Source: a virus (Duplodnaviria > Heunggongvirae > Uroviricota > Caudoviricetes). Taken from it: a DNA stretch of 44,513 nt. Positions 1 to 44,513 of this stretch are shown here, one piece after another. Location of the stretch: IMG/VR virus record IMGVR_UViG_2703718788_000013. One strand, 5' to 3'. The notes beneath the pieces were generated by a model, which had not been told where the DNA came from, made no database searches, and saw nothing but the letters and a program-made list of their open reading frames with translations. Within the stretch, counting starts at the first letter, position 1. Each line of letters begins with the position of its first letter. Made by a program: the position numbers and the translations under genes.

Positions 1-798
1 TTAATGAACATTCGTCGCCGAAAACGGGTCTGTATCATTAGCGTGATGCAGTCTCTGCAAAGGATCTTGTTGATAAAATTGACAGAAACGTTGCCACAAT
101 GAAGGGAAACGAGGAGCAAAAAGTTCTGGGGCGCTAAAGAAATATTCAGAAAGTACGGCAAAACATTCAGCAGGATCACTGGCAGCATAAGCATCAATGC
201 TCGCCGCATTCTCACCAACTAATTCGATTTCTTCCTGAATGTTGTTCATTGCAGCATGAAGATCGTGTTCCCAGCCAGCAACCTCACGCAACGAAATAAA
301 GGGAACTCCGCTGGCGCGATCGCCGTTACGGGTGTCCAGCTTATGAGCGACTTCATGAATAATCAGGTTAAAACCAGAAGCATCAAAAGAATCTTGTATA
401 TCCAACCAGTTCAAAACGATAGGCCCTTGCTGCCAGCTCTGACCTGACTGAACAATACGTTGGTTATGCACCAGACCGATATCGTCTTCCCATTCATCAT
501 CGACCACAAATGGCGCAGGATAAATTAAGATTTCATGAAAACCATCCAGCCATTCCAGTCCTAACTCCAGAACGGGCAGGCAAAATAGAAGTGCTATCCG
601 GCAGCTTCTTAATGAATTCAGCTCAAAGCCCTGTAAAGGAACAAGCCGTTTTTGCTGTAAAAAACGTTCGGCAAGAGCGACCAATTTGCTTTGTTCCTGT
701 TCTGTCAGACACGTTAAAAGGGGGATCGATAGTGCTTCCTGCCAGGGAAGGGCAGTTTGATGTGCTGATTCTTGTACTTTCCAGGGCCACTTAATCAT
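1..798 (-). CDS. mtfA: Mlc titration factor MtfA (host gene, zinc-dependent peptidase family)
   Basis: ORF-track 1..837 minus; in-frame ATG at 798 gives 265 aa starting [14 protein letters not shown], recognised from memory as E. coli MtfA/YeeI; stop codon is the first three bases of the window. Confidence 0.9.
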
Positions 799-891
799 CG
801 TTTTGCTCGCAAACTCGTCACTTGAACAAAATTGCACGGACAGGGACTGTTAAAATGCCAAATTTCCTGGCATCATGGCAACCATCTGAAC

Positions 892-981
892 GGAGAGATG
901 CCGGAGCGGCTGAACGGACCGGTCTCGAAAACCGGAGTGGGGGCAACTCCACCGGGGGTTCAAATCCCCCTCTCTCCGCCA
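892..981 (+). tRNA. serU: tRNA-Ser (anticodon CGA), serU-like; prophage attachment site (attL side)
   Basis: 90-nt cloverleaf GGAGAGATGCCGGAGCGGCTGAACGGACCGGTCTCGAAAACCGG...TCTCTCCGCCA with long variable arm and CCA end; anticodon loop CTCGAAA; integrase gene begins about 50 bp downstream. Confidence 0.9.
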
Positions 982-1026
982 AAATTCAATCACTTACACA
1001 TCATTAAGTCAGTGACAAAAATCACA

Positions 1027-1057
1027 CTTGGAATTACTTGGAATATTTTCTTGGAAT
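1027..1057. repeat. Three direct repeats of CTTGGAAT at the 3' end of int; candidate integrase arm-type (P') binding sites
   Basis: CTTGGAAT at 1027, 1037 and 1050, between tRNA-Ser end and int stop codon (1034-1036). Confidence 0.4.
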
Positions 1058-2059
1058 ATTATCAGGTAACGGGACATCAAGTGTTGGTGAAACTTTAACC
1101 TTTCTGTCATAGATTAGCACTTGCCCTTCGGTTTTGTGACCAGAGAAAAGTTGCTTATCCCGGCTGCTTCCTTCATAGTCTGAAATTCCTTTCGCCTTCA
1201 GATCATGAAAGGTGAAGTCGGTTAAAATACCTGAAATTTTGCCTGCGTGATTTCTTGCTTCTACCCACATTTCGTTAAAACCTTTGTACATATATCGGTT
1301 GCCATATTGATTGCTGATTACATAGGCAGATGTTGGTAACTGTTTTGCTTTTTCGATCGCCGCCTGTAATCGTGGACTCCATGCTTTTATCTGTTTTTTC
1401 CCTGTTTTCCCTTGCTGGATAAAGATCCCGTCGTTTCCAATCTGCTCCCATTTCAGTGATAACACATCGGAAACCCTCGCTGCACACAGATAGGCAATTT
1501 CCATTGCGATAAAAACAGGAAGAGGTGCAACACTTAATACTGCCTGGTATTCTTTGTCGGTTACATATCGTTCGCGGTTTTTGGCCTTGAATTTACTTAC
1601 ACCTGCACATGGGTTACCCTTCACGTACCCTCGCTCATACCCCCAACTGTAAACGCGGGACATACTGCTTTTTTCATGGTTGGCTTGCGTTTTACTCTGT
1701 TCCCCTCTCTTGTCCATGTATCGACGGATGTGTTCTGGTTTTATGGAATCTGCCGGCACCTTACCGAATACGGCAAGCAACTTTTTTTGATGTTGCAGAT
1801 AATCTTTTTGTGTTCTTGGACTGAGGTCACTGTAATAGGCGCTGGCGAGGAATTTTTCCCACAAGCGACCGAATGTCATTGCGCGATCGCGATTATTTAC
1901 AGTTTCCTCATACTTTTTCCATAAAGCAGCTAAACCATCCTTGATGGCGGTTAGTGTGACAGATTCTCTGGATGTTGGTTTCCATACATAACTATATTTA
2001 TTTGGGTATACATTTGGAGGTAATTTTTCGTGTTCAGGATTTTTCCTTCGTCTTCCCAT
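1034..2059 (-). CDS. int: Phage integrase, tyrosine recombinase (lambda Int family)
   Basis: 341-aa ORF adjacent to tRNA att site and downstream of xis; start codon overlaps xis stop (TGATG). Confidence 0.9.
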   Translation of the reverse strand: MGRRRKNPEHEKLPPNVYPNKYSYVWKPTSRESVTLTAIKDGLAALWKKYEETVNNRDRAMTFGRLWEKFLASAYYSDLSPRTQKDYLQHQKKLLAVFGKVPADSIKPEHIRRYMDKRGEQSKTQANHEKSSMSRVYSWGYERGYVKGNPCAGVSKFKAKNRERYVTDKEYQAVLSVAPLPVFIAMEIAYLCAARVSDVLSLKWEQIGNDGIFIQQGKTGKKQIKAWSPRLQAAIEKAKQLPTSAYVISNQYGNRYMYKGFNEMWVEARNHAGKISGILTDFTFHDLKAKGISDYEGSSRDKQLFSGHKTEGQVLIYDRKVKVSPTLDVPLPDNIPRKYSK

Positions 2060-2268
2060 CAGATTGCACCAAAATTCGGCTCTACCTCGCGCGGTGGTAA
2101 AGTTTTATTGCAGGTAAATAGATCCCGGCTGACAATCGGTTTGCCACTACGATTGGTATAGAACGGAAGCCCGTTTTCCATTAACCATTTTCGCTGGTGG
2201 CTTGCATATTTGCAGCCCGTTAATATTAGCAATTCATCTTCGGTTAAAAATAAGCTGCTCATAGCCAT
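2059..2268 (-). CDS. xis: Excisionase-like small DNA-binding protein
   Basis: 69-aa ORF immediately upstream of int on the same strand with overlapping stop/start; composition typical of excisionase/DUF4224-like proteins. Confidence 0.65.
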   Translation of the reverse strand: MAMSSLFLTEDELLILTGCKYASHQRKWLMENGLPFYTNRSGKPIVSRDLFTCNKTLPPREVEPNFGAI

Positions 2269-2320
2269 ATCTCATAACCGCCGCTAACTATATACGGTTA
2301 GCGGCAATTAGGGTTGAACA

Positions 2321-4792
2321 TTAAAAATCAGCCTGACTCGGGATCAGTTTTTGCCAGATAGCTGAAACGTATTTTGCTTGGTAACGAGCGTCATCAAGTG
2401 CATTATGGCGCTCACCTTCGAATGGGATAGCAGTTCTGGCATCGAAGTCTATGGCTTTCCCCAGCTCAACGATTGTGCGTATATCGCGATCGTTGTAGTA
2501 ACGCCACGGGCAGGGGATCCCCTGCCGTTCGTATGAACGGCGCAAAATCGTGTTGTCGAAGTTTGCTCCATTTCCCCAGACCTGAACAAAAAATTCACCG
2601 GAGTTTTCGTCGATAAATTCCCGCAATTGTAACAGTGCATCATCTAACGGGATTTCATCGGTCATAATGGCAGATTGCGCTTCGCGTGATTGCTTAAGCC
2701 ACCATTTAATGGTGTCCCGATCAATGACTCCGCCAGCAGTTTCCAGATCGACAGTCTTACTAAATTCCGGTCCCATATCTCCGGTTTGCGGATCGAAAAA
2801 TATTGCACCTATTGAGATAATCGGGGCATCAGGATTTTTTCCCATGGTTTCAAGGTCGATCATCAGATGAATCCCCGCTCTGCTGGTGGATGTGAGATTA
2901 TGATGACCGTTCATCTTAATTAAGGGATCTGACGCCTCGCCAGTTTCACTATCGCTGGCATGATGCTGATTGCCGCCAGTGTTCTCCTTGTGCTGATGCG
3001 CAGTGCCTTCCATTTCCTCCGGAACATTTTCCTGAACTTCAGGCTGATTCTCTTCATCGAATATTTCCTGGTATGTTGCGTCGCCCATCACCGCACCACA
3101 ATCAGGGCAGCTACCGCCGCCGGTCTGACCGCAGGCGGTGCAGGCTTTTTCCGGCTCCTGTTGCGCTACTGGTTCAACCTGTTTCGTTTCTGGCTCGTTT
3201 TGTTGCGCATTTGGGCTGTTTTGTTCCGTTTTTTGGTCGTTCTGTTCCGATTCTTGCTGGTTCTGGTTTACAGAGTCGCGGGTTTCAATCCCCTTCACCC
3301 ATTTCGGATCATTCGGGTCGCTAATCCCTGCAACAAATTCTCCGCGAGAGGCAGCAAGCAACTTATCGGCGTCAGGCTGGCTGATATTGGCTGCCTGCAT
3401 AATTTTGTTTACTTCTTCAGCGGTAACTTTTACCGGCTCTGGTTGTGCGGTCGTGTCAGATGCACCAGTATTTTGTTGTGAACCTGAGTATGTACTGTTT
3501 TTGCGGGCAAAATATTCTTCTTTCGTGATTTCAGTAGCCCCTGCAGTCAGCGCCTTATTCAGACCAGAAAGTTTGTTTGCGCGACCATATTTTTCGCCAT
3601 CCTTATCTGTGAAGAGGAAGTAGAACGGCCCTTCACGCTCTACAGATGGTTCGACTTCCACTTTGCATTCGGTTTTTTCGTTGTCCGGAATTGCCGTTTC
3701 CACTGCATCAGTTTCTGGTACTGGCGACGAGAGAGTATCAGTTGCGCTCTGATTTGTTCCTTCATCTTCAAACACGCCCTTTGTAGTCAGATATTCAGTA
3801 ATGTATTTGTTCAGTGCCACAGGGGTTTTGTGAATGTCGATCGGACGTTCACGGACAAGGCCAAAAATAGTCTGGCGGTCGTAGCGAAGGGCATCAGGCT
3901 GTTTGCGCATTGATGCCGAGATACGCTTCCAGTCTTCGCGGTCGTTGTCGATAACTTCATTTTTTGCCCAGCGATGGATGCTGCCGTCAATGTTTCCGGC
4001 ATCAATGTCACCAGGCCACAGAGCGTAGGCCAGTTCATCATCCAGTGTTTTCCATGTCTGCTTGTATTCGCGACGAATGGTGGCAGTGGCTGGGGGGATT
4101 TTCGCTACTGAGTTTTCAGTGTTCTGCCGGTTGACTCTGGCGCGGGCAAGATCAACAACAGACGTGTATTTCCCGGTTTCTTTGCGTTCGGCTTCGCGAC
4201 GTTTTTTCCAGGTGCGTAATTCTGTCTGGATCTCAGGCCATTTTGCTCCCGGCTTACATTTATGTTTAACCCACCCGATGGCGAGCAGCTTGAGCTCTGA
4301 ATACATGACGTTAACTTCAGGCATTTTCATCAATGCCTCAACGATATGCCCGTCGAATGTTGCCATGTCCTCCTGCAGTAATTCCTGAGCACTAATCACC
4401 ATATCAACGGTGATGTTTTCACATGTACCGAACTTAACCAGGACCGCGTTCTGTACTTCAAGGGACAGCTTGTTAAAATTGACGTTCATCGGATCGGATT
4501 CTGGTTCGACCGGAATAAAGGAAGCGGATTCCTCATCCCAGCGGTTTTCCTGCATATATTCGGTATCCCAGGAGTCGATAGCAGGGCGGGGCATGCCGGG
4601 TTTATCCTCGCAGACAAGAAATTTATAAGCGCAGTCCTGAGCAGCCGGATATTGCTCCAGGAATTGCCAGGTAAATTTGGCACGGGCGCGGCGTTCGTCA
4701 CCGGCTTCAATGGCAGTGGCTACAGCAATTGCACCTTCTTCCTTTATTGCCTGTTCGTCCGGAATGGCGGCGCAAATAAAGACTTTACTCAT
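2321..4792 (-). CDS. Large exonuclease-family protein with C-terminal DnaQ-like DEDDh 3'-5' exonuclease domain (RecE position)
   Basis: 823-aa ORF, GAGG ribosome-binding site 10 nt upstream; C-terminal motifs IDLETMG (Exo I), WGNGANFD (Exo II), HNALDDA (Exo III); central acidic/Q-rich linker with CxxC...CxxC (CTACGQTGGGSCPDCG). Confidence 0.8.
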   Translation of the reverse strand: MSKVFICAAIPDEQAIKEEGAIAVATAIEAGDERRARAKFTWQFLEQYPAAQDCAYKFLVCEDKPGMPRPAIDSWDTEYMQENRWDEESASFIPVEPESDPMNVNFNKLSLEVQNAVLVKFGTCENITVDMVISAQELLQEDMATFDGHIVEALMKMPEVNVMYSELKLLAIGWVKHKCKPGAKWPEIQTELRTWKKRREAERKETGKYTSVVDLARARVNRQNTENSVAKIPPATATIRREYKQTWKTLDDELAYALWPGDIDAGNIDGSIHRWAKNEVIDNDREDWKRISASMRKQPDALRYDRQTIFGLVRERPIDIHKTPVALNKYITEYLTTKGVFEDEGTNQSATDTLSSPVPETDAVETAIPDNEKTECKVEVEPSVEREGPFYFLFTDKDGEKYGRANKLSGLNKALTAGATEITKEEYFARKNSTYSGSQQNTGASDTTAQPEPVKVTAEEVNKIMQAANISQPDADKLLAASRGEFVAGISDPNDPKWVKGIETRDSVNQNQQESEQNDQKTEQNSPNAQQNEPETKQVEPVAQQEPEKACTACGQTGGGSCPDCGAVMGDATYQEIFDEENQPEVQENVPEEMEGTAHQHKENTGGNQHHASDSETGEASDPLIKMNGHHNLTSTSRAGIHLMIDLETMGKNPDAPIISIGAIFFDPQTGDMGPEFSKTVDLETAGGVIDRDTIKWWLKQSREAQSAIMTDEIPLDDALLQLREFIDENSGEFFVQVWGNGANFDNTILRRSYERQGIPCPWRYYNDRDIRTIVELGKAIDFDARTAIPFEGERHNALDDARYQAKYVSAIWQKLIPSQADF

Positions 4793-4915
4793 TTTGTTTT
4801 AACCTCATGACATATTTAAGGATGAACAAATCCCTGCCATTGCTGGCATATAAGAATCAAATCTGATGTATTCATTAAGCTGAATGTCGTATTGTGGCAG
4901 TTATTTTATTACTGC

Positions 4916-5137
4916 TCACCATGACTCTGCTTTTACAGGTAAACCATCACGACCAAGGAAGACTTTTATCATGGTTTCCTTAATACAGTGTTGTGTGGAA
5001 AAATCACGAATATAGAGCCGTTGTTTTTTAATGTTGTTTACCGAAGCAATATATGTTCTTCCTTTATGAATAACATAATCACCGGGAGTCACGCACTGAC
5101 GAGGAATCTCATCAGTTCCGAAGTGATGAGCAATCAT
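4916..5137 (-). CDS. KilR-like small protein (putative cell-division inhibitor), 73 aa
   Basis: ORF-track 4916..5149; GGAG ribosome-binding site favours internal ATG at 5137 ([12 protein letters not shown]...); size and position next to exonuclease gene match Rac kilR; identity recalled from memory only. Confidence 0.5.
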
Positions 5138-5311
5138 AATTATCTCCATTTTTACAAATGAACTTTGTTGATGCGGTGCCTGGTGCCTCCAGGTGACGTT
5201 AACCAGTTAACAATTAACGCCGGATACAGAGAATCCACCCATAACACTGTTTTTGGTTTTAACTGTTCCGCGTGCGCTTAGCCGCATTCACCGCATCACA
5301 AAATTCACTTT

Positions 5312-5369
5312 AAAAAGGGCGGCAGAGCAGTCACGGAGTAAAACTGATACCGCCAAACGCCACCAGAAA
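5312..5369 (-). ncRNA. dicF: DicF-like small RNA (ftsZ translation inhibitor family) with intrinsic terminator
   Basis: Minus-strand sequence TTTTCTGGTGGCGTTTGGCGGTATCAGTTTTACTCCGTGACTGCTCTGCCGCCCTTTTT matches the remembered E. coli DicF sequence with one mismatch; GGCGG...CCGCC stem then U-run; no ORF in the region. Confidence 0.7.
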
Positions 5370-5705
5370 ATTGATAACAGAGGGCGTTGTAGCGGGGTTG
5401 TCACTTAAGCGTATGGTCAACCTGACAACCCGGTGTCCTCAACGGGGAAGGAATAACCCCGCCATACTTACCGCCGCGCCATTTCGCGGAGTGCCACAAC
5501 CGGAAGCGCACGGTCGAATTAAATTTAACGACACCGTACAGAGAGACCAATTTCGCCGTGCGCTTTCGCGTTATGCCTTGGCTTTTCAGGGATATATCCT
5601 TTCAGTAAACTGTCAGTACCGGATTCTTATCCGTGTCCGGCGCACGACCACACGTGACAGCGTGTTGGTCTCCATTTTTAACCCAGAACCTCAATGGAGG
5701 ATAAA

Positions 5706-5915
5706 ATGCCAAACAAAAAAAGAAATCCGCTTATTGAAAAACAGATTGAATGCCTGGTAAATCAACTCAGGCAATCAGGGTTATTAAAAACTCATTCAGA
5801 GTTGAGGCTCACAGAATCAGCATTCGACGATAAATTAAATAATGTCCTTTATAATGGCATTATTGATTTTAATCGTTCTGTTGGTCGCCGCGGCCCTGCT
5901 GGTGTTTCCTTATAA
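5706..5915 (+). CDS. Hypothetical 69-aa protein, encoded antisense to the early-left operon
   Basis: ATG at 5706 preceded by GGAGG 5 nt upstream; ORF-track 5694..5915. Confidence 0.45.
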   Translation: MPNKKRNPLIEKQIECLVNQLRQSGLLKTHSELRLTESAFDDKLNNVLYNGIIDFNRSVGRRGPAGVSL

Positions 5916-6554
5916 TTACCAGTCAATCCAGAGCGGACCGTGTTCAGCGTAAATATAACTGTACACATCCAGATTATATTTGTGGTCTGTTAAGAACAGG
6001 CCGCAAATACATGCCGAAGCTTCCAGGGCAGCGGCTCTGTTACTGAATAACCATGTAGCAACATTCCAGCGTTTTTCTGCATCCCAGTCTTTCTCAAGGC
6101 CTGATACCATGAAGAAACCGTTAGTGTTGCCATCAAATAATTCTGTTTCCAGATTTTTAAGCAATGCCTGATGGACTCTTGCCAGGTATTCCGCCGGAAT
6201 TTCGCCACGAATTCTGATGAGATTGTCATAAACAAACATGTTCCCCGCATATGGCGATTTTTCTTTCTTGTTTTTTAAACCAGCATCATGAGCAAACTGA
6301 TCAATTTCTTCTTCCGTTGGTTTCGTATTGATGTTTTGCGCTGTCGTTTCTGCAATTTTATTTGCCACACTCTCTGAGTCGTGTTTATTTACAGACGCAC
6401 AGAAATACAATCCGGTAAACGCATCGCGCACATTACGAGCCATATTATCAGTGTCTTTTTTCGTTACCGATTCCAATGCAAGTTCGTTCAGACGATGACG
6501 AAGTGTGTGTGCTGCAATCTCCTGGATTGAAGTAGGTAAATCTTTAAATTCCAT
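5916..6554 (-). CDS. Hypothetical early-left protein, 212 aa
   Basis: ORF-track 5916..6566; ATG at 6554 (MEFKDLPTSIQ) has GAGG 7 nt upstream and follows the stop of the upstream ORF. Confidence 0.6.
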   Translation of the reverse strand: MEFKDLPTSIQEIAAHTLRHRLNELALESVTKKDTDNMARNVRDAFTGLYFCASVNKHDSESVANKIAETTAQNINTKPTEEEIDQFAHDAGLKNKKEKSPYAGNMFVYDNLIRIRGEIPAEYLARVHQALLKNLETELFDGNTNGFFMVSGLEKDWDAEKRWNVATWLFSNRAAALEASACICGLFLTDHKYNLDVYSYIYAEHGPLWIDW

Positions 6555-6565
6555 CGTCAACCTCA

Positions 6566-6796
6566 TCAGTCAGAGTTTCTTGCTAACCAGCGATGCGCGC
6601 CAGCTTCGGTTTTAAACGTTTTACTTTTGGTATACGTCATCGCGGTGAACGTGCCGTCCTGGTTGGGAAACACGCCGTACACCAGAGATTCGTTGTTGCC
6701 AAGATCGATAGTATCCATGCTGACCTCATTTCCCCTTAACGCCGGGGTAGCGGAACAAAAACCTGCTGCATAGTTAAAGTTGAACCCTGCCGTCAT
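6566..6796 (-). CDS. Hypothetical early-left protein, 76 aa (first gene after putative pL)
   Basis: ORF-track 6566..6796 minus; tightly coupled to downstream ORF. Confidence 0.5.
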   Translation of the reverse strand: MTAGFNFNYAAGFCSATPALRGNEVSMDTIDLGNNESLVYGVFPNQDGTFTAMTYTKSKTFKTEAGAHRWLARNSD

Positions 6797-6899
6797 GTTC
6801 TTACGCCTCGGGCTGGCTACTTAACCCCTGACCACTGCCTGGTAACTCGAAGTATTGCCCTGCGTGCTGTGGGGCGGGGTGGGTTGGTATGTTGTCAAG

Positions 6900-6913
6900 G
6901 TAACAAGAGTTAC
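6900..6913. promoter_or_regulatory. OL-like operator, GTAAC-N4-GTTAC palindrome
   Basis: GTAACAAGAGTTAC between repressor gene end and first early-left ORF; same motif as the two sites in the cI-cro intergenic region. Confidence 0.5.
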
Positions 6914-6955
6914 CGGAAAAGTCAATGAGATGTTGCAAAAGGTACATACAGGAGC

Positions 6956-6981
6956 GCAAAAAACCCGCAATGAATGCGGGT
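6956..6981 (-). terminator. Intrinsic terminator downstream of repressor gene
   Basis: Minus-strand AACCCGCA / TGCGGGTT 8-bp stem followed by TTTTTT, just after repressor stop. Confidence 0.6.
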
Positions 6982-6987
6982 TCTGAC

Positions 6988-7662
6988 TCAGTCTAAATAT
7001 TGATGTATTTGTGAAACTTTACCTTTAATAGTGTAACCACCATTCAGTTCAATGGGTTTGTAAAGCGGATTCAGTGACAGCAGATAGATGTTTGGTCCGT
7101 CAATCGCAACTTTTTTTAGTGTTACGTTCGGCGTTCCTTCCAATTGGATTAAGATTATTTTTCCCACCAGTTCTCTAATGTTACTTGAGCATGGCGTGAT
7201 CAGCACGGTAGATCCGTCGGGGATGGTTGGGAGGCCGTTAGAGTTCGTCATCGCATCTCCCTCAACGCGCAATAAAAAAGAGTTTTCAGCGGTTTTTGTC
7301 ATGACATCAACCCAATTCTTAATACCAGGAATCTCGGTTACTGGGCAACTCATATCCCAATAACCAGCCTGTTCCCACGTTAAAACGGGCAACCGGGCGA
7401 TGTTGTCACTAATGTAAAGGTACTGATTCAGACGCAGATCGTCGGTTTTATCGTGACCATCCTTTCCATAAAGAATCCATTCAGGAGATTTGGAAAGCAA
7501 TTTTGACAGCAGATGCAAATTCTCACCGTCAGGTTTTGAAGAGCCATTTTCCCATTTTGTTACGGATACGCGAGATATGCCGATTGCTTTCGCAACCTGC
7601 TGTTGAGTTAGTCCAACGTCTTTTCGACGATTCCGAATACGTTCGCTGATAGTGTTTTTCAT
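6988..7662 (-). CDS. cI: CI-like repressor (HTH_XRE N-terminal domain plus S24 LexA-like C-terminal domain)
   Basis: ORF-track 6988..7761; C-terminal region aligns by eye with lambda CI (VEGDAMT versus VEGNSMT, TLKKV versus TFKKL, QAG linker); start placed at ATG 7662 to leave a 91-bp operator region before cro (ATG 7704 is an alternative). Confidence 0.8.
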   Translation of the reverse strand: MKNTISERIRNRRKDVGLTQQQVAKAIGISRVSVTKWENGSSKPDGENLHLLSKLLSKSPEWILYGKDGHDKTDDLRLNQYLYISDNIARLPVLTWEQAGYWDMSCPVTEIPGIKNWVDVMTKTAENSFLLRVEGDAMTNSNGLPTIPDGSTVLITPCSSNIRELVGKIILIQLEGTPNVTLKKVAIDGPNIYLLSLNPLYKPIELNGGYTIKGKVSQIHQYLD

Positions 7663-7724
7663 GTAACCAATGTTACCACCAAGTGATGTTACTGTGGTTG
7701 ACATCTTTATGTAACTATTGTTAC
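7663..7724. promoter_or_regulatory. OR-like operator region with GTAAC-N4-GTTAC palindromes between cI and cro
   Basis: GTAACCAATGTTAC at 7663-7676 and GTAACTATTGTTAC at 7711-7724, plus a GTTAC half-site near 7688; divergent cI/cro starts flank it. Confidence 0.55.
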
Positions 7725-7753
7725 CCTTTTGTTCGAAATAACAGGAGAGTTTT

Positions 7754-7969
7754 ATGTTCAAAGATGATGTTCTGCGCTATTTCAAAAAAAAGCGACTAGT
7801 AGCTGAGGCTCTTGGAATTTCACATGTGGCTGTTGTGCGGTGGAAAGCAGTTATTCCCAAACTTCGCGCAATGGAGCTGGATGAAATTACTAACGGTGAA
7901 TTGAAATACAATCCAGAACTTTACAAGAAGCAGGATAGCACCTCGAACGAAGGAAAGAATGATTCATGA
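7754..7969 (+). CDS. cro: Cro-like small HTH regulator
   Basis: 71-aa ORF divergent from cI, AGGAG ribosome-binding site at 7743-7749; HTH-like segment RLVAEALGISHVAVVRWK. Confidence 0.7.
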   Translation: MFKDDVLRYFKKKRLVAEALGISHVAVVRWKAVIPKLRAMELDEITNGELKYNPELYKKQDSTSNEGKNDS

Positions 7970-8391
7970 AAATCAAGCATGAACACATCCGCATGGCGAT
8001 GAATGCCTGGGCGCATCCGGACGGCGAAAAAATACCGGCTGCGAAAATTACCAAAGCGTATTTCGAACTGGGAATGACGTTCCCGGAACTGTATGACGAC
8101 AGCCATCCGGAAGCTCTGGCTCGCAATACTCAGAAAATTTTCCGCTGGGTAGAGAAAGACACCCCTGATGCAGTTGAAAAAATTCAGGCGTTGTTACCAG
8201 CGATCGAAAAGGCAATGCCACCTTTGCTGGTGGCCAGAATGCGCAGCCACAGTTCAGCTTATTTTCGGGAGCTGGTGGAAACGCGGGAGCGATTGGTGAG
8301 AGACGCTGATGATTTTGTCGCAGTGGCAATCGCCGGTTTCAATCAGATGAACCGTGGTGGCCCGGCAGGAAATGCTGTGGCAGTACATTGA
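7966..8391 (+). CDS. YdaT-like protein (CII-position regulator)
   Basis: 141-aa ORF translationally coupled to cro (ATGA overlap); N-terminus MKIKHEHIRMAMNAW resembles Rac YdaT as remembered. Confidence 0.5.
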   Translation: MKIKHEHIRMAMNAWAHPDGEKIPAAKITKAYFELGMTFPELYDDSHPEALARNTQKIFRWVEKDTPDAVEKIQALLPAIEKAMPPLLVARMRSHSSAYFRELVETRERLVRDADDFVAVAIAGFNQMNRGGPAGNAVAVH

Positions 8392-8462
8392 CTGACAATA
8401 GCCATATCGAATCGCTTCCGGCAACTCGTGAGTAAAAAGATTCGGTATCAGAAGAGGTGAGT

Positions 8463-9533
8463 ATGGCTAACGCCTGGCTCAGATTATGGCATGACATGCC
8501 GAATGACCCTAAGTGGCGAACAATTGCCAGGGTGTCAGGGCAGCCAATTGCAACAGTGATGGCAGTGTATATCCACCTCCTGGTGAGCGCGTCACGAAAT
8601 GTCACGCGAGGTCACATTGATGTCACGACAGAAGATTTGGCAAGTGCGCTCGACGTGACAGAAGAGGTAATTGATTCAATTTTGCAGACGATGCAGGGGC
8701 GGGTACTTGATGGTGATTTAATCACTGGATGGGAAAAACGCCAGGTGCTGAAAGAGGACAACGGCAATATTTCGCAAACCGCAAAATCTCCTGCAGAGCG
8801 CAAGAGGGCGCAGCGAGAGAGGGAAAGAAAGCGGGAACAAAATGGCGATTGTCACGGCGCGTCACGAAATGTCACGCACATGTCACGACGAGTCACGACA
8901 GATAAAGATACAGATAAAGATACAGATAAAGAAGATCAAAACACTATGGTCCATGGCGTAAAAAACGCCACGAACCAGGCAGGGGATGTTCAGTCCGTCA
9001 ATCCTGGTCAGCCAGCAGGCACGACACCGGAAGCCGATTCAGCGTATGCGCTGAAAGCCGATTCGGGCGCTGTGCAGCAGGTGATGACCGCAAGGCCGGA
9101 GCAATCACTCCAACTGCAGCAGCCTGAAGCCGATTCCGCCATTCAGCGGGAGGCCGAGCGGGTAGCCCCGGAAAACACCGGGCAGCCTGTGGGACGAGTG
9201 GATTATCCAGAAGTGTTCGAACAGGTCTGGCGGGAATACCCGTTGCGTGCCGGGGCAAACCCGAAGAAATCCGCTTTCAGTGCCTGGAAGGCCAGATTAC
9301 GCGAGGGGGTGCCACCAGAGGCCATGCTAGATGGTGTGAGGCGTTACGCAAGATACCTGGCGGCTACCGGGAAAACGGGAACGGAATTTGTTCAGCGAGC
9401 GACGACGTTTTTTGGACCGGACCGGAATTTTGAAAACCCCTGGTTGCTCCCGGTAAGCGGTACGAACAACCAGCGTTGCGTGAATCACATTTCTGAACCA
9501 GATACCGAAATTCCACCGGGCTTCAGGGGGTAA
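8463..9533 (+). CDS. Replication initiation protein (O-like), with origin repeats inside the coding sequence
   Basis: 356 aa from ATG 8463 with GAAGAGG upstream; positioned after the cro/cII-like genes; contains two iteron clusters and an AT-rich repeat. Confidence 0.65.
   Translation: MANAWLRLWHDMPNDPKWRTIARVSGQPIATVMAVYIHLLVSASRNVTRGHIDVTTEDLASALDVTEEVIDSILQTMQGRVLDGDLITGWEKRQVLKEDNGNISQTAKSPAERKRAQRERERKREQNGDCHGASRNVTHMSRRVTTDKDTDKDTDKEDQNTMVHGVKNATNQAGDVQSVNPGQPAGTTPEADSAYALKADSGAVQQVMTARPEQSLQLQQPEADSAIQREAERVAPENTGQPVGRVDYPEVFEQVWREYPLRAGANPKKSAFSAWKARLREGVPPEAMLDGVRRYARYLAATGKTGTEFVQRATTFFGPDRNFENPWLLPVSGTNNQRCVNHISEPDTEIPPGFRG
8591..8934. repeat. Putative replication origin: two clusters of GTCACG iterons plus three tandem 11-bp GATAAAGATAC repeats
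   Basis: GTCAC(G/A) at 8591, 8601, 8611, 8623 and at 8851, 8861, 8871, 8882, 8892 with about 10-bp periodicity; tandem repeat at 8901-8934. Confidence 0.6.
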
Positions 9534-9573
9534 GTGTTTATTTCAGGTCACGAGGTAATTTTCAGGAGGACTT

Positions 9574-9996
9574 GTGGCAAAAGTTTTTACACAAGAAGAG
9601 CGAGAAAAAATTAAAGGGCAGGTTGTTGAACTCGTACGCCAGAGTGGGCGTGAGACGTTACGGCAACTGGAAGTCAAGACAGGTGCGACAAGATATCTGA
9701 TGAGCGTTCTCGCAAGAGAGCTGGTTGCCAGCGGCGATGTATACAACTCTGGTTACGGGTTATTCCCGTCTGAACAGGCGCGTAAGGACTGGCAAAATGC
9801 CCGTAAAAAGCTCTCAAGGGCAAAGCTGAAGAAACCATCTGCGGTTGATCCGGACCTTATCTGGTCATTACCTGATGGAGAAATACGTCGTTACGACAGG
9901 CGTCATAATATAATTTGTACTGAGTGTCGTAAAAGCGAAGTTATGCAGCGCATATTGTCGTTTTATCAGGGGGATGTTCGGTATTTATTGAAGTGA
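9574..9996 (+). CDS. Hypothetical 140-aa protein
   Basis: GTG start at 9574 with AGGAGG 5 nt upstream; occupies the position where lambda carries the helicase loader. Confidence 0.55.
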   Translation: MAKVFTQEEREKIKGQVVELVRQSGRETLRQLEVKTGATRYLMSVLARELVASGDVYNSGYGLFPSEQARKDWQNARKKLSRAKLKKPSAVDPDLIWSLPDGEIRRYDRRHNIICTECRKSEVMQRILSFYQGDVRYLLK

Positions 9997-10238
9997 CGAG
10001 ATTAAAATGCATTAGTTAAGATGTGAATTGACATTTTGTGGCACAGGATAGAGCTAGCGTGGTTGTCCGCTTTGTGCCAAAAGCGGACGTTAAGCTTACC
10101 AACTCATATTTTAAGGTCATAGGTGCGTATAAACGAAGTACCACGCTTAGGAGTAGTGAATTTACAGACTTACAAAATCATTTATTTCAGGCCAATTTAT
10201 GTAATGGCATAATCAGGTTGGTGAAAGAGAGGGCTGAA

Positions 10239-10823
10239 ATGGATAAAAAATCTAAAAATCAGATAGTAGATAGCGATATTGCACGTTTATTGCTTAAACA
10301 TAGGAAGGCTCGCAATTTGACTGTAACAGAGCTTGCTCAACGATCGGGCGTCAGTCAGGCCATGATTAGTAAGATTGAACGAGGCATCTCCAGCCCTAGT
10401 GCAACTATCCTTAGCCGCCTGGCCAACGCCATGAATGTAACGCTATCTAAACTCTTTGCAGAGCTTGAGCAACATCAGAATTCTCTGGTTCGTTTTGCTC
10501 ATCAGCAACAGCACTGGACGGATGAGCAATCAGGCATCACTCGTTGGTCTTTGTCTCCTGCGGGGGCATGCCCGGAACTGATCAAAGTTGAAATTCCTGC
10601 AATGGGTGAGTTGACGATACCCGCCTCCGCAAATGAGCATCTTTCCGGGCAAACGCTTTGGGTGATGAGTGGTAGCCTTGATTTTCGAGTCAAAAATCAG
10701 ACCCATCATTTACGTGCCGGTGACTGTCTTGCCCTTACCTTTGCAAGCGAGTACCAAATGAGCAATCCAGATAGTGAGCAGAGCTGTTCTTACATCGTGG
10801 CTTTTAGCCAAAAAAATCAATGA
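10239..10823 (+). CDS. Transcriptional regulator, HTH_XRE N-terminus plus cupin-like C-terminal domain
   Basis: ORF-track 10038..10823; ATG at 10239 (MDKKSKNQ); HTH segment LTVTELAQRSGVSQAMISKIERG. Confidence 0.7.
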   Translation: MDKKSKNQIVDSDIARLLLKHRKARNLTVTELAQRSGVSQAMISKIERGISSPSATILSRLANAMNVTLSKLFAELEQHQNSLVRFAHQQQHWTDEQSGITRWSLSPAGACPELIKVEIPAMGELTIPASANEHLSGQTLWVMSGSLDFRVKNQTHHLRAGDCLALTFASEYQMSNPDSEQSCSYIVAFSQKNQ

Positions 10824-10843
10824 TATCTTCTCTGCCACATTGG

Positions 10844-11287
10844 TTACATGTTATTGGCCATTCTCAGATGCAACAAGGGGTATGGCCTTCCCTGATTATC
10901 CAGATCGGAACGCCCTGATACCTGAAACCCCATATGCTGATAAAACCCTACAGCCTGCTGGTTTTGTTCATTTACATCAACGCTTAGCTCTGGATGCAGC
11001 GCCAGTGCATGAGAGATCAAACGTTTTCCGACGCCAAGTCCGCGAGCAGAGCCTGCTACAAAAAGTGCCTCCAGATGGCCCTTATGCAAAAACATAAATC
11101 CTAGCGGTTGGTCATCCTGATTTGTTGCAACCCATACAGGAGTTTCTGAGAAAAAGCCGACAACTTCTTTTTCGATTTCTTGTCGGTCATGACCTGTAAG
11201 AAAGTCGTGGGTAGCATCCACTGAACTCTTCCAGATTTGTATGATCTCATCTGCTTCAGATGGTCGTGACATTCTGATATCTAACAT
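10844..11287 (-). CDS. GNAT-family N-acetyltransferase
   Basis: 147-aa ORF with acetyl-CoA binding-like segment (ARGLGVGKRLI); convergent with the HTH-cupin gene. Confidence 0.7.
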   Translation of the reverse strand: MLDIRMSRPSEADEIIQIWKSSVDATHDFLTGHDRQEIEKEVVGFFSETPVWVATNQDDQPLGFMFLHKGHLEALFVAGSARGLGVGKRLISHALALHPELSVDVNEQNQQAVGFYQHMGFQVSGRSDLDNQGRPYPLLHLRMANNM

Positions 11288-11685
11288 TTTTCAACCTTAG
11301 AGTGAACTTTATTTTGTGTAATAACGAACGAAAAGAACTTACTTTAATTTACTATAGTAAAATGATATTCACAATAGTATTTGTGATTTCTATGCCTTAT
11401 CAACGTGATGAGAAGTGCTAAGTTAGTCTGATCCTCTTTATCATCATCAACGACAATGTTCCTGAGCTTTATCACATTGAATGTCCGCTTCTCGCTCAAA
11501 GCGGACTAGAAGGTTAGCTTGCGTCGGACTTGGCGTATTTAAAGAAGTGCTGGTGGTGACTGGTTGTCGTGTTCCATTTCTACAGAACAAAATCACAGAA
11601 ACTATACCCAATAGTTGTATTGAATCACTGACGAGACAGCCTCATATTTATCAGGACTGGTGTACGTCCAATACAGGAGGTTGTG

Positions 11686-11775
11686 GTGCTGGTTCTCAAA
11701 TGTGCGCTGGCTATTGCTGCTGTAATGGCAATTTATTGCCTTGCTGTTGTTCTTATGGATCGCCTTTCTGACTGA
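11686..11775 (+). CDS. Candidate small hydrophobic membrane peptide (about 29 aa)
   Basis: AGGAGG at 11675-11680 then GTG; product VLVLKCALAIAAVMAIYCLAVVLMDRLSD; overlaps in another frame the Cys-rich 96-aa ORF-track call 11481..11771. Confidence 0.3.
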   Translation: MLVLKCALAIAAVMAIYCLAVVLMDRLSD

Positions 11776-11986
11776 TTTCATATTGGCGAGGTAACGGTAG
11801 TTAAGTAGAATGGCTGTGGGTGCTTGAGGCTATCTGCCTCGGGCATGAACACCAACGGCAGATAGAGAAAAGCCCCAGTTAACATTACGCGTCCTGCAAG
11901 ACGCTTAACATTAATCTGAGGCCAATTTCATGCTAGACACATGTAGGTTAGCCTCTTACGTGCCGAAAGGCAAGGAGAAGCAGGCT

Positions 11987-12142
11987 ATGAAGCAGCAAAA
12001 GGCGATGTTAATCGCCCTGATCGTCATCTGTTTAACCGTCATAGTGACGGCACTGGTAACGAGGAAAGACCTCTGCGAGGTACGAATCCGAACCGACCAG
12101 ACGGAGGTCGCTGTCTTCACAGCTTACGAACCTGAGGAGTAA
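11987..12142 (+). CDS. hok: Hok/Gef-family type I toxin
   Basis: 51-aa product MKQQKAMLIALIVICLTVIVTALVTRKDLCEVRIRTDQTEVAVFTAYEPEE, near-identical to remembered HokD/RelF; AAGGAGAAG ribosome-binding site; 8-bp hairpin at 12151-12170. Confidence 0.85.
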   Translation: MKQQKAMLIALIVICLTVIVTALVTRKDLCEVRIRTDQTEVAVFTAYEPEE

Positions 12143-12309
12143 GAGACCAGGCGAGGGAGAAATCCCTCGCCACCTTTGATGTGTCAGGCATCCTCAACGC
12201 ACCCGCACTTAACCCGTTTCGGCGGGTTTTGTTTTTTCCTGGCATTCTGGTTTACAATTCGCACGCCAGCCTGAACAACTGGCACCTGCTGCGCCAGCAG
12301 AGACAGCCG

Positions 12310-12588
12310 ATGGCGCACGATACCAAATTACACTATTCTGATGATTCTGCCGTCTTTGCCAGCAGGTGTGGACGGCGTTTTCACGCATTCAAATCGGACT
12401 GGTTCCAGCATCCTCCATGCACTGAAGAGCAGGCTGAATGGATAATTCAGTGTTACCGCAGGCGCGGATACGAGGTTAAGAAAGCCCTCAGCCTCGATTA
12501 TCGTCACTGGATAATCTCCGTCAGGCTTCCTTACTCCGAACGCCCACCGCGTCCGTCCCGCACATTCCAGCAACGAATCTGGAGGTAA
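12310..12588 (+). CDS. Rem-like hypothetical protein
   Basis: In-frame ATG at 12310 (MAHDTKLHYSDD) within ORF-track 12181..12588; gene order hok - this ORF - DUF968 mirrors Qin hokD-rem-ydfU. Confidence 0.45.
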   Translation: MAHDTKLHYSDDSAVFASRCGRRFHAFKSDWFQHPPCTEEQAEWIIQCYRRRGYEVKKALSLDYRHWIISVRLPYSERPPRPSRTFQQRIWR

Positions 12589-12589
12589 C

Positions 12590-13645
12590 GTGCGGGTATT
12601 ACTTCGACCTGTTCTGGTACCGGAACTCGGGCTGGTGGTCCTTAAGCCAGGTCGTGAATCCATGCAGGTATTTCACAATCCTCGAGTGCTGGTGGAGCCG
12701 GAACCGAAAAGCATGCGTAATCTGCCGTCCGGGGTCGTTCCTGCCGTTCGCCAGCCGCTGGTGGAAGACAAAACATTGCTGCCGTTTTTCAGTAACGCAC
12801 GGGTGATTCGTGCTGCTGGTGGTGCTGGTGCATTGTCTGACTGGCTGTTGCGCCATATTAAATCCTGCCAGTGGCCACACGGCGATTATCATCACAGCGA
12901 AACCGTCATTCACCGTTATGGTACCGGCGCAATGGTGTTGTGCTGGCACTGCGACAACCAGCTGCGTGACCAGACATCCGAATCACTCGAGCAACTTGCT
13001 CATCAAAACCTGTCAGCATGGATGATTGACGCCATCGGTCACGCAATAAGCGGTACGCAGGAGCGTGAATTATCTCTGGCTGAATTATCCTGGTGGGCGG
13101 TCCGCAATCAGGTGGCGGACGCGCTACCGGAAGCGGTATTACGTCGTTCGCTGGGGTTGCGTGCGGAAAAAATCCGCTCAATGTACCGTGAAAGCGACAT
13201 CGTACCGGGAGAGCAGACCGCCACCAGCATACTGAAGCAGCGCACAAAAAATCTTGCGCCGCTGCCTCACGCCCACCAGCAAAACCCGCCACAGGAAAAG
13301 ACGGTGGTCAGCATTGCCGTTGATCCGGAGTCACCGGCTCAGTATCTCCAGCGCCAGAAACCACAACGGGAAGAGATGCCTGTATACACGCGCTGGGTAA
13401 AAACGCAGAAATGCATGACGTGCGGTAATCAGGCAGATGATCCGCATCACATCATTGGTCATGGACTGGGAGGGATGGGAACAAAGGCTGATGATTTGTT
13501 TGTTATTCCGCTGTGCCGCAAATGTCATAACGAACTGCACGCCGGGGTAAAAGATTTTGAAGAAAAACACGGCAGCCAGCTGTTGTTGCTGATTCGTTTT
13601 TTAATGCACGCGAGAAATTCGGGTGTCTTGAAGTGGAAAGCATGA
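12590..13645 (+). CDS. DUF968/YdfU-like protein with C-terminal HNH-like motif
   Basis: GTG start with GGAGG 4 nt upstream; C-terminus CMTCGNQADDPHHIIGH...CRKCHNELH. Confidence 0.7.
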   Translation: MRVLLRPVLVPELGLVVLKPGRESMQVFHNPRVLVEPEPKSMRNLPSGVVPAVRQPLVEDKTLLPFFSNARVIRAAGGAGALSDWLLRHIKSCQWPHGDYHHSETVIHRYGTGAMVLCWHCDNQLRDQTSESLEQLAHQNLSAWMIDAIGHAISGTQERELSLAELSWWAVRNQVADALPEAVLRRSLGLRAEKIRSMYRESDIVPGEQTATSILKQRTKNLAPLPHAHQQNPPQEKTVVSIAVDPESPAQYLQRQKPQREEMPVYTRWVKTQKCMTCGNQADDPHHIIGHGLGGMGTKADDLFVIPLCRKCHNELHAGVKDFEEKHGSQLLLLIRFLMHARNSGVLKWKA

Positions 13646-14011
13646 ATGACTGAACGCATAGAATTTGTTTTGCCTTACCCGCCGACGGTGAATACTTACT
13701 GGCGACGTCGTGGCAACACATATTTTGTATCAAAAGTCGGTGAGCGTTATCGCCGTGATGTGGCGCTAATTGTTCGCCAGCAGCGGCTGAAATTAAACCT
13801 GTCCGGAAGGCTGGCGATAAAGATTATTGCAGAGCCACCGGATAAGCGCCGTCGTGACCTGGACAATATCCTGAAAGCACCACTGGATGCGCTGACGCAT
13901 GCCGGACTTCTCATAGACGACGAGCAGTTTGATGAAATCAATATTGTGCGCGGTCAGCTCGTTCCTGGTGGGCGGCTGGGGATAAAAATCACAGAACTGG
14001 AGTGCGCATGA
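13646..14011 (+). CDS. rusA: RusA-family Holliday junction resolvase
   Basis: 121 aa; conserved RRRDLDN region and size match RusA. Confidence 0.85.
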   Translation: MTERIEFVLPYPPTVNTYWRRRGNTYFVSKVGERYRRDVALIVRQQRLKLNLSGRLAIKIIAEPPDKRRRDLDNILKAPLDALTHAGLLIDDEQFDEINIVRGQLVPGGRLGIKITELECA

Positions 14012-14697
14012 ATAGCCAGTATTTACAGTTTGTGCGTGAGCAGCTCATTATCGCCACCGCTGATTTGAGTGGGGCAACAAAAGGTCAGCTTGAAGCCTGG
14101 CAGGAGAATGCCATGTTCGATACAGGGCGTTACAGGCGTAAAAAAATCCGGTACCGGGATGAGGTGACTGGAAAAATGATAACGCGGGATAATCCACCAA
14201 TCCCGGGAAAACAATCACTGGCGAAGGGGACGTCAATTCCTCTGGTCAGTCCGGTTGAGTTTTCGACATCATCGTGGCGGCGGGCTGTTCTGTCTCTTGA
14301 AGAACATCATAAAGCCTGGTTGTTGTGGTGTTACAGCGGGAATATTTGTTGGGAATATCAGATCGCGATAACACAGTGGGCGTGGAATGAATTTAATACT
14401 CAATCCGGTACCAGAAAAATTGCAGGGAAAACGCAGGAACGCCTGAAAAAATTAATCTGGCTGGCGGCGCAGGCAGTAAAAGCAGAACTTTTGGGTGGGG
14501 AAGGTTATGAATACCAGGAGCTGGCATTACTGGCGGGAGTGACAACTAAAAACTGGTCCAAAACATTTACTCGTCACTGGGTTGCAATGAAACACATTTT
14601 TTACCGACTGGATAGTGAGGCTTTATTGTTTGTAATGAGAACACGTTCAAAACAAAAGGCGGCATTTTCAAAGCAAAGTGTTGCAAAAGTAGATTGA
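14008..14697 (+). CDS. Late-gene antiterminator Q-like protein
   Basis: 229 aa; overlaps rusA stop (ATGA); immediately upstream of a promoter-plus-terminator unit of the PR'/tR' type. Confidence 0.7.
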   Translation: MNSQYLQFVREQLIIATADLSGATKGQLEAWQENAMFDTGRYRRKKIRYRDEVTGKMITRDNPPIPGKQSLAKGTSIPLVSPVEFSTSSWRRAVLSLEEHHKAWLLWCYSGNICWEYQIAITQWAWNEFNTQSGTRKIAGKTQERLKKLIWLAAQAVKAELLGGEGYEYQELALLAGVTTKNWSKTFTRHWVAMKHIFYRLDSEALLFVMRTRSKQKAAFSKQSVAKVD

Positions 14698-14709
14698 AAG
14701 GCATATATT
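14681..14709 (+). promoter_or_regulatory. PR'-like late promoter
   Basis: -35 TTGCAA at 14681-14686, 17-bp spacer, -10 TATATT at 14704-14709, at the 3' end of Q. Confidence 0.5.
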
Positions 14710-14762
14710 TCATGCAAATCTGATATTTTGCCGATTTTGTACGTGATGGCAAAAGCAAACAA

Positions 14763-14788
14763 AACCCGCCCACAAGCGGGTTTTTTTG
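14763..14788 (+). terminator. tR'-like intrinsic terminator
   Basis: CCCGC CCACAA GCGGG hairpin followed by TTTTTTT, about 55 nt downstream of the PR'-like -10. Confidence 0.75.
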
Positions 14789-14869
14789 TGCCACTTATCT
14801 CGGATAGACATGGTGAATGCGCTGGTGGAGGAAGTAAGGGTGATTTTTAATCAGGTGATTTTTGAATGC

Positions 14870-14898
14870 TTGCAACATTGATTTCGTAACGTTATTAT
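14870..14898 (+). promoter_or_regulatory. Sigma70-type promoter for the tRNA array
   Basis: -35 TTGCAA at 14870-14875, 17-bp spacer, -10 TATTAT at 14893-14898, ending 9 nt before tRNA 1. Confidence 0.5.
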
Positions 14899-14907
14899 CC
14901 TGCACCC

Positions 14908-14983
14908 GGCCCTTTAGCTCAGTGGTGAGAGCGAGCGACTCATAATCGCCAGGTCGCTGGTTCAAATCCAGCAAGGGCCACCA
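14908..14983 (+). tRNA. tRNA with CAT anticodon, ileX-like (tRNA-Ile2 or Met)
   Basis: 76-nt cloverleaf, acceptor GGCCCTT/AAGGGCC, anticodon loop CTCATAA, CCA end; resembles remembered E. coli ileX. Confidence 0.8.
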
Positions 14984-14984
14984 A

Positions 14985-15061
14985 CCGCCACTAGCTCATC
15001 AGGAAAGAGCGTCAACCCTTTAAGTTGAGTGTGCGAGGTTCGAGTCCCCGGTGGCGGTCCA
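14985..15061 (+). tRNA. tRNA-like gene, apparent anticodon TTT (Lys-like), non-canonical features
   Basis: Acceptor CCGCCAC/GTGGCGG, anticodon stem TCAAC/GTTGA, loop CCTTTAA (C at position 33), T-loop TTCGAGT, CCA end; A-C mismatch in T-stem. Confidence 0.55.
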
Positions 15062-15063
15062 GT

Positions 15064-15139
<76 letters not shown>

Positions 15140-15142
15140 TAT

Positions 15143-15217
<75 letters not shown>

Positions 15218-15380
15218 GTATTTATCTGCATATTTCCTTTTGAGTCCCGTTTTGTTAGAGGTATTGGGCTGTTGACGGGGCTGATATCCACTCTCCACCT
15301 TTCAGGGAGATAGGATTTAAGGAGCCAACCGGTTAGAGTCTGCTTTGTTCCTAACCAGTTGGTTATGTTATTTGAGATGG

Positions 15381-15944
15381 TTAGTTTTTATTCGCCGTCC
15401 ATTTACCACAAATTGGTCTGGAGAAGATTGCCAGAATGGCAATAAAGGATATTTCAATTGAAACAGACCAGCATATATGTCCAATCAGTTCGCTCCAGAA
15501 TTCATAGCCGTTTAGATTCCATAGCCACCCTCTTTCATGGCCGGGAAGATACGCGGGAAATCTGAAGCCCAGCGCGGGTATTAAAATACCATGCATGACT
15601 AATGTAATAAGAATTCCATATACAGCCCCATACCACATGCGGACTCGTGGAATAAAAACAGACAGGTATATGTATACAAAGGCAAAAATGAAACTAAAAA
15701 GCCAATGATAGAGCATAACAGCTCCGGGAATTGTTACTCCCTGGTAAATGTAATCCAGCGAGTGTGAATTTATTCCCAGAAAACCCAACCAGGCGTCGAT
15801 ATTCATTGCTGGTGGAGAAATTTCTCCGGCCATTCTTGGGGGCATGTTAGCTTCAGTTCCTGATTTCACCAGAGAGCTGATCGCGCCACCGACCAGTGTT
15901 GCCCAAAGTATGATTTTTAGATTTACGCTATTCCATTTACACAT
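15381..15944 (-). CDS. YagU-like inner membrane protein (DUF1440 family), moron
   Basis: ORF-track 15381..16223; ATG at 15944 (MCKWNSVNLKIILWATLVGG) has GAGG 7 nt upstream; several hydrophobic segments; ELIGHICWSVSIEI resembles the YagU motif; antisense to late transcription. Confidence 0.65.
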   Translation of the reverse strand: MCKWNSVNLKIILWATLVGGAISSLVKSGTEANMPPRMAGEISPPAMNIDAWLGFLGINSHSLDYIYQGVTIPGAVMLYHWLFSFIFAFVYIYLSVFIPRVRMWYGAVYGILITLVMHGILIPALGFRFPAYLPGHERGWLWNLNGYEFWSELIGHICWSVSIEISFIAILAIFSRPICGKWTANKN

Positions 15945-16228
15945 AAACAACCTCTTGTTTGTTGGGTTGGGGTTATCATACATGACTGCTTGTTGCGATT
16001 TTGTATCGCAATGTTTCTGTTTGTTGTCTTTTGTGTTGTTTGTCTCTTTAGTGTTCTGTGTGTGACTATGTACATTCTGTATAGTGGGGGCTCCCGTTGG
16101 TGCAGAGAATAACGAAATCTGAAAATAACCGTTTTCAGTTGTGGCGCTCGCAACAAAAGCGCATGCTGACTGTGCGAAGATAATCTCGCTGTGACGAGTA
16201 ATCTCGAACGTCATTGTTTTCATTTATG

Positions 16229-16255
16229 CCAGCTACCCAAAGCTGGCTTTTTTTG
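16229..16255 (+). terminator. Intrinsic terminator-like hairpin upstream of lysis cassette
   Basis: GCCAGCT ACCCAA AGCTGGC followed by TTTTTTT; further weaker hairpin/T-run elements at 16496-16518 and near 16598-16620. Confidence 0.55.
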
Positions 16256-16659
16256 AGGTCTGCTCCGGCAGGCTTTTTTTATTCCGGCATATATAACTAT
16301 GGAGTATTGCGACAACCTGATAAAAGTCTGCATATCGCGATCCAACGGTAGAAGCGATAAACGGGCTGAGCGATATGTTTCCAGAGGAGAAGAGGTTGAG
16401 CGATACGAAGAAACAGCTAAGTATATTAAGAGAATGTTAATGTGCTTCATTGCTGATCAGAAGCTATCGGGATAATCATCAGTTTTTTGTATTGAGGCTC
16501 GCTACGGCGGGCCTTTTTCACATCCGCGTCACGCCCGGCGCACATCACATCAGATAACGCTATACAAAAGGCATCTTCGGGTGCCTTTGATGGGGGGGCG
16601 GGCCGCTGGTGGCTTTTTTTGTTTCCATTACACAGCCCCCGCATCTGCGAGGTGGGGTT

Positions 16660-16875
16660 ATGAAATCCATGGATAAGTTAACAACGGGTGTCGCCTATGG
16701 CACCTCAGCAGGTAGTGCCGGGTACTGGTTTTTACAGTTGCTCGATAAAGTCACGCCCTCACAGTGGGCGGCAATAGGTGTGCTGGGTAGTCTGGTATTT
16801 GGCTTGCTGACGTATCTGACAAACCTTTATTTCAAGATTAAAGAAGATAAGCGTAAGGCTGCGAGAGGTGAATAA
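16660..16875 (+). CDS. Class II holin (phage 21 S-type pinholin)
   Basis: 71 aa MKSMDKL... with dual-start motif and two hydrophobic segments; very similar to remembered S21. Confidence 0.9.
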
Positions 16876-17372
16876 TGTCGCCATCATTACGCAAGGCTGT
16901 TGCTGCTGCTATTGGTGGTGGGGCTGTTGCCATAGCGTCTGTGCTCATCACTGGTCCGAGTGGTGACGATGGTCTGGAAGGTGTCAGCTACATACCATAC
17001 AAAGATATCGTTGGCGTATGGACTGTATGTCACGGACACACCGGAAAAGACATCATTCCCGGTAAAACGTATACCGAAGCAGAATGCAAAGCCCTCCTGA
17101 ATAAAGACCTTGCCACGGTCGCCAGACAAATTAACCCGTACATCAAAGTCGATATACCGGAAACAACGCGCGGCGCTCTTTACTCGTTCGTTTACAACGT
17201 GGGTGCTGGTAATTTCAGAACATCGACGCTTCTTCGCAAAATAAACCAGGGCGATATCAAAGGCGCATGTGATCAGCTACGGCGCTGGACATACGCTGGC
17301 GGTAAGCAATGGAAAGGGCTGATGACTCGCCGTGAGATTGAGCGTGAAGTCTGTTTATGGGGGCAACAATGA
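16875..17372 (+). CDS. SAR endolysin (lysozyme with N-terminal signal-anchor-release domain)
   Basis: 165 aa; N-terminus [23 protein letters not shown]; start overlaps holin stop (TAATG). Confidence 0.9.
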
Positions 17373-17836
17373 GCAGAGTTACCGCGATTATCTCCACACT
17401 GGTTATCTGCATCATCGTCTGCCTGTCGTTGGCGGTCAATCATTACCGTGATAATGCCATCGCCTACAAAGAACAGCGTGATAAAAAAGTCAGTGAGCTG
17501 AAGCAGGCGATCGCCACCATCGCTGACATGCAGCAGCGTCAGCGTGATGTTGCTGCGCTAGATGCAAAGTACTTGAGAGAATTAGCCAATGCGAAAGCTG
17601 AAAATGAAACTCTGCGCGCTGATGTTGCCGCTGGTCGTAAGCGCCTGCGGGTCAATGCCAGTTGCTCCGCAGCCGTGCGTGAGGCCACCGGCCCCACCCG
17701 CGTGGATAATGCAACCAGCCCCCGACTGGCAGACACCGCTGAGCGGGATTATTTCACCCTCAGAGAACGGCTGATGACAATGCAAAAGCAACTGGAAGGG
17801 GCACAGGAATATATCCGTACCCAGTGTATACCGTGA
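17369..17836 (+). CDS. Rz-like inner-membrane spanin
   Basis: ATG at 17369 overlapping endolysin stop; N-terminal transmembrane segment then coiled-coil-like sequence. Confidence 0.85.
17589..17774 (+). CDS. Rz1-like outer-membrane lipoprotein spanin, embedded in Rz in the +1 frame
   Basis: 61 aa with lipobox VVSAC and proline-rich mature part; entirely inside Rz. Confidence 0.85.
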
Positions 17837-18180
17837 TGTTTTGTTATAAAGGTGTTGATGGTTGTGTTAGGGGGGATTTAACAAAAAGCCAGTTCCGGAC
17901 TTTATAGTGTGCTCAGATCATGGCCAAAAACGATTTCTGTGATAAATATTTTGAATATTATTTACAGGTAAATGACGTGGGTCGCATGAATGAAAATATT
18001 ACAATAGAGTATTAAGTATATGTTCATATTGTATGGGCTGAGAAGGCAAAACACGGTAATTCCTTATGTTGCTATGATACTTGATTGGCAGAATAGTTAT
18101 TTGGTCTTGAGTATATAGTCAGCGTTTTTTGTTCAGTAATAGTTCTTTCAGTAAAAAACAATAAATAGCGTGATTATTTC

Positions 18181-18238
18181 TGTTTGTTATTTATATTTTT
18201 GTTTGTTGTTTATATTTTTGTTTGTTGTTTTATTGTCT
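18181..18238. repeat. Three tandem copies of a roughly 19-bp T-rich repeat upstream of the PerC-like gene
   Basis: TGTTTGTTATTTATATTTT / TGTTTGTTGTTTATATTTT / TGTTTGTTGTTTTATTG in an AT-rich intergenic region. Confidence 0.6.
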
Positions 18239-18320
18239 TTCTGTGGAGGGGGGAGTATTGTTCCCTTATTAAGGGCAGGTAAATTTAGAATGGTAATCTG
18301 TAGATAATTGGAGGTCACTT

Positions 18321-18635
18321 ATGCTACATGATCACCTGGCTGAATGTCTGGAGAAAAAAGGACTGTACCGGAGAGCGGCTGAACGATGGGCAAAAGTGAT
18401 GGTACAGCTAAGTGATGATCAGAAAAGAAAAATCGCGGCACAGAAACGAGCAGAGTGTTTGCGTAAGGCGCGCCGGACTTCGGTTGCACCGGTGAATCTG
18501 ACAGAAATAAAGCAAGCGGTCAACAGACTACATTCTGAGTTGGGAATGGGATTTGAAGAGCGGCGGATATTCCGACGATATAAAGGGACAGGAGAACAGA
18601 ATACGTCCGGAAACGCGCGGTCAAAAAAATGCTAA
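18321..18635 (+). CDS. PerC-family transcriptional regulator (Pch-like)
   Basis: 104 aa; GGAGG 7 nt upstream; N-terminal ...LEKKGLYRRAAERW... matches remembered PerC/Pch pattern. Confidence 0.6.
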   Translation: MLHDHLAECLEKKGLYRRAAERWAKVMVQLSDDQKRKIAAQKRAECLRKARRTSVAPVNLTEIKQAVNRLHSELGMGFEERRIFRRYKGTGEQNTSGNARSKKC

Positions 18636-18675
18636 AAAATATCTGAGAAAGTTATTGCCTGTTACCATAATAAAA

Positions 18676-18699
18676 AGCGACTTTAGTAGTCGCTTTTTG
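18676..18699 (+). terminator. Intrinsic terminator after PerC-like gene
   Basis: AGCGACT TTAGT AGTCGCT followed by TTTTT. Confidence 0.7.
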
Positions 18700-18803
18700 T
18701 GTCATATATACGTCGTTTAAGTAAACCTGTCTGAACAGGTGCTCTGGTCGTGTTTGTTTTTGTTGGGTACAAATTGAGAATGTTTTTCATTAATTAGTCT
18801 TCT

Positions 18804-18941
18804 TCAGCAGACTTCAATAATCCACGCTGAAAAAATTCCTGAACCTTTCTGACCAAAAGCGATGTTAATTTGTTCAATCATCTGGTTTGGAAATCGGATG
18901 TTGAGGGCTGTTGTTCTGCGGGTTCTGTTCTTTGATGACAT
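18804..18941 (-). CDS. Small hypothetical protein (45 aa) in the lysis-to-cos interval
   Basis: Translated by hand: MSSKNRTRRTTALNIRFPNQMIEQINIAFGQKGSGIFSAWIIEVC; below ORF-track length cutoff. Confidence 0.35.
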   Translation of the reverse strand: MSSKNRTRRTTALNIRFPNQMIEQINIAFGQKGSGIFSAWIIEVC

Positions 18942-19099
18942 AATGTTGCCCCATATTCAGTGTTGCTGGTTTGTATTTTCTGAAGTTGCTTTTACGTTAA
19001 TTTGATGTGGATCAATTGATGCAATGCCTGCGTCATAATTGATCATTTCTTGTGGTTAGATTGCGTACACACACGTTCTGATGAGTCATCATGCAGATG

Positions 19100-19339
19100 A
19101 TAACTATTCTCATTTTTTGTGGGTCCTTTCCGGCGATCTGACAGGCTACGGGGCGGAAGGCGCGCGGATTTTCGCTATTTATGAAAATTTTCCGGTTTAA
19201 GGCGTTTCCGTTCTTCTTCTCCGTAACGTCATGTTTTTATTTAAAACCCCCCCTGAAAAGAAAGGAAACGACAGGTGCTGAAAACGGGCTTTTTGGCCTC
19301 TGTCGTTTCCTTTCTCTGTTTTTGTCCGTGGAATGAACA
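19100..19339. other. cos site (cosN/cosB) of a lambda-type packaging system
   Basis: Sequence from about 19147 through the Nu1 start closely follows the remembered lambda left-end sequence, with a different central hexamer in the putative 12-nt cohesive end (GGGCGGAAGGCG at about 19151-19162). Confidence 0.75.
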
Positions 19340-19859
19340 ATGGAAGTCAACAAAAAGCAGCTGGCTGACATTTTCGGTGCGAGTATCCGTACCATTCAGA
19401 ACTGGCAGGAGCAGGGAATGCCCGTTCTGCGAGGCGGTGGCAAGGGTAATGAGGTGCTTTATGATTCTGCCGCCGTCATAAAATGGTATGCCGAAAGGGA
19501 TGCTGAAATTGAGAACGAAAAGCTGCGCCGGGAGGTTGAAGAACTGCGGCTGGCCAGCGAGGCAGATCTTCAACCCGGAACACTTGAATTTGAGCGCCAT
19601 CGCCTGACTCGTGCTCAGGCGACGGCGCAGGAACTGAAAAATGCCAAAGAATCGGCTGAAGTGGTGGAAACCGCATTCTGTACTTTCGTGCTGTCGCGTA
19701 TAGCAAGGGAAATATCCAGTATTCTCGACGGTATTCCTCTGTCGGTGCAGCGACGTTTTCCTGAGCTGGATAACCGGCATGTTGATTTCCTGAAACGGGA
19801 TATCATCAAAGCCATGAACAAAGCAGCCGCGCTGGATGAACTGATACCGGGGTTGCTGA

Positions 19860-19885
<26 letters not shown>
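19340..19885 (+). CDS. nu1: Terminase small subunit Nu1
   Basis: 181 aa, near-identical to remembered lambda Nu1 (MEVNKKQLADIFGASIRTIQNWQEQGMPV...). Confidence 0.95.
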
Positions 19886-23572
<3,687 letters not shown>

Positions 23573-23592
<20 letters not shown>

Positions 23593-24892
23593 TCTCCCGC
23601 ATATTGCCAGCATGGCCTTTAATGAGCCGCTGATGCTTGAACCCGCCTATGCGCGGGTTTTCTTTTGTGCGCTTGCCGGCCAGCTTGGGATCAGCCGCCT
23701 GACGGATGCGGTGTCCGGTGACAGCCTGACTGCCGGAGAGGCACCCGCGGCGCTGGCGTTATCCGTTGATGATGACGGACCACGACAGGCCCGCAGTTAT
23801 CAGGTCATGAACGGCATCGCCGTGCTGCCGGTGTCCGGCACGCTGGTCAGCCGGACGCGGGCGCTGCAGCCGTATTCGGGGATGACCGGTTACAACGGCA
23901 TTATCGCCCGTCTGCAACAGGCTGCCAGCGATCCGATGGTGGACGGCATTCTGCTCGATATGGACACGCCCGGCGGGATGGTGGCGGGGGCATTTGACTG
24001 CGCTGACATCATCGCCCGTGTGCGTGACATAAAACCGGTATGGGCGCTGGCCAATGACATGAACTGCAGTGCAGGTCAGCTGCTTGCCAGCGCCGCTTCC
24101 CGGCGTCTGGTCACGCAGACCGCCCGGACAGGCTCCATCGGCGTCATGATGGCTCACAGTAATTACGGCGCTGCGCTGGAGAAACAGGGCGTGGAAATCA
24201 CGCTGATTTACAGCGGCAGCCATAAGGTGGATGGCAACCCCTACAGCCATCTTCCGGATGACGTCCGGGAGACACTGCAGTCCCGGATGGATGCAACCCG
24301 CCGGATGTTTGCACAGAAGGTGTCGGCATATACCGGCCTGTCCGTGCAGGCTGTTCTGGATACCGAGGCTGCAGTGTACAGCGGTCAGGAGGCCATTGAT
24401 GCCGGACTGGCTGATGAACTTGTTAACAGCACCGATGCGATCACCATCATGCGTGATGCACTGGATGCACGTAAATCCCGTCTCTCAGGAGGGCGAATGA
24501 CCAAAGAGACCCAATCAACAACTGTTTCAGCCACTGCTTCGCAGGCTGACATCACCACCGTGGAGCCTGCGAAGGAGGGCGAAAACGCCAGCGCGGCGCA
24601 GCCGGACGTGAACGCGCAGATCACCGCAGCGGTTGCGGCAGAAAACAGCCGCATTATGGGGATCCTCAACTGTGAGGAGGCCCACGGACGCGAAGAACAG
24701 GCACGCGTACTGGCAGAAACCCCCGGAATGACCGTGGAAACGGCCCGCCGCATTCTGGCCGCAGCACCACAGAGTGCACAGGCGCGCAGTGACACTGCGC
24801 TGGATCGTCTGATGCAGGGTGCACCGGCACCGCTGGCTGCAGATAACCCGGCATCTGATGCCGTTAACGATTTGCTGAACACACCAGTGTAA
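23573..24892 (+). CDS. C: Head protease/scaffold protein C (S49 peptidase family)
   Basis: GTG start at 23573 with AGGAGGAG upstream (VTAELRNLPHIASMAF...), lambda gpC-like, 439 aa. Confidence 0.9.
24287..24892 (+). CDS. nu3: Scaffolding protein Nu3, nested in-frame within the 3' part of C
   Basis: Internal ATG at 24287 (MDATRRMFAQKV...), same frame and stop as C; 606-nt length as in lambda. Confidence 0.75.
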   Translation: MDATRRMFAQKVSAYTGLSVQAVLDTEAAVYSGQEAIDAGLADELVNSTDAITIMRDALDARKSRLSGGRMTKETQSTTVSATASQADITTVEPAKEGENASAAQPDVNAQITAAVAAENSRIMGILNCEEAHGREEQARVLAETPGMTVETARRILAAAPQSAQARSDTALDRLMQGAPAPLAADNPASDAVNDLLNTPV

Positions 24893-24901
24893 GGGATGTT
24901 T

Positions 24902-25234
24902 ATGACGAGCAAAGAAACCTTTACTCATTACCAGCCGCTGGGTGGCAGTGACCCGGCACATACGGCAACCGCGCCCGGCGGATTGAGTGCGAAAGCGCCT
25001 GCAATGACCCCGCTGATGCCGGACACCTCCACCCGTAAGCTGGTTGCGTGGGATGGCACCACCGATGGTGCTGCTGTTGGCATTCTTGCTGTTGCTGCTG
25101 ACCAGACCAGCACCACGCTGACGTTCTACAAGTCCGGCACGTTCCGTTATGAGGATGTGCTCTGGCCGGAGGCTGCCAGCGACGAGACGAAAAAACGGAC
25201 CGCGTTTGCCGGAACGGCAATCAGCATCGTTTAA
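24902..25234 (+). CDS. D: Head decoration protein D
   Basis: 110 aa [27 protein letters not shown]..., lambda gpD-like. Confidence 0.95.
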
Positions 25235-25289
25235 CCTGACCCTTCATCACTAAAGGCCGCCTGTGCGGCTTTTTTTACGGGATTTTTTT

Positions 25290-26315
25290 ATGTCGATGTA
25301 CACAACCGCCCAGCTGCTGGCGGCAAATGAGCAGAAATTTAAGTTTGATCCGCTGTTTCTGCGTCTCTTTTTCCGTGAGAGCTATCCCTTCACCACGGAG
25401 AAAGTCTATCTCTCACAAATTCCGGGACTGGTAAACATGGCGCTGTACGTTTCGCCGATTGTTTCCGGTGAGGTTATCCGCTCCCGTGGCGGCTCCACCT
25501 CTGAATTTACGCCGGGATATGTCAAACCCAAGCATGAAGTGAATCCGCAGATGACCCTGCGTCGCCTGCCGGATGAAGATCCGCAGAATCTGGCAGACCC
25601 GGCTTACCGCCGCCGTCGCATCATCATGCAGAACATGCGTGACGAAGAGCTGGCCATTGCCCAGGTCGAAGAGATGCAGGCCGTTTCTGCCGTGCTTAAG
25701 GGCAAATACACCATGACCGGTGAAGCCTTCGATCCGGTTGAGGTGGATATGGGCCGCAGTGAGGCGAATAACATCACGCAGTCCGGCGGCACGGAGTGGA
25801 GCAAGCGTGACAAGTCCACGTATGACCCGACCGACGATATCGAAGCTTATGCGCTGAACGCCAGCGGTGTGATTGATATCATCGTGTTTGATCCGAAAGG
25901 CTGGGCGCTGTTCCGTTCCTTCAAAGCCGTCAGGGAGAAGCTGGATACCCGTCGTGGCTCTCATTCCGAGCTGGAGACAGCGGTAAAAGACCTGGGCAAA
26001 GTGGTGTCTTATAAGGGAATGTATGGCGATGTGGCCATCGTCGTATATTCCGGACAGTACGTGGAAAACGGCGTCAAAAAGAACTTCCTGCCGGACAACA
26101 CGATGGTGCTGGGTAACACTCATGCACGCGGTCTGCGCACTTATGGCTGTATTCAGGATGCGGATGCATTGAGTGAGGGTATTAATGCGTCTCCCCGTTA
26201 TCCGAAAAACTGGAAGACATCCGGCGATCCGGCGCGAGAGTTCACCATGATTCAGTCAGCACCGCTGATGCTGCTGGCTGACCCTGATGAGTTCGTGTCC
26301 GTACAACTGGCGTAA
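25290..26315 (+). CDS. E: Major capsid protein E
   Basis: 341 aa MSMYTTAQLLAANEQKFKFDPLFLRLFF..., lambda gpE-like. Confidence 0.95.
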   Translation: MSMYTTAQLLAANEQKFKFDPLFLRLFFRESYPFTTEKVYLSQIPGLVNMALYVSPIVSGEVIRSRGGSTSEFTPGYVKPKHEVNPQMTLRRLPDEDPQNLADPAYRRRRIIMQNMRDEELAIAQVEEMQAVSAVLKGKYTMTGEAFDPVEVDMGRSEANNITQSGGTEWSKRDKSTYDPTDDIEAYALNASGVIDIIVFDPKGWALFRSFKAVREKLDTRRGSHSELETAVKDLGKVVSYKGMYGDVAIVVYSGQYVENGVKKNFLPDNTMVLGNTHARGLRTYGCIQDADALSEGINASPRYPKNWKTSGDPAREFTMIQSAPLMLLADPDEFVSVQLA

Positions 26316-26356
26316 AAATGGCCCTTCGGGGCCATTTTTTCTCTGTGGAGGAGTCC

Positions 26357-26752
26357 ATGACGAAAGATGAACTGATTGCCCGTCTCCGCTCGCTGGGTGA
26401 GCAACTGAACCGTGATGTCTGCCTGACGGGGACGAAAGAAGAACTGGCGCTCCGTGTGGCAGAGCTGGAAGAAGAGCTTGATGACACGGATGACACTGCC
26501 GGTCAGGACACCCCTCTCAGCCCGGAAAATGTGCTGACCGGGCATGAAAATGAGGTGGTATCAGCGCAGCCGGGTACCGTGACTGATACGGCTGCTCTGG
26601 TCACGGTCGTGGCACTGGTGACGCTGCATACTGATGCACTTCACGCCACGCGGGATGAACCTGTGGCATTTGTGCTGCCGGGAACGGCGTTCCGTGTCTC
26701 TGCCGGTGTGGCAGCTGAAATGACAGAGCGCGGCCTGGCCAGAATGCAATAA
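26357..26752 (+). CDS. FI: DNA packaging protein FI
   Basis: 131 aa MTKDELIARLRSLGEQL..., lambda gpFI-like; hairpin plus T-run at 26319-26345 precedes it. Confidence 0.9.
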   Translation: MTKDELIARLRSLGEQLNRDVCLTGTKEELALRVAELEEELDDTDDTAGQDTPLSPENVLTGHENEVVSAQPGTVTDTAALVTVVALVTLHTDALHATRDEPVAFVLPGTAFRVSAGVAAEMTERGLARMQ

Positions 26753-26763
26753 CGGGAGGCACT

Positions 26764-27117
26764 GTGGCTGATTTCGATAACCTGTTCGATGCTGCCATTG
26801 CCCGCGCCGATGAAACGATACGCGGGTACATGGGAACGTCAGCCACCATTACATCCGGTGAGCAGTCCGGTGCTGTGATACGTGGTGTTTTTGATGACCC
26901 TGAAAATATCAGCTATGCCGGACAGGGCGTACGCGTTGAAGGCTCCAGCCCGTCCCTGTTTGTCCGGACTGATGATGTGCGGCAGCTGCGGCGCGGCGAC
27001 ACGCTGACCATCGGTGAGGAAAACTTCTGGATAGACCGGATTTCGCCGGATGATGGCGGAAGCTGTCATCTCTGGCTCGGTCGGGGCGTACCGCCTGCCG
27101 TAAACCGTCGCCGCTGA
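26764..27117 (+). CDS. FII: Head-tail connector FII
   Basis: 117 aa, GTG start, lambda gpFII-like. Confidence 0.9.
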   Translation: MADFDNLFDAAIARADETIRGYMGTSATITSGEQSGAVIRGVFDDPENISYAGQGVRVEGSSPSLFVRTDDVRQLRRGDTLTIGEENFWIDRISPDDGGSCHLWLGRGVPPAVNRRR

Positions 27118-27128
27118 AAGGGGGATGT

Positions 27129-27707
27129 ATGGCCATACAGGGTCTTGAGCAGGCCGTTGAAAACCTCAGCCGTATCAGCAAAACGGCGGTGCCCGGTGCC
27201 GCCGCAATGGCCATTAACCGCGTTGCTTCATCCGCGATATCTCAGTCGGCGTCACAGGTTGCCCGTGAGACAAAGGTGCGCCGGAAACTGGTAAAGGAAA
27301 GGGCCAGGCTGAAAAGGGCCACGGTCAAAAATCCGCAGGCCAGAATCAAGGTTAACCGGGGGGATTTGCCCGTAATCAGGCTGGGGAATGCGCGGGTTGT
27401 CCTGTCCCGCCGCAGGCGTCGTAAAAAGGGGCAGCGTTCATCCCTGAAAGGTGGCGGCAGCGTGCTTGTGGTGGGAAACCGTCGTATTCCCGGCGCGTTT
27501 ATTCAGCAACTGAAAAATGGCCGGTGGCATGTCATGCAGCGTGTGGCCGGGAAAAACCGTTACCCCATTGATGTGGTGAAAATCCCGATGGCGGTGCCGC
27601 TGACCACGGCGTTTAAACAGAATATTGAACGGATACGGCGTGAACGTCTTCCGAAAGAGCTGGGCTATGCGCTGCAGCATCAACTGAGAATGGTAATAAA
27701 GCGATGA
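27129..27707 (+). CDS. Z: Tail completion protein Z
   Basis: 192 aa, lambda gpZ-like. Confidence 0.9.
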   Translation: MAIQGLEQAVENLSRISKTAVPGAAAMAINRVASSAISQSASQVARETKVRRKLVKERARLKRATVKNPQARIKVNRGDLPVIRLGNARVVLSRRRRRKKGQRSSLKGGGSVLVVGNRRIPGAFIQQLKNGRWHVMQRVAGKNRYPIDVVKIPMAVPLTTAFKQNIERIRRERLPKELGYALQHQLRMVIKR

Positions 27708-28099
27708 AACATACTGAACTCCGTGCAGCCGTACTGGATGCACTGGAGAAGCATGACACCGGGGCGACGCTTTTTGATGGTCGCCCCGCTGTTTTTGATG
27801 AGGAGGATTTTCCGGCAGTTGCCGTTTATCTCACCGGCGCTGAATACACGGGCGAAGAGCTGGACAGCGATACCTGGCAGGCAGAGCTGCATATCGAAGT
27901 TTTCCTGCCTGCTCAGGTGCCGGATTCAGAGCTGGATTCGTGGATGGAGTCCCGGATTTATCCGGTGATGAGCGATATCCCGGCACTGTCAGATTTGATC
28001 ACCAGTATGGTGGCCAGTGGCTATGACTACCGGCGCGACGATGATGCGGGCCTGTGGAGTTCAGCCGATCTGACTTATGTCATTACCTATGAAATGTGA
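27704..28099 (+). CDS. U: Tail terminator protein U
   Basis: 131 aa, lambda gpU-like. Confidence 0.9.
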
Positions 28100-28106
28100 G
28101 GACGAT

Positions 28107-28847
28107 ATGCCTGTACCAAATCCAGTAATGCCGGTGAAAGGTGCCGGGACCACACTGTGGGTTTATAAGGGGAACGGTGACCCTTATGCGAATCCGCTTT
28201 CAGACGTTGACTGGTCGCGTCTGGCTAAAGTTAAAGACCTGACGCCCGGCGAACTGACCGCTGAGTCCTGTGACGACAGTTATCTCGATGATGAAGATGC
28301 TGACTGGACCGCGACCGGACAGGGGCAGAAGTCAGCCGGAGATACCAGCTTCACGCTGGCGTGGATGCCCGGAGAGCAGGGGCAGCAGGCGCTGCTGGCG
28401 TGGTTTAATGAGGGGGATGTCCGGGCCTATAAAATCCGCTTCCCGAACGGCACGGTCGATGTGTTCCGTGGCTGGGTCAGCAGTATCGGTAAGGCGGTGA
28501 CGGCGAAGGAAGTGATCACCCGTACGGTGAAGGTCACCAATGTGGGCCGTCCGTCAATGGCAGAAGATCGCAGCACGGTGACAGCGGCAACCGGCATGAC
28601 GGTGACACCCGCCAGTGCTTCCGTAGTGAAAGGGCAGAGCACCACGCTGACCGTGGCATTCCAGCCGGAAGGTGCAACCGACAAGAGCTTCCGGGCGGTG
28701 TCTGCGGATAAAACAAAAGCCACGGTGTCGGTCAGTGGTATGACCATCACCGTGAAGGGCGTTGCTGCAGGTAAGGTCAACATTCCGGTTGTATCCGGTA
28801 ATGGTGAGTTTGCTGCGGTTGCAGAAATCAACGTCACCGCCAGTTAA
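28107..28847 (+). CDS. V: Major tail tube protein V
   Basis: 246 aa [22 protein letters not shown]..., lambda gpV-like. Confidence 0.95.
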
Positions 28848-28862
28848 TCCGGAGAGTCAGCG

Positions 28863-29285
28863 ATGTTTCTGAAAACCGAATCATTTGAACATAACGGCGT
28901 GACCGTCACGCTTTCTGAACTGTCAGCCCTGCAGCGCATTGAGCATCTCGCCCTGATGAAACGGCAGGCAGAACAGGCGGAGTCAGACAGTAACCGGAAG
29001 TTTACTGTGGAAGACGTCATCAGAACCGGCGCTTTTGTGGTGGCGATGTCCCTGTGGCATAACCATCCGAAGAAGACGCAGATGCCGTCCATGAATGAAG
29101 CCGTTAAACAGATTGAGCAGGAGGTGCTCACCACCTGGCCCACAGAGGCGATTTCTCATGCTGAAAACGTGGTGTACCGGCTGTCCGGTATGTATGAGTT
29201 TGTGGTGAATGATGCCCCTGAACAGGCAGAGGACGCCGGGCCTGCAGAGCCTGTTTCTGCGGGAAAGTGTTCGACGGTGAGCTGA
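28863..29285 (+). CDS. G: Tail assembly chaperone G
   Basis: 140 aa, lambda gpG-like; ends just after slippery heptamer GGGAAAG (29261-29267). Confidence 0.9.
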   Translation: MFLKTESFEHNGVTVTLSELSALQRIEHLALMKRQAEQAESDSNRKFTVEDVIRTGAFVVAMSLWHNHPKKTQMPSMNEAVKQIEQEVLTTWPTEAISHAENVVYRLSGMYEFVVNDAPEQAEDAGPAEPVSAGKCSTVS

Positions 29286-29692
29286 GTTTTGCCCTGAAAC
29301 TGGCGCGTGAGATGGGGCGACCCGACTGGCGTGCCATGCTTGCCGGGATGTCATCCACGGAGTATGCCGACTGGCACCGCTTTTACAGTACCCATTATTT
29401 TCATGATGTTCTGCTGGATATGCACTTTTCCGGGCTGACGTACACCGTACTCAGCCTGTTTTTCAGCGATCCGGATATGCATCCGCTGGATTTCAGTTTG
29501 CTGAACCGGCGCGGGGCTGACGAAGAGCCTGAAGATGATGTGCTGATGCAGAAAGCGGCAGGGCTTGCCGGAGGTGTTCGTTTTGGTCCGGACGGGAATG
29601 AAGTTATCCCCGCTTCCCCGGACATGACGGAGGATGACGCAATGCTGATGACAGTATCAGAAGGGATCGCAGGAGGAGTCCGGTATGGCTGA
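29261..29692 (+). CDS. T: T portion of G-T tail assembly chaperone, reached by programmed -1 frameshift from G
   Basis: Slippery G GGA AAG in G zero frame; -1 frame ORF continues to 29692 with lambda gpT-like sequence. Confidence 0.8.
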   Translation, partial: GKVFDGELSFALKLAREMGRPDWRAMLAGMSSTEYADWHRFYSTHYFHDVLLDMHFSGLTYTVLSLFFSDPDMHPLDFSLLNRRGADEEPEDDVLMQKAAGLAGGVRFGPDGNEVIPASPDMTEDDAMLMTVSEGIAGGVRYG

Positions 29693-32246
29693 ACCGGTAG
29701 GCGATCTGGTCGTTGATTTAAGTCTGGATGCAGCCAGATTTGACGAGCAGATGGCCAGAGTCAGGCGTCATTTTTCCGGTACGGAAAGTGATGCGAAAAA
29801 AACAGCGGCAGTTGTTGAGCAGTCGATGAACCGGCAGGCGCTGGCTGCACAGAAAGCGGGGATTTCCGTCGGGCAGTATAAAGCCGCCATGCGTATGCTG
29901 CCTGCACAGTTCACCGACGTGGCCACACAGCTTGCAGGGGGGCAGAATCCCTGGCTGATTCTGTTGCAACAGGGCGGTCAGGTTAAGGACTCCTTCGGCG
30001 GGATGATCCCCATGTTCAGGGGGCTTGCCGGTGCAGTCACCCTGCCAATGGTCGGGGTCACCTCGCTGGCGGTGGCAACCAGTGCGCTGGCGTATGCCTG
30101 GTATCAGGGTGACTCAACCCTGTCTAATTTCAACAAAACGCTGGTCCTTTCCGGTAATCAGGCGGGACTGACGGCAGATCGTATGCTGGTCCTGTCCAGA
30201 GCCGGGCAGGCGGCAGGGCTGACGTTTAACCAGACCAGCGAGTCACTCAGCGCACTGGTTAAGGCGGGAGTAAGCGGTGAGGCTCAGATTGCATCCATCA
30301 GCCAGAGTGTGGCGCGTTTTTCCTCCGTATCCGGCGTGGAGGTGGACAAGGTCGCTGAAGCCTTCGGGAAGCTGACCACTGACCCGACGTCGGGGCTGAC
30401 GGCGATGGCGCGCCAGTTCCATAACGTGACGGCGGAGCAGATTGCGTATGTTGCTCAGTTGCAGCGTTCCGGCGATGAAGCCGGGGCATTGCAGGCGGCG
30501 AACGAGGCCGCAACGAAAGGGTTTGATGACCAGACCCGCCGCCTGAAAGATAACATGGGCACGCTGGAGACCTGGGCAGACAGGACAGCACGGGCATTTA
30601 AATCCATGTGGGATGCGGTGCTGGATATTGGTCGTCCTGATACCGCGCAGGAGATGCTGATTAAGGCAGAGGCTGCGTTTAAGAAAGCAGACGACATCTG
30701 GAATCTGCGCAAGGATGATTATTTTGTTAACGATGAAGCACGGGCGCGTTACTGGGATGATCGTGAAAAGGCCCGTCTTGCGCTTGAAGCCGCCCGAAAG
30801 AAGGCTGAACAGCAGAGTCAACAGGACAAAAATGCGCAGCAGCAGAGCGATACCGAAGCGTCACGGCTGAAATATACCGAAGAGGCGCAGAAGGCTTACG
30901 AACGTCTGCAGACGCCGCTGGAGAAATATACCGCCCGTCAGGAAGAACTGAACAAGGCACTGAAGGACGGGAAAATCCTGCAGGCAGATTACAACACGCT
31001 GATGGCGGCAGCGAAAAAGGACTATGAAGCGACGCTGAAAAAACCAAAGCAGTCCGGCGTGAAAGTGTCTGCAGGCGATCGCCAGGAAGACAGTGCTCAT
31101 GCTGCCCTGCTGACGCTTCAGGCAGAACTCCGGACGCTGGAGAAGCATGCCGGAGCGAATGAGAAAATCAGCCAGCAGCGCCGGGATTTGTGGAAAGCGG
31201 AGAGTCAGTTCGCGGTACTGGAGGAGGCGGCACAACGTCGCCAGCTGTCCGCACAGGAGAAATCCCTGCTGGTACATAAAGAGGAGACGCTGGAGTACAA
31301 ACGACAACTGGCGGAGTTAGGCGATAAGGTCGAACATCAGAAACGCCTGAATACACTGGCGCAGCAGGCGGATAAATTCGCACAGCAACAAAGGGCAAAA
31401 CGGGCTGCCATTGATGCGAAAAACCGGGGGATGACAGACCGGCAGGCAGCGCGGGAAGCCACTGAACAGCGCCTGAAGGAACAGTATGGCGATAATACGC
31501 TGGCGCTGAATAACGTCCTGTCAGAACAGAAAAAGACCTGGGCGGCTGAAGACCAGCTTAACGGGAGCTGGATGGCTGGCCTGAAGTCCGGCTGGAGCGA
31601 GTGGAAAGAGAGTGCCACGGACAGTATGTCGCAGGTTAAAAGTGCTGCCACGCAGACCTTTGATGGTATTGCGCAGAATATGGCGGCGATGCTGACCGGC
31701 AGTGAGCAGAACTGGCGCAGCTTCACCCGTTCCGTGCTGTCCATGATGACAGAAATTCTGCTTAAGCAGGCAATGGTGGGGATTGTCGGGAGTATCGGCA
31801 GCGCCATTGGCGGAGCTGTTGGTGGCGGCGCATCAGCGTCAGGCGGTACAGCCATTCAGGCTGCTGCGGCGAAATTCCATTTTGCGACCGGAGGTTTTAC
31901 GGGGACCGGCGGCAAATATGAGCCTGCGGGGATTGTCCACCGTGGTGAATTTGTCTTCACGAAGGAGGCAACCAGCCGGATTGGCGTGGGGAATCTCTAC
32001 CGGCTGATGCGCGGCTATGCCACCGGTGGTTATGTCGGTGGCACCGGAAGTCCGGCGCAAATGCGGCGTTCAGAGGGTATCAGGTTTGAGCAGAACAACA
32101 ACGTGGTGATTAACAACGACGGTACGAATGGTCTGCCAGGTCCACAGATGATGAAGGCGGTGTATGACATGGCCCGCAAGGGTGCCCGTGATGAAATCCA
32201 GGCACAGATGCGTGATGGTGGCCTGTTCTCCGGAGGTGGACGATGA
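29685..32246 (+). CDS. H: Tail tape measure protein H
   Basis: 853 aa, lambda gpH-like. Confidence 0.95.
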   Translation: MAEPVGDLVVDLSLDAARFDEQMARVRRHFSGTESDAKKTAAVVEQSMNRQALAAQKAGISVGQYKAAMRMLPAQFTDVATQLAGGQNPWLILLQQGGQVKDSFGGMIPMFRGLAGAVTLPMVGVTSLAVATSALAYAWYQGDSTLSNFNKTLVLSGNQAGLTADRMLVLSRAGQAAGLTFNQTSESLSALVKAGVSGEAQIASISQSVARFSSVSGVEVDKVAEAFGKLTTDPTSGLTAMARQFHNVTAEQIAYVAQLQRSGDEAGALQAANEAATKGFDDQTRRLKDNMGTLETWADRTARAFKSMWDAVLDIGRPDTAQEMLIKAEAAFKKADDIWNLRKDDYFVNDEARARYWDDREKARLALEAARKKAEQQSQQDKNAQQQSDTEASRLKYTEEAQKAYERLQTPLEKYTARQEELNKALKDGKILQADYNTLMAAAKKDYEATLKKPKQSGVKVSAGDRQEDSAHAALLTLQAELRTLEKHAGANEKISQQRRDLWKAESQFAVLEEAAQRRQLSAQEKSLLVHKEETLEYKRQLAELGDKVEHQKRLNTLAQQADKFAQQQRAKRAAIDAKNRGMTDRQAAREATEQRLKEQYGDNTLALNNVLSEQKKTWAAEDQLNGSWMAGLKSGWSEWKESATDSMSQVKSAATQTFDGIAQNMAAMLTGSEQNWRSFTRSVLSMMTEILLKQAMVGIVGSIGSAIGGAVGGGASASGGTAIQAAAAKFHFATGGFTGTGGKYEPAGIVHRGEFVFTKEATSRIGVGNLYRLMRGYATGGYVGGTGSPAQMRRSEGIRFEQNNNVVINNDGTNGLPGPQMMKAVYDMARKGARDEIQAQMRDGGLFSGGGR

Positions 32247-32572
32247 AGACCTTCCGCTGGAAAGTGAAACCCGGTATGGATGTGGCTTCGGCCCCTTCCG
32301 TCAGGAAAGTGCGCTTTGGTGATGGCTATTCCCAGCGAGCGCCTGCCGGGCTGAATTCCAACCTGAAAACGTACAGCGTGACGCTGTCTGTCTCCCGCGA
32401 GGAGGCCACGGCGCTGGAGTCGTTTCTGGCTGAGCACGGGGGCTGGAAAGCCTTTCTGTGGACGCCGCCTTATGAGTGGCGGCAGATAAAGGTGACCTGC
32501 GCAAAATGGTCGTCGCGGGTCAGTATGCTGCGTGTTGAGTTCAGCGCAGAGTTTGAACAGGTGGTGAACTGA
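32243..32572 (+). CDS. M: Minor tail protein M
   Basis: 109 aa, lambda gpM-like. Confidence 0.9.
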   Translation: MKTFRWKVKPGMDVASAPSVRKVRFGDGYSQRAPAGLNSNLKTYSVTLSVSREEATALESFLAEHGGWKAFLWTPPYEWRQIKVTCAKWSSRVSMLRVEFSAEFEQVVN

Positions 32573-33270
32573 TGCAGGATATCCGGCAGGAAACACTGAA
32601 TGAATGCACCCGTGCGGAGCAGTCGGCCAGCGTGGTGCTCTGGGAAATCGACCTGACAGAGGTCGGTGGAGAACGTTATTTTTTCTGCAATGAGCAGAAC
32701 GAAAAAGGTGAGCCGGTCACCTGGCAGGGGCGACAGTATCAGCCGTATCCCATTCAGGGGAGTGGTTTTGAGCTGAATGGCAAAGGCACCAGTACGCGCC
32801 CCACGCTGACGGTTTCTAACCTGTACGGTATGGTCACCGGCATGGTGGAAGATATGCAGAGTCTGGTCGGCGGAACGGTGGTCCGGCGTAAGGTTTACGC
32901 CCGTTTTCTGGATGCGGTGAACTTCGTCAACGGAAACATCGATGCAGACCCGGAGCAGGAGGCGATCAGCCGCTGGCGCATCGAACAGTGCAGCGAACTG
33001 AGCGCGGTGAGTGCGTCTTTTGTACTGTCCACGCCGACGGAAACGGATGGTGCTGTTTTTCCGGGACGTATTATGCTGGCCAACACCTGCACCTGGACCT
33101 ATCGCGGCGATGAGTGCGGTTATAACGGTCCGGCGGTCGCGGATGAATATGACCAGCCAACGTCCGATATCACGAAGGATAAATGCAGCAAATGCCTGAG
33201 CGGTTGTAAGTTCCGCAATAACGTCGGCAACTTTGGCGGCTTCCTTTCCATTAACAAACTTTCGCAGTAA
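32572..33270 (+). CDS. L: Minor tail protein L
   Basis: 232 aa, lambda gpL-like. Confidence 0.95.
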   Translation: MQDIRQETLNECTRAEQSASVVLWEIDLTEVGGERYFFCNEQNEKGEPVTWQGRQYQPYPIQGSGFELNGKGTSTRPTLTVSNLYGMVTGMVEDMQSLVGGTVVRRKVYARFLDAVNFVNGNIDADPEQEAISRWRIEQCSELSAVSASFVLSTPTETDGAVFPGRIMLANTCTWTYRGDECGYNGPAVADEYDQPTSDITKDKCSKCLSGCKFRNNVGNFGGFLSINKLSQ

Positions 33271-33274
33271 TCCC

Positions 33275-34018
33275 ATGACAGAGACAGAATCAGCGATTCT
33301 GGCGCACGCCCGGCGATGTGCGCCAGCGGAGTCGTGCGGCTTCGTGGTAAGCACGCCGGAGGGAGAAAGATATTTTCCCTGCGTGAATATCTCCGGTGAG
33401 CCGGAGGATTATTTCAGGCTGTCGCCGGAGGACTGGCTGCGGGCAGAGATGCAGGGTGAGATTGTGGCGCTGGTCCACAGCCACCCCGGTGGTCTGCCCT
33501 GGCTGAGTGAGGCCGACCGGCGGTTGCAGGTGCAGAGTGATTTGCCGTGGTGGCTGGTCTGCCGGGGGGCGATTCACAAGTTCCGCTGTGTGCCACATCT
33601 CACCGGGCGGCGCTTTGAGCACGGGGTGACAGATTGTTACACGCTGTTCCGGGATGCTTACCATCTGGCGGGGATTGAGATGCCGGATTTTCATCGTGAG
33701 GATGACTGGTGGCGTCACGGTCAGAATCTCTATCTGGATAATCTGGAGGCCACAGGGCTGTATCAGGTGCCGTTGTCATCAGTACAACCGGGTGATGTGC
33801 TGCTGTGCTGTTTTGGTTCATCGGTGCCAAATCATGCCGCTATTTACTGTGGTGACGGCGAGCTGCTGCACCATATTCCTGAACAACTGAGCAAACGAGA
33901 GAGGTATACCGACAAATGGCAGCGACGCACACACTCCCTCTGGCGTCATCGGGCATGGCACGCATCTGCCTTTACGGGGATTTACAACGATTTGGCCGGC
34001 GCATCGACCTTCGTGTGA
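33275..34018 (+). CDS. K: Tail assembly protein K (NlpC/P60-like)
   Basis: ATG at 33275 (MTETESAILAHARRC...), lambda gpK-like. Confidence 0.9.
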   Translation: MTETESAILAHARRCAPAESCGFVVSTPEGERYFPCVNISGEPEDYFRLSPEDWLRAEMQGEIVALVHSHPGGLPWLSEADRRLQVQSDLPWWLVCRGAIHKFRCVPHLTGRRFEHGVTDCYTLFRDAYHLAGIEMPDFHREDDWWRHGQNLYLDNLEATGLYQVPLSSVQPGDVLLCCFGSSVPNHAAIYCGDGELLHHIPEQLSKRERYTDKWQRRTHSLWRHRAWHASAFTGIYNDLAGASTFV

Positions 34019-34587
34019 AAACGGGGGCTGAAGCCATCCGGGCACTGGCCACACAGCTCCCGGCGTTTCGTCAGAAACTGAGCGACGGCTGGTATCAGGT
34101 ACGGATTGCCGGGCAGGATGTCAGCACGTCCGGATTAACGGCGCAGTTACATGAGACTCTGCCTGATGGCGCTGTGATTCATATTGTTCCCAGAGTCGCC
34201 GGGGCCAAGTCAGGTGGTGTATTCCAGATTGTCCTGGGAGCAGCCGCCATTGCCGGATCATTCTTTACCGCCGGAGCCACCCTTGCAGCATGGGGGGCAG
34301 CCATTGGGGCCGGTGGTATGACCGGCATCCTGTTTTCTCTCGGTGCCAGTATGGTGCTTGGCGGTGTGGCCCAGATGCTGGCCCCTAAACCCAGAACTCC
34401 CCGCACACAAACAACGGATAACGGTAAGCAGAACACGTATTTCTCGTCACTGGACAACATGGTTGCCCAGGGCAATGTTCTGCCTGTTCTGTACGGTGAA
34501 ATGCGCGTGGGGTCACGTGTTGTCTCTCAGGAGATCAGCACGGCAGACGAGGGGGACGGTGGTCAGGTTGTGGTGATTGGTCGTTGA
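33916..34587 (+). CDS. I: Tail assembly protein I
   Basis: 223 aa, lambda gpI-like, overlapping the 3' end of K as in lambda. Confidence 0.9.
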   Translation: MAATHTLPLASSGMARICLYGDLQRFGRRIDLRVKTGAEAIRALATQLPAFRQKLSDGWYQVRIAGQDVSTSGLTAQLHETLPDGAVIHIVPRVAGAKSGGVFQIVLGAAAIAGSFFTAGATLAAWGAAIGAGGMTGILFSLGASMVLGGVAQMLAPKPRTPRTQTTDNGKQNTYFSSLDNMVAQGNVLPVLYGEMRVGSRVVSQEISTADEGDGGQVVVIGR

Positions 34588-34647
34588 TGAAAAACGTTTT
34601 ATGTGAAACCGCCTCAGGGCGGTTTTGTCGTTTCTGGAGCGAGAGGA

Positions 34648-37600
34648 ATGGGTAAAGGCAGCAGTAAGGGGCATACCCCGCGCGAAGCGAAGGACAACCT
34701 GAAATCATCCCAGCTGCTGAGCGTGATAGACGCCATCAGTGAAGGGCCGATTGAAGGTCCGGTGGACGGATTAAAAAGTGTGCTGCTGAACAGTACGCCG
34801 GTGCTGGACAGTGAGGGGAATACCAATATCTCCGGTGTCACGGTGGTGTTCCGGGCAGGTGAGCAGGAGCAGACACCGCCGGAGGGATTTGAATCCTCCG
34901 GTTCAGAAACCGTTATCGGTGCAGAATTAAAATATGACAATCCGCTCACCCGGACCATCACGTCGGCAAACATCGACCGTCTGCGCCTGACCTTCGGTGT
35001 GCAGGCACTGGTGGAAACCACTTCAAAGGGGGACCGGAATCCGTCGGAAGTCCGCCTGCTGGTTCAGATACAACGTAACGGTGGCTGGGTGACGGAAAAA
35101 GACATCACCATTAAGGGCAAAACCACCTCACAGTATCTGGCCTCGGTGGTGGTGGATAACCTGCCGCCGCGCCCGTTCAGTATCCGGCTGCGCAGGATGA
35201 CGCCGGACAGCACCACAGACCAGCTGCAGAACAAAACGCTCTGGTCGTCATACACCGAAATTATCGATGTGAAACAGTGCTACCCGAACACGGCACTGGT
35301 CGGCGTACAGGTGGATTCGGAGCAGTTCGGCAGCCAGCAGGTGAGCCGTAATTATCATCTTCGCGGGCGCATTCTGCAGGTGCCGTCGAACTATAACCCG
35401 CAGACGCGGCAATACAGCGGTATCTGGGACGGAACGTTAAAACCGGCATACAGCAACAACATGGCCTGGTGTCTGTGGGATATGCTGACCCACCCGCGCT
35501 ACGGCATGGGGAAACGTCTTGGTGCGGCGGATGTTGATAAATGGGCGTTGTATGCCATCGGTCGGTACTGCGACCAGTCGGTACCGGATGGCTCTGGCGG
35601 CACGGAGCCGCGCATCACCTGTAATGCGTACCTGACCACACAGCGCAAGGCGTGGGATGTGCTCAGTGATTTCTGCTCGGCGATGCGCTGTATGCCGGTA
35701 TGGAACGGGCAGACGCTGACGTTCGTGCAGGACCGGCCATCGGATAAGGTGTGGACCTATAACCGCAGTAATGTGGTGATGCCGGATGATGGCGCGCCGT
35801 TCCGCTACAGCTTCAGCGCCCTGAAGGACCGCCATAATGCCGTTGAGGTGAACTGGATTGACCCGAACAACGGCTGGGAGACGGCGACAGAGCTTGTTGA
35901 AGATACGCAGGCCATTGCCCGTTACGGTCGTAATGTTACGAAGATGGATGCCTTTGGCTGTACCAGTCGGGGGCAGGCACACAGAGCCGGGCTGTGGCTG
36001 ATTAAAACGGAGCTGCTGGAAACGCAGACCGTGGATTTCAGCGTGGGCGCAGAAGGGCTTCGCCATGTACCGGGCGATGTCATTGAAATCTGTGATGATG
36101 ACTATGCCGGTATCAGCACCGGCGGGCGCGTGCTGGCGGTAAACAGCCAGACCCGGACGCTGACGCTCGACCGTGAAATCACGCTGCCATCCTCCGGCAC
36201 CACGCTGATAAGCCTGGTTGACGGAAATGGCAATCCGGTCAGCGTGGAGGTTCAGTCCGTCACTGATGGCGTGAAGGTAAAAGTGAGCCGTGTTCCTGAC
36301 GGCGTTGCCGGATACAGTGTATGGGGGCTGAAGCTGCCGATGCTGCGCCAGCGCCTGTTCCGCTGCGTGAGTATCCGTGAGAACGACGACAGCACGTATG
36401 CCATCACCGCCGTGCAGCATGTACCGGAAAAAGAGGCCATCGTGGATAACGGGGCGCACTTTGACGGCGACCAGAGTGGCACGGTGAATGGTGTCACGCC
36501 GCCAGCGGTGCAGCACCTGACCGCAGAAGTCACCGCAGACAGTGGGGAATATCAGGTGCTGGCGCGCTGGGACACGCCGAAGATGGTGAAGGGCGTGAGC
36601 TTCCTGCTTCGCCTGACCGTGGCAGCGGACGATGGCAGTGAGCGGCTGGTCAGCACGGCCAGGACGACGGAAACCACATACCGCTTCACGCAACTGGCAC
36701 TGGGAAATTACAGGCTGACAGTCCGGGCGGTAAATGCGTGGGGACAGCAGGGCGATCCGGCATCGGTATCGTTCCGGATTGCCGCACCGGCAGCACCGTC
36801 GCGGATTGAGCTGACGCCGGGCTATTTTCAGATAACCGCCACGCCGCATCTTGCGGTTTATGATCCGACGGTACAGTTTGACTTCTGGTTCTCGGAAAAA
36901 CGGATTGCTGATATCAGGCAGGTTGAAACCAGCGCGCGTTATCTTGGTACGGCGCTGTACTGGATAGCCGCCAGTATCAATATCAAACCGGGCCATGATT
37001 ATTATTTTTACGTTCGCAGTGTGAACACCGTTGGCAAATCGGCATTCGTGGAGGCTGTCGGTCAGCCGAGTGATGATGCATCAGGCTATCTGGATTTTTT
37101 CAAAGGCGAGATAGGGAAAACCCATCTGGCTCAGGAGCTGTGGACGCAGATTGATAACGGTCAGCTTGCGCCTGACCTGACTGAAATCAGGACGTCCATA
37201 ACGGATGTCAGCAATGAAATAACACAGACCGTCAATAAGAAACTGGAAGACCAGAGTGCAGCGATCCAGCAGATACAGAAGGTTCAGGTTGATACAAATA
37301 ATAACCTGAACAGCATGTGGGCAGTGAAGCTGCAGCAGATGCAGGATGGACGCCTTTATATTGCGGGTATCGGTGCCGGTATTGAGAACACCCCCGACGG
37401 CATGCAGAGTCAGGTGCTGCTGGCGGCAGACAGGATTGCGATGATTAATCCTGCGAATGGCAACACAAAGCCGATGTTTGTTGGTCAGGGCGATCAGATA
37501 TTCATGAACGACGTGTTCCTGAAGCGTCTGACGGCCCCGACCATCACCAGCGGCGGCAATCCTCCGGCATTTTCCCTGACACCGGACGGGCGCCTGACGG

Positions 37601-38145
37601 CGAAAAACGCTGATATCAGCGGTAACGTGAATGCGAACTCAGGAACGCTCAACAATGTCACGATAAGTGAGAACTGTACGATTAAGGGCATGCTGGAGGC
37701 GACCCAGGTCAGAGGGGATTTCGTTAAAGCTGTATCAAAAGCCTTCCCGAAAAAAGTCGGTACGTGGGGTAACACGGAAACACCAGACGGTACGGTTACA
37801 GTCACCATCAGCGATGATCATAACTTTGACCGTCAAATCATTATTCCGCCCATTATTTTTAACGGTATAGCGTATACCGATCCGGGGAGCGGAAATAACC
37901 CCGGAGGCACGCGATACACGGGTTATGGTTTTGAAGTTCGCAAAAACGGCGTATTAATCGCATCCAGAGAAACTAAAGGGGCCATTCCCGGTAGTTACAG
38001 TGCGGTTATTGATATGCCGGGTGGCAGGGGAAGCGTCACTCTGGAGTTTAAGATTTACCAGAAAGGCAATCAGGGGGCAGGCAATATCACCGACTGTACG
38101 GTGATTGTGACCAAAAAAGCGGCTTCCGGCATCAGTATCCGTTGA
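34648..38145 (+). CDS. J: Central tail fiber / host specificity protein J
   Basis: 1165 aa from ATG 34648 ([20 protein letters not shown]...); lambda gpJ-like for about 950 aa, then a C-terminal region that does not resemble lambda J. Confidence 0.95.
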
Positions 38146-38166
38146 AATATTTATAACCCGATAACG

Positions 38167-38190
38167 GGCGCCAGAAATGGCGCCTTTTTT
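38167..38190 (+). terminator. Intrinsic terminator after J
   Basis: GGCGCC AGAAAT GGCGCC followed by TTTTTT. Confidence 0.7.
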
Positions 38191-38205
38191 ATTTGTGGAG
38201 TGAGT

Positions 38206-39519
38206 ATGGCAGTACAGATTTCAGGTGTACTGAAAGATGGTGCAGGTAAGCCGATACAAAACTGCACCATTCAGCTAAAGGCCAGACGTAACAGCACCAC
38301 GGTGGTGGTGAACACGGTGGCTTCAGAAAACCCGGATGAAGCCGGGCGTTACACAATGGACGTTGAGTACGGTCAGTACAGCGTCATTCTGTTGGTGGAG
38401 GGATTTCCGCCGTCACATGCCGGGACCATCACCGTGTATGAAGATTCTCAGCCGGGTACGCTGAATGATTTTCTCGGTGCCATGACGGAGGAGGATGTCC
38501 GACCGGAGGCACTGCGCCGTTTTGAACAGATGGTGGAGGAGGCAGCGCGTCACGCTGAGGAGGCGAAGAAGAATGCCGGAGAGGCAGAGACGTCAGCGAG
38601 GAATGCGGGTATATCAGCCGGCCAGGCGGAAAAGAGTGCAGTAAATGCTGAGACTTCAGCAGGGGATGCATCGGAGTCAGCCCGGCAGGCGACGGAAAGT
38701 GCAGCCTCAGCAAAGCAGTCAGAGGATGCGTCCTCGTCCTCGGCTTCTGCGGCCGCTCAAAAAGCCAGTGAGTCATCACAAAGTGCAGCAGAAGCTGAAT
38801 TGTCAAGAAAGACGGCAGAAAGTGCAGCCGGTAATGCATCCAGGGATGCAACGACCGCAGCAGAAAAAGCCCGGGAGTCAGCAGAAAGCGCACAGTCAGC
38901 GGAACAAAGCAGGATAGCGGCGGAAGAGGCCGTAAACCGAATCCCCACCGTGGTGGGACCTCCCGGGCCAAAGGGGGAACAGGGGCCCGCTGGCCCTCAG
39001 GGGCCGAAGGGTGATAAGGGAGAGCGTGGTGACACCGGCCCTGTCGGGGCAACCGGCGAACGGGGACCGAGAGGAGATACAGGTCCGGCAGGCCCGCAGG
39101 GGCCGAAAGGCGACAGGGGGGAACGGGGAGAGACCGGTCTGACGGGAAGTACAGGTCCACAGGGGCCAAAGGGAGATACCGGTGCAGCAGGCCCGGCAGG
39201 CCCACAGGGACCGAAAGGAGAAACAGGAGCGGCAGGTCCGGTGGGGGCTACCGGACCTCAGGGGCCGAAGGGAGACCCGGGCGAGACACAAATCCGTTTT
39301 CGTCTGGGGCCGATGAGCATTATTGAGACAAACAGCTATGGCTGGTTCCCGGATACAGATGGTGCGCTCATCACCGGACTGACCTTTCTTGACCCCAAAG
39401 ATGCCACACAGGTTCAGGGGATGTTTCAGCATTTGCAGGTCAGATTTGGTGACGGGCCGTGGCAGGATGTTAAGGGGCTGGATGAAGTGGGCAGTGATAC
39501 AGGCAGAACAGGAGAATGA
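38206..39519 (+). CDS. stf: Side tail fiber protein (lambda Stf-like N-terminus, collagen-like Gly-X-Y repeats)
   Basis: 437 aa; N-terminal about 90 aa resemble lambda Stf ([26 protein letters not shown]...); long GPxGxxG repeat tract between residues about 245 and 350. Confidence 0.85.
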
Positions 39520-39520
39520 C

Positions 39521-39790
39521 ATGAACATACTAAAAAAACTTATGCAGCGTCTGTGCGGTTGCGGAAAGCATGATGGCCGTGAACACGGGCAGTCACTTAC
39601 AGCACAACTGCGACTGGGGCCGGCAGACATCCTGGAGTCAGATGAGAATGGTATTATCCCGGAGCAGGCCATGGTAATCACTCAGGTGGTGATACTGGAT
39701 GCGGATAAAAAGCAGATACAGTGCGTGGTAAGACCGCTGCAAATTCTGCGTGCTGACGGGACGTGGGAAAATATTGGCGGGATGAAGTAA
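39521..39790 (+). CDS. Hypothetical 89-aa protein downstream of stf (tail fiber assembly position)
   Basis: ATG at 39521, two bases after stf stop; ORF-track 39389..39790 in frame. Confidence 0.5.
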   Translation: MNILKKLMQRLCGCGKHDGREHGQSLTAQLRLGPADILESDENGIIPEQAMVITQVVILDADKKQIQCVVRPLQILRADGTWENIGGMK

Positions 39791-39806
39791 CCCGACAGTT
39801 TCACAA

Positions 39807-39830
39807 AACCGGAGTCCGGCTCCGGTTTTT
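39807..39830 (+). terminator. Intrinsic terminator at end of tail module
   Basis: ACCGGAG TCCGG CTCCGGT followed by TTTTT. Confidence 0.7.
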
Positions 39831-39999
39831 GTGTTGCAATGTCCGGGGGATATTTGTTAAGTAGATGACAGAGGAGCTAATTTAACAGGGAGATAAATTA
39901 ATGCCGATAAATCTGACATCTTATTTGGGGTTACAGGGGGCGAAAGTTGTCCCGGCAGTTGTTTTTTCTAAAATTTAGTCTTGTTGGGGAAAATGACAT

Positions 40000-40590
40000 A
40001 TGCCATTGATAACATCCAGCCTTTCATCAAATGTTGCTTTGCAGAGTATTGAAATATTACGTGAAGCTGCCAGACAAAACCTGATTACGAAAGCTATTAC
40101 TATAAATGGGCAGAAAGTTGGTATTCATTATTATCACCGCCCTGACGTTTTTCTAGTTTCTGGTTGTAAGGATGGGATGTTAAAAACATTATTAGAGTTA
40201 GGGTTAAATGGTAGCAATGAGTCAGCCAAAAGGCTTCGTTCATGGCAAATTTCCTCTGTAATTGATACTCATCTGAGTTTTTTACCATTAGGTATATGCT
40301 ATAAAATACTTTCAAGTTCTTTTCCTGTACATTCGGAAGAGGTTTTTTTTCCAGAAGAACATCTCAAGTGTCCAATAATATTAGATGCTCCAGATAATGG
40401 TGTTTTTATAAAGAACTCTGTAAGTGCAAAAGTTTGTAACCTATATGATAAAAATGCAATGTTAAAGTTAGTTATATCTGGTTCTCCACATCCATTAAGT
40501 AGAGAGCCAATAACAGAATCAATGATTATGAGAAAAGATGAATGTTATTTTGATCCCAAAACAGAGTCTTTTGTTGTAAATGATGTTTAA
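40000..40590 (+). CDS. nleG: NleG-like type III effector (U-box E3 ubiquitin ligase family)
   Basis: 196 aa in AT-rich DNA; C-terminal region HLKCPIILDAPDNGVFIKNSVSAKVCNLYD...SPHPLSREPIT resembles NleG U-box domain as remembered. Confidence 0.6.
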   Translation: MPLITSSLSSNVALQSIEILREAARQNLITKAITINGQKVGIHYYHRPDVFLVSGCKDGMLKTLLELGLNGSNESAKRLRSWQISSVIDTHLSFLPLGICYKILSSSFPVHSEEVFFPEEHLKCPIILDAPDNGVFIKNSVSAKVCNLYDKNAMLKLVISGSPHPLSREPITESMIMRKDECYFDPKTESFVVNDV

Positions 40591-40640
40591 TTTTTTTATT
40601 GGTGTTACTTTTAGTGGACTAAGTTGAAGGAGTGCGATAA

Positions 40641-44513: not shown

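Follow-up and report, generated by a model that had tools for sequence, protein, structure and literature searches.

Genetic organization of the locus

The window, i.e., the whole 44,513-nucleotide stretch of IMG/VR record IMGVR_UViG_2703718788_000013, is an E. coli lambdoid prophage that is ~97% identical to the "PPompW" prophages. At the locus of interest (Table 1), the rusA gene is immediately followed by the antiterminator gene Q. The 3' end of Q overlaps a first promoter (P1, hereafter pR'), which precedes an intrinsic terminator (tR'), a second promoter (P2, hereafter pT), and an array of four tRNA genes. The late genes lie on the same strand, downstream of pR', beginning with the lysis cassette; a YagU-family gene in the reverse orientation stands between the tRNAs and the latter. 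The segment 14600-14920, which spans both promoters, is 100% identical to strain 377323_2f, and copies covering at least 80% of it were found in 887 of 5426 complete E. coli genomes. For annotation purposes, the unit would mark the onset of late transcription in a prophage type carried by about one sixth of the complete E. coli genomes.

Table 1. Position of the genes and predicted control elements in the window.
Feature	Position	Strand	Basis or remark
Q antiterminator gene, 229 amino acids, phage 82 family	14008-14697	+	Pfam PF06323; PGAP "bacteriophage antitermination protein Q"
pR' -35 hexamer TTGCAA, within the final codons of Q	14681-14686	+	Near-invariant in 20 diverged loci, 1.90 bits/column
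pR' 17-nt spacer with the Q stop codon; putative position of the QBE	14687-14703	+	Spacer length invariant
pR' -10 hexamer TATATT	14704-14709	+	1.48 bits/column across 20 loci
Predicted pR' start (+1, A), ~3 nt uncertainty	14716	+	7th base past the -10; sets GCC at +15-17
Pause element: TG (+6, +7), -10-like TATTTT (+9 to +14), GCC (+15 to +17)	14721-14732	+	Fits the description of phage 82 pR'
Leader hairpin 1 (UUUUGCC ... GGCAAAA)	14726-14754	+	In the minimum-free-energy fold of the leader
Predicted promoter-proximal pause site (+25 T, +26 A)	14740-14741	+	From the numbering of phage 82 pR'
tR' intrinsic terminator, also terminator-like on the - strand	14761-14788	+	Fold and scan; counterpart in every homologous locus
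pT-type promoter: TTGCAA (14870-75), 17-nt spacer, TATTAT (14893-98)	14870-14898	+	Aligns with 933W pT
G+C-rich discriminator / very short leader CCTGCACCC	14899-14907	+	9 nt in 55 of 59 distinct variants
tRNA array: Ile2-type (CAU), Lys (UUU), Thr (UGU), Gly (UCC)	14908-15217	+	ARAGORN, Rfam; PGAP names the first tRNA-Ile
YagU-family / DUF1440 membrane protein gene	15381-16223 (PGAP 15381-15944)	-	Between tRNA cassette and lysis genes
Two tandem intrinsic terminators (16228-47 and 16255-76)	16228-16276	+	Scan; between tRNA cassette and lysis genes
Terminator just ahead of the holin gene	16600-16615	+	Scan
Lysis cassette (essD-like holin, rrrD-like lysozyme, Rz-like), first late genes	16660-17836	+	ORFs, PGAP names

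The antiterminator Q belongs to the phage 82 family

The product of Q matches Pfam family PF06323 over profile positions 1-217 of 220 (E = 7e-92, 307 bits). This is the only Pfam family matched, and hence the protein falls outside PF03589, the family of lambda Q. PF06323 has been equated with the Q82 family (PMC9388147). The catalogued protein is the ATG-started form of 229 residues, the GTG-started ORF of 231 residues having no exact catalogue entry. A search of NCBIfam with Q returned no match. The mechanism of Q82-family antiterminators is called an open question in the literature, and a sequence search of the PDB yielded no structure for the family; the sole match, 1xov (E = 0.005), was dismissed as noise.

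A profile search of viral contigs for distant relatives of Q retained only copies with 96-100% identity, and the diversity of Q was instead drawn from genome contigs and phage records. The resulting set comprises 13 genome loci (Q identity of 59-93%), phage Gifsy-1, and eight phage records in which Q identity goes down to 34%. The sampled loci are phylogenetically related and many are near-identical; 20 non-redundant sequences were used for the pR' alignment. This comparative set shows which cis-elements are conserved in the Q82 family.

The predicted late promoter, its pause element, and its terminator

The 20 loci align without any gap from the -35 hexamer to approximately +17, even at a Q identity of 34%. 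Besides the two hexamers (Table 1), the pause element is conserved at ~1.4 bits/column, as compared to 0.87 in the sequence preceding the -35 and 0.60 beyond +17. The promoter had been placed at the 3' end of Q in a preliminary description of this DNA and this position is correct, since the Q stop codon TGA (14695-14697) falls in its spacer; the qualifier "near-consensus" used there is generous for a pair of hexamers with 9 of 12 consensus matches, a score that pT shares. The Q-binding element (QBE) of phage 82 has been located between the -35 and the -10 (PMC4914094), and the pR' spacer may harbor its counterpart: its length is invariant and its sequence is partly conserved, but the latter is also constrained by the last codons of Q. 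The alignments with the Rfam isrJ and isrK models, described below, begin at 14713 and 14714, near the predicted +1.

The pR' promoter of phage 82 has been described to carry an extended -10-like pause element, GCC at +15-17, and an AT-rich stretch, with pausing at +25/+26 and a U at +25 (PMC5001585). When +1 is set at 14716, these four published features coincide with those in the window, as judged by description and numbering rather than by alignment: TG-n-TATTTT and GCC are followed by the AT-rich GATTTTG at +18 to +24, ahead of the T at +25. At the sequence level, the window thus exhibits a pause element of the Q82 type. Among the pR' homologues, TGATAT is near-invariant.

The strong terminator reported earlier at about 55 nt downstream of pR' is confirmed: tR' begins 52-56 nt past the -10. 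Its stem (14761-14784) is built around a CCCGC (14765-69) / GCGGG (14776-80) core, with seven T at 14781-14787 (-14.1 kcal/mol, z = -4.3, U7 tract); an intrinsic terminator shortly after the pause site is expected of a Q82-type unit. The terminator scan called it on the - strand only, presumably because it draws A/T pairs into the stem and thereby shortens the T tail of the + strand. In every homologous locus, an intrinsic terminator of unrelated sequence follows the pause region. The predicted leader (14716-14788, ~72 nt) folds into two hairpins (-22 kcal/mol, z = -3.1). In the consensus of eight homologues, hairpin 1 displays compensatory changes at three of its eight pairs, which lends modest support to it.

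To note, some copies of the unit look decayed. A single nucleotide is deleted between -10 and +1 in E. coli ECMA0423 and Shigella flexneri (L003/L004, 2190-2290), whose terminator stem is also mutated (CCCTC), and the TG of the pause element is AG in another locus (L007, ~2230). On the - strand, the tR' hairpin could end a transcript of the YagU-family gene ahead of Q.

The predicted leader RNA resembles Salmonella IsrJ

The leader aligns with the whole Rfam isrJ model (RF01393, model positions 1-75 of 75, at 14713-14785) with a score of 24.5 bits, which is below the threshold of 37; a relaxed-threshold search also aligned it with the whole isrK model at 22.7 bits, for a threshold of 50. The homologous leaders of Raoultella, Citrobacter, and Klebsiella (L010, L011, and L009), located right after Q, reach 69.4, 70.5, and 38.3 bits with the isrJ model, respectively, and are above its threshold. 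In phage Gifsy-1 (L136, NC_010392, 2198-3121), TTGCAA-17-TATATT precedes isrJ, which begins ...AAATCTGATATCGTCGCC. There, isrK, a C4 antisense RNA with its a1/b1 targets, and the antirepressor gene anrP form a P1 immI-like module inserted between Q (named AntQ) and the isrJ promoter. Since isrK belongs to this separate module and possesses its own promoter, it was rejected as a homologue of the leader in favor of isrJ, the true counterpart. A short RNA identified by Northern blot and primer extension, with a promoter of its own (PMC2330248), IsrJ is therefore an expressed counterpart of the predicted leader.

In the literature on IsrJ and IsrK, we found neither a description of IsrJ as a late-promoter leader nor a statement that the isrK/C4/antirepressor module is an insert between AntQ and the isrJ promoter. 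By its sequence, IsrJ looks like the late-promoter leader of Gifsy-1, which would alter the interpretation of this Salmonella "virulence sRNA". We tentatively suggest that the ~72-nt leaders may form an unrecognized and widespread RNA family, in which IsrJ would be the leader of a Q82-type late promoter and whose members might act in trans in the lysogen, as does StxS.

It is doubtful, and on balance improbable, that such an activity is the main purpose of the first unit, i.e., that its principal product is a trans-acting sRNA of the IsrJ family made in the lysogen, late control being secondary or lost in a possibly cryptic prophage. The leader does align across the whole isrJ model, homologous leaders exceed the Rfam threshold, and its hairpin displays compensatory changes; moreover, IsrJ affects Salmonella invasion (PMC2330248) and StxS, the leader associated with another Q type, is an Hfq-dependent regulator (PMC7547250). 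However, an sRNA function is compatible with a role in the late switch, and the pause element together with the intact Q and lysis genes favor a working switch. Furthermore, the leader is poorly conserved after +17, unlike a base-pairing regulator with a conserved seed. A functional late switch that releases a short leader is the preferred reading of this unit.

The tRNA cassette and its putative own promoter

A scan for the 5' end of the first tRNA gene retrieved 120 viral contigs which, with the other loci, amount to 59 distinct upstream sequences. At least eight unrelated upstream contexts precede the cassette. They include Q82-type units, two other Q types, and an AraC-like gene; in stx2-carrying phages, the stop codon of a gene for a DNA methylase comes before it. 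Over 13 non-redundant contexts, conservation rises from 0.33 bits/column ahead of the -35 to 1.28 within this hexamer; the spacer has 1.14 and the -10, invariant at TAT(T/C)AT, reaches 1.93. As homology sets in at the -35 in unrelated contexts, the conserved mobile unit begins at this hexamer. In two of the contexts, those of the two other Q types, a terminator directly abuts the -35 of the cassette.

The GenBank record of phage 933W (Plunkett) lists pR', qut, two terminators "upstream of the tRNA genes", and "pT; putative tRNA promoter". This pT is found at 21082-21110, 9 nt ahead of ileZ, and P2 aligns with it hexamer for hexamer. The homology extends into the genes: the segment 14843-15061 is ~90% identical to the ileZ-argN region of Stx2 phages, whose Q differs, and the 5' part of the ileZ-like first tRNA is invariant in the alignment with 933W. 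The array as a whole is Ile2-Lys(UUU)-Thr-Gly here, and not the Ile2-Arg-Arg of 933W. In the EHEC Sakai lysogen, a primary start site mapped by dRNA-seq in prophage Sp5 drives the corresponding tRNAs (PMC7547250). The second promoter had been positioned at 14870-14898, its -10 ending 9 nt before the first tRNA at 14908, and it had been proposed to express the tRNAs in the lysogen independently of Q. The position stands, and the homology of P2 to 933W pT, together with the Sakai data, makes Q-independent expression in the lysogen the best-supported reading by analogy.

Conversely, P2 might be nonfunctional, the conserved block being a 5' flank of the cassette retained, e.g., for processing, and the tRNAs being produced only from Q-modified pR' transcripts during lytic growth. 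The modest hexamer score of P2 and the lack of an intrinsic terminator close after the tRNA array are consistent with this proposal, as is the fair conservation of the spacer, which indicates that the block is conserved partly through common descent. Nevertheless, we consider it quite unlikely: conservation starts at the -35 and peaks at the invariant -10, with a fixed spacing in at least eight unrelated contexts, two of which have a terminator abutting the -35; and the counterpart of P2 is both named pT in the 933W record and the site of a primary start for the corresponding tRNAs in a lysogen.

Promoters of stable RNAs possess a G+C-rich discriminator, comparable to CCTGCACCC in front of the first tRNA. 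The near-invariant gap of 9 nt and a C-rich discriminator followed by G would fit with pT transcripts starting at, or 1-3 nt from, the mature 5' end of this tRNA, an idea that we hold to be less likely than the existence of a leader RNA family. Were it true, processing of the first tRNA by RNase P would be nearly or wholly dispensable.

The second tRNA (14985-15061) bears a UUU (Lys) anticodon on the scaffold found at the same position in 933W argN (UCG) and in an Arg-UCU gene of another locus (L005). From its sequence, it looks like the result of an anticodon switch within the cassette.

Promoter scores compared with chance expectation

Promoter-like hits at the 9/12 level occur seven times in a 4-kb region, for 6.4 ± 2.4 expected from shuffled sequences. 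Hexamer matches are therefore at chance frequency and do not constitute evidence alone; the case for both promoters rests on comparison. The top-scoring hit of the scan (15131-15158, TCGGCA-16-TATAAT, 10 of 12) was rejected as a promoter as it lies within the tRNA-Thr and tRNA-Gly genes, and it illustrates how little the hexamer score means when taken by itself.

Two findings exceed chance, namely the composite P1 motif and the fact that both units are conserved in diverged relatives. The composite motif has a single match in the window, for 0.02 expected, and it is present in 123 of the 127 loci with a Q82-type Q, as compared to 1 of the 95 loci without. The pR' unit is also intact in phage LLS (L224) and ahead of Gifsy-1 isrJ, in both cases outside the Q coding sequence, and hence its conservation is no by-product of the last codons of Q. 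The notion that P1 is a chance match conserved merely because it encodes the C-terminus of Q, which draws on the location of the -35 and half of the spacer within Q codons and on the chance frequency of 9/12 hits, is very unlikely, as the -10, the pause element, and GCC are conserved yet lie outside Q, the whole unit is kept away from Q coding in LLS and Gifsy-1, and the motif is associated with the Q82-type family.

From the tRNA cassette to the late genes

The terminator scan detected no canonical intrinsic terminator close behind the tRNA array. Four terminators on the + strand precede the holin gene, at 16228-47, 16255-76, near 16515, and 16600-15; unmodified transcripts from pT would end there, before reaching the lysis genes. 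To note, the sequence at ~16513-16535, GGCTCGCTACGGCGGGCCTTTTT, is similar to the terminator behind the tRNA genes of Stx2 phages (GGCTCGCTTTTGCGGGCCTTTTTT) and may represent the original 3' end of the cassette, displaced when the YagU-family gene was inserted. Late transcripts would be antisense to this gene.

Proposed mechanism

Taken together, these data make it very probable that the locus comprises two transcription units, a late switch of the phage 82 type and a tRNA cassette with a promoter of its own. The elements described above are homologous to annotated or experimentally mapped counterparts; start sites, pausing, Q binding, antitermination, and activity in this strain are proposed by analogy with the latter. 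In the lysogen, the sigma-70 promoter pR', overlapping the end of Q, would fire from a start near 14716. Sigma-70 would then hold the RNA polymerase at TG-n-TATTTT-GCC (+6 to +17), causing a pause near +25. In the absence of Q, transcription would stop at tR' and release the two-hairpin RNA of ~72 nt. After induction, Q would bind both the promoter DNA and the paused polymerase, and the Q-modified enzyme would pass tR' and, after the tRNA cassette, the four other terminators to reach the genes for lysis and morphogenesis. Independently of Q, the sigma-70 promoter pT would supply the lysogen with the four tRNAs, and its unmodified transcripts would end at the terminators before the lysis genes. 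Lysogens are predicted to contain a short RNA made constitutively and four tRNAs whose supply does not depend on Q.

Comparison with the closest known systems

The late control region of phage 82 is among the closest known counterparts of the first unit. Both share a Q of family PF06323, a promoter at the end of Q, and a short terminated leader and, according to the published description and numbering, the extended -10-like element, GCC at +15-17, the AT-rich stretch, and U at +25. The window differs by its -10-like hexamer, here TATTTT, and by the tRNA cassette and the reverse-oriented YagU-family gene located between tR' and the lysis genes.

Phages 933W and Sakai Sp5 exhibit the order pR' - qut - tR' - pT - ileZ argN argO - stx2AB. 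The succession of late promoter, terminator, separate tRNA promoter, and tRNAs is the same in the window; there is homology in pT and in the first tRNA, and the -10 stands at an identical distance of 9 nt from the tRNA. In contrast, the Q of 933W is of another family (its record notes a similarity to the Q of H-19B and DLP12, and the literature groups it as Q21/Q933W), with a different pR'. The 933W leader (StxS) is 258 nt long instead of ~72 nt, its tRNAs are Ile2-Arg-Arg (CAU, UCG, UCU) instead of Ile2-Lys-Thr-Gly, and stx2AB follows the tRNAs, whereas no toxin genes follow those of the window.

In Gifsy-1, AntQ is 67% identical to the Q of the window. IsrJ resembles the window leader by the TTGCAA-17-TATATT that precedes it, by its pause element ...AAATCTGATAT..., and by its length of ~74 nt with a terminator, but the window leader remains below the 37-bit isrJ threshold. 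In Gifsy-1, moreover, the P1 immI-like module (isrK, C4 RNA, anrP) separates Q from the promoter.

The preliminary description had likened the locus to the lambda PR'/tR' arrangement. This holds in so far as it is a lambdoid late unit: in lambda, too, a constitutive late promoter is followed by a sigma-70-dependent proximal pause and an intrinsic terminator, and readthrough depends on Q. The exact type is however that of phage 82, as judged from the Q family, the pause position, and the leader length. Lambda Q belongs to the unrelated family PF03589; lambda pauses at +16/+17, the pause element of the window lying 8-9 nt further downstream; the lambda leader is 194 nt long, and lambda has no tRNA cassette. 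Both halves of the locus are thus of already known kinds, a 933W-like order with a phage 82-type switch and a different tRNA set, and no new mechanism is involved.

Other features of the prophage

The early region harbors a DicF RNA (5317-5368, - strand) and a sok/hokD toxin-antitoxin system (11818-11992, + strand), comparable to those of Qin/Rac-type prophages. Chi (GCTGGTGG) occurs at 14 sites in the window, for 1.7 expected, 12 of them on the + strand. They span 2193-16612, so that all lie within the first 16.6 kb and none in the other 28 kb. Four are at most 200 bp away from a DUF968 gene (12631-12822). The site at 14821-14828 falls in the interval from tR' to pT and has been retained in two diverged contexts (L005 and L118); that at 16605-16612 is within the stem of the terminator ahead of the holin gene.

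Follow-up and report, generated by a model that had tools for sequence, protein, structure and literature searches.

A DUF1440/YagU-family gene as predicted antisense cargo in the Q-to-lysis interval of a lambdoid Escherichia coli prophage

A gene for a predicted small inner-membrane protein of the DUF1440/YagU family, encoded antisense in the late region of a lambdoid prophage, is by sequence comparison an inserted cargo ("moron") cassette of about 0.85-0.9 kb placed directly after the phage tRNA array. The DNA analyzed, referred to as the window, comprises 44,513 nucleotides (IMG/VR record IMGVR_UViG_2703718788_000013). It is a lambdoid (lambda-like) prophage of E. coli and is 99.9% identical to a prophage in E. 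coli 377323_2f, which is integrated beside tRNA-Ser and mtfA and carries an integrase annotated as frameshifted. As a whole, the observations are best explained by a mobile YagU-family membrane cargo that is expressed in the lysogen and protects the envelope, an account considered moderately probable.

The cassette in the late region

The late region of the window is arranged as follows.

14002-14697, plus strand: antiterminator gene Q, marking the start of the late region (Pfam Phage_antiter_Q, E 7e-92; Q in the annotation of the near-identical record)
14681-14709, plus strand: pR'-like promoter TTGCAA-17-TATATT, overlapping the end of Q (consensus scan only; putative function from its position)
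14761-14787, plus strand: tR'-like intrinsic terminator AAAACCCGCCCACAAGCGGGTTTTTTT, a strong hairpin with a T7 run (sequence and hairpin scan)
14870-14898, plus strand: second promoter-like site TTGCAA-17-TATTAT, immediately 5' of the tRNA array (consensus scan; putative function)
14908-15217, plus strand: array of four tRNAs, with CAT anticodon, Lys, Thr and Gly (ARAGORN, Rfam, RefSeq annotation)
15220-16105, minus strand: cargo cassette with the DUF1440 gene, its well-conserved core running from 15220 to about 16055 (absent from strain SM107; shared copies)
16106-16290, plus strand: backbone segment with two tandem terminators at 16228-16247 and 16255-16276 (homology, terminator scan)
16291-16536, plus strand: another small variable insert, containing a 58-aa ORF (16299-16475) plus a terminator-like hairpin
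16537-16648, plus strand: backbone segment with further plus-strand terminators, directly before the holin gene
16660-17836, plus strand: lysis cassette of P21-type holin, lysozyme and Rz (Pfam Phage_holin_2_1; annotation)

The first-pass annotation had described a gene encoded antisense in the late operon, between the tRNA array and the lysis genes and in a low-GC segment. This layout was confirmed throughout. The gene occupies the minus strand between Q/pR'/tR' and the lysis genes, with the tRNAs at 14908-15217 and the holin gene from 16660, and the GC content of its coding sequence is 42.6% compared with 50.4% for the window; that of the upstream tract is 38%. The interval 15220-16648 is a mosaic of cassette, backbone segments and small insert. 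Its segment 16106-16290 is 90% identical to a segment between tRNA and holin in other E. coli prophages, and several plus-strand terminators were found by scanning within 16228-16615. An Rfam search over 15218-16660 yielded nothing at gathering scores; with the limit relaxed to E 1, the sole match in that range was a weak sub-threshold rsmX hit (16417-16517), which lies outside the cassette. The 185 nt of 16106-16290 are non-coding and without an Rfam match, and could represent a terminator block or an undescribed small RNA.

The region around tR' (14716-14795) folds with a z-score of -3.4. The predicted short transcript from pR' to tR' (14716-14790, about 70 nt) ends in the strong terminator and gave weak sub-threshold Rfam matches to IsrK (E 0.035) and IsrJ (E 0.09), two RNAs of Salmonella prophages. 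The tRNA with CAT anticodon is assigned to Met by ARAGORN and to Ile in RefSeq. The tRNA-Thr and tRNA-Gly genes (15064-15217) are 99.4% identical to a chromosomal cluster, annotated as Tyr/Thr/Gly, that recurs in many of the E. coli records listed; such identity points to a host origin, by copying, for part of the phage array. Elsewhere in the window, Rfam identified DicF (5317-5368, minus strand; 76 bits) and, next to a gene for a hokD-type toxin, the antitoxin RNA sok (11818-11992, plus strand), both ordinary components of this prophage family.

An empty site is present in E. coli SM107, whose prophage has the same Q and the same Ile/Lys/Thr/Gly tRNA array, followed by the holin gene after 292 unrelated nucleotides. 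Similarity between this prophage and the window ends right after tRNA-Gly, so that the 3' end of the tRNA array forms the left edge of the variable region, and resumes at the ribosome-binding site of the holin gene. Since the matching SM107 prophage runs straight from tRNA-Gly to holin, the gene is regarded as inserted cargo. The right edge of the cassette is given by a prophage of E9, in which backbone homology begins at 16106. The moron status proposed earlier is borne out by this presence and absence between otherwise homologous prophages and by a GC content differing from the surroundings. Among 5426 complete E. coli genomes, 322 matched the query segment from Q to the tRNAs over at least 80% of it, and only two contain the cassette. 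Fifteen other cassette copies are 96-100% identical, giving 16 together with the window. Indexes of public assemblies list the identical protein in about 600 blocks, with E. coli and E. albertii as sources, and all ten inspected places had the same gene order, i.e. Q, DUF1440 gene antisense, holin, lysozyme, Rz, PerC and terminase.

The architecture of the slot is not new, as the nmpC gene of prophage DLP12 in E. coli K-12 is a precedent. nmpC lies antisense between quuD (plus strand) and essD-rrrD-rzpD (plus strand), in the same slot and orientation as the gene in the window. The lysis cassette of the window is 89.5% identical to essD-rrrD-rzpD, and the junction is located at the same point in both prophages, just before the ribosome-binding site of the holin gene. 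Both cargo genes encode envelope proteins, an outer-membrane porin in the case of nmpC and a predicted four-helix inner-membrane protein in the window. The two prophages differ in the family of Q, and a tRNA array between Q and cargo is present in the window prophage only. The lc porin gene of phage PA-2 is related to nmpC. In Shiga-toxin phages, stx occupies a similar slot: Q, pR'/tR' and a tRNA array precede it, and the lysis genes follow. There, stx runs in the sense direction and depends for its expression mainly on late transcription by way of Q after induction, whereas the cargo of the window is antisense.

The gene product and its relatives

The elements of the cassette, in the direction of the gene, are the following.

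16012-16070, minus strand: A/C-rich tract (GT-rich on the plus strand)
15993-16011: palindrome TTGCGAT-TTTGT-ATCGCAA, exact in the window
15975-15980, minus strand: -10-like hexamer TATGAT, the best candidate promoter of the cassette, without a matching -35 element (putative function)
15951-15956, minus strand: Shine-Dalgarno sequence AAGAGG, 6 nt 5' of the ATG (read from the sequence)
15381-15944, minus strand: coding sequence of the 187-aa DUF1440/YagU-family inner-membrane protein, stop codon included
15325-15362, minus strand: 13-bp hairpin, 19 nt past the stop codon
15282-15319, minus strand: imperfect inverted repeat, the weaker of the two 3' hairpins (folds)

The assignment to a DUF1440/YagU-family membrane gene, made initially from the letters, was corroborated by Pfam DUF1440 (130 bits, with the gathering cut-off at 34.7; E 8e-38; positions 2-135 of the 135-position profile) and by a four-helix AF2 model. 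The model (pLDDT 87, pTM 0.83) has long helices at residues 6-31, 74-97, 103-124 and 146-173, and the first loop contains a short helix and a beta-hairpin. The product is predicted to be a small polytopic inner-membrane protein with four transmembrane helices. K-12 YagU reportedly has a C-in topology; together with the distribution of positive charges, this predicts that both ends of the window protein are cytoplasmic. On the same basis, the invariant His, Glu, Asp and Arg residues described below may face the periplasm. No NCBIfam model matched. In Foldseek, the AF2 model matched none of the viral models at E 0.001 or better; PDB sequences searched by profile gave no match either, and no PADLOC defence family was detected at E 0.01 or better. 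The only PHROG match was phrog_25162, annotated as unknown function.

YagU of E. coli K-12 (b0287) belongs to the same Pfam family. A homology search thus upheld the YagU likeness claimed by the first-pass annotation at the level of the family; the identity is only 30%, with two large indels, and the closest relatives of the window protein form a separate short subfamily. The K-12 protein has 204 residues and the window protein 187, the latter having about 24 residues fewer in the first loop and about 10 more in the third. The motifs K..E...PPR, H..FS, H...P and E..SE..GH..W..SIE are aligned in both, while the regions upstream of the two genes are unrelated. Judged from these comparisons, the window protein would not be an orthologue of K-12 YagU by close relationship, its nearest relatives being proteins of 183-188 aa. 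On the chromosome, K-12-type yagU belongs to the core genes: 4926 of 5426 complete E. coli genomes (91%) have it, in contrast to two for the prophage-borne gene of the window. Because of this wide distribution, the prophage gene would usually be an additional, divergent paralogue in its host.

Members of the short subfamily are 63-81% identical over their full length and share 49 invariant residues, all of which are present in the window protein. Many of these are His, Glu, Asp or Arg located in loops and helix ends. The subfamily has been found in Cedecea, Yokenella, Photobacterium, Erwinia, Klebsiella michiganensis, Providencia and others, with a patchy occurrence across Gamma-, Beta- and Alphaproteobacteria. 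In contrast to the prophage-borne gene of the window, the homologues are mostly chromosomal, plasmid-borne or adjacent to insertion sequences; their variable contexts comprise IS elements, a ParAB plasmid-like contig, plasmids, and fimbrial, metal-transport or PAP2 neighbors. These varied chromosomal, plasmid and IS-adjacent contexts indicate that the short subfamily is horizontally mobile. Clustering of neighboring ORFs at 80 species-representative loci revealed no conserved partner outside a Gilliamella group with a common gene order.

DNA upstream and downstream of the gene

In this region, the minus strand has a single open reading frame, 15381-16223, and the start codon within it bears on how the upstream DNA is read. 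Some automatic gene callers have a 280-aa protein starting at 16223. The frame is open from that position, and 280-aa calls occur in public collections. What keeps the extension open here is solely the scarcity, on the minus strand, of T, which no stop codon can do without. The ATG at 15944 is the start in all aligned homologues of 183-188 aa, the RefSeq annotation has the same 187-aa product, and the 280-aa reading is broken by an in-frame stop in a second E. coli copy. The longer product was therefore rejected and is scarcely credible.

Upstream of the start codon, the first-pass annotation had seen a long CA/A-rich leader containing a palindrome. The composition was confirmed: the minus strand of 16012-16070 consists of 59% A, 25% C, 10% G and 5% T, within the top 0.1% of 60-nt windows. 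The leader itself was not supported: the PWM scan of the minus strand showed no promoter-like site beyond the tract, homology between independent cassette copies is lost near 16056, and TATGAT, the sole conserved -10-like hexamer, lies downstream of the tract. A sigma-70 PWM applied to the minus strand of 15900-16320 gave no good promoter; the best score of 5.6 falls short of the 6.7 that equally long random windows reach as their best on average, and TATGAT is weak by this measure. The motif TGTATGAT occurs 29-30 nt 5' of the ATG in the window and in Cedecea/Enterobacter homologues, where the upstream DNA is otherwise unrelated, and TATAAT-like hexamers are found 25-45 nt upstream in several other Enterobacterales homologues. 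A TATAAT in Photobacterium was dropped as a counterpart of TATGAT, as it overlaps the start codon of that gene. In the most divergent pair of cassette copies, homology breaks down on the upstream side of about 16056. From this breakdown, an autonomous promoter should be situated within about 110 nt of the ATG, which would place the A/C tract and the palindrome upstream of the transcription start and outside the leader. Both are most likely promoter-upstream DNA that came with the cassette, with no long leader carrying an operator.

The palindrome is located exactly at 15993-16011, as first noted, but is not special. The window has 50 perfect 7-bp palindromes with loops of 3-8 nt, this one included, or about 1.1 per kb, and in 11 of the 16 cassette copies one of its arms is mismatched. 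A role as operator was rejected, for no second copy was detected in the window including the immunity region (three mismatches allowed), and the palindrome is not conserved. It has also been considered that the palindrome and its GT-rich flank form a plus-strand terminator for polymerase not modified by Q, while the CA tract of the minus strand acts as a regulatory long leader for Rho or Hfq loading. Consistent with this, a scan flagged 15991-16013 together with TTTCTGTTTG as terminator-like on the plus strand, the fold has a z-score of -3.2 on the plus strand compared with -1.6 on the minus strand, and the tract is rich in C and poor in G, like a Rho loading site. A common variant at 16009 retains pairing on the plus strand (G-C to G-U) and breaks it on the minus strand; a single base change is, however, not evidence of covariation. 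The stem has only three G-C pairs and -9.2 kcal/mol, palindromes of such size occur about once per kb here, and a long leader conflicts with the end of cassette homology and with the scan upstream of the tract. The combined terminator and leader reading is quite unlikely, and a weak plus-strand terminator is retained as a minor alternative for the palindrome.

Only one tract in the window is more GT-skewed than that upstream of the DUF1440 gene. It precedes a gene for a PerC-family regulator (18321-18635; Pfam E 1e-42), which lies 3' of the lysis genes in a region of 30-35% GC. A 19-nt GT-rich unit, TTATATTTTTGTTTGTTGT, occurs two to three times in tandem 5' of the PerC gene (18170-18240), and the motif TGTTTGTTGT is common to both tracts.

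At the 3' end, the inverted repeat at 15282-15319 exists and folds as described at first; a stronger hairpin at 15325-15362 had been missed. The latter has -18.2 kcal/mol and a z-score of -4.1, with none of 200 shuffles as good. It is conserved and followed by a U-rich run on the plus strand. Neither 3' hairpin has a U-tract on the minus (coding) strand. The hairpin at 15325-15362 probably marks or stabilizes the 3' end of the mRNA.

Proposed expression and function

In the lysogen, transcription of the gene would start at a promoter of its own, weak or dependent on an activator, in the roughly 110 nt preceding the ATG. With TATGAT as -10 element, the leader would have a length of roughly 25 nt, and the transcript may end at the 13-bp hairpin beyond the stop codon. 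Upon induction, Q-modified RNA polymerase starting at pR' would read through tR', the tRNAs and the downstream terminators, cross the gene head-on and silence it. Such silencing would restrict activity of the gene to the lysogen. The antisense orientation thus predicts lysogen-only expression, the opposite of stx. The protein would most likely protect the envelope under acid or related periplasmic stress, possibly by means of the clustered invariant His, Glu, Asp and Arg residues whose predicted location is periplasmic.

As invoked by the first-pass annotation, published work does connect YagU with acid resistance. In K-12, this inner-membrane protein is induced by acid, and full survival at pH 2 depends on it (PMC1626474; PMC2270276). 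Acid induces yagU about 16-fold, in response to external and not cytoplasmic pH, and a knockout showed a three-fold lower survival at pH 2, 19% compared with 70% (PMC1626474; PMC2270276). The mechanism of YagU/DUF1440 was still called unclear in 2025 (PMC12871917). No paper on a prophage-borne YagU was found in the literature. Owing to the 30% identity and the membership in another subfamily, the acid phenotype of K-12 YagU is not simply transferable. The idea of acid tolerance draws on distant homology and on one suggestive gene association.

This association emerged from a scan of viral contigs, in which seven loci were detected, four being copies of the cassette and three belonging to other prophages without nucleotide similarity to the window. 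In these three, a DUF1440 gene with 65-67% identity lies directly downstream of a Q of another Pfam family (Antiterm), on the same strand as Q, whereas it is antisense in the Escherichia prophages. In the best-resolved case (L020) the gene precedes holin, endolysin and Rz, and a prophage of Providencia alcalifaciens is identical to one of the three. L021 (IMG/VR UViG_2852079565_000004, 295-5694), likewise among the three, is related to a locus of Moellerella wisconsensis (L077). Between a split Q and Rz it carries, in this order, a short DUF1440 gene, a 119-aa ORF, an HdeA/HdeB-family gene (E 1e-19), a second DUF1440 gene (173 aa, 36% identical to K-12 YagU) and a BOF (YgiW-like) gene; neither holin nor endolysin is present in the interval. 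HdeA and HdeB are acid-stress periplasmic chaperones. The locus has the appearance of a cargo island for acid stress that occupies the lysis slot of a prophage in decay. It provides the one new, suggestive piece of evidence tying prophage-borne DUF1440 to acid or envelope stress, from a single and apparently degraded prophage. The lysogenic conversion considered possible in the first-pass annotation gains indirect support from the HdeA-family and BOF genes in the slot of this related prophage. A broader reading, that short-form DUF1440 is a mobile envelope and acid-stress module repeatedly captured into the Q-to-lysis slot by lambdoid prophages of different Enterobacterales, is tentative and rather doubtful. 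If true, hosts would gain a measurable acid tolerance during gut passage, and the prophages would constitute a natural gain-of-function system for the uncharacterized YagU family.

Two alternatives concern the role of the gene. As a silent or neutral passenger, it would be retained solely by linkage to a successful prophage. The promoter candidates are not convincing, a canonical terminator is missing, and late transcription meets the gene head-on, all of which would suit a passenger; in addition, the promoter-like site of the tRNAs could yield antisense RNA even in the lysogen, and the frameshifted integrase of the near-identical prophage implies that the prophage may be degrading. The gene itself is kept intact, as indicated by the identical protein in the assemblies and by the complete set of invariant residues. 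Passenger status is considered unlikely. Alternatively, the membrane protein may serve the phage, e.g. in superinfection exclusion or anti-phage defence, instead of being a host stress factor. Many prophage cargo genes for small inner-membrane proteins have functions in exclusion or defence, the gene remains associated with a single prophage family in many assemblies, and the chromosomal contexts of the homologues offer no functional clue. Against a phage-serving role, no PADLOC model matched and the sole PHROG match has no assigned function. The subfamily is mostly chromosomal, with phage genes near only two of the 80 species-representative loci, and its carriage by phages is rare: five records of a phage collection, all less than 34% identical. 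A phage-serving role is very unlikely, and envelope protection in the lysogen is the preferred reading.

If the gene is expressed and raises tolerance, it adds a further prophage-borne fitness cargo in E. coli and E. albertii, in the slot of stx and nmpC, and offers a clean genetic handle on the YagU/DUF1440 family. If it is silent, it is one more annotated hypothetical cargo gene. Expressed or not, it is an ordinary kind of phage cargo gene in an already well known architecture.

A metal-linked function was also considered from the neighbors of homologues and rejected, as the cases are confined to single genomes and did not generalize. They comprise NikR/MgtE in Klebsiella, and a Zur-type box, cobW/dksA-like genes and Feo in Photobacterium. 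Likewise, a PAP2 gene adjoins the Vibrio homologue in a single genome and did not generalize. For the homologue of Photobacterium angustum, a zinc link is possible from its upstream sequence, though no such box was seen in other genomes. There, a perfect Zur-box-like palindrome, TTATTGTTATGTTATAACATAACAATAA, is found at 4770-4800 of locus L024, in the divergent region between the DUF1440 homologue and an operon of gamma-carbonic-anhydrase-like, cobW and dksA-like genes.

Follow-up and report, generated by a model that had tools for sequence, protein, structure and literature searches.

A group-1 pch module with a variable-number 19-bp repeat in the late region of an effector-carrying lambdoid prophage

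The pch gene and its prophage setting

The window analysed here, a stretch of 44,513 nucleotides of viral DNA, carries on its plus strand, at positions 18321–18635, a gene with an ATG start that encodes a protein of 104 residues, listed in RefSeq as WP_059222289.1 under the name 'PerC family transcriptional regulator'. The protein matches the Pfam PerC model (PF06069) with 144.4 bits against a cutoff of 22.6 (E = 1.3e-42), and the match extends over residues 1–89, corresponding to positions 1–89 of the 90-position model, in agreement with the initial annotation, which had read a PerC-family protein of this length. PerC is the sole Pfam match at E values up to 1, with no second domain in the protein, and a PDB sequence search with the window Pch returned no relative at E values up to 1. 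NCBIfam holds no PerC model and gave only a noise match of 14.6 bits. Membership in the H-NS/Ler family, which would entail an H-NS-type C-terminal DNA-binding domain, was considered and set aside on the results of the same Pfam and PDB searches.

The window protein aligns without gaps to PchA, PchB and PchC of E. coli O157:H7 Sakai (ECs_1091 on prophage Sp4, ECs_2182 on Sp11 and ECs_2737 on Sp14), which are likewise 104 residues long, with identities of 95%, 96% and 95%, respectively. The four or five substitutions are conservative and comprise V38I, P54S, S56A and V83I together with one paralogue-specific residue each. The C-terminal tail (residues 90–104), which PerC lacks, is identical to that of PchA, PchB and PchC, and the further group-1 traits, a prophage slot with a homologous upstream region and a terminator, were found by annotation and by alignments of the module and of the cos region. 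By comparison, the PerC protein encoded on the EPEC plasmid pMAR7 (NC_010862.1), where the matched perC adjoins perA and perB, is 48.3% identical over residues 2–88 (tblastn, E = 6e-18). The homology to PerC and Pch proposed by the initial annotation is thus borne out on both counts. Aligned to PchA, PchB, PchC and PerC, the window Pch appears to cluster with group 1 rather than with PchD or PchE, and, as judged from sequence and position, the gene is a group-1 pch in its usual place and the positional counterpart of Sakai pchC.

The 884 bases around pch match a single complete genome at 100% identity, the chromosome of E. coli 377323_2f (NZ_CP039404.1), an stx2f-positive EHEC strain of serotype O63:H6 and sequence type ST583 (PMC8534868). 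This strain is published as positive for eae, tir, espA, espF, bfpA, espJ, nleC and tccP (PMC8534868, Table 1), and the eae, tir, espA and espF entries of that listing mark the pch host as a carrier of the LEE target island. According to the RefSeq annotation, the lambdoid prophage is inserted at the tRNA-Ser gene serU, with mtfA on one side and zinT on the other. Its early part contains, in order, a frameshifted integrase, an exonuclease, kil/dicB remnants, a cI/cro-type switch and replication genes; hok/sok, Q, four tRNA genes, the holin–lysozyme–Rz genes, the PerC-family gene and a DUF3950 gene come next, and the late part continues through nu1/terminase, the head and tail genes, and the effector genes. 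Genes for NleG, a HECT-type E3 effector and NleC lie within the window, and a TccP-like gene and EspJ just past its end (RefSeq annotation). The serU site, the layout and the combination of pchC with tccP- and espJ-type cargo are found in Sakai prophage Sp14 as well, making it the positional equivalent of the window prophage.

On its left side, the pch module is bounded by the Rz-type lysis (spanin) gene at 17357–17836 on the plus strand (ORF list; 'lysis protein' in RefSeq), which is the final gene of the lysis cassette and in which Rz1 is embedded at 17589–17774; the Pfam Phage_lysis and Rz1 models match the same genes in related loci. On the right, the equivalent of the lambda cohesive-end site cosN, GGGCGGAAGGCG, was located at 19151–19162 by alignment to the left end of lambda (NC_001416), with which the stretch from cosB to the nu1 start is 94% identical. 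This site forms the right edge of the late-region moron slot, and nu1 follows at 19340–19885 (ORF list and RefSeq annotation). With Rz ending at 17836, pch lies between the lysis genes and cos, as had been stated before. A convergent small gene of 45 residues (18804–18941, minus strand) occupies the same slot and is YnfO/YlcI-like, matching Pfam DUF3950 (E = 1.6e-10) and phrog_949 (E = 1.1e-22); its counterpart beside the O157 pch genes has 74 residues.

The two convergent genes have a bidirectional intrinsic terminator in common, located at 18672–18698. It consists of a perfect inverted repeat with 11-nt arms (18672–18682, AAAAAGCGACT; 18688–18698, AGTCGCTTTTT), a 5-nt loop and flanking A5 and T5 runs, folds as a 13-bp hairpin and is kept in all alleles, in accord with the terminator that had been noted downstream of pch. 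With an A run to one side and a T run to the other, it can act on transcripts of either strand. A simple terminator scan missed this hairpin, probably because the T run lies within the stem. The resulting order of Rz, AT-rich region, pch, bidirectional terminator, YnfO-like gene and cos/nu1 is the same as that of the Sakai pch modules.

The 880-bp module comprises the upstream region, pch and the terminator, and as a whole it can be aligned with the pch modules of Sp4, Sp11 and Sp14 and with that of the monkey isolate A25, which yields a five-allele comparison. Conservation is high in the initial ~300 bp of the intergenic region, around the translation start, in pch itself and in the terminator, and the most variable part is a T-rich stretch at approximately 18150–18270, in which the window differs from all three Sakai alleles. 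Of 5426 complete E. coli genomes, 673 carry the module, and the median copy number among these is three. At 99% identity or more over the module, 377323_2f is the only match among these 5426 genomes, and it is likewise the only one to carry the T-rich region of the window allele. Two places on its chromosome match the module. The exact 104-residue protein is listed in 514 blocks of public assemblies, and the flanks of the identical-protein loci on the fetched chromosomes are 97–99.97% identical; the retention of the exact protein next to diverged flanks, and its listing in so many blocks, argue for purifying selection. Several of the complete chromosomes with the identical protein appear to be E. 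albertii, as they belong to an accession series with E. albertii-labelled plasmids, and the accession numbers likewise suggest that the prophage lineage is common to E. albertii and stx2f E. coli O63:H6. The 85-kb bfp plasmid of the host carries the bfp operon and two perA-like genes, and neither an annotated perC gene nor a tblastn match to perC better than E = 0.7 was found on it; apart from the two pch copies on the chromosome, no PerC-family gene was therefore found in 377323_2f.

Taken together, the position of pch in the late-region moron slot of an effector-carrying lambdoid prophage is supported, and the module is most likely a horizontally acquired moron between the lysis cassette and cos of an Sp14/CP-933U-like prophage at serU. 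The virulence-regulatory role that the initial annotation had suggested for this moron gains support from the group-1 identity of Pch, the effector genes of the same prophage and the LEE-positive host.

The AT-rich upstream region, the 19-bp repeat and the candidate promoter

The region upstream of pch (17837–18320, plus strand) spans 484 bp with a GC content of 0.322, compared with 0.504 for the whole window, and has homologous counterparts ahead of pchA, pchB and pchC in Sakai; the AT-rich interval of about 480 bp that had been described earlier is thus confirmed. Its core at 18150–18240 is more extreme, with a GC content of 0.187 and 58% T. The corresponding region of pchA has been reported to respond to LrhA (PMC4456613) and to Lrp/butyrate (PMC7279287). 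A terminator scan found no plus-strand terminator-like site between Rz and pch (17837–18320), which makes read-through from the late operon plausible. A search of 16400–19600 against Rfam in E-value mode gave chance-level matches only, and thus no known small RNA or leader lies within the pch module.

The initial annotation had pointed to H-NS binding in the upstream region, and motif prediction did not bear this out, as the high-affinity H-NS motif TCGATAAATT has no site with two or fewer mismatches in 17837–18320. Over the whole window, 41 sites were found against 40.7 expected, which is no enrichment. The AT content of the region is the one property that points to it as a possible H-NS target.

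A small upstream ORF of 31 residues (17920–18015, plus strand) matches phrog_2157 (E = 7.6e-21) over residues 1–31 of the 46-position profile and represents a shortened form of an ORF whose intact version, with 46 residues, precedes pchA, pchB and pchC in Sakai. It ends at residue 31 in the window and in 10 fetched loci with identical Pch, and has 46 residues in the O157 and A25 alleles, among which the differences are, by eye, mostly non-synonymous. Both its truncation to 31 of 46 residues and this pattern of differences make it doubtful as a gene.

Within the T-rich stretch, TRF detects a 19-bp tandem repeat of 3.2 copies at 18175–18234 (period 19, 92% matches, score 99), and a repeat search places three in-register 19-nt copies at 18175, 18194 and 18213 with 84–89% identity. 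This is the array of three tandem 19-bp repeats that had been placed at 18181–18238, set in another phase. We compared it across about 19 loci, comprising 10 fetched identical-protein loci, five IMG/VR contigs, two metagenome contigs, A25 and the window. Between fixed anchors, the array measures 58 nt in 11 loci, 77 nt in six loci and the window, and 96 nt in one, corresponding to 2, 3 or 4 units ahead of one and the same Pch protein, and the window is hence one unit longer than the commonest form. The array always lies 73–74 nt from the ATG, and a shorter form equivalent to one unit was not found in IMG/VR. The 77-nt form exists in two sequence variants, ...GTTGTTTA... and ...GTTATTTA..., in which the same 19 bp is duplicated in two different registers, indicating that the array expanded on no fewer than two independent occasions; the first type, on expanding further, gave rise to the 96-nt form. 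Since related loci differ by exact multiples of 19 bp, the repeat goes beyond chance low complexity and is a genuine variable-number tandem repeat (VNTR) of 2–4 units.

The array lies directly upstream of, and ends at, the –35 element of the best candidate for a pch promoter. A strict consensus sigma-70 scan found no plus-strand promoter upstream of pch, and a relaxed hexamer scan gave several weak candidates. The candidate that we infer to be the most probable, at 18233–18261 on the plus strand, scores 8 of 12 and consists of a –35 element TTGTCT (18233–18238), a 17-bp spacer and a –10 element TATTGT (18256–18261), from which a leader of about 50 nt would result. Sakai pchA, pchB and pchC and A25 retain the two hexamers at the 17-bp distance, and the spacer sequence differs widely among them; the candidate is not kept in two divergent alleles (L018 and L019, from the E. 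albertii type strain and an Escherichia sp.). The top-scoring candidate of the relaxed scan (TTAACA-19-TATAGT, 17878–17908, 10 of 12) has a 19-bp spacer and would imply a leader of about 400 nt, and it was retained as an alternative only. No mapped pch transcription start was found in the open-access literature.

The predicted start-region hairpin and DicF complementarity

The translation start of pch is predicted to fold into a hairpin at 18292–18336 (plus strand), with the AUG (18321–18323) in the stem and the Shine–Dalgarno sequence GGAGG (18310–18314) in or near the apical loop. The fold of the 61-nt segment 18285–18345 has a predicted energy of –15.1 kcal/mol (z = –1.98), and the same structure is obtained in longer folds. 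By comparison with Sakai pchA, pchB and pchC, the predicted hairpin is stronger in the window allele and in A25.

The early region of the same prophage carries a gene for the small RNA DicF, published as an activator of pchA translation, at 5317–5368 on the minus strand; it matches Rfam RF00039 over the full length with 76.4 bits, the gathering score being 48. For pchA, published work describes pairing of the coding sequence with the ribosome-binding region, which DicF relieves under low oxygen by pairing with the coding sequence (PMC7769764). In the window allele, RNAduplex points to a candidate site for both pairings at 18408–18425 (+88 to +105 of the plus-strand coding sequence), with –10.6 kcal/mol for the Shine–Dalgarno region and –10.9 kcal/mol for the window's own DicF, computed with the 16-nt single-stranded 5' end of the small RNA. 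The corresponding RNAduplex values for Sakai pchA are –12.6 for the Shine–Dalgarno region and –11.4 kcal/mol for a K-12-type DicF, and the dual complementarity of +88 to +105 is also present in pchB and pchC of Sakai. A synonymous C-to-T change in the window allele leaves both pairings in place through G–U wobbles. The long-range pairing between the Shine–Dalgarno region and the coding sequence is not the predicted minimum-free-energy structure of the window allele, for which the local hairpin is predicted instead. Unconstrained RNAduplex and cofold runs with full-length DicF and the mRNA produced unrealistically long duplexes and were set aside. The predicted complementarity at 18408–18425 would fit the DicF mechanism described for pchA.

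A known virulence regulator and its possible control

The feature is an already known system, the pch virulence-regulatory moron, a kind of gene that turns on LEE, the attaching-and-effacing virulence island of pathogenic E. coli. In O157:H7, full ler and espA expression as well as adherence depend on pchA, pchB and pchC, and not on pchD or pchE (PMC6265319); as cited in later papers, Iyoda and Watanabe (2004) had found experimentally that these three paralogues are needed if ler/LEE is to be expressed and the bacteria are to adhere (PMC6265319, PMC4764244). Activation of the LEE1 promoter by Pch takes place only under silencing of this promoter by H-NS/StpA/Hha/YdgT; Pch lowers H-NS occupancy in vivo, excludes H-NS from LEE1 DNA in vitro, and enhances Ler-dependent activation of other LEE promoters, without similarity to known DNA-binding proteins (PMC4764244). 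Reported upstream signals of pchA and pchB include LrhA, Lrp with butyrate, LeuO, NtrC/sigma-S and SOS (PMC6265319, PMC7279287, PMC4456613), and SOS induction strongly raises group-1 pch transcripts (PMC6265319).

Our comparison with related regulators delimits the window gene further. Relative to PchA, PchB and PchC, the window module differs beyond the few substitutions in Pch by a T-rich segment with a G-rich insert, GGAGGGGGGAG, and the expanded 19-bp repeat, as well as by the shortened 46-residue ORF, the stronger predicted start hairpin and the smaller YnfO-like neighbour. PerC of the EPEC EAF plasmid is the founding member of the same Pfam family and, like Pch, activates the LEE1 promoter (PMC4764244). 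Unlike the window Pch, PerC is plasmid-borne within the per operon, has 89 residues and lacks the C-terminal tail; furthermore, PerC is dispensable for LEE expression in EPEC under many conditions, whereas pch is reported as essential in EHEC (PMC4764244). PchD and PchE (group 2 and group 3 of O157:H7) are, like the window Pch, PerC-family paralogues on horizontally acquired elements, but they differ in size and sequence and have little effect on LEE (PMC6265319), and PchE represses curli and flagella (PMC6265319, PMC7369912). Ler resembles Pch as a small, horizontally acquired protein that relieves H-NS silencing at AT-rich virulence loci, and the two act together; Ler has an H-NS-type DNA-binding domain that is absent from Pch, and the likeness is therefore one of mechanism only.

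We consider it highly probable that the locus is a complete pch module that activates LEE through H-NS displacement and is controlled at three levels. In this working model, the group-1 Pch would attach to AT-rich DNA in the LEE1 (ler) regulatory region and in further virulence loci occupied by H-NS, and displace the H-NS/StpA/Hha silencing complex. Ler would thereby be turned on and would in turn activate the type III secretion system of LEE together with effector genes carried on prophages. At the first level, pch would be transcribed from its own weak promoter in the AT-rich region, for which 18233–18261 is the candidate, with the region probably silenced by H-NS. At the second level, a Q-antiterminated late transcript would read through into pch upon prophage induction, which fits the SOS induction of group-1 pch. 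At the third level, the start region would be sequestered by mRNA structure and released by DicF of the same prophage through pairing at approximately +88 to +105. Of these elements, the identity, homology and position of pch, the conservation of its module, the repeat polymorphism and the presence of DicF and of complementary sites are results of the present analysis. H-NS displacement, LEE activation, control by LrhA and Lrp, and the mode of action of DicF come from publications on pchA, pchB and pchC of O157. The promoter position and the H-NS silencing of 17837–18320 are inferred, and the O157 mechanism would by extension apply to 377323_2f.

Some observations run against this working model. 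The window allele is the counterpart of the less-mentioned pchC and could be weakly expressed; within the module, conservation is lowest in the promoter-proximal T-rich region, which is unlike every Sakai allele; the strict scan gave no plus-strand promoter and the 8-of-12 candidate is missing from L018 and L019; and the high-affinity H-NS motif is absent, with the Shine–Dalgarno pairing outside the predicted minimum-free-energy structure.

Alternative explanations were weighed against the same evidence. In one of them, pch is intact but largely silent or redundant, the other chromosomal copy does the work, and the repeat changes are neutral slippage. The second module-matching place on the 377323_2f chromosome would allow for this, and in O157 it is PchA and PchB that carry most of the activity and are LrhA targets, with pchC mentioned less (PMC4456613); the frameshifted integrase indicates a decaying prophage, and the divergent T-rich region and the shortened small ORF of the window lineage point the same way. 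We nevertheless regard such a silent copy as improbable, considering that the exact protein is maintained where the flanking DNA has diverged by up to 3%, that the Shine–Dalgarno sequence, start region, terminator and candidate promoter hexamers are all intact, and that plasmid-expressed pchC is active in O157 (PMC6265319). Still less credible, indeed very improbable, is that pch primarily serves the phage as a late anti-H-NS factor that aids phage expression or packaging, with LEE activation as a side effect. PHROGs do include PerC-family phage proteins, some of them annotated as 'transcriptional activator', and plasmids of Salmonella, Klebsiella and Pantoea, hosts that are not known to carry LEE, bear PerC-family genes as well. 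The location of pch in the late operon with no terminator ahead of it, and the rise of its transcripts upon SOS, would also suit a phage function. Against it, the group-1 module is found in LEE-carrying Escherichia (E. coli of the A/E pathotypes and E. albertii), the pch prophages also carry type III secretion effectors, pch is equipped with a regulated upstream region and a terminator of its own, and deletion of pch abolishes LEE expression with no phage phenotype reported (PMC4764244, PMC6265319).

A further reading concerns the repeat itself, which could act as a functional tuner of the contingency type, with the unit number setting the level of Pch and LEE expression or their responsiveness to signals. 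Such tuning, unlikely in our view, would work either by moving the conserved distal regulatory block 19 or 38 bp away from or towards the core promoter, or by lengthening an H-NS- or UP-like T-tract. The occurrence of 2, 3 and 4 units before an identical protein, with two 3-unit variants that reflect at least two independent duplications, speaks for tuning, as does the end of the array at the –35 element of the best-conserved promoter candidate. The array also falls in the most variable stretch among pchA, pchB and pchC, genes that are differentially regulated by LrhA according to the title of Honda et al. 2009 (cited in PMC4456613). On the other hand, slippage of short direct repeats is easy in T-rich DNA and needs no selection, a 19-bp unit does not amount to a whole number of helical turns and shows no obvious design, the promoter position is itself a prediction, and the sample is limited to about 19 loci with the window. 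We therefore regard tuning by the repeat as unlikely, and retain the three-level control of a functional pch module as the preferred reading.

The analysis extends a known system to another lineage and amounts to no discovery; what it adds is modest, namely a polymorphic repeat, a candidate promoter and a DicF gene on the same prophage. The new detail is that the copy number of the repeat varies between related prophages, the rest of the system being known. An intact group-1 pch in HUS-associated stx2f E. coli O63:H6 would explain LEE activation despite a bfp plasmid without perC. If the repeat does tune expression, the VNTR would generate differences in virulence expression from lineage to lineage without any coding change, and its copy-number variation is a testable candidate cause of strain-to-strain differences in LEE expression.

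Small ORF, repeat and promoter-proximal DNA upstream of pch

The region upstream of the PerC-family gene pch contains a small plus-strand ORF (17920–18015) that matches phrog_2157, a PHROG family of 46-aa proteins with unknown function. A stop codon cuts its length to 31 aa and is followed by a one-base deletion, and this truncation is shared by the window and all 10 of the fetched loci that encode an identical Pch protein. By comparison, the small ORF upstream of pchA, pchB and pchC of O157:H7 Sakai is intact. The first 16 codons of the small ORF are invariant, including at the DNA level, and this conserved stretch may represent regulatory DNA instead of coding sequence.

Directly upstream of the 19-bp tandem repeat lies an A-rich tract, AAAAACAATAAATA (18154–18167), which is 85–92% complementary to every T-rich repeat unit (compared with 18188–18240). 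If the region is transcribed, pairing between this tract and the repeat would be predicted to form alternative weak hairpins, the number of which would rise with the unit count. The spacer and leader of the candidate promoter carry a G-rich insert (GGAGGGGGGAG...TTCCC, 18246–18270) in both the window allele and the monkey allele (A25), and the insert forms a short GC hairpin in predicted folds. At this position, Sakai pchA, pchB and pchC have a T-rich stretch instead.

Other PerC-family loci and DicF in the host strain

In the host strain, the bfp operon is located on an 85-kb plasmid (NZ_CP039405.1; L020 and L021) together with two genes for perA-like HTH regulators, flanked by IS remnants. 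Neither perB nor perC is present on this bfp plasmid, and a tblastn search of NZ_CP039405.1 with Pch returned no match better than E 0.7. On the host chromosome (NZ_CP039404.1), a second place matches the pch module and has another type of T-rich region than the window. In the early region of the pch-carrying prophage itself, a full-length DicF sRNA gene is found on the minus strand (5317–5368; Rfam, 76 bits). Its 5' single-stranded seed reads GUGGCG, a one-base difference from the GUGACG of the K-12-type DicF sequence used for comparison.

Integrase, cos site and accessory genes

The integrase gene (1008–2058, minus strand) is annotated as frameshifted, and therefore the prophage may be unable to excise, although its late region appears complete. 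The equivalent of the lambda cohesive end, GGGCGGAAGGCG (19151–19162), differs from that of lambda, GGGCGGCGACCT, at 5 of 12 positions. The adjacent cosB/nu1 region shares 94% identity with lambda. Downstream of the tail fibre genes, the plus strand carries a T3SS effector cargo (40000–44259) composed of an NleG family effector (40000–40590), a HECT-type E3 ubiquitin ligase effector (40641–43013) and NleC (43267–44259). Immediately past the window end come a TccP-like (EspF-repeat) gene and espJ. The cargo of Sp14, the Sakai prophage at the same site, is smaller. Two further plus-strand elements, both usual in prophages of this kind, are a hok/sok type I toxin–antitoxin locus upstream of Q (11818–11992; Rfam sok, 115 bits) and, in the interval that separates Q from the lysis genes, four clustered tRNA genes (14908–15214).

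Distribution of the pch allele

Among complete E. coli genomes, the window pch allele occurs in only 1 of 5426. In a comparison of loci L008–L017 and L022–L028 with window 16821–20135, the exact Pch protein was also encoded in other complete chromosomes, along with a lysis–pch–nu1 segment of 97–99.97% identity. Judged by their accession series, these chromosomes appear to be Escherichia albertii. The identical Pch protein and near-identical segment, together with the rarity of the allele in E. coli, suggest that one prophage lineage is common to E. albertii and stx2f E. coli O63:H6.

Follow-up and report, generated by a model that had tools for sequence, protein, structure and literature searches.

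An EPclA-type collagen-like side tail fibre gene and its stand-alone PfC-domain partner in the tail module of a lambdoid E. coli prophage

The DNA analysed here (the window) is a stretch of 44,513 nt recorded as IMG/VR virus IMGVR_UViG_2703718788_000013; the DNA of the fibre gene described below recurs with 100% identity in a prophage of E. coli 377323_2f. Downstream of the J gene, the plus strand encodes a fibre of 437 aa with a collagen-like tract, immediately followed by an ORF of 89 aa (ORF89). Judged by sequence, the fibre is almost certainly an EPclA-type collagen-like side tail fibre with the domain order PfN-PCoil-Col-PfC, and ORF89 a paralogue of its PfC domain. The region as a whole probably makes up the distal portion of the tail module of a lambdoid prophage, with a trimeric fibre of the EPclA class and a conserved partner gene. 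The features are as follows:

34603-38145, + strand: J (tip protein) gene, in which all J Pfam domains are found
38166-38185, + strand: terminator-like GC hairpin and T-run (8 pairs, 6 of them GC, then TTTTTATTTG)
38206-39519, + strand: predicted EPclA-type collagen-like side tail fibre gene (437 aa plus stop)
38206-38604, + strand: PfN domain, PF08400, fibre aa 1-133 (Pfam E 8.6e-69)
38605-38955, + strand: PCoil, predicted Ala/Ser/Glu-rich trimeric coiled-coil stalk, aa 134-250 (from composition and Ala periodicity; trimer from PMC3368898)
38956-39288, + strand: collagen domain of 37 Gly-X-Y triplets, aa 251-361 (PF01391 match)
39292-39483, + strand: fibre PfC, PF06820, aa 363-426, predicted trimerisation domain and distal knob (Pfam E 3.9e-34)
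39510-39523, + strand: coupling junction AGGAGAATGAcATG (ORF89 Shine-Dalgarno sequence, fibre stop, 1-nt spacer, ORF89 start)
39521-39790, + strand: ORF89, stand-alone PfC-domain protein of 89 aa (PF06820, phrog_576)
39521-39601, + strand: N-terminal extension of ORF89, 27 aa
39602-39787, + strand: PF06820 domain of ORF89, aa 28-89 (Pfam E 4.9e-34)
39805-39833, + strand: intrinsic-terminator-like hairpin CCGGAG-TCCGG-CTCCGG and T-run (from the fold of 39795-39845)

J and the fibre gene are separated by a spacer of 60 nt that holds the first terminator-like hairpin; most related loci carry an ORF of at least 180 aa upstream of the fibre, which is Lom where the annotation was checked. The fibre ATG is preceded by GGAG at 38197-38200, and an in-frame GTG lies two codons 5' of the ATG. 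At the other end of the gene, PfC is followed by an 11-aa tail and the TGA stop, which reaches to 39519. The sequence AGGAG is found at 39510-39514 and the ATG of ORF89 at 39521, 1 nt past the fibre TGA. The second hairpin closes the tail module, ahead of a low-GC effector cargo: the fold of 39795-39845 has a free energy of -20.5 kcal/mol (z -4.3; none of 200 shuffled sequences was equally stable), the GC content 3' of it falls to 38.8% (window 50.4%), and the downstream genes encode type III effectors, i.e., NleG, a SopA/NleL-like HECT ligase, and NleC. The cargo beyond this terminator varies from phage to phage.

The prediction of a side tail fibre with a collagen tract was borne out, since the 437-aa ORF matches PF08400, PF01391, and PF06820 in succession. 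PHROGs tail-fibre families match both genes (phrog_576 for ORF89), and the annotation of E. coli 377323_2f names a "prophage tail fiber N-terminal domain-containing protein". H0004 of VT1-Sakai, which has H0003 downstream of it, aligns with the fibre at 94% identity and without a gap. Residues 1-94 match residues 1-94 of the "Tail fiber protein" chain in PDB entries 9E7M/9MGH (E 7.4e-52). The N-terminus of the fibre thus reads as lambda-Stf-like, and its shaft and tip do not. The PCoil region of 117 aa contains 30% Ala, 20.5% Ser, and 6.8% L+I+V+M+F, with peaks of Ala autocorrelation at lags of 7 and 14; its DNA contains 27-nt repeats at spacings of 63, 84, and 105 nt (multiples of 21). The fibre C-terminus, originally described as short and unrelated, turned out to be a defined and experimentally studied PfC domain (PF06820).

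Proteins of this class have been characterised in EHEC prophages. For about a dozen prophages of Sakai and EDL933, the published EPclA table gives a length of 437 aa, of which PCoil takes up 116 aa and Col 111 aa (PMC3368898). Recombinant EPclA (ECs2717) is a dumbbell-shaped, hinged trimer of 55-62 nm, in which PCoil was found by experiment to be a trimeric coiled coil and Col a true collagen helix with a Tm of 42 C and quick refolding; PfC alone trimerises, and the collagen helix refolds quickly with PfC (PMC3368898). ECs2717 and the window fibre belong to the same set of copies that are >90% identical, and by analogy the window fibre would also be a trimer with a collagen triple helix. The collar domain of the side fibre contacts gpV and gpM in the structure of the Ur-lambda tail tip (PMC12617516), and we infer that the PfN collar domain of the window fibre docks on the tail-tip complex in the same manner. 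The 117-residue Ala/Ser-rich heptad stalk would then form a trimeric coiled coil and the 37 Gly-X-Y triplets a collagen triple helix, and the 64-residue PfC knob would trimerise by itself and let the helix refold. PfC is presumably the end that contacts the cell surface. A cryo-EM preprint on phage phi24B argues against the related fibre of that phage as the binder of BamA.

The collagen tract was originally estimated at about 35 triplets within 38950-39290, which agrees with the 37 counted at 38956-39288. The triplets form one uninterrupted run of 111 aa with Pro at 18 of the 37 X positions, and 37 is the modal EPclA value. The DNA of the tract had been called highly repetitive and GC-rich. 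The GC content is indeed high (69.8% vs 50.4% for the window), but the repetitiveness at the nucleotide level is modest: Tandem Repeats Finder (TRF) reported a single array of 45 nt x 2 with 80% matches, and a recurring unit of approximately 43 nt is present in five copies that are 65-77% identical. The tract had also been proposed as a site of expansion or contraction. Among 77 distinct complete fibres of related prophages from IMG/VR, the triplet number is not invariant: 59 of the 77 have exactly 37 triplets and 437 aa, three more have 37 triplets at other protein lengths, and shorter runs of 8, 15, 26, 27, 30, and 36 triplets were found. A run of 38 triplets occurs in partial or EPclB loci only, and in a few fibre copies a Gly substitution interrupts the triplet run. 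In the literature, the collagen length ranges from 63 to 144 aa (PMC3368898). The tract is polymorphic over 8-38 triplets with a strong preference for 37; it is not hypervariable and is not a rapidly switching contingency locus. The variants with the clearest junctions have them on recurring motifs: in the 8-triplet variant the first GPQGPKGD is joined to the last GPQGPKGD, in the 15-triplet variant the two GPVGATG motifs are joined, and in the 30-triplet variant two adjacent GPQGPKGD motifs are joined. Such junctions fit slippage or unequal recombination that happens occasionally between internal repeats which have diverged, by which the tract length may shift now and then through deletion or duplication between GPQGPKGD/E or GPVGATG repeats.

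ORF89 had been noted as an ORF of 89 aa that takes the place of a lambda-type Tfa. This holds, since a Pfam search gave no Tfa/Caudo_TAP match to ORF89 even at E<=10 and returned PF06820 only. ORF89 is not an anonymous ORF; it matches PF06820 over profile positions 1-64 of 64 (117 bits vs a cut-off of 25, E 4.9e-34) and phrog_576 over positions 1-89 of 89 (E 8.4e-59). Its PfC domain is 34% identical to the fibre PfC at the protein level. The presence of PF06820 alone, together with this identity, leads us to regard ORF89 as a free-standing paralogue of the last domain of the fibre. It is 96% identical to a RefSeq "phage tail fiber C-terminal domain-containing protein" and 92% identical to ADN68460.1 of phi24B, the annotation of which reads "phage fiber C superfamily; contains a RLGP motif". 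Homologues were annotated as early as around 2000 (L0122 of 933W and H0003 of VT1-Sakai). In phage Sp5, the homologue ORF68 (89 aa) is listed among the non-essential late genes, while the Sp5 fibre gene is essential (PMC5155283). The arrangement is canonical in E. coli prophages and Stx phages (PMC3368898, PMC5155283); a fibre with such an 89-aa partner is neither new nor out of the ordinary among the lambdoid and Stx prophages of E. coli. A sequence search of the PDB gave no match for ORF89 or PfC. The AF2 monomer model of ORF89, made from a 5-sequence alignment, is poor (pLDDT 52.8, pTM 0.36), and the authors of the phi24B preprint likewise obtained no confident AlphaFold model for the PfC-type domain. 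The N-terminus of ORF89 (LCGC) was considered as a lipoprotein signal and rejected on visual inspection, since its hydrophobic stretch is not long enough and has Gln and Arg within it.

The ORF89/PfC family is very narrow. A profile search of 1.84 billion representative proteins gave 81 matches, mostly fragments of the same E. coli proteins, and the ORF89 search gave named matches in E. coli, E. albertii, and Citrobacter rodentium. The sole credible distant relative among the 81 is a protein (P0145) with four tandem PfC-like modules and collagen; three multi-repeat matches (P0138, P0166, and P0170) look spurious. A GTDB species scan found E. albertii and two probable contaminants, i.e., a 725-nt contig labelled "Xanthomonas pisi" and a contig of a "Clostridiales MAG" on which EPclA is accompanied by a Lom-like ORF of the usual E. 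coli kind. Among 5426 complete E. coli genomes, 4886 have a match to the 1.8-kb region, with a coverage of at least 80% in only 693. Some copies of these genes appear by locus tag in published expression lists: ECs0845 and ECs2940 are approximately 5-fold up in spinach root exudate, and Z1484/ECs1229 is listed in a glyphosate microarray study.

The linkage of ORF89 to the fibre was examined in 79 IMG/VR loci that had been picked by the fibre PfC only, of which 75 had room downstream. ORF89 follows the fibre in 75/75 of these, and 71 of the copies are both full length and preceded by the 1-nt spacer. Conversely, the 1-nt spacer is found in 78/80 loci picked by ORF89, and the order Shine-Dalgarno sequence, stop, and ATG (...CAGGAGAATGAcATGAA...) is kept in 121/123 junctions of related loci. 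In two loci, the exceptions that were checked, ORF89 follows a different sequence; an IS66-family insertion had replaced the fibre. All 55 distinct full-length, ungapped ORF89 copies are intact. When pairwise proportions are simply pooled over these sequences, which are closely related and recombine, ORF89 as a whole has a pN/pS ratio of 0.19; its PfC part gives 0.11 and its N-terminal extension 0.33 (fibre PfC, 0.26). ORF89 is under purifying selection. In podovirus-type EPclB loci, a different fibre N-terminus is combined with the same Col-PfC (PfC 94% identical) and the same ORF89. This sharing, together with the varying cargo past the terminator, indicates that Col-PfC-ORF89 travels as a unit.

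Evidence of expression comes from phi24B. In the part of the virion proteome supplement covered here, the peptides ADGTWENIGGMK (C-terminal) and VITQVVILDADKK are each counted 3 times and are assigned to the phi24B ORF 39891-40295 ("gp59_start"), the product of which is 92% identical to ORF89; the sample was purified virions, and the preparation also had non-structural contaminants. In the same part of the supplement, the last identifiable tryptic peptide of the unfused phi24B fibre (followed by TGE only) has a count of 47, and no junction or upstream-frame peptide (WAVIQAEQ..., MNILK...) is present. The main text of the preprint does not discuss the ORF89 homologue. The phi24B peptides show translation and co-purification, and we take them as evidence for these two points only. 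Strict linkage, the near-invariant junction, purifying selection, the DNA divergence of the two PfC copies (see below), and the recognition of the phi24B peptides are new in this analysis.

What ORF89 does was considered under several readings. Mondal et al. (2016, PMC5155283) suggested an "intragenomic reservoir", i.e., an untranslated or incidentally translated cassette for fibre variation. Such a cassette would be expected to resemble the last domain of the fibre and to lie directly downstream of it, as ORF89 does; a database protein (P0067) joins collagen triplets directly to an ORF89-type PfC, and deletions that fuse J to ORF89 exist (P0069). The DNA of the two PfC copies, however, is 52% identical with a longest common word of 9 nt, which leaves no substrate for homologous exchange, and 0/77 distinct complete fibres end in an ORF89-type PfC. 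P0067 begins at the end of a 3.3-kb contig and could have come about by misassembly or by a plain deletion. The Shine-Dalgarno sequence, the ATG, and the 27-aa extension outside PfC are conserved and under purifying selection, and peptides of the phi24B homologue are listed in the portion of the supplement covered, all of which make a cassette improbable. The last two points bear equally on the idea of a remnant without function, left in ORF89 by a duplication of the fibre 3' end and carried along by linkage. A remnant would accord with the non-essential Sp5 copy (PMC5155283) and with the narrowness of the family (81 representatives among 1.84 billion, with matches outside E. coli from E. albertii and Citrobacter rodentium), but hardly with a pN/pS of 0.11 in the domain, 55/55 intact copies, nearly invariant translation signals, and retention in both sipho- and podo-type phages; of the readings discussed here, we give it the smallest chance.

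The position of ORF89 also suggests a functional analogue of Tfa, i.e., a small chaperone needed to trimerise or fold the fibre C-terminus: ORF89 is small, stands where tfa would be, is coupled to the fibre in translation, and is strictly linked to PfC-ending fibres, and a low abundance in virions would suit a chaperone that mostly leaves. Against this stand the lack of Caudo_TAP similarity at E<=10 and the behaviour of EPclA, Col-PfC, and PfC made from constructs without ORF89, which trimerise, with Col-PfC refolding rapidly after heat denaturation (PMC3368898); a needed chaperone is also difficult to reconcile with a non-essential Sp5 homologue next to an essential Sp5 fibre gene (PMC5155283). 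A chaperone role therefore seems to us unlikely, to about the same degree as the cassette. A programmed +1 frameshift near the fibre stop, which would yield a fibre-ORF89 fusion as a minor form with two tandem PfC knobs, was considered because ORF89 is in the +1 frame, which is open for 46 codons upstream and overlaps the fibre 3' end. The phi24B proteomics database contained such fusions, one of them annotated "Spike or just gp59?" by its authors, and tandem PfC-like modules do exist in P0145. Mondal et al. saw no frameshift-inducing sequence (PMC5155283), ORF89 has its own strong Shine-Dalgarno sequence and ATG (kept in 121/123 junctions), and in the covered part of the phi24B supplement the count of 47 for the terminal peptide of the unfused fibre contrasts with the lack of junction or upstream-frame peptides; such a frameshift is highly improbable.

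In summary, we think that ORF89 does not act as a folding chaperone in the manner of Tfa and is not a silent cassette for recombination. Our tentative preference, held at somewhat less than even confidence, is that ORF89 is a low-abundance, dispensable, separately translated accessory protein of the distal Col-PfC module. It would be translated separately, coupled to the fibre stop codon, and may form a small PfC oligomer of its own; it could then be virion-associated or act on adsorption or host range. Since Sp5 ORF68 is non-essential, any role of ORF89 must be accessory, or invisible on laboratory hosts. A more specific and rather doubtful version is that ORF89 acts as a structural partner, in which a separate small trimer would cap or stack on the distal PfC, or sit at another virion site, and set or widen the receptor specificity. 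ORF89 would in that case be a tip adaptor that arose by duplication of the terminal domain of the fibre, unlike Tfa or gp38-type partners. This reading is compatible with the phi24B peptides, the strict linkage, and the purifying selection, and if it were correct, ORF89 would matter for the range of hosts open to Stx phages. In pathogenic E. coli, such fibres are carried by most prophages of the lambdoid and Stx-converting kinds, and they probably affect the choice of strains within reach of new phages that carry Stx or effectors. The locus is no new kind of element.

Among known systems, the closest is EPclA itself (ECs2717 and ECs2941/VT1-Sakai H0004; PMC3368898), with the same 437 aa and the same PfN-PCoil(116-117)-Col(111)-PfC order. 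The H0004 copy differs from the window fibre by about 26 substitutions, and the window prophage, unlike most related loci, has no lom between J and the fibre gene. The pairs ORF67/ORF68 of Sp5 (ECs1228 and the downstream ORF), L0121/L0122 of 933W, and gp61 and "gp59" (ADN68460.1) of phi24B have the same Col-PfC, followed by the same 89-aa PfC-only ORF at the same 1-nt junction; these fibres (EPclB) have a podovirus N-terminal anchor, two collagen domains, and a Pf2 repeat, which are absent from the window fibre. No Pfam match to Pf2 repeats (PF03406) or to a gp37-like distal shaft or receptor-binding tip was found in the window fibre. Lambda Stf has a homologous N-terminal collar domain, the same place after J (and lom), and the same nature of a trimeric accessory side fibre, but its shaft is gp37-like whereas that of the window fibre is predicted to be coiled coil and collagen, and the gene 3' of the fibre encodes the Caudo_TAP chaperone Tfa in lambda and a PfC paralogue in the window. 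Outside phages, the fibre can be compared with Scl1/Scl2 of Streptococcus and BclA of Bacillus, to which NCBIfam and PDB matches were sub-threshold, far under the family cut-offs, and confined to the Gly-X-Y tract. In those proteins, as is likely in the window fibre, a globular trimer next to the Gly-X-Y tract nucleates a triple helix that is not hydroxylated; the nucleating domain of the window fibre is C-terminal and of a fold and size different from those of Scl and BclA.

The reading frame of ORF89, the 89-aa stand-alone PfC-domain protein encoded directly downstream of the EPclA-type collagen-like side tail fibre gene, lies in +1 relative to the fibre and is free of stop codons for a further 46 codons upstream (window 39383-39520), with an extra ATG at 39482 inside this open stretch. 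Because the frame is open and offers another ATG, the homologue is annotated as 89, 102, 129 or 135 aa, depending on the record (lambda_2B8 gp24, VT1-Sakai H0003, phi24B ADN68460.1); the better Shine-Dalgarno sequence belongs to the ATG at 39521. The N-terminal extension carries a Cys-Gly-Cys-Gly motif (aa 12-15, window 39554-39565), a possible metal or disulphide site, whose conservation extends from E. coli to Citrobacter rodentium; the adjacent His residues are not conserved. At one IMG/VR locus (L069, 2392-3963), a three-ORF element that includes a 523-aa transposase-like ORF, and which we take to be of the IS66 family, occupies the normal place of the fibre gene directly upstream of ORF89, which is intact beside it.

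Two loci of the GTDB scan carry E. coli-type sequence under other names: a 725-nt contig of Xanthomonas pisi DSM 18956 (L163) with an E. coli-type ORF89 (92% identical), and a contig of a Clostridiales MAG (L164) with a Lom-like ORF upstream of a complete E. coli-type EPclA fibre gene. Both most likely reflect contamination or mis-binning of public assemblies. In the distant fibre-like protein P0145 (565 aa), four PfC-like modules are arranged in tandem (...VVVLDAD...ILRVRQADGTWKEIPA...), each preceded by a short Gly-X-Y stretch, and a collagen tract follows the modules, an arrangement suggesting that a fibre can bear several PfC-like knobs stacked along its length.

Features within and around the fibre gene include:

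38166-38185, terminator-like hairpin
38429-39205, minus strand, 258-aa ORF
38896-39681, minus strand, 261-aa ORF
40000-40590, NleG
40641-43013, 790-aa pentapeptide-repeat and SopA/NleL-like HECT E3 ligase
43267-44259, NleC

The two antisense ORFs, which span the region of the PCoil and the collagen tract, are probably not genes; repeat codons that are rich in GC and poor in stops usually give rise to long antisense ORFs as a by-product. A comparable one is annotated as "hypothetical protein" in the phi24B record (vb_24B_37c). The effector cargo (40000-44259), low in GC (38.8%), adjoins the terminator of the tail module, and in E. coli strain 377323_2f it is followed by an EspF-repeat protein gene and espJ, then zinT.

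Upstream, the tip protein gene J and the fibre are separated by 60 nt (38146-38205) without lom, and the hairpin is the sole feature of this spacer; its exact sequence is found immediately 5' of the fibre at only five related loci. An ORF of at least 180 aa precedes the fibre at 110 of the 119 related loci, and in VT1-Sakai and lambda_2B8 this ORF is Lom.
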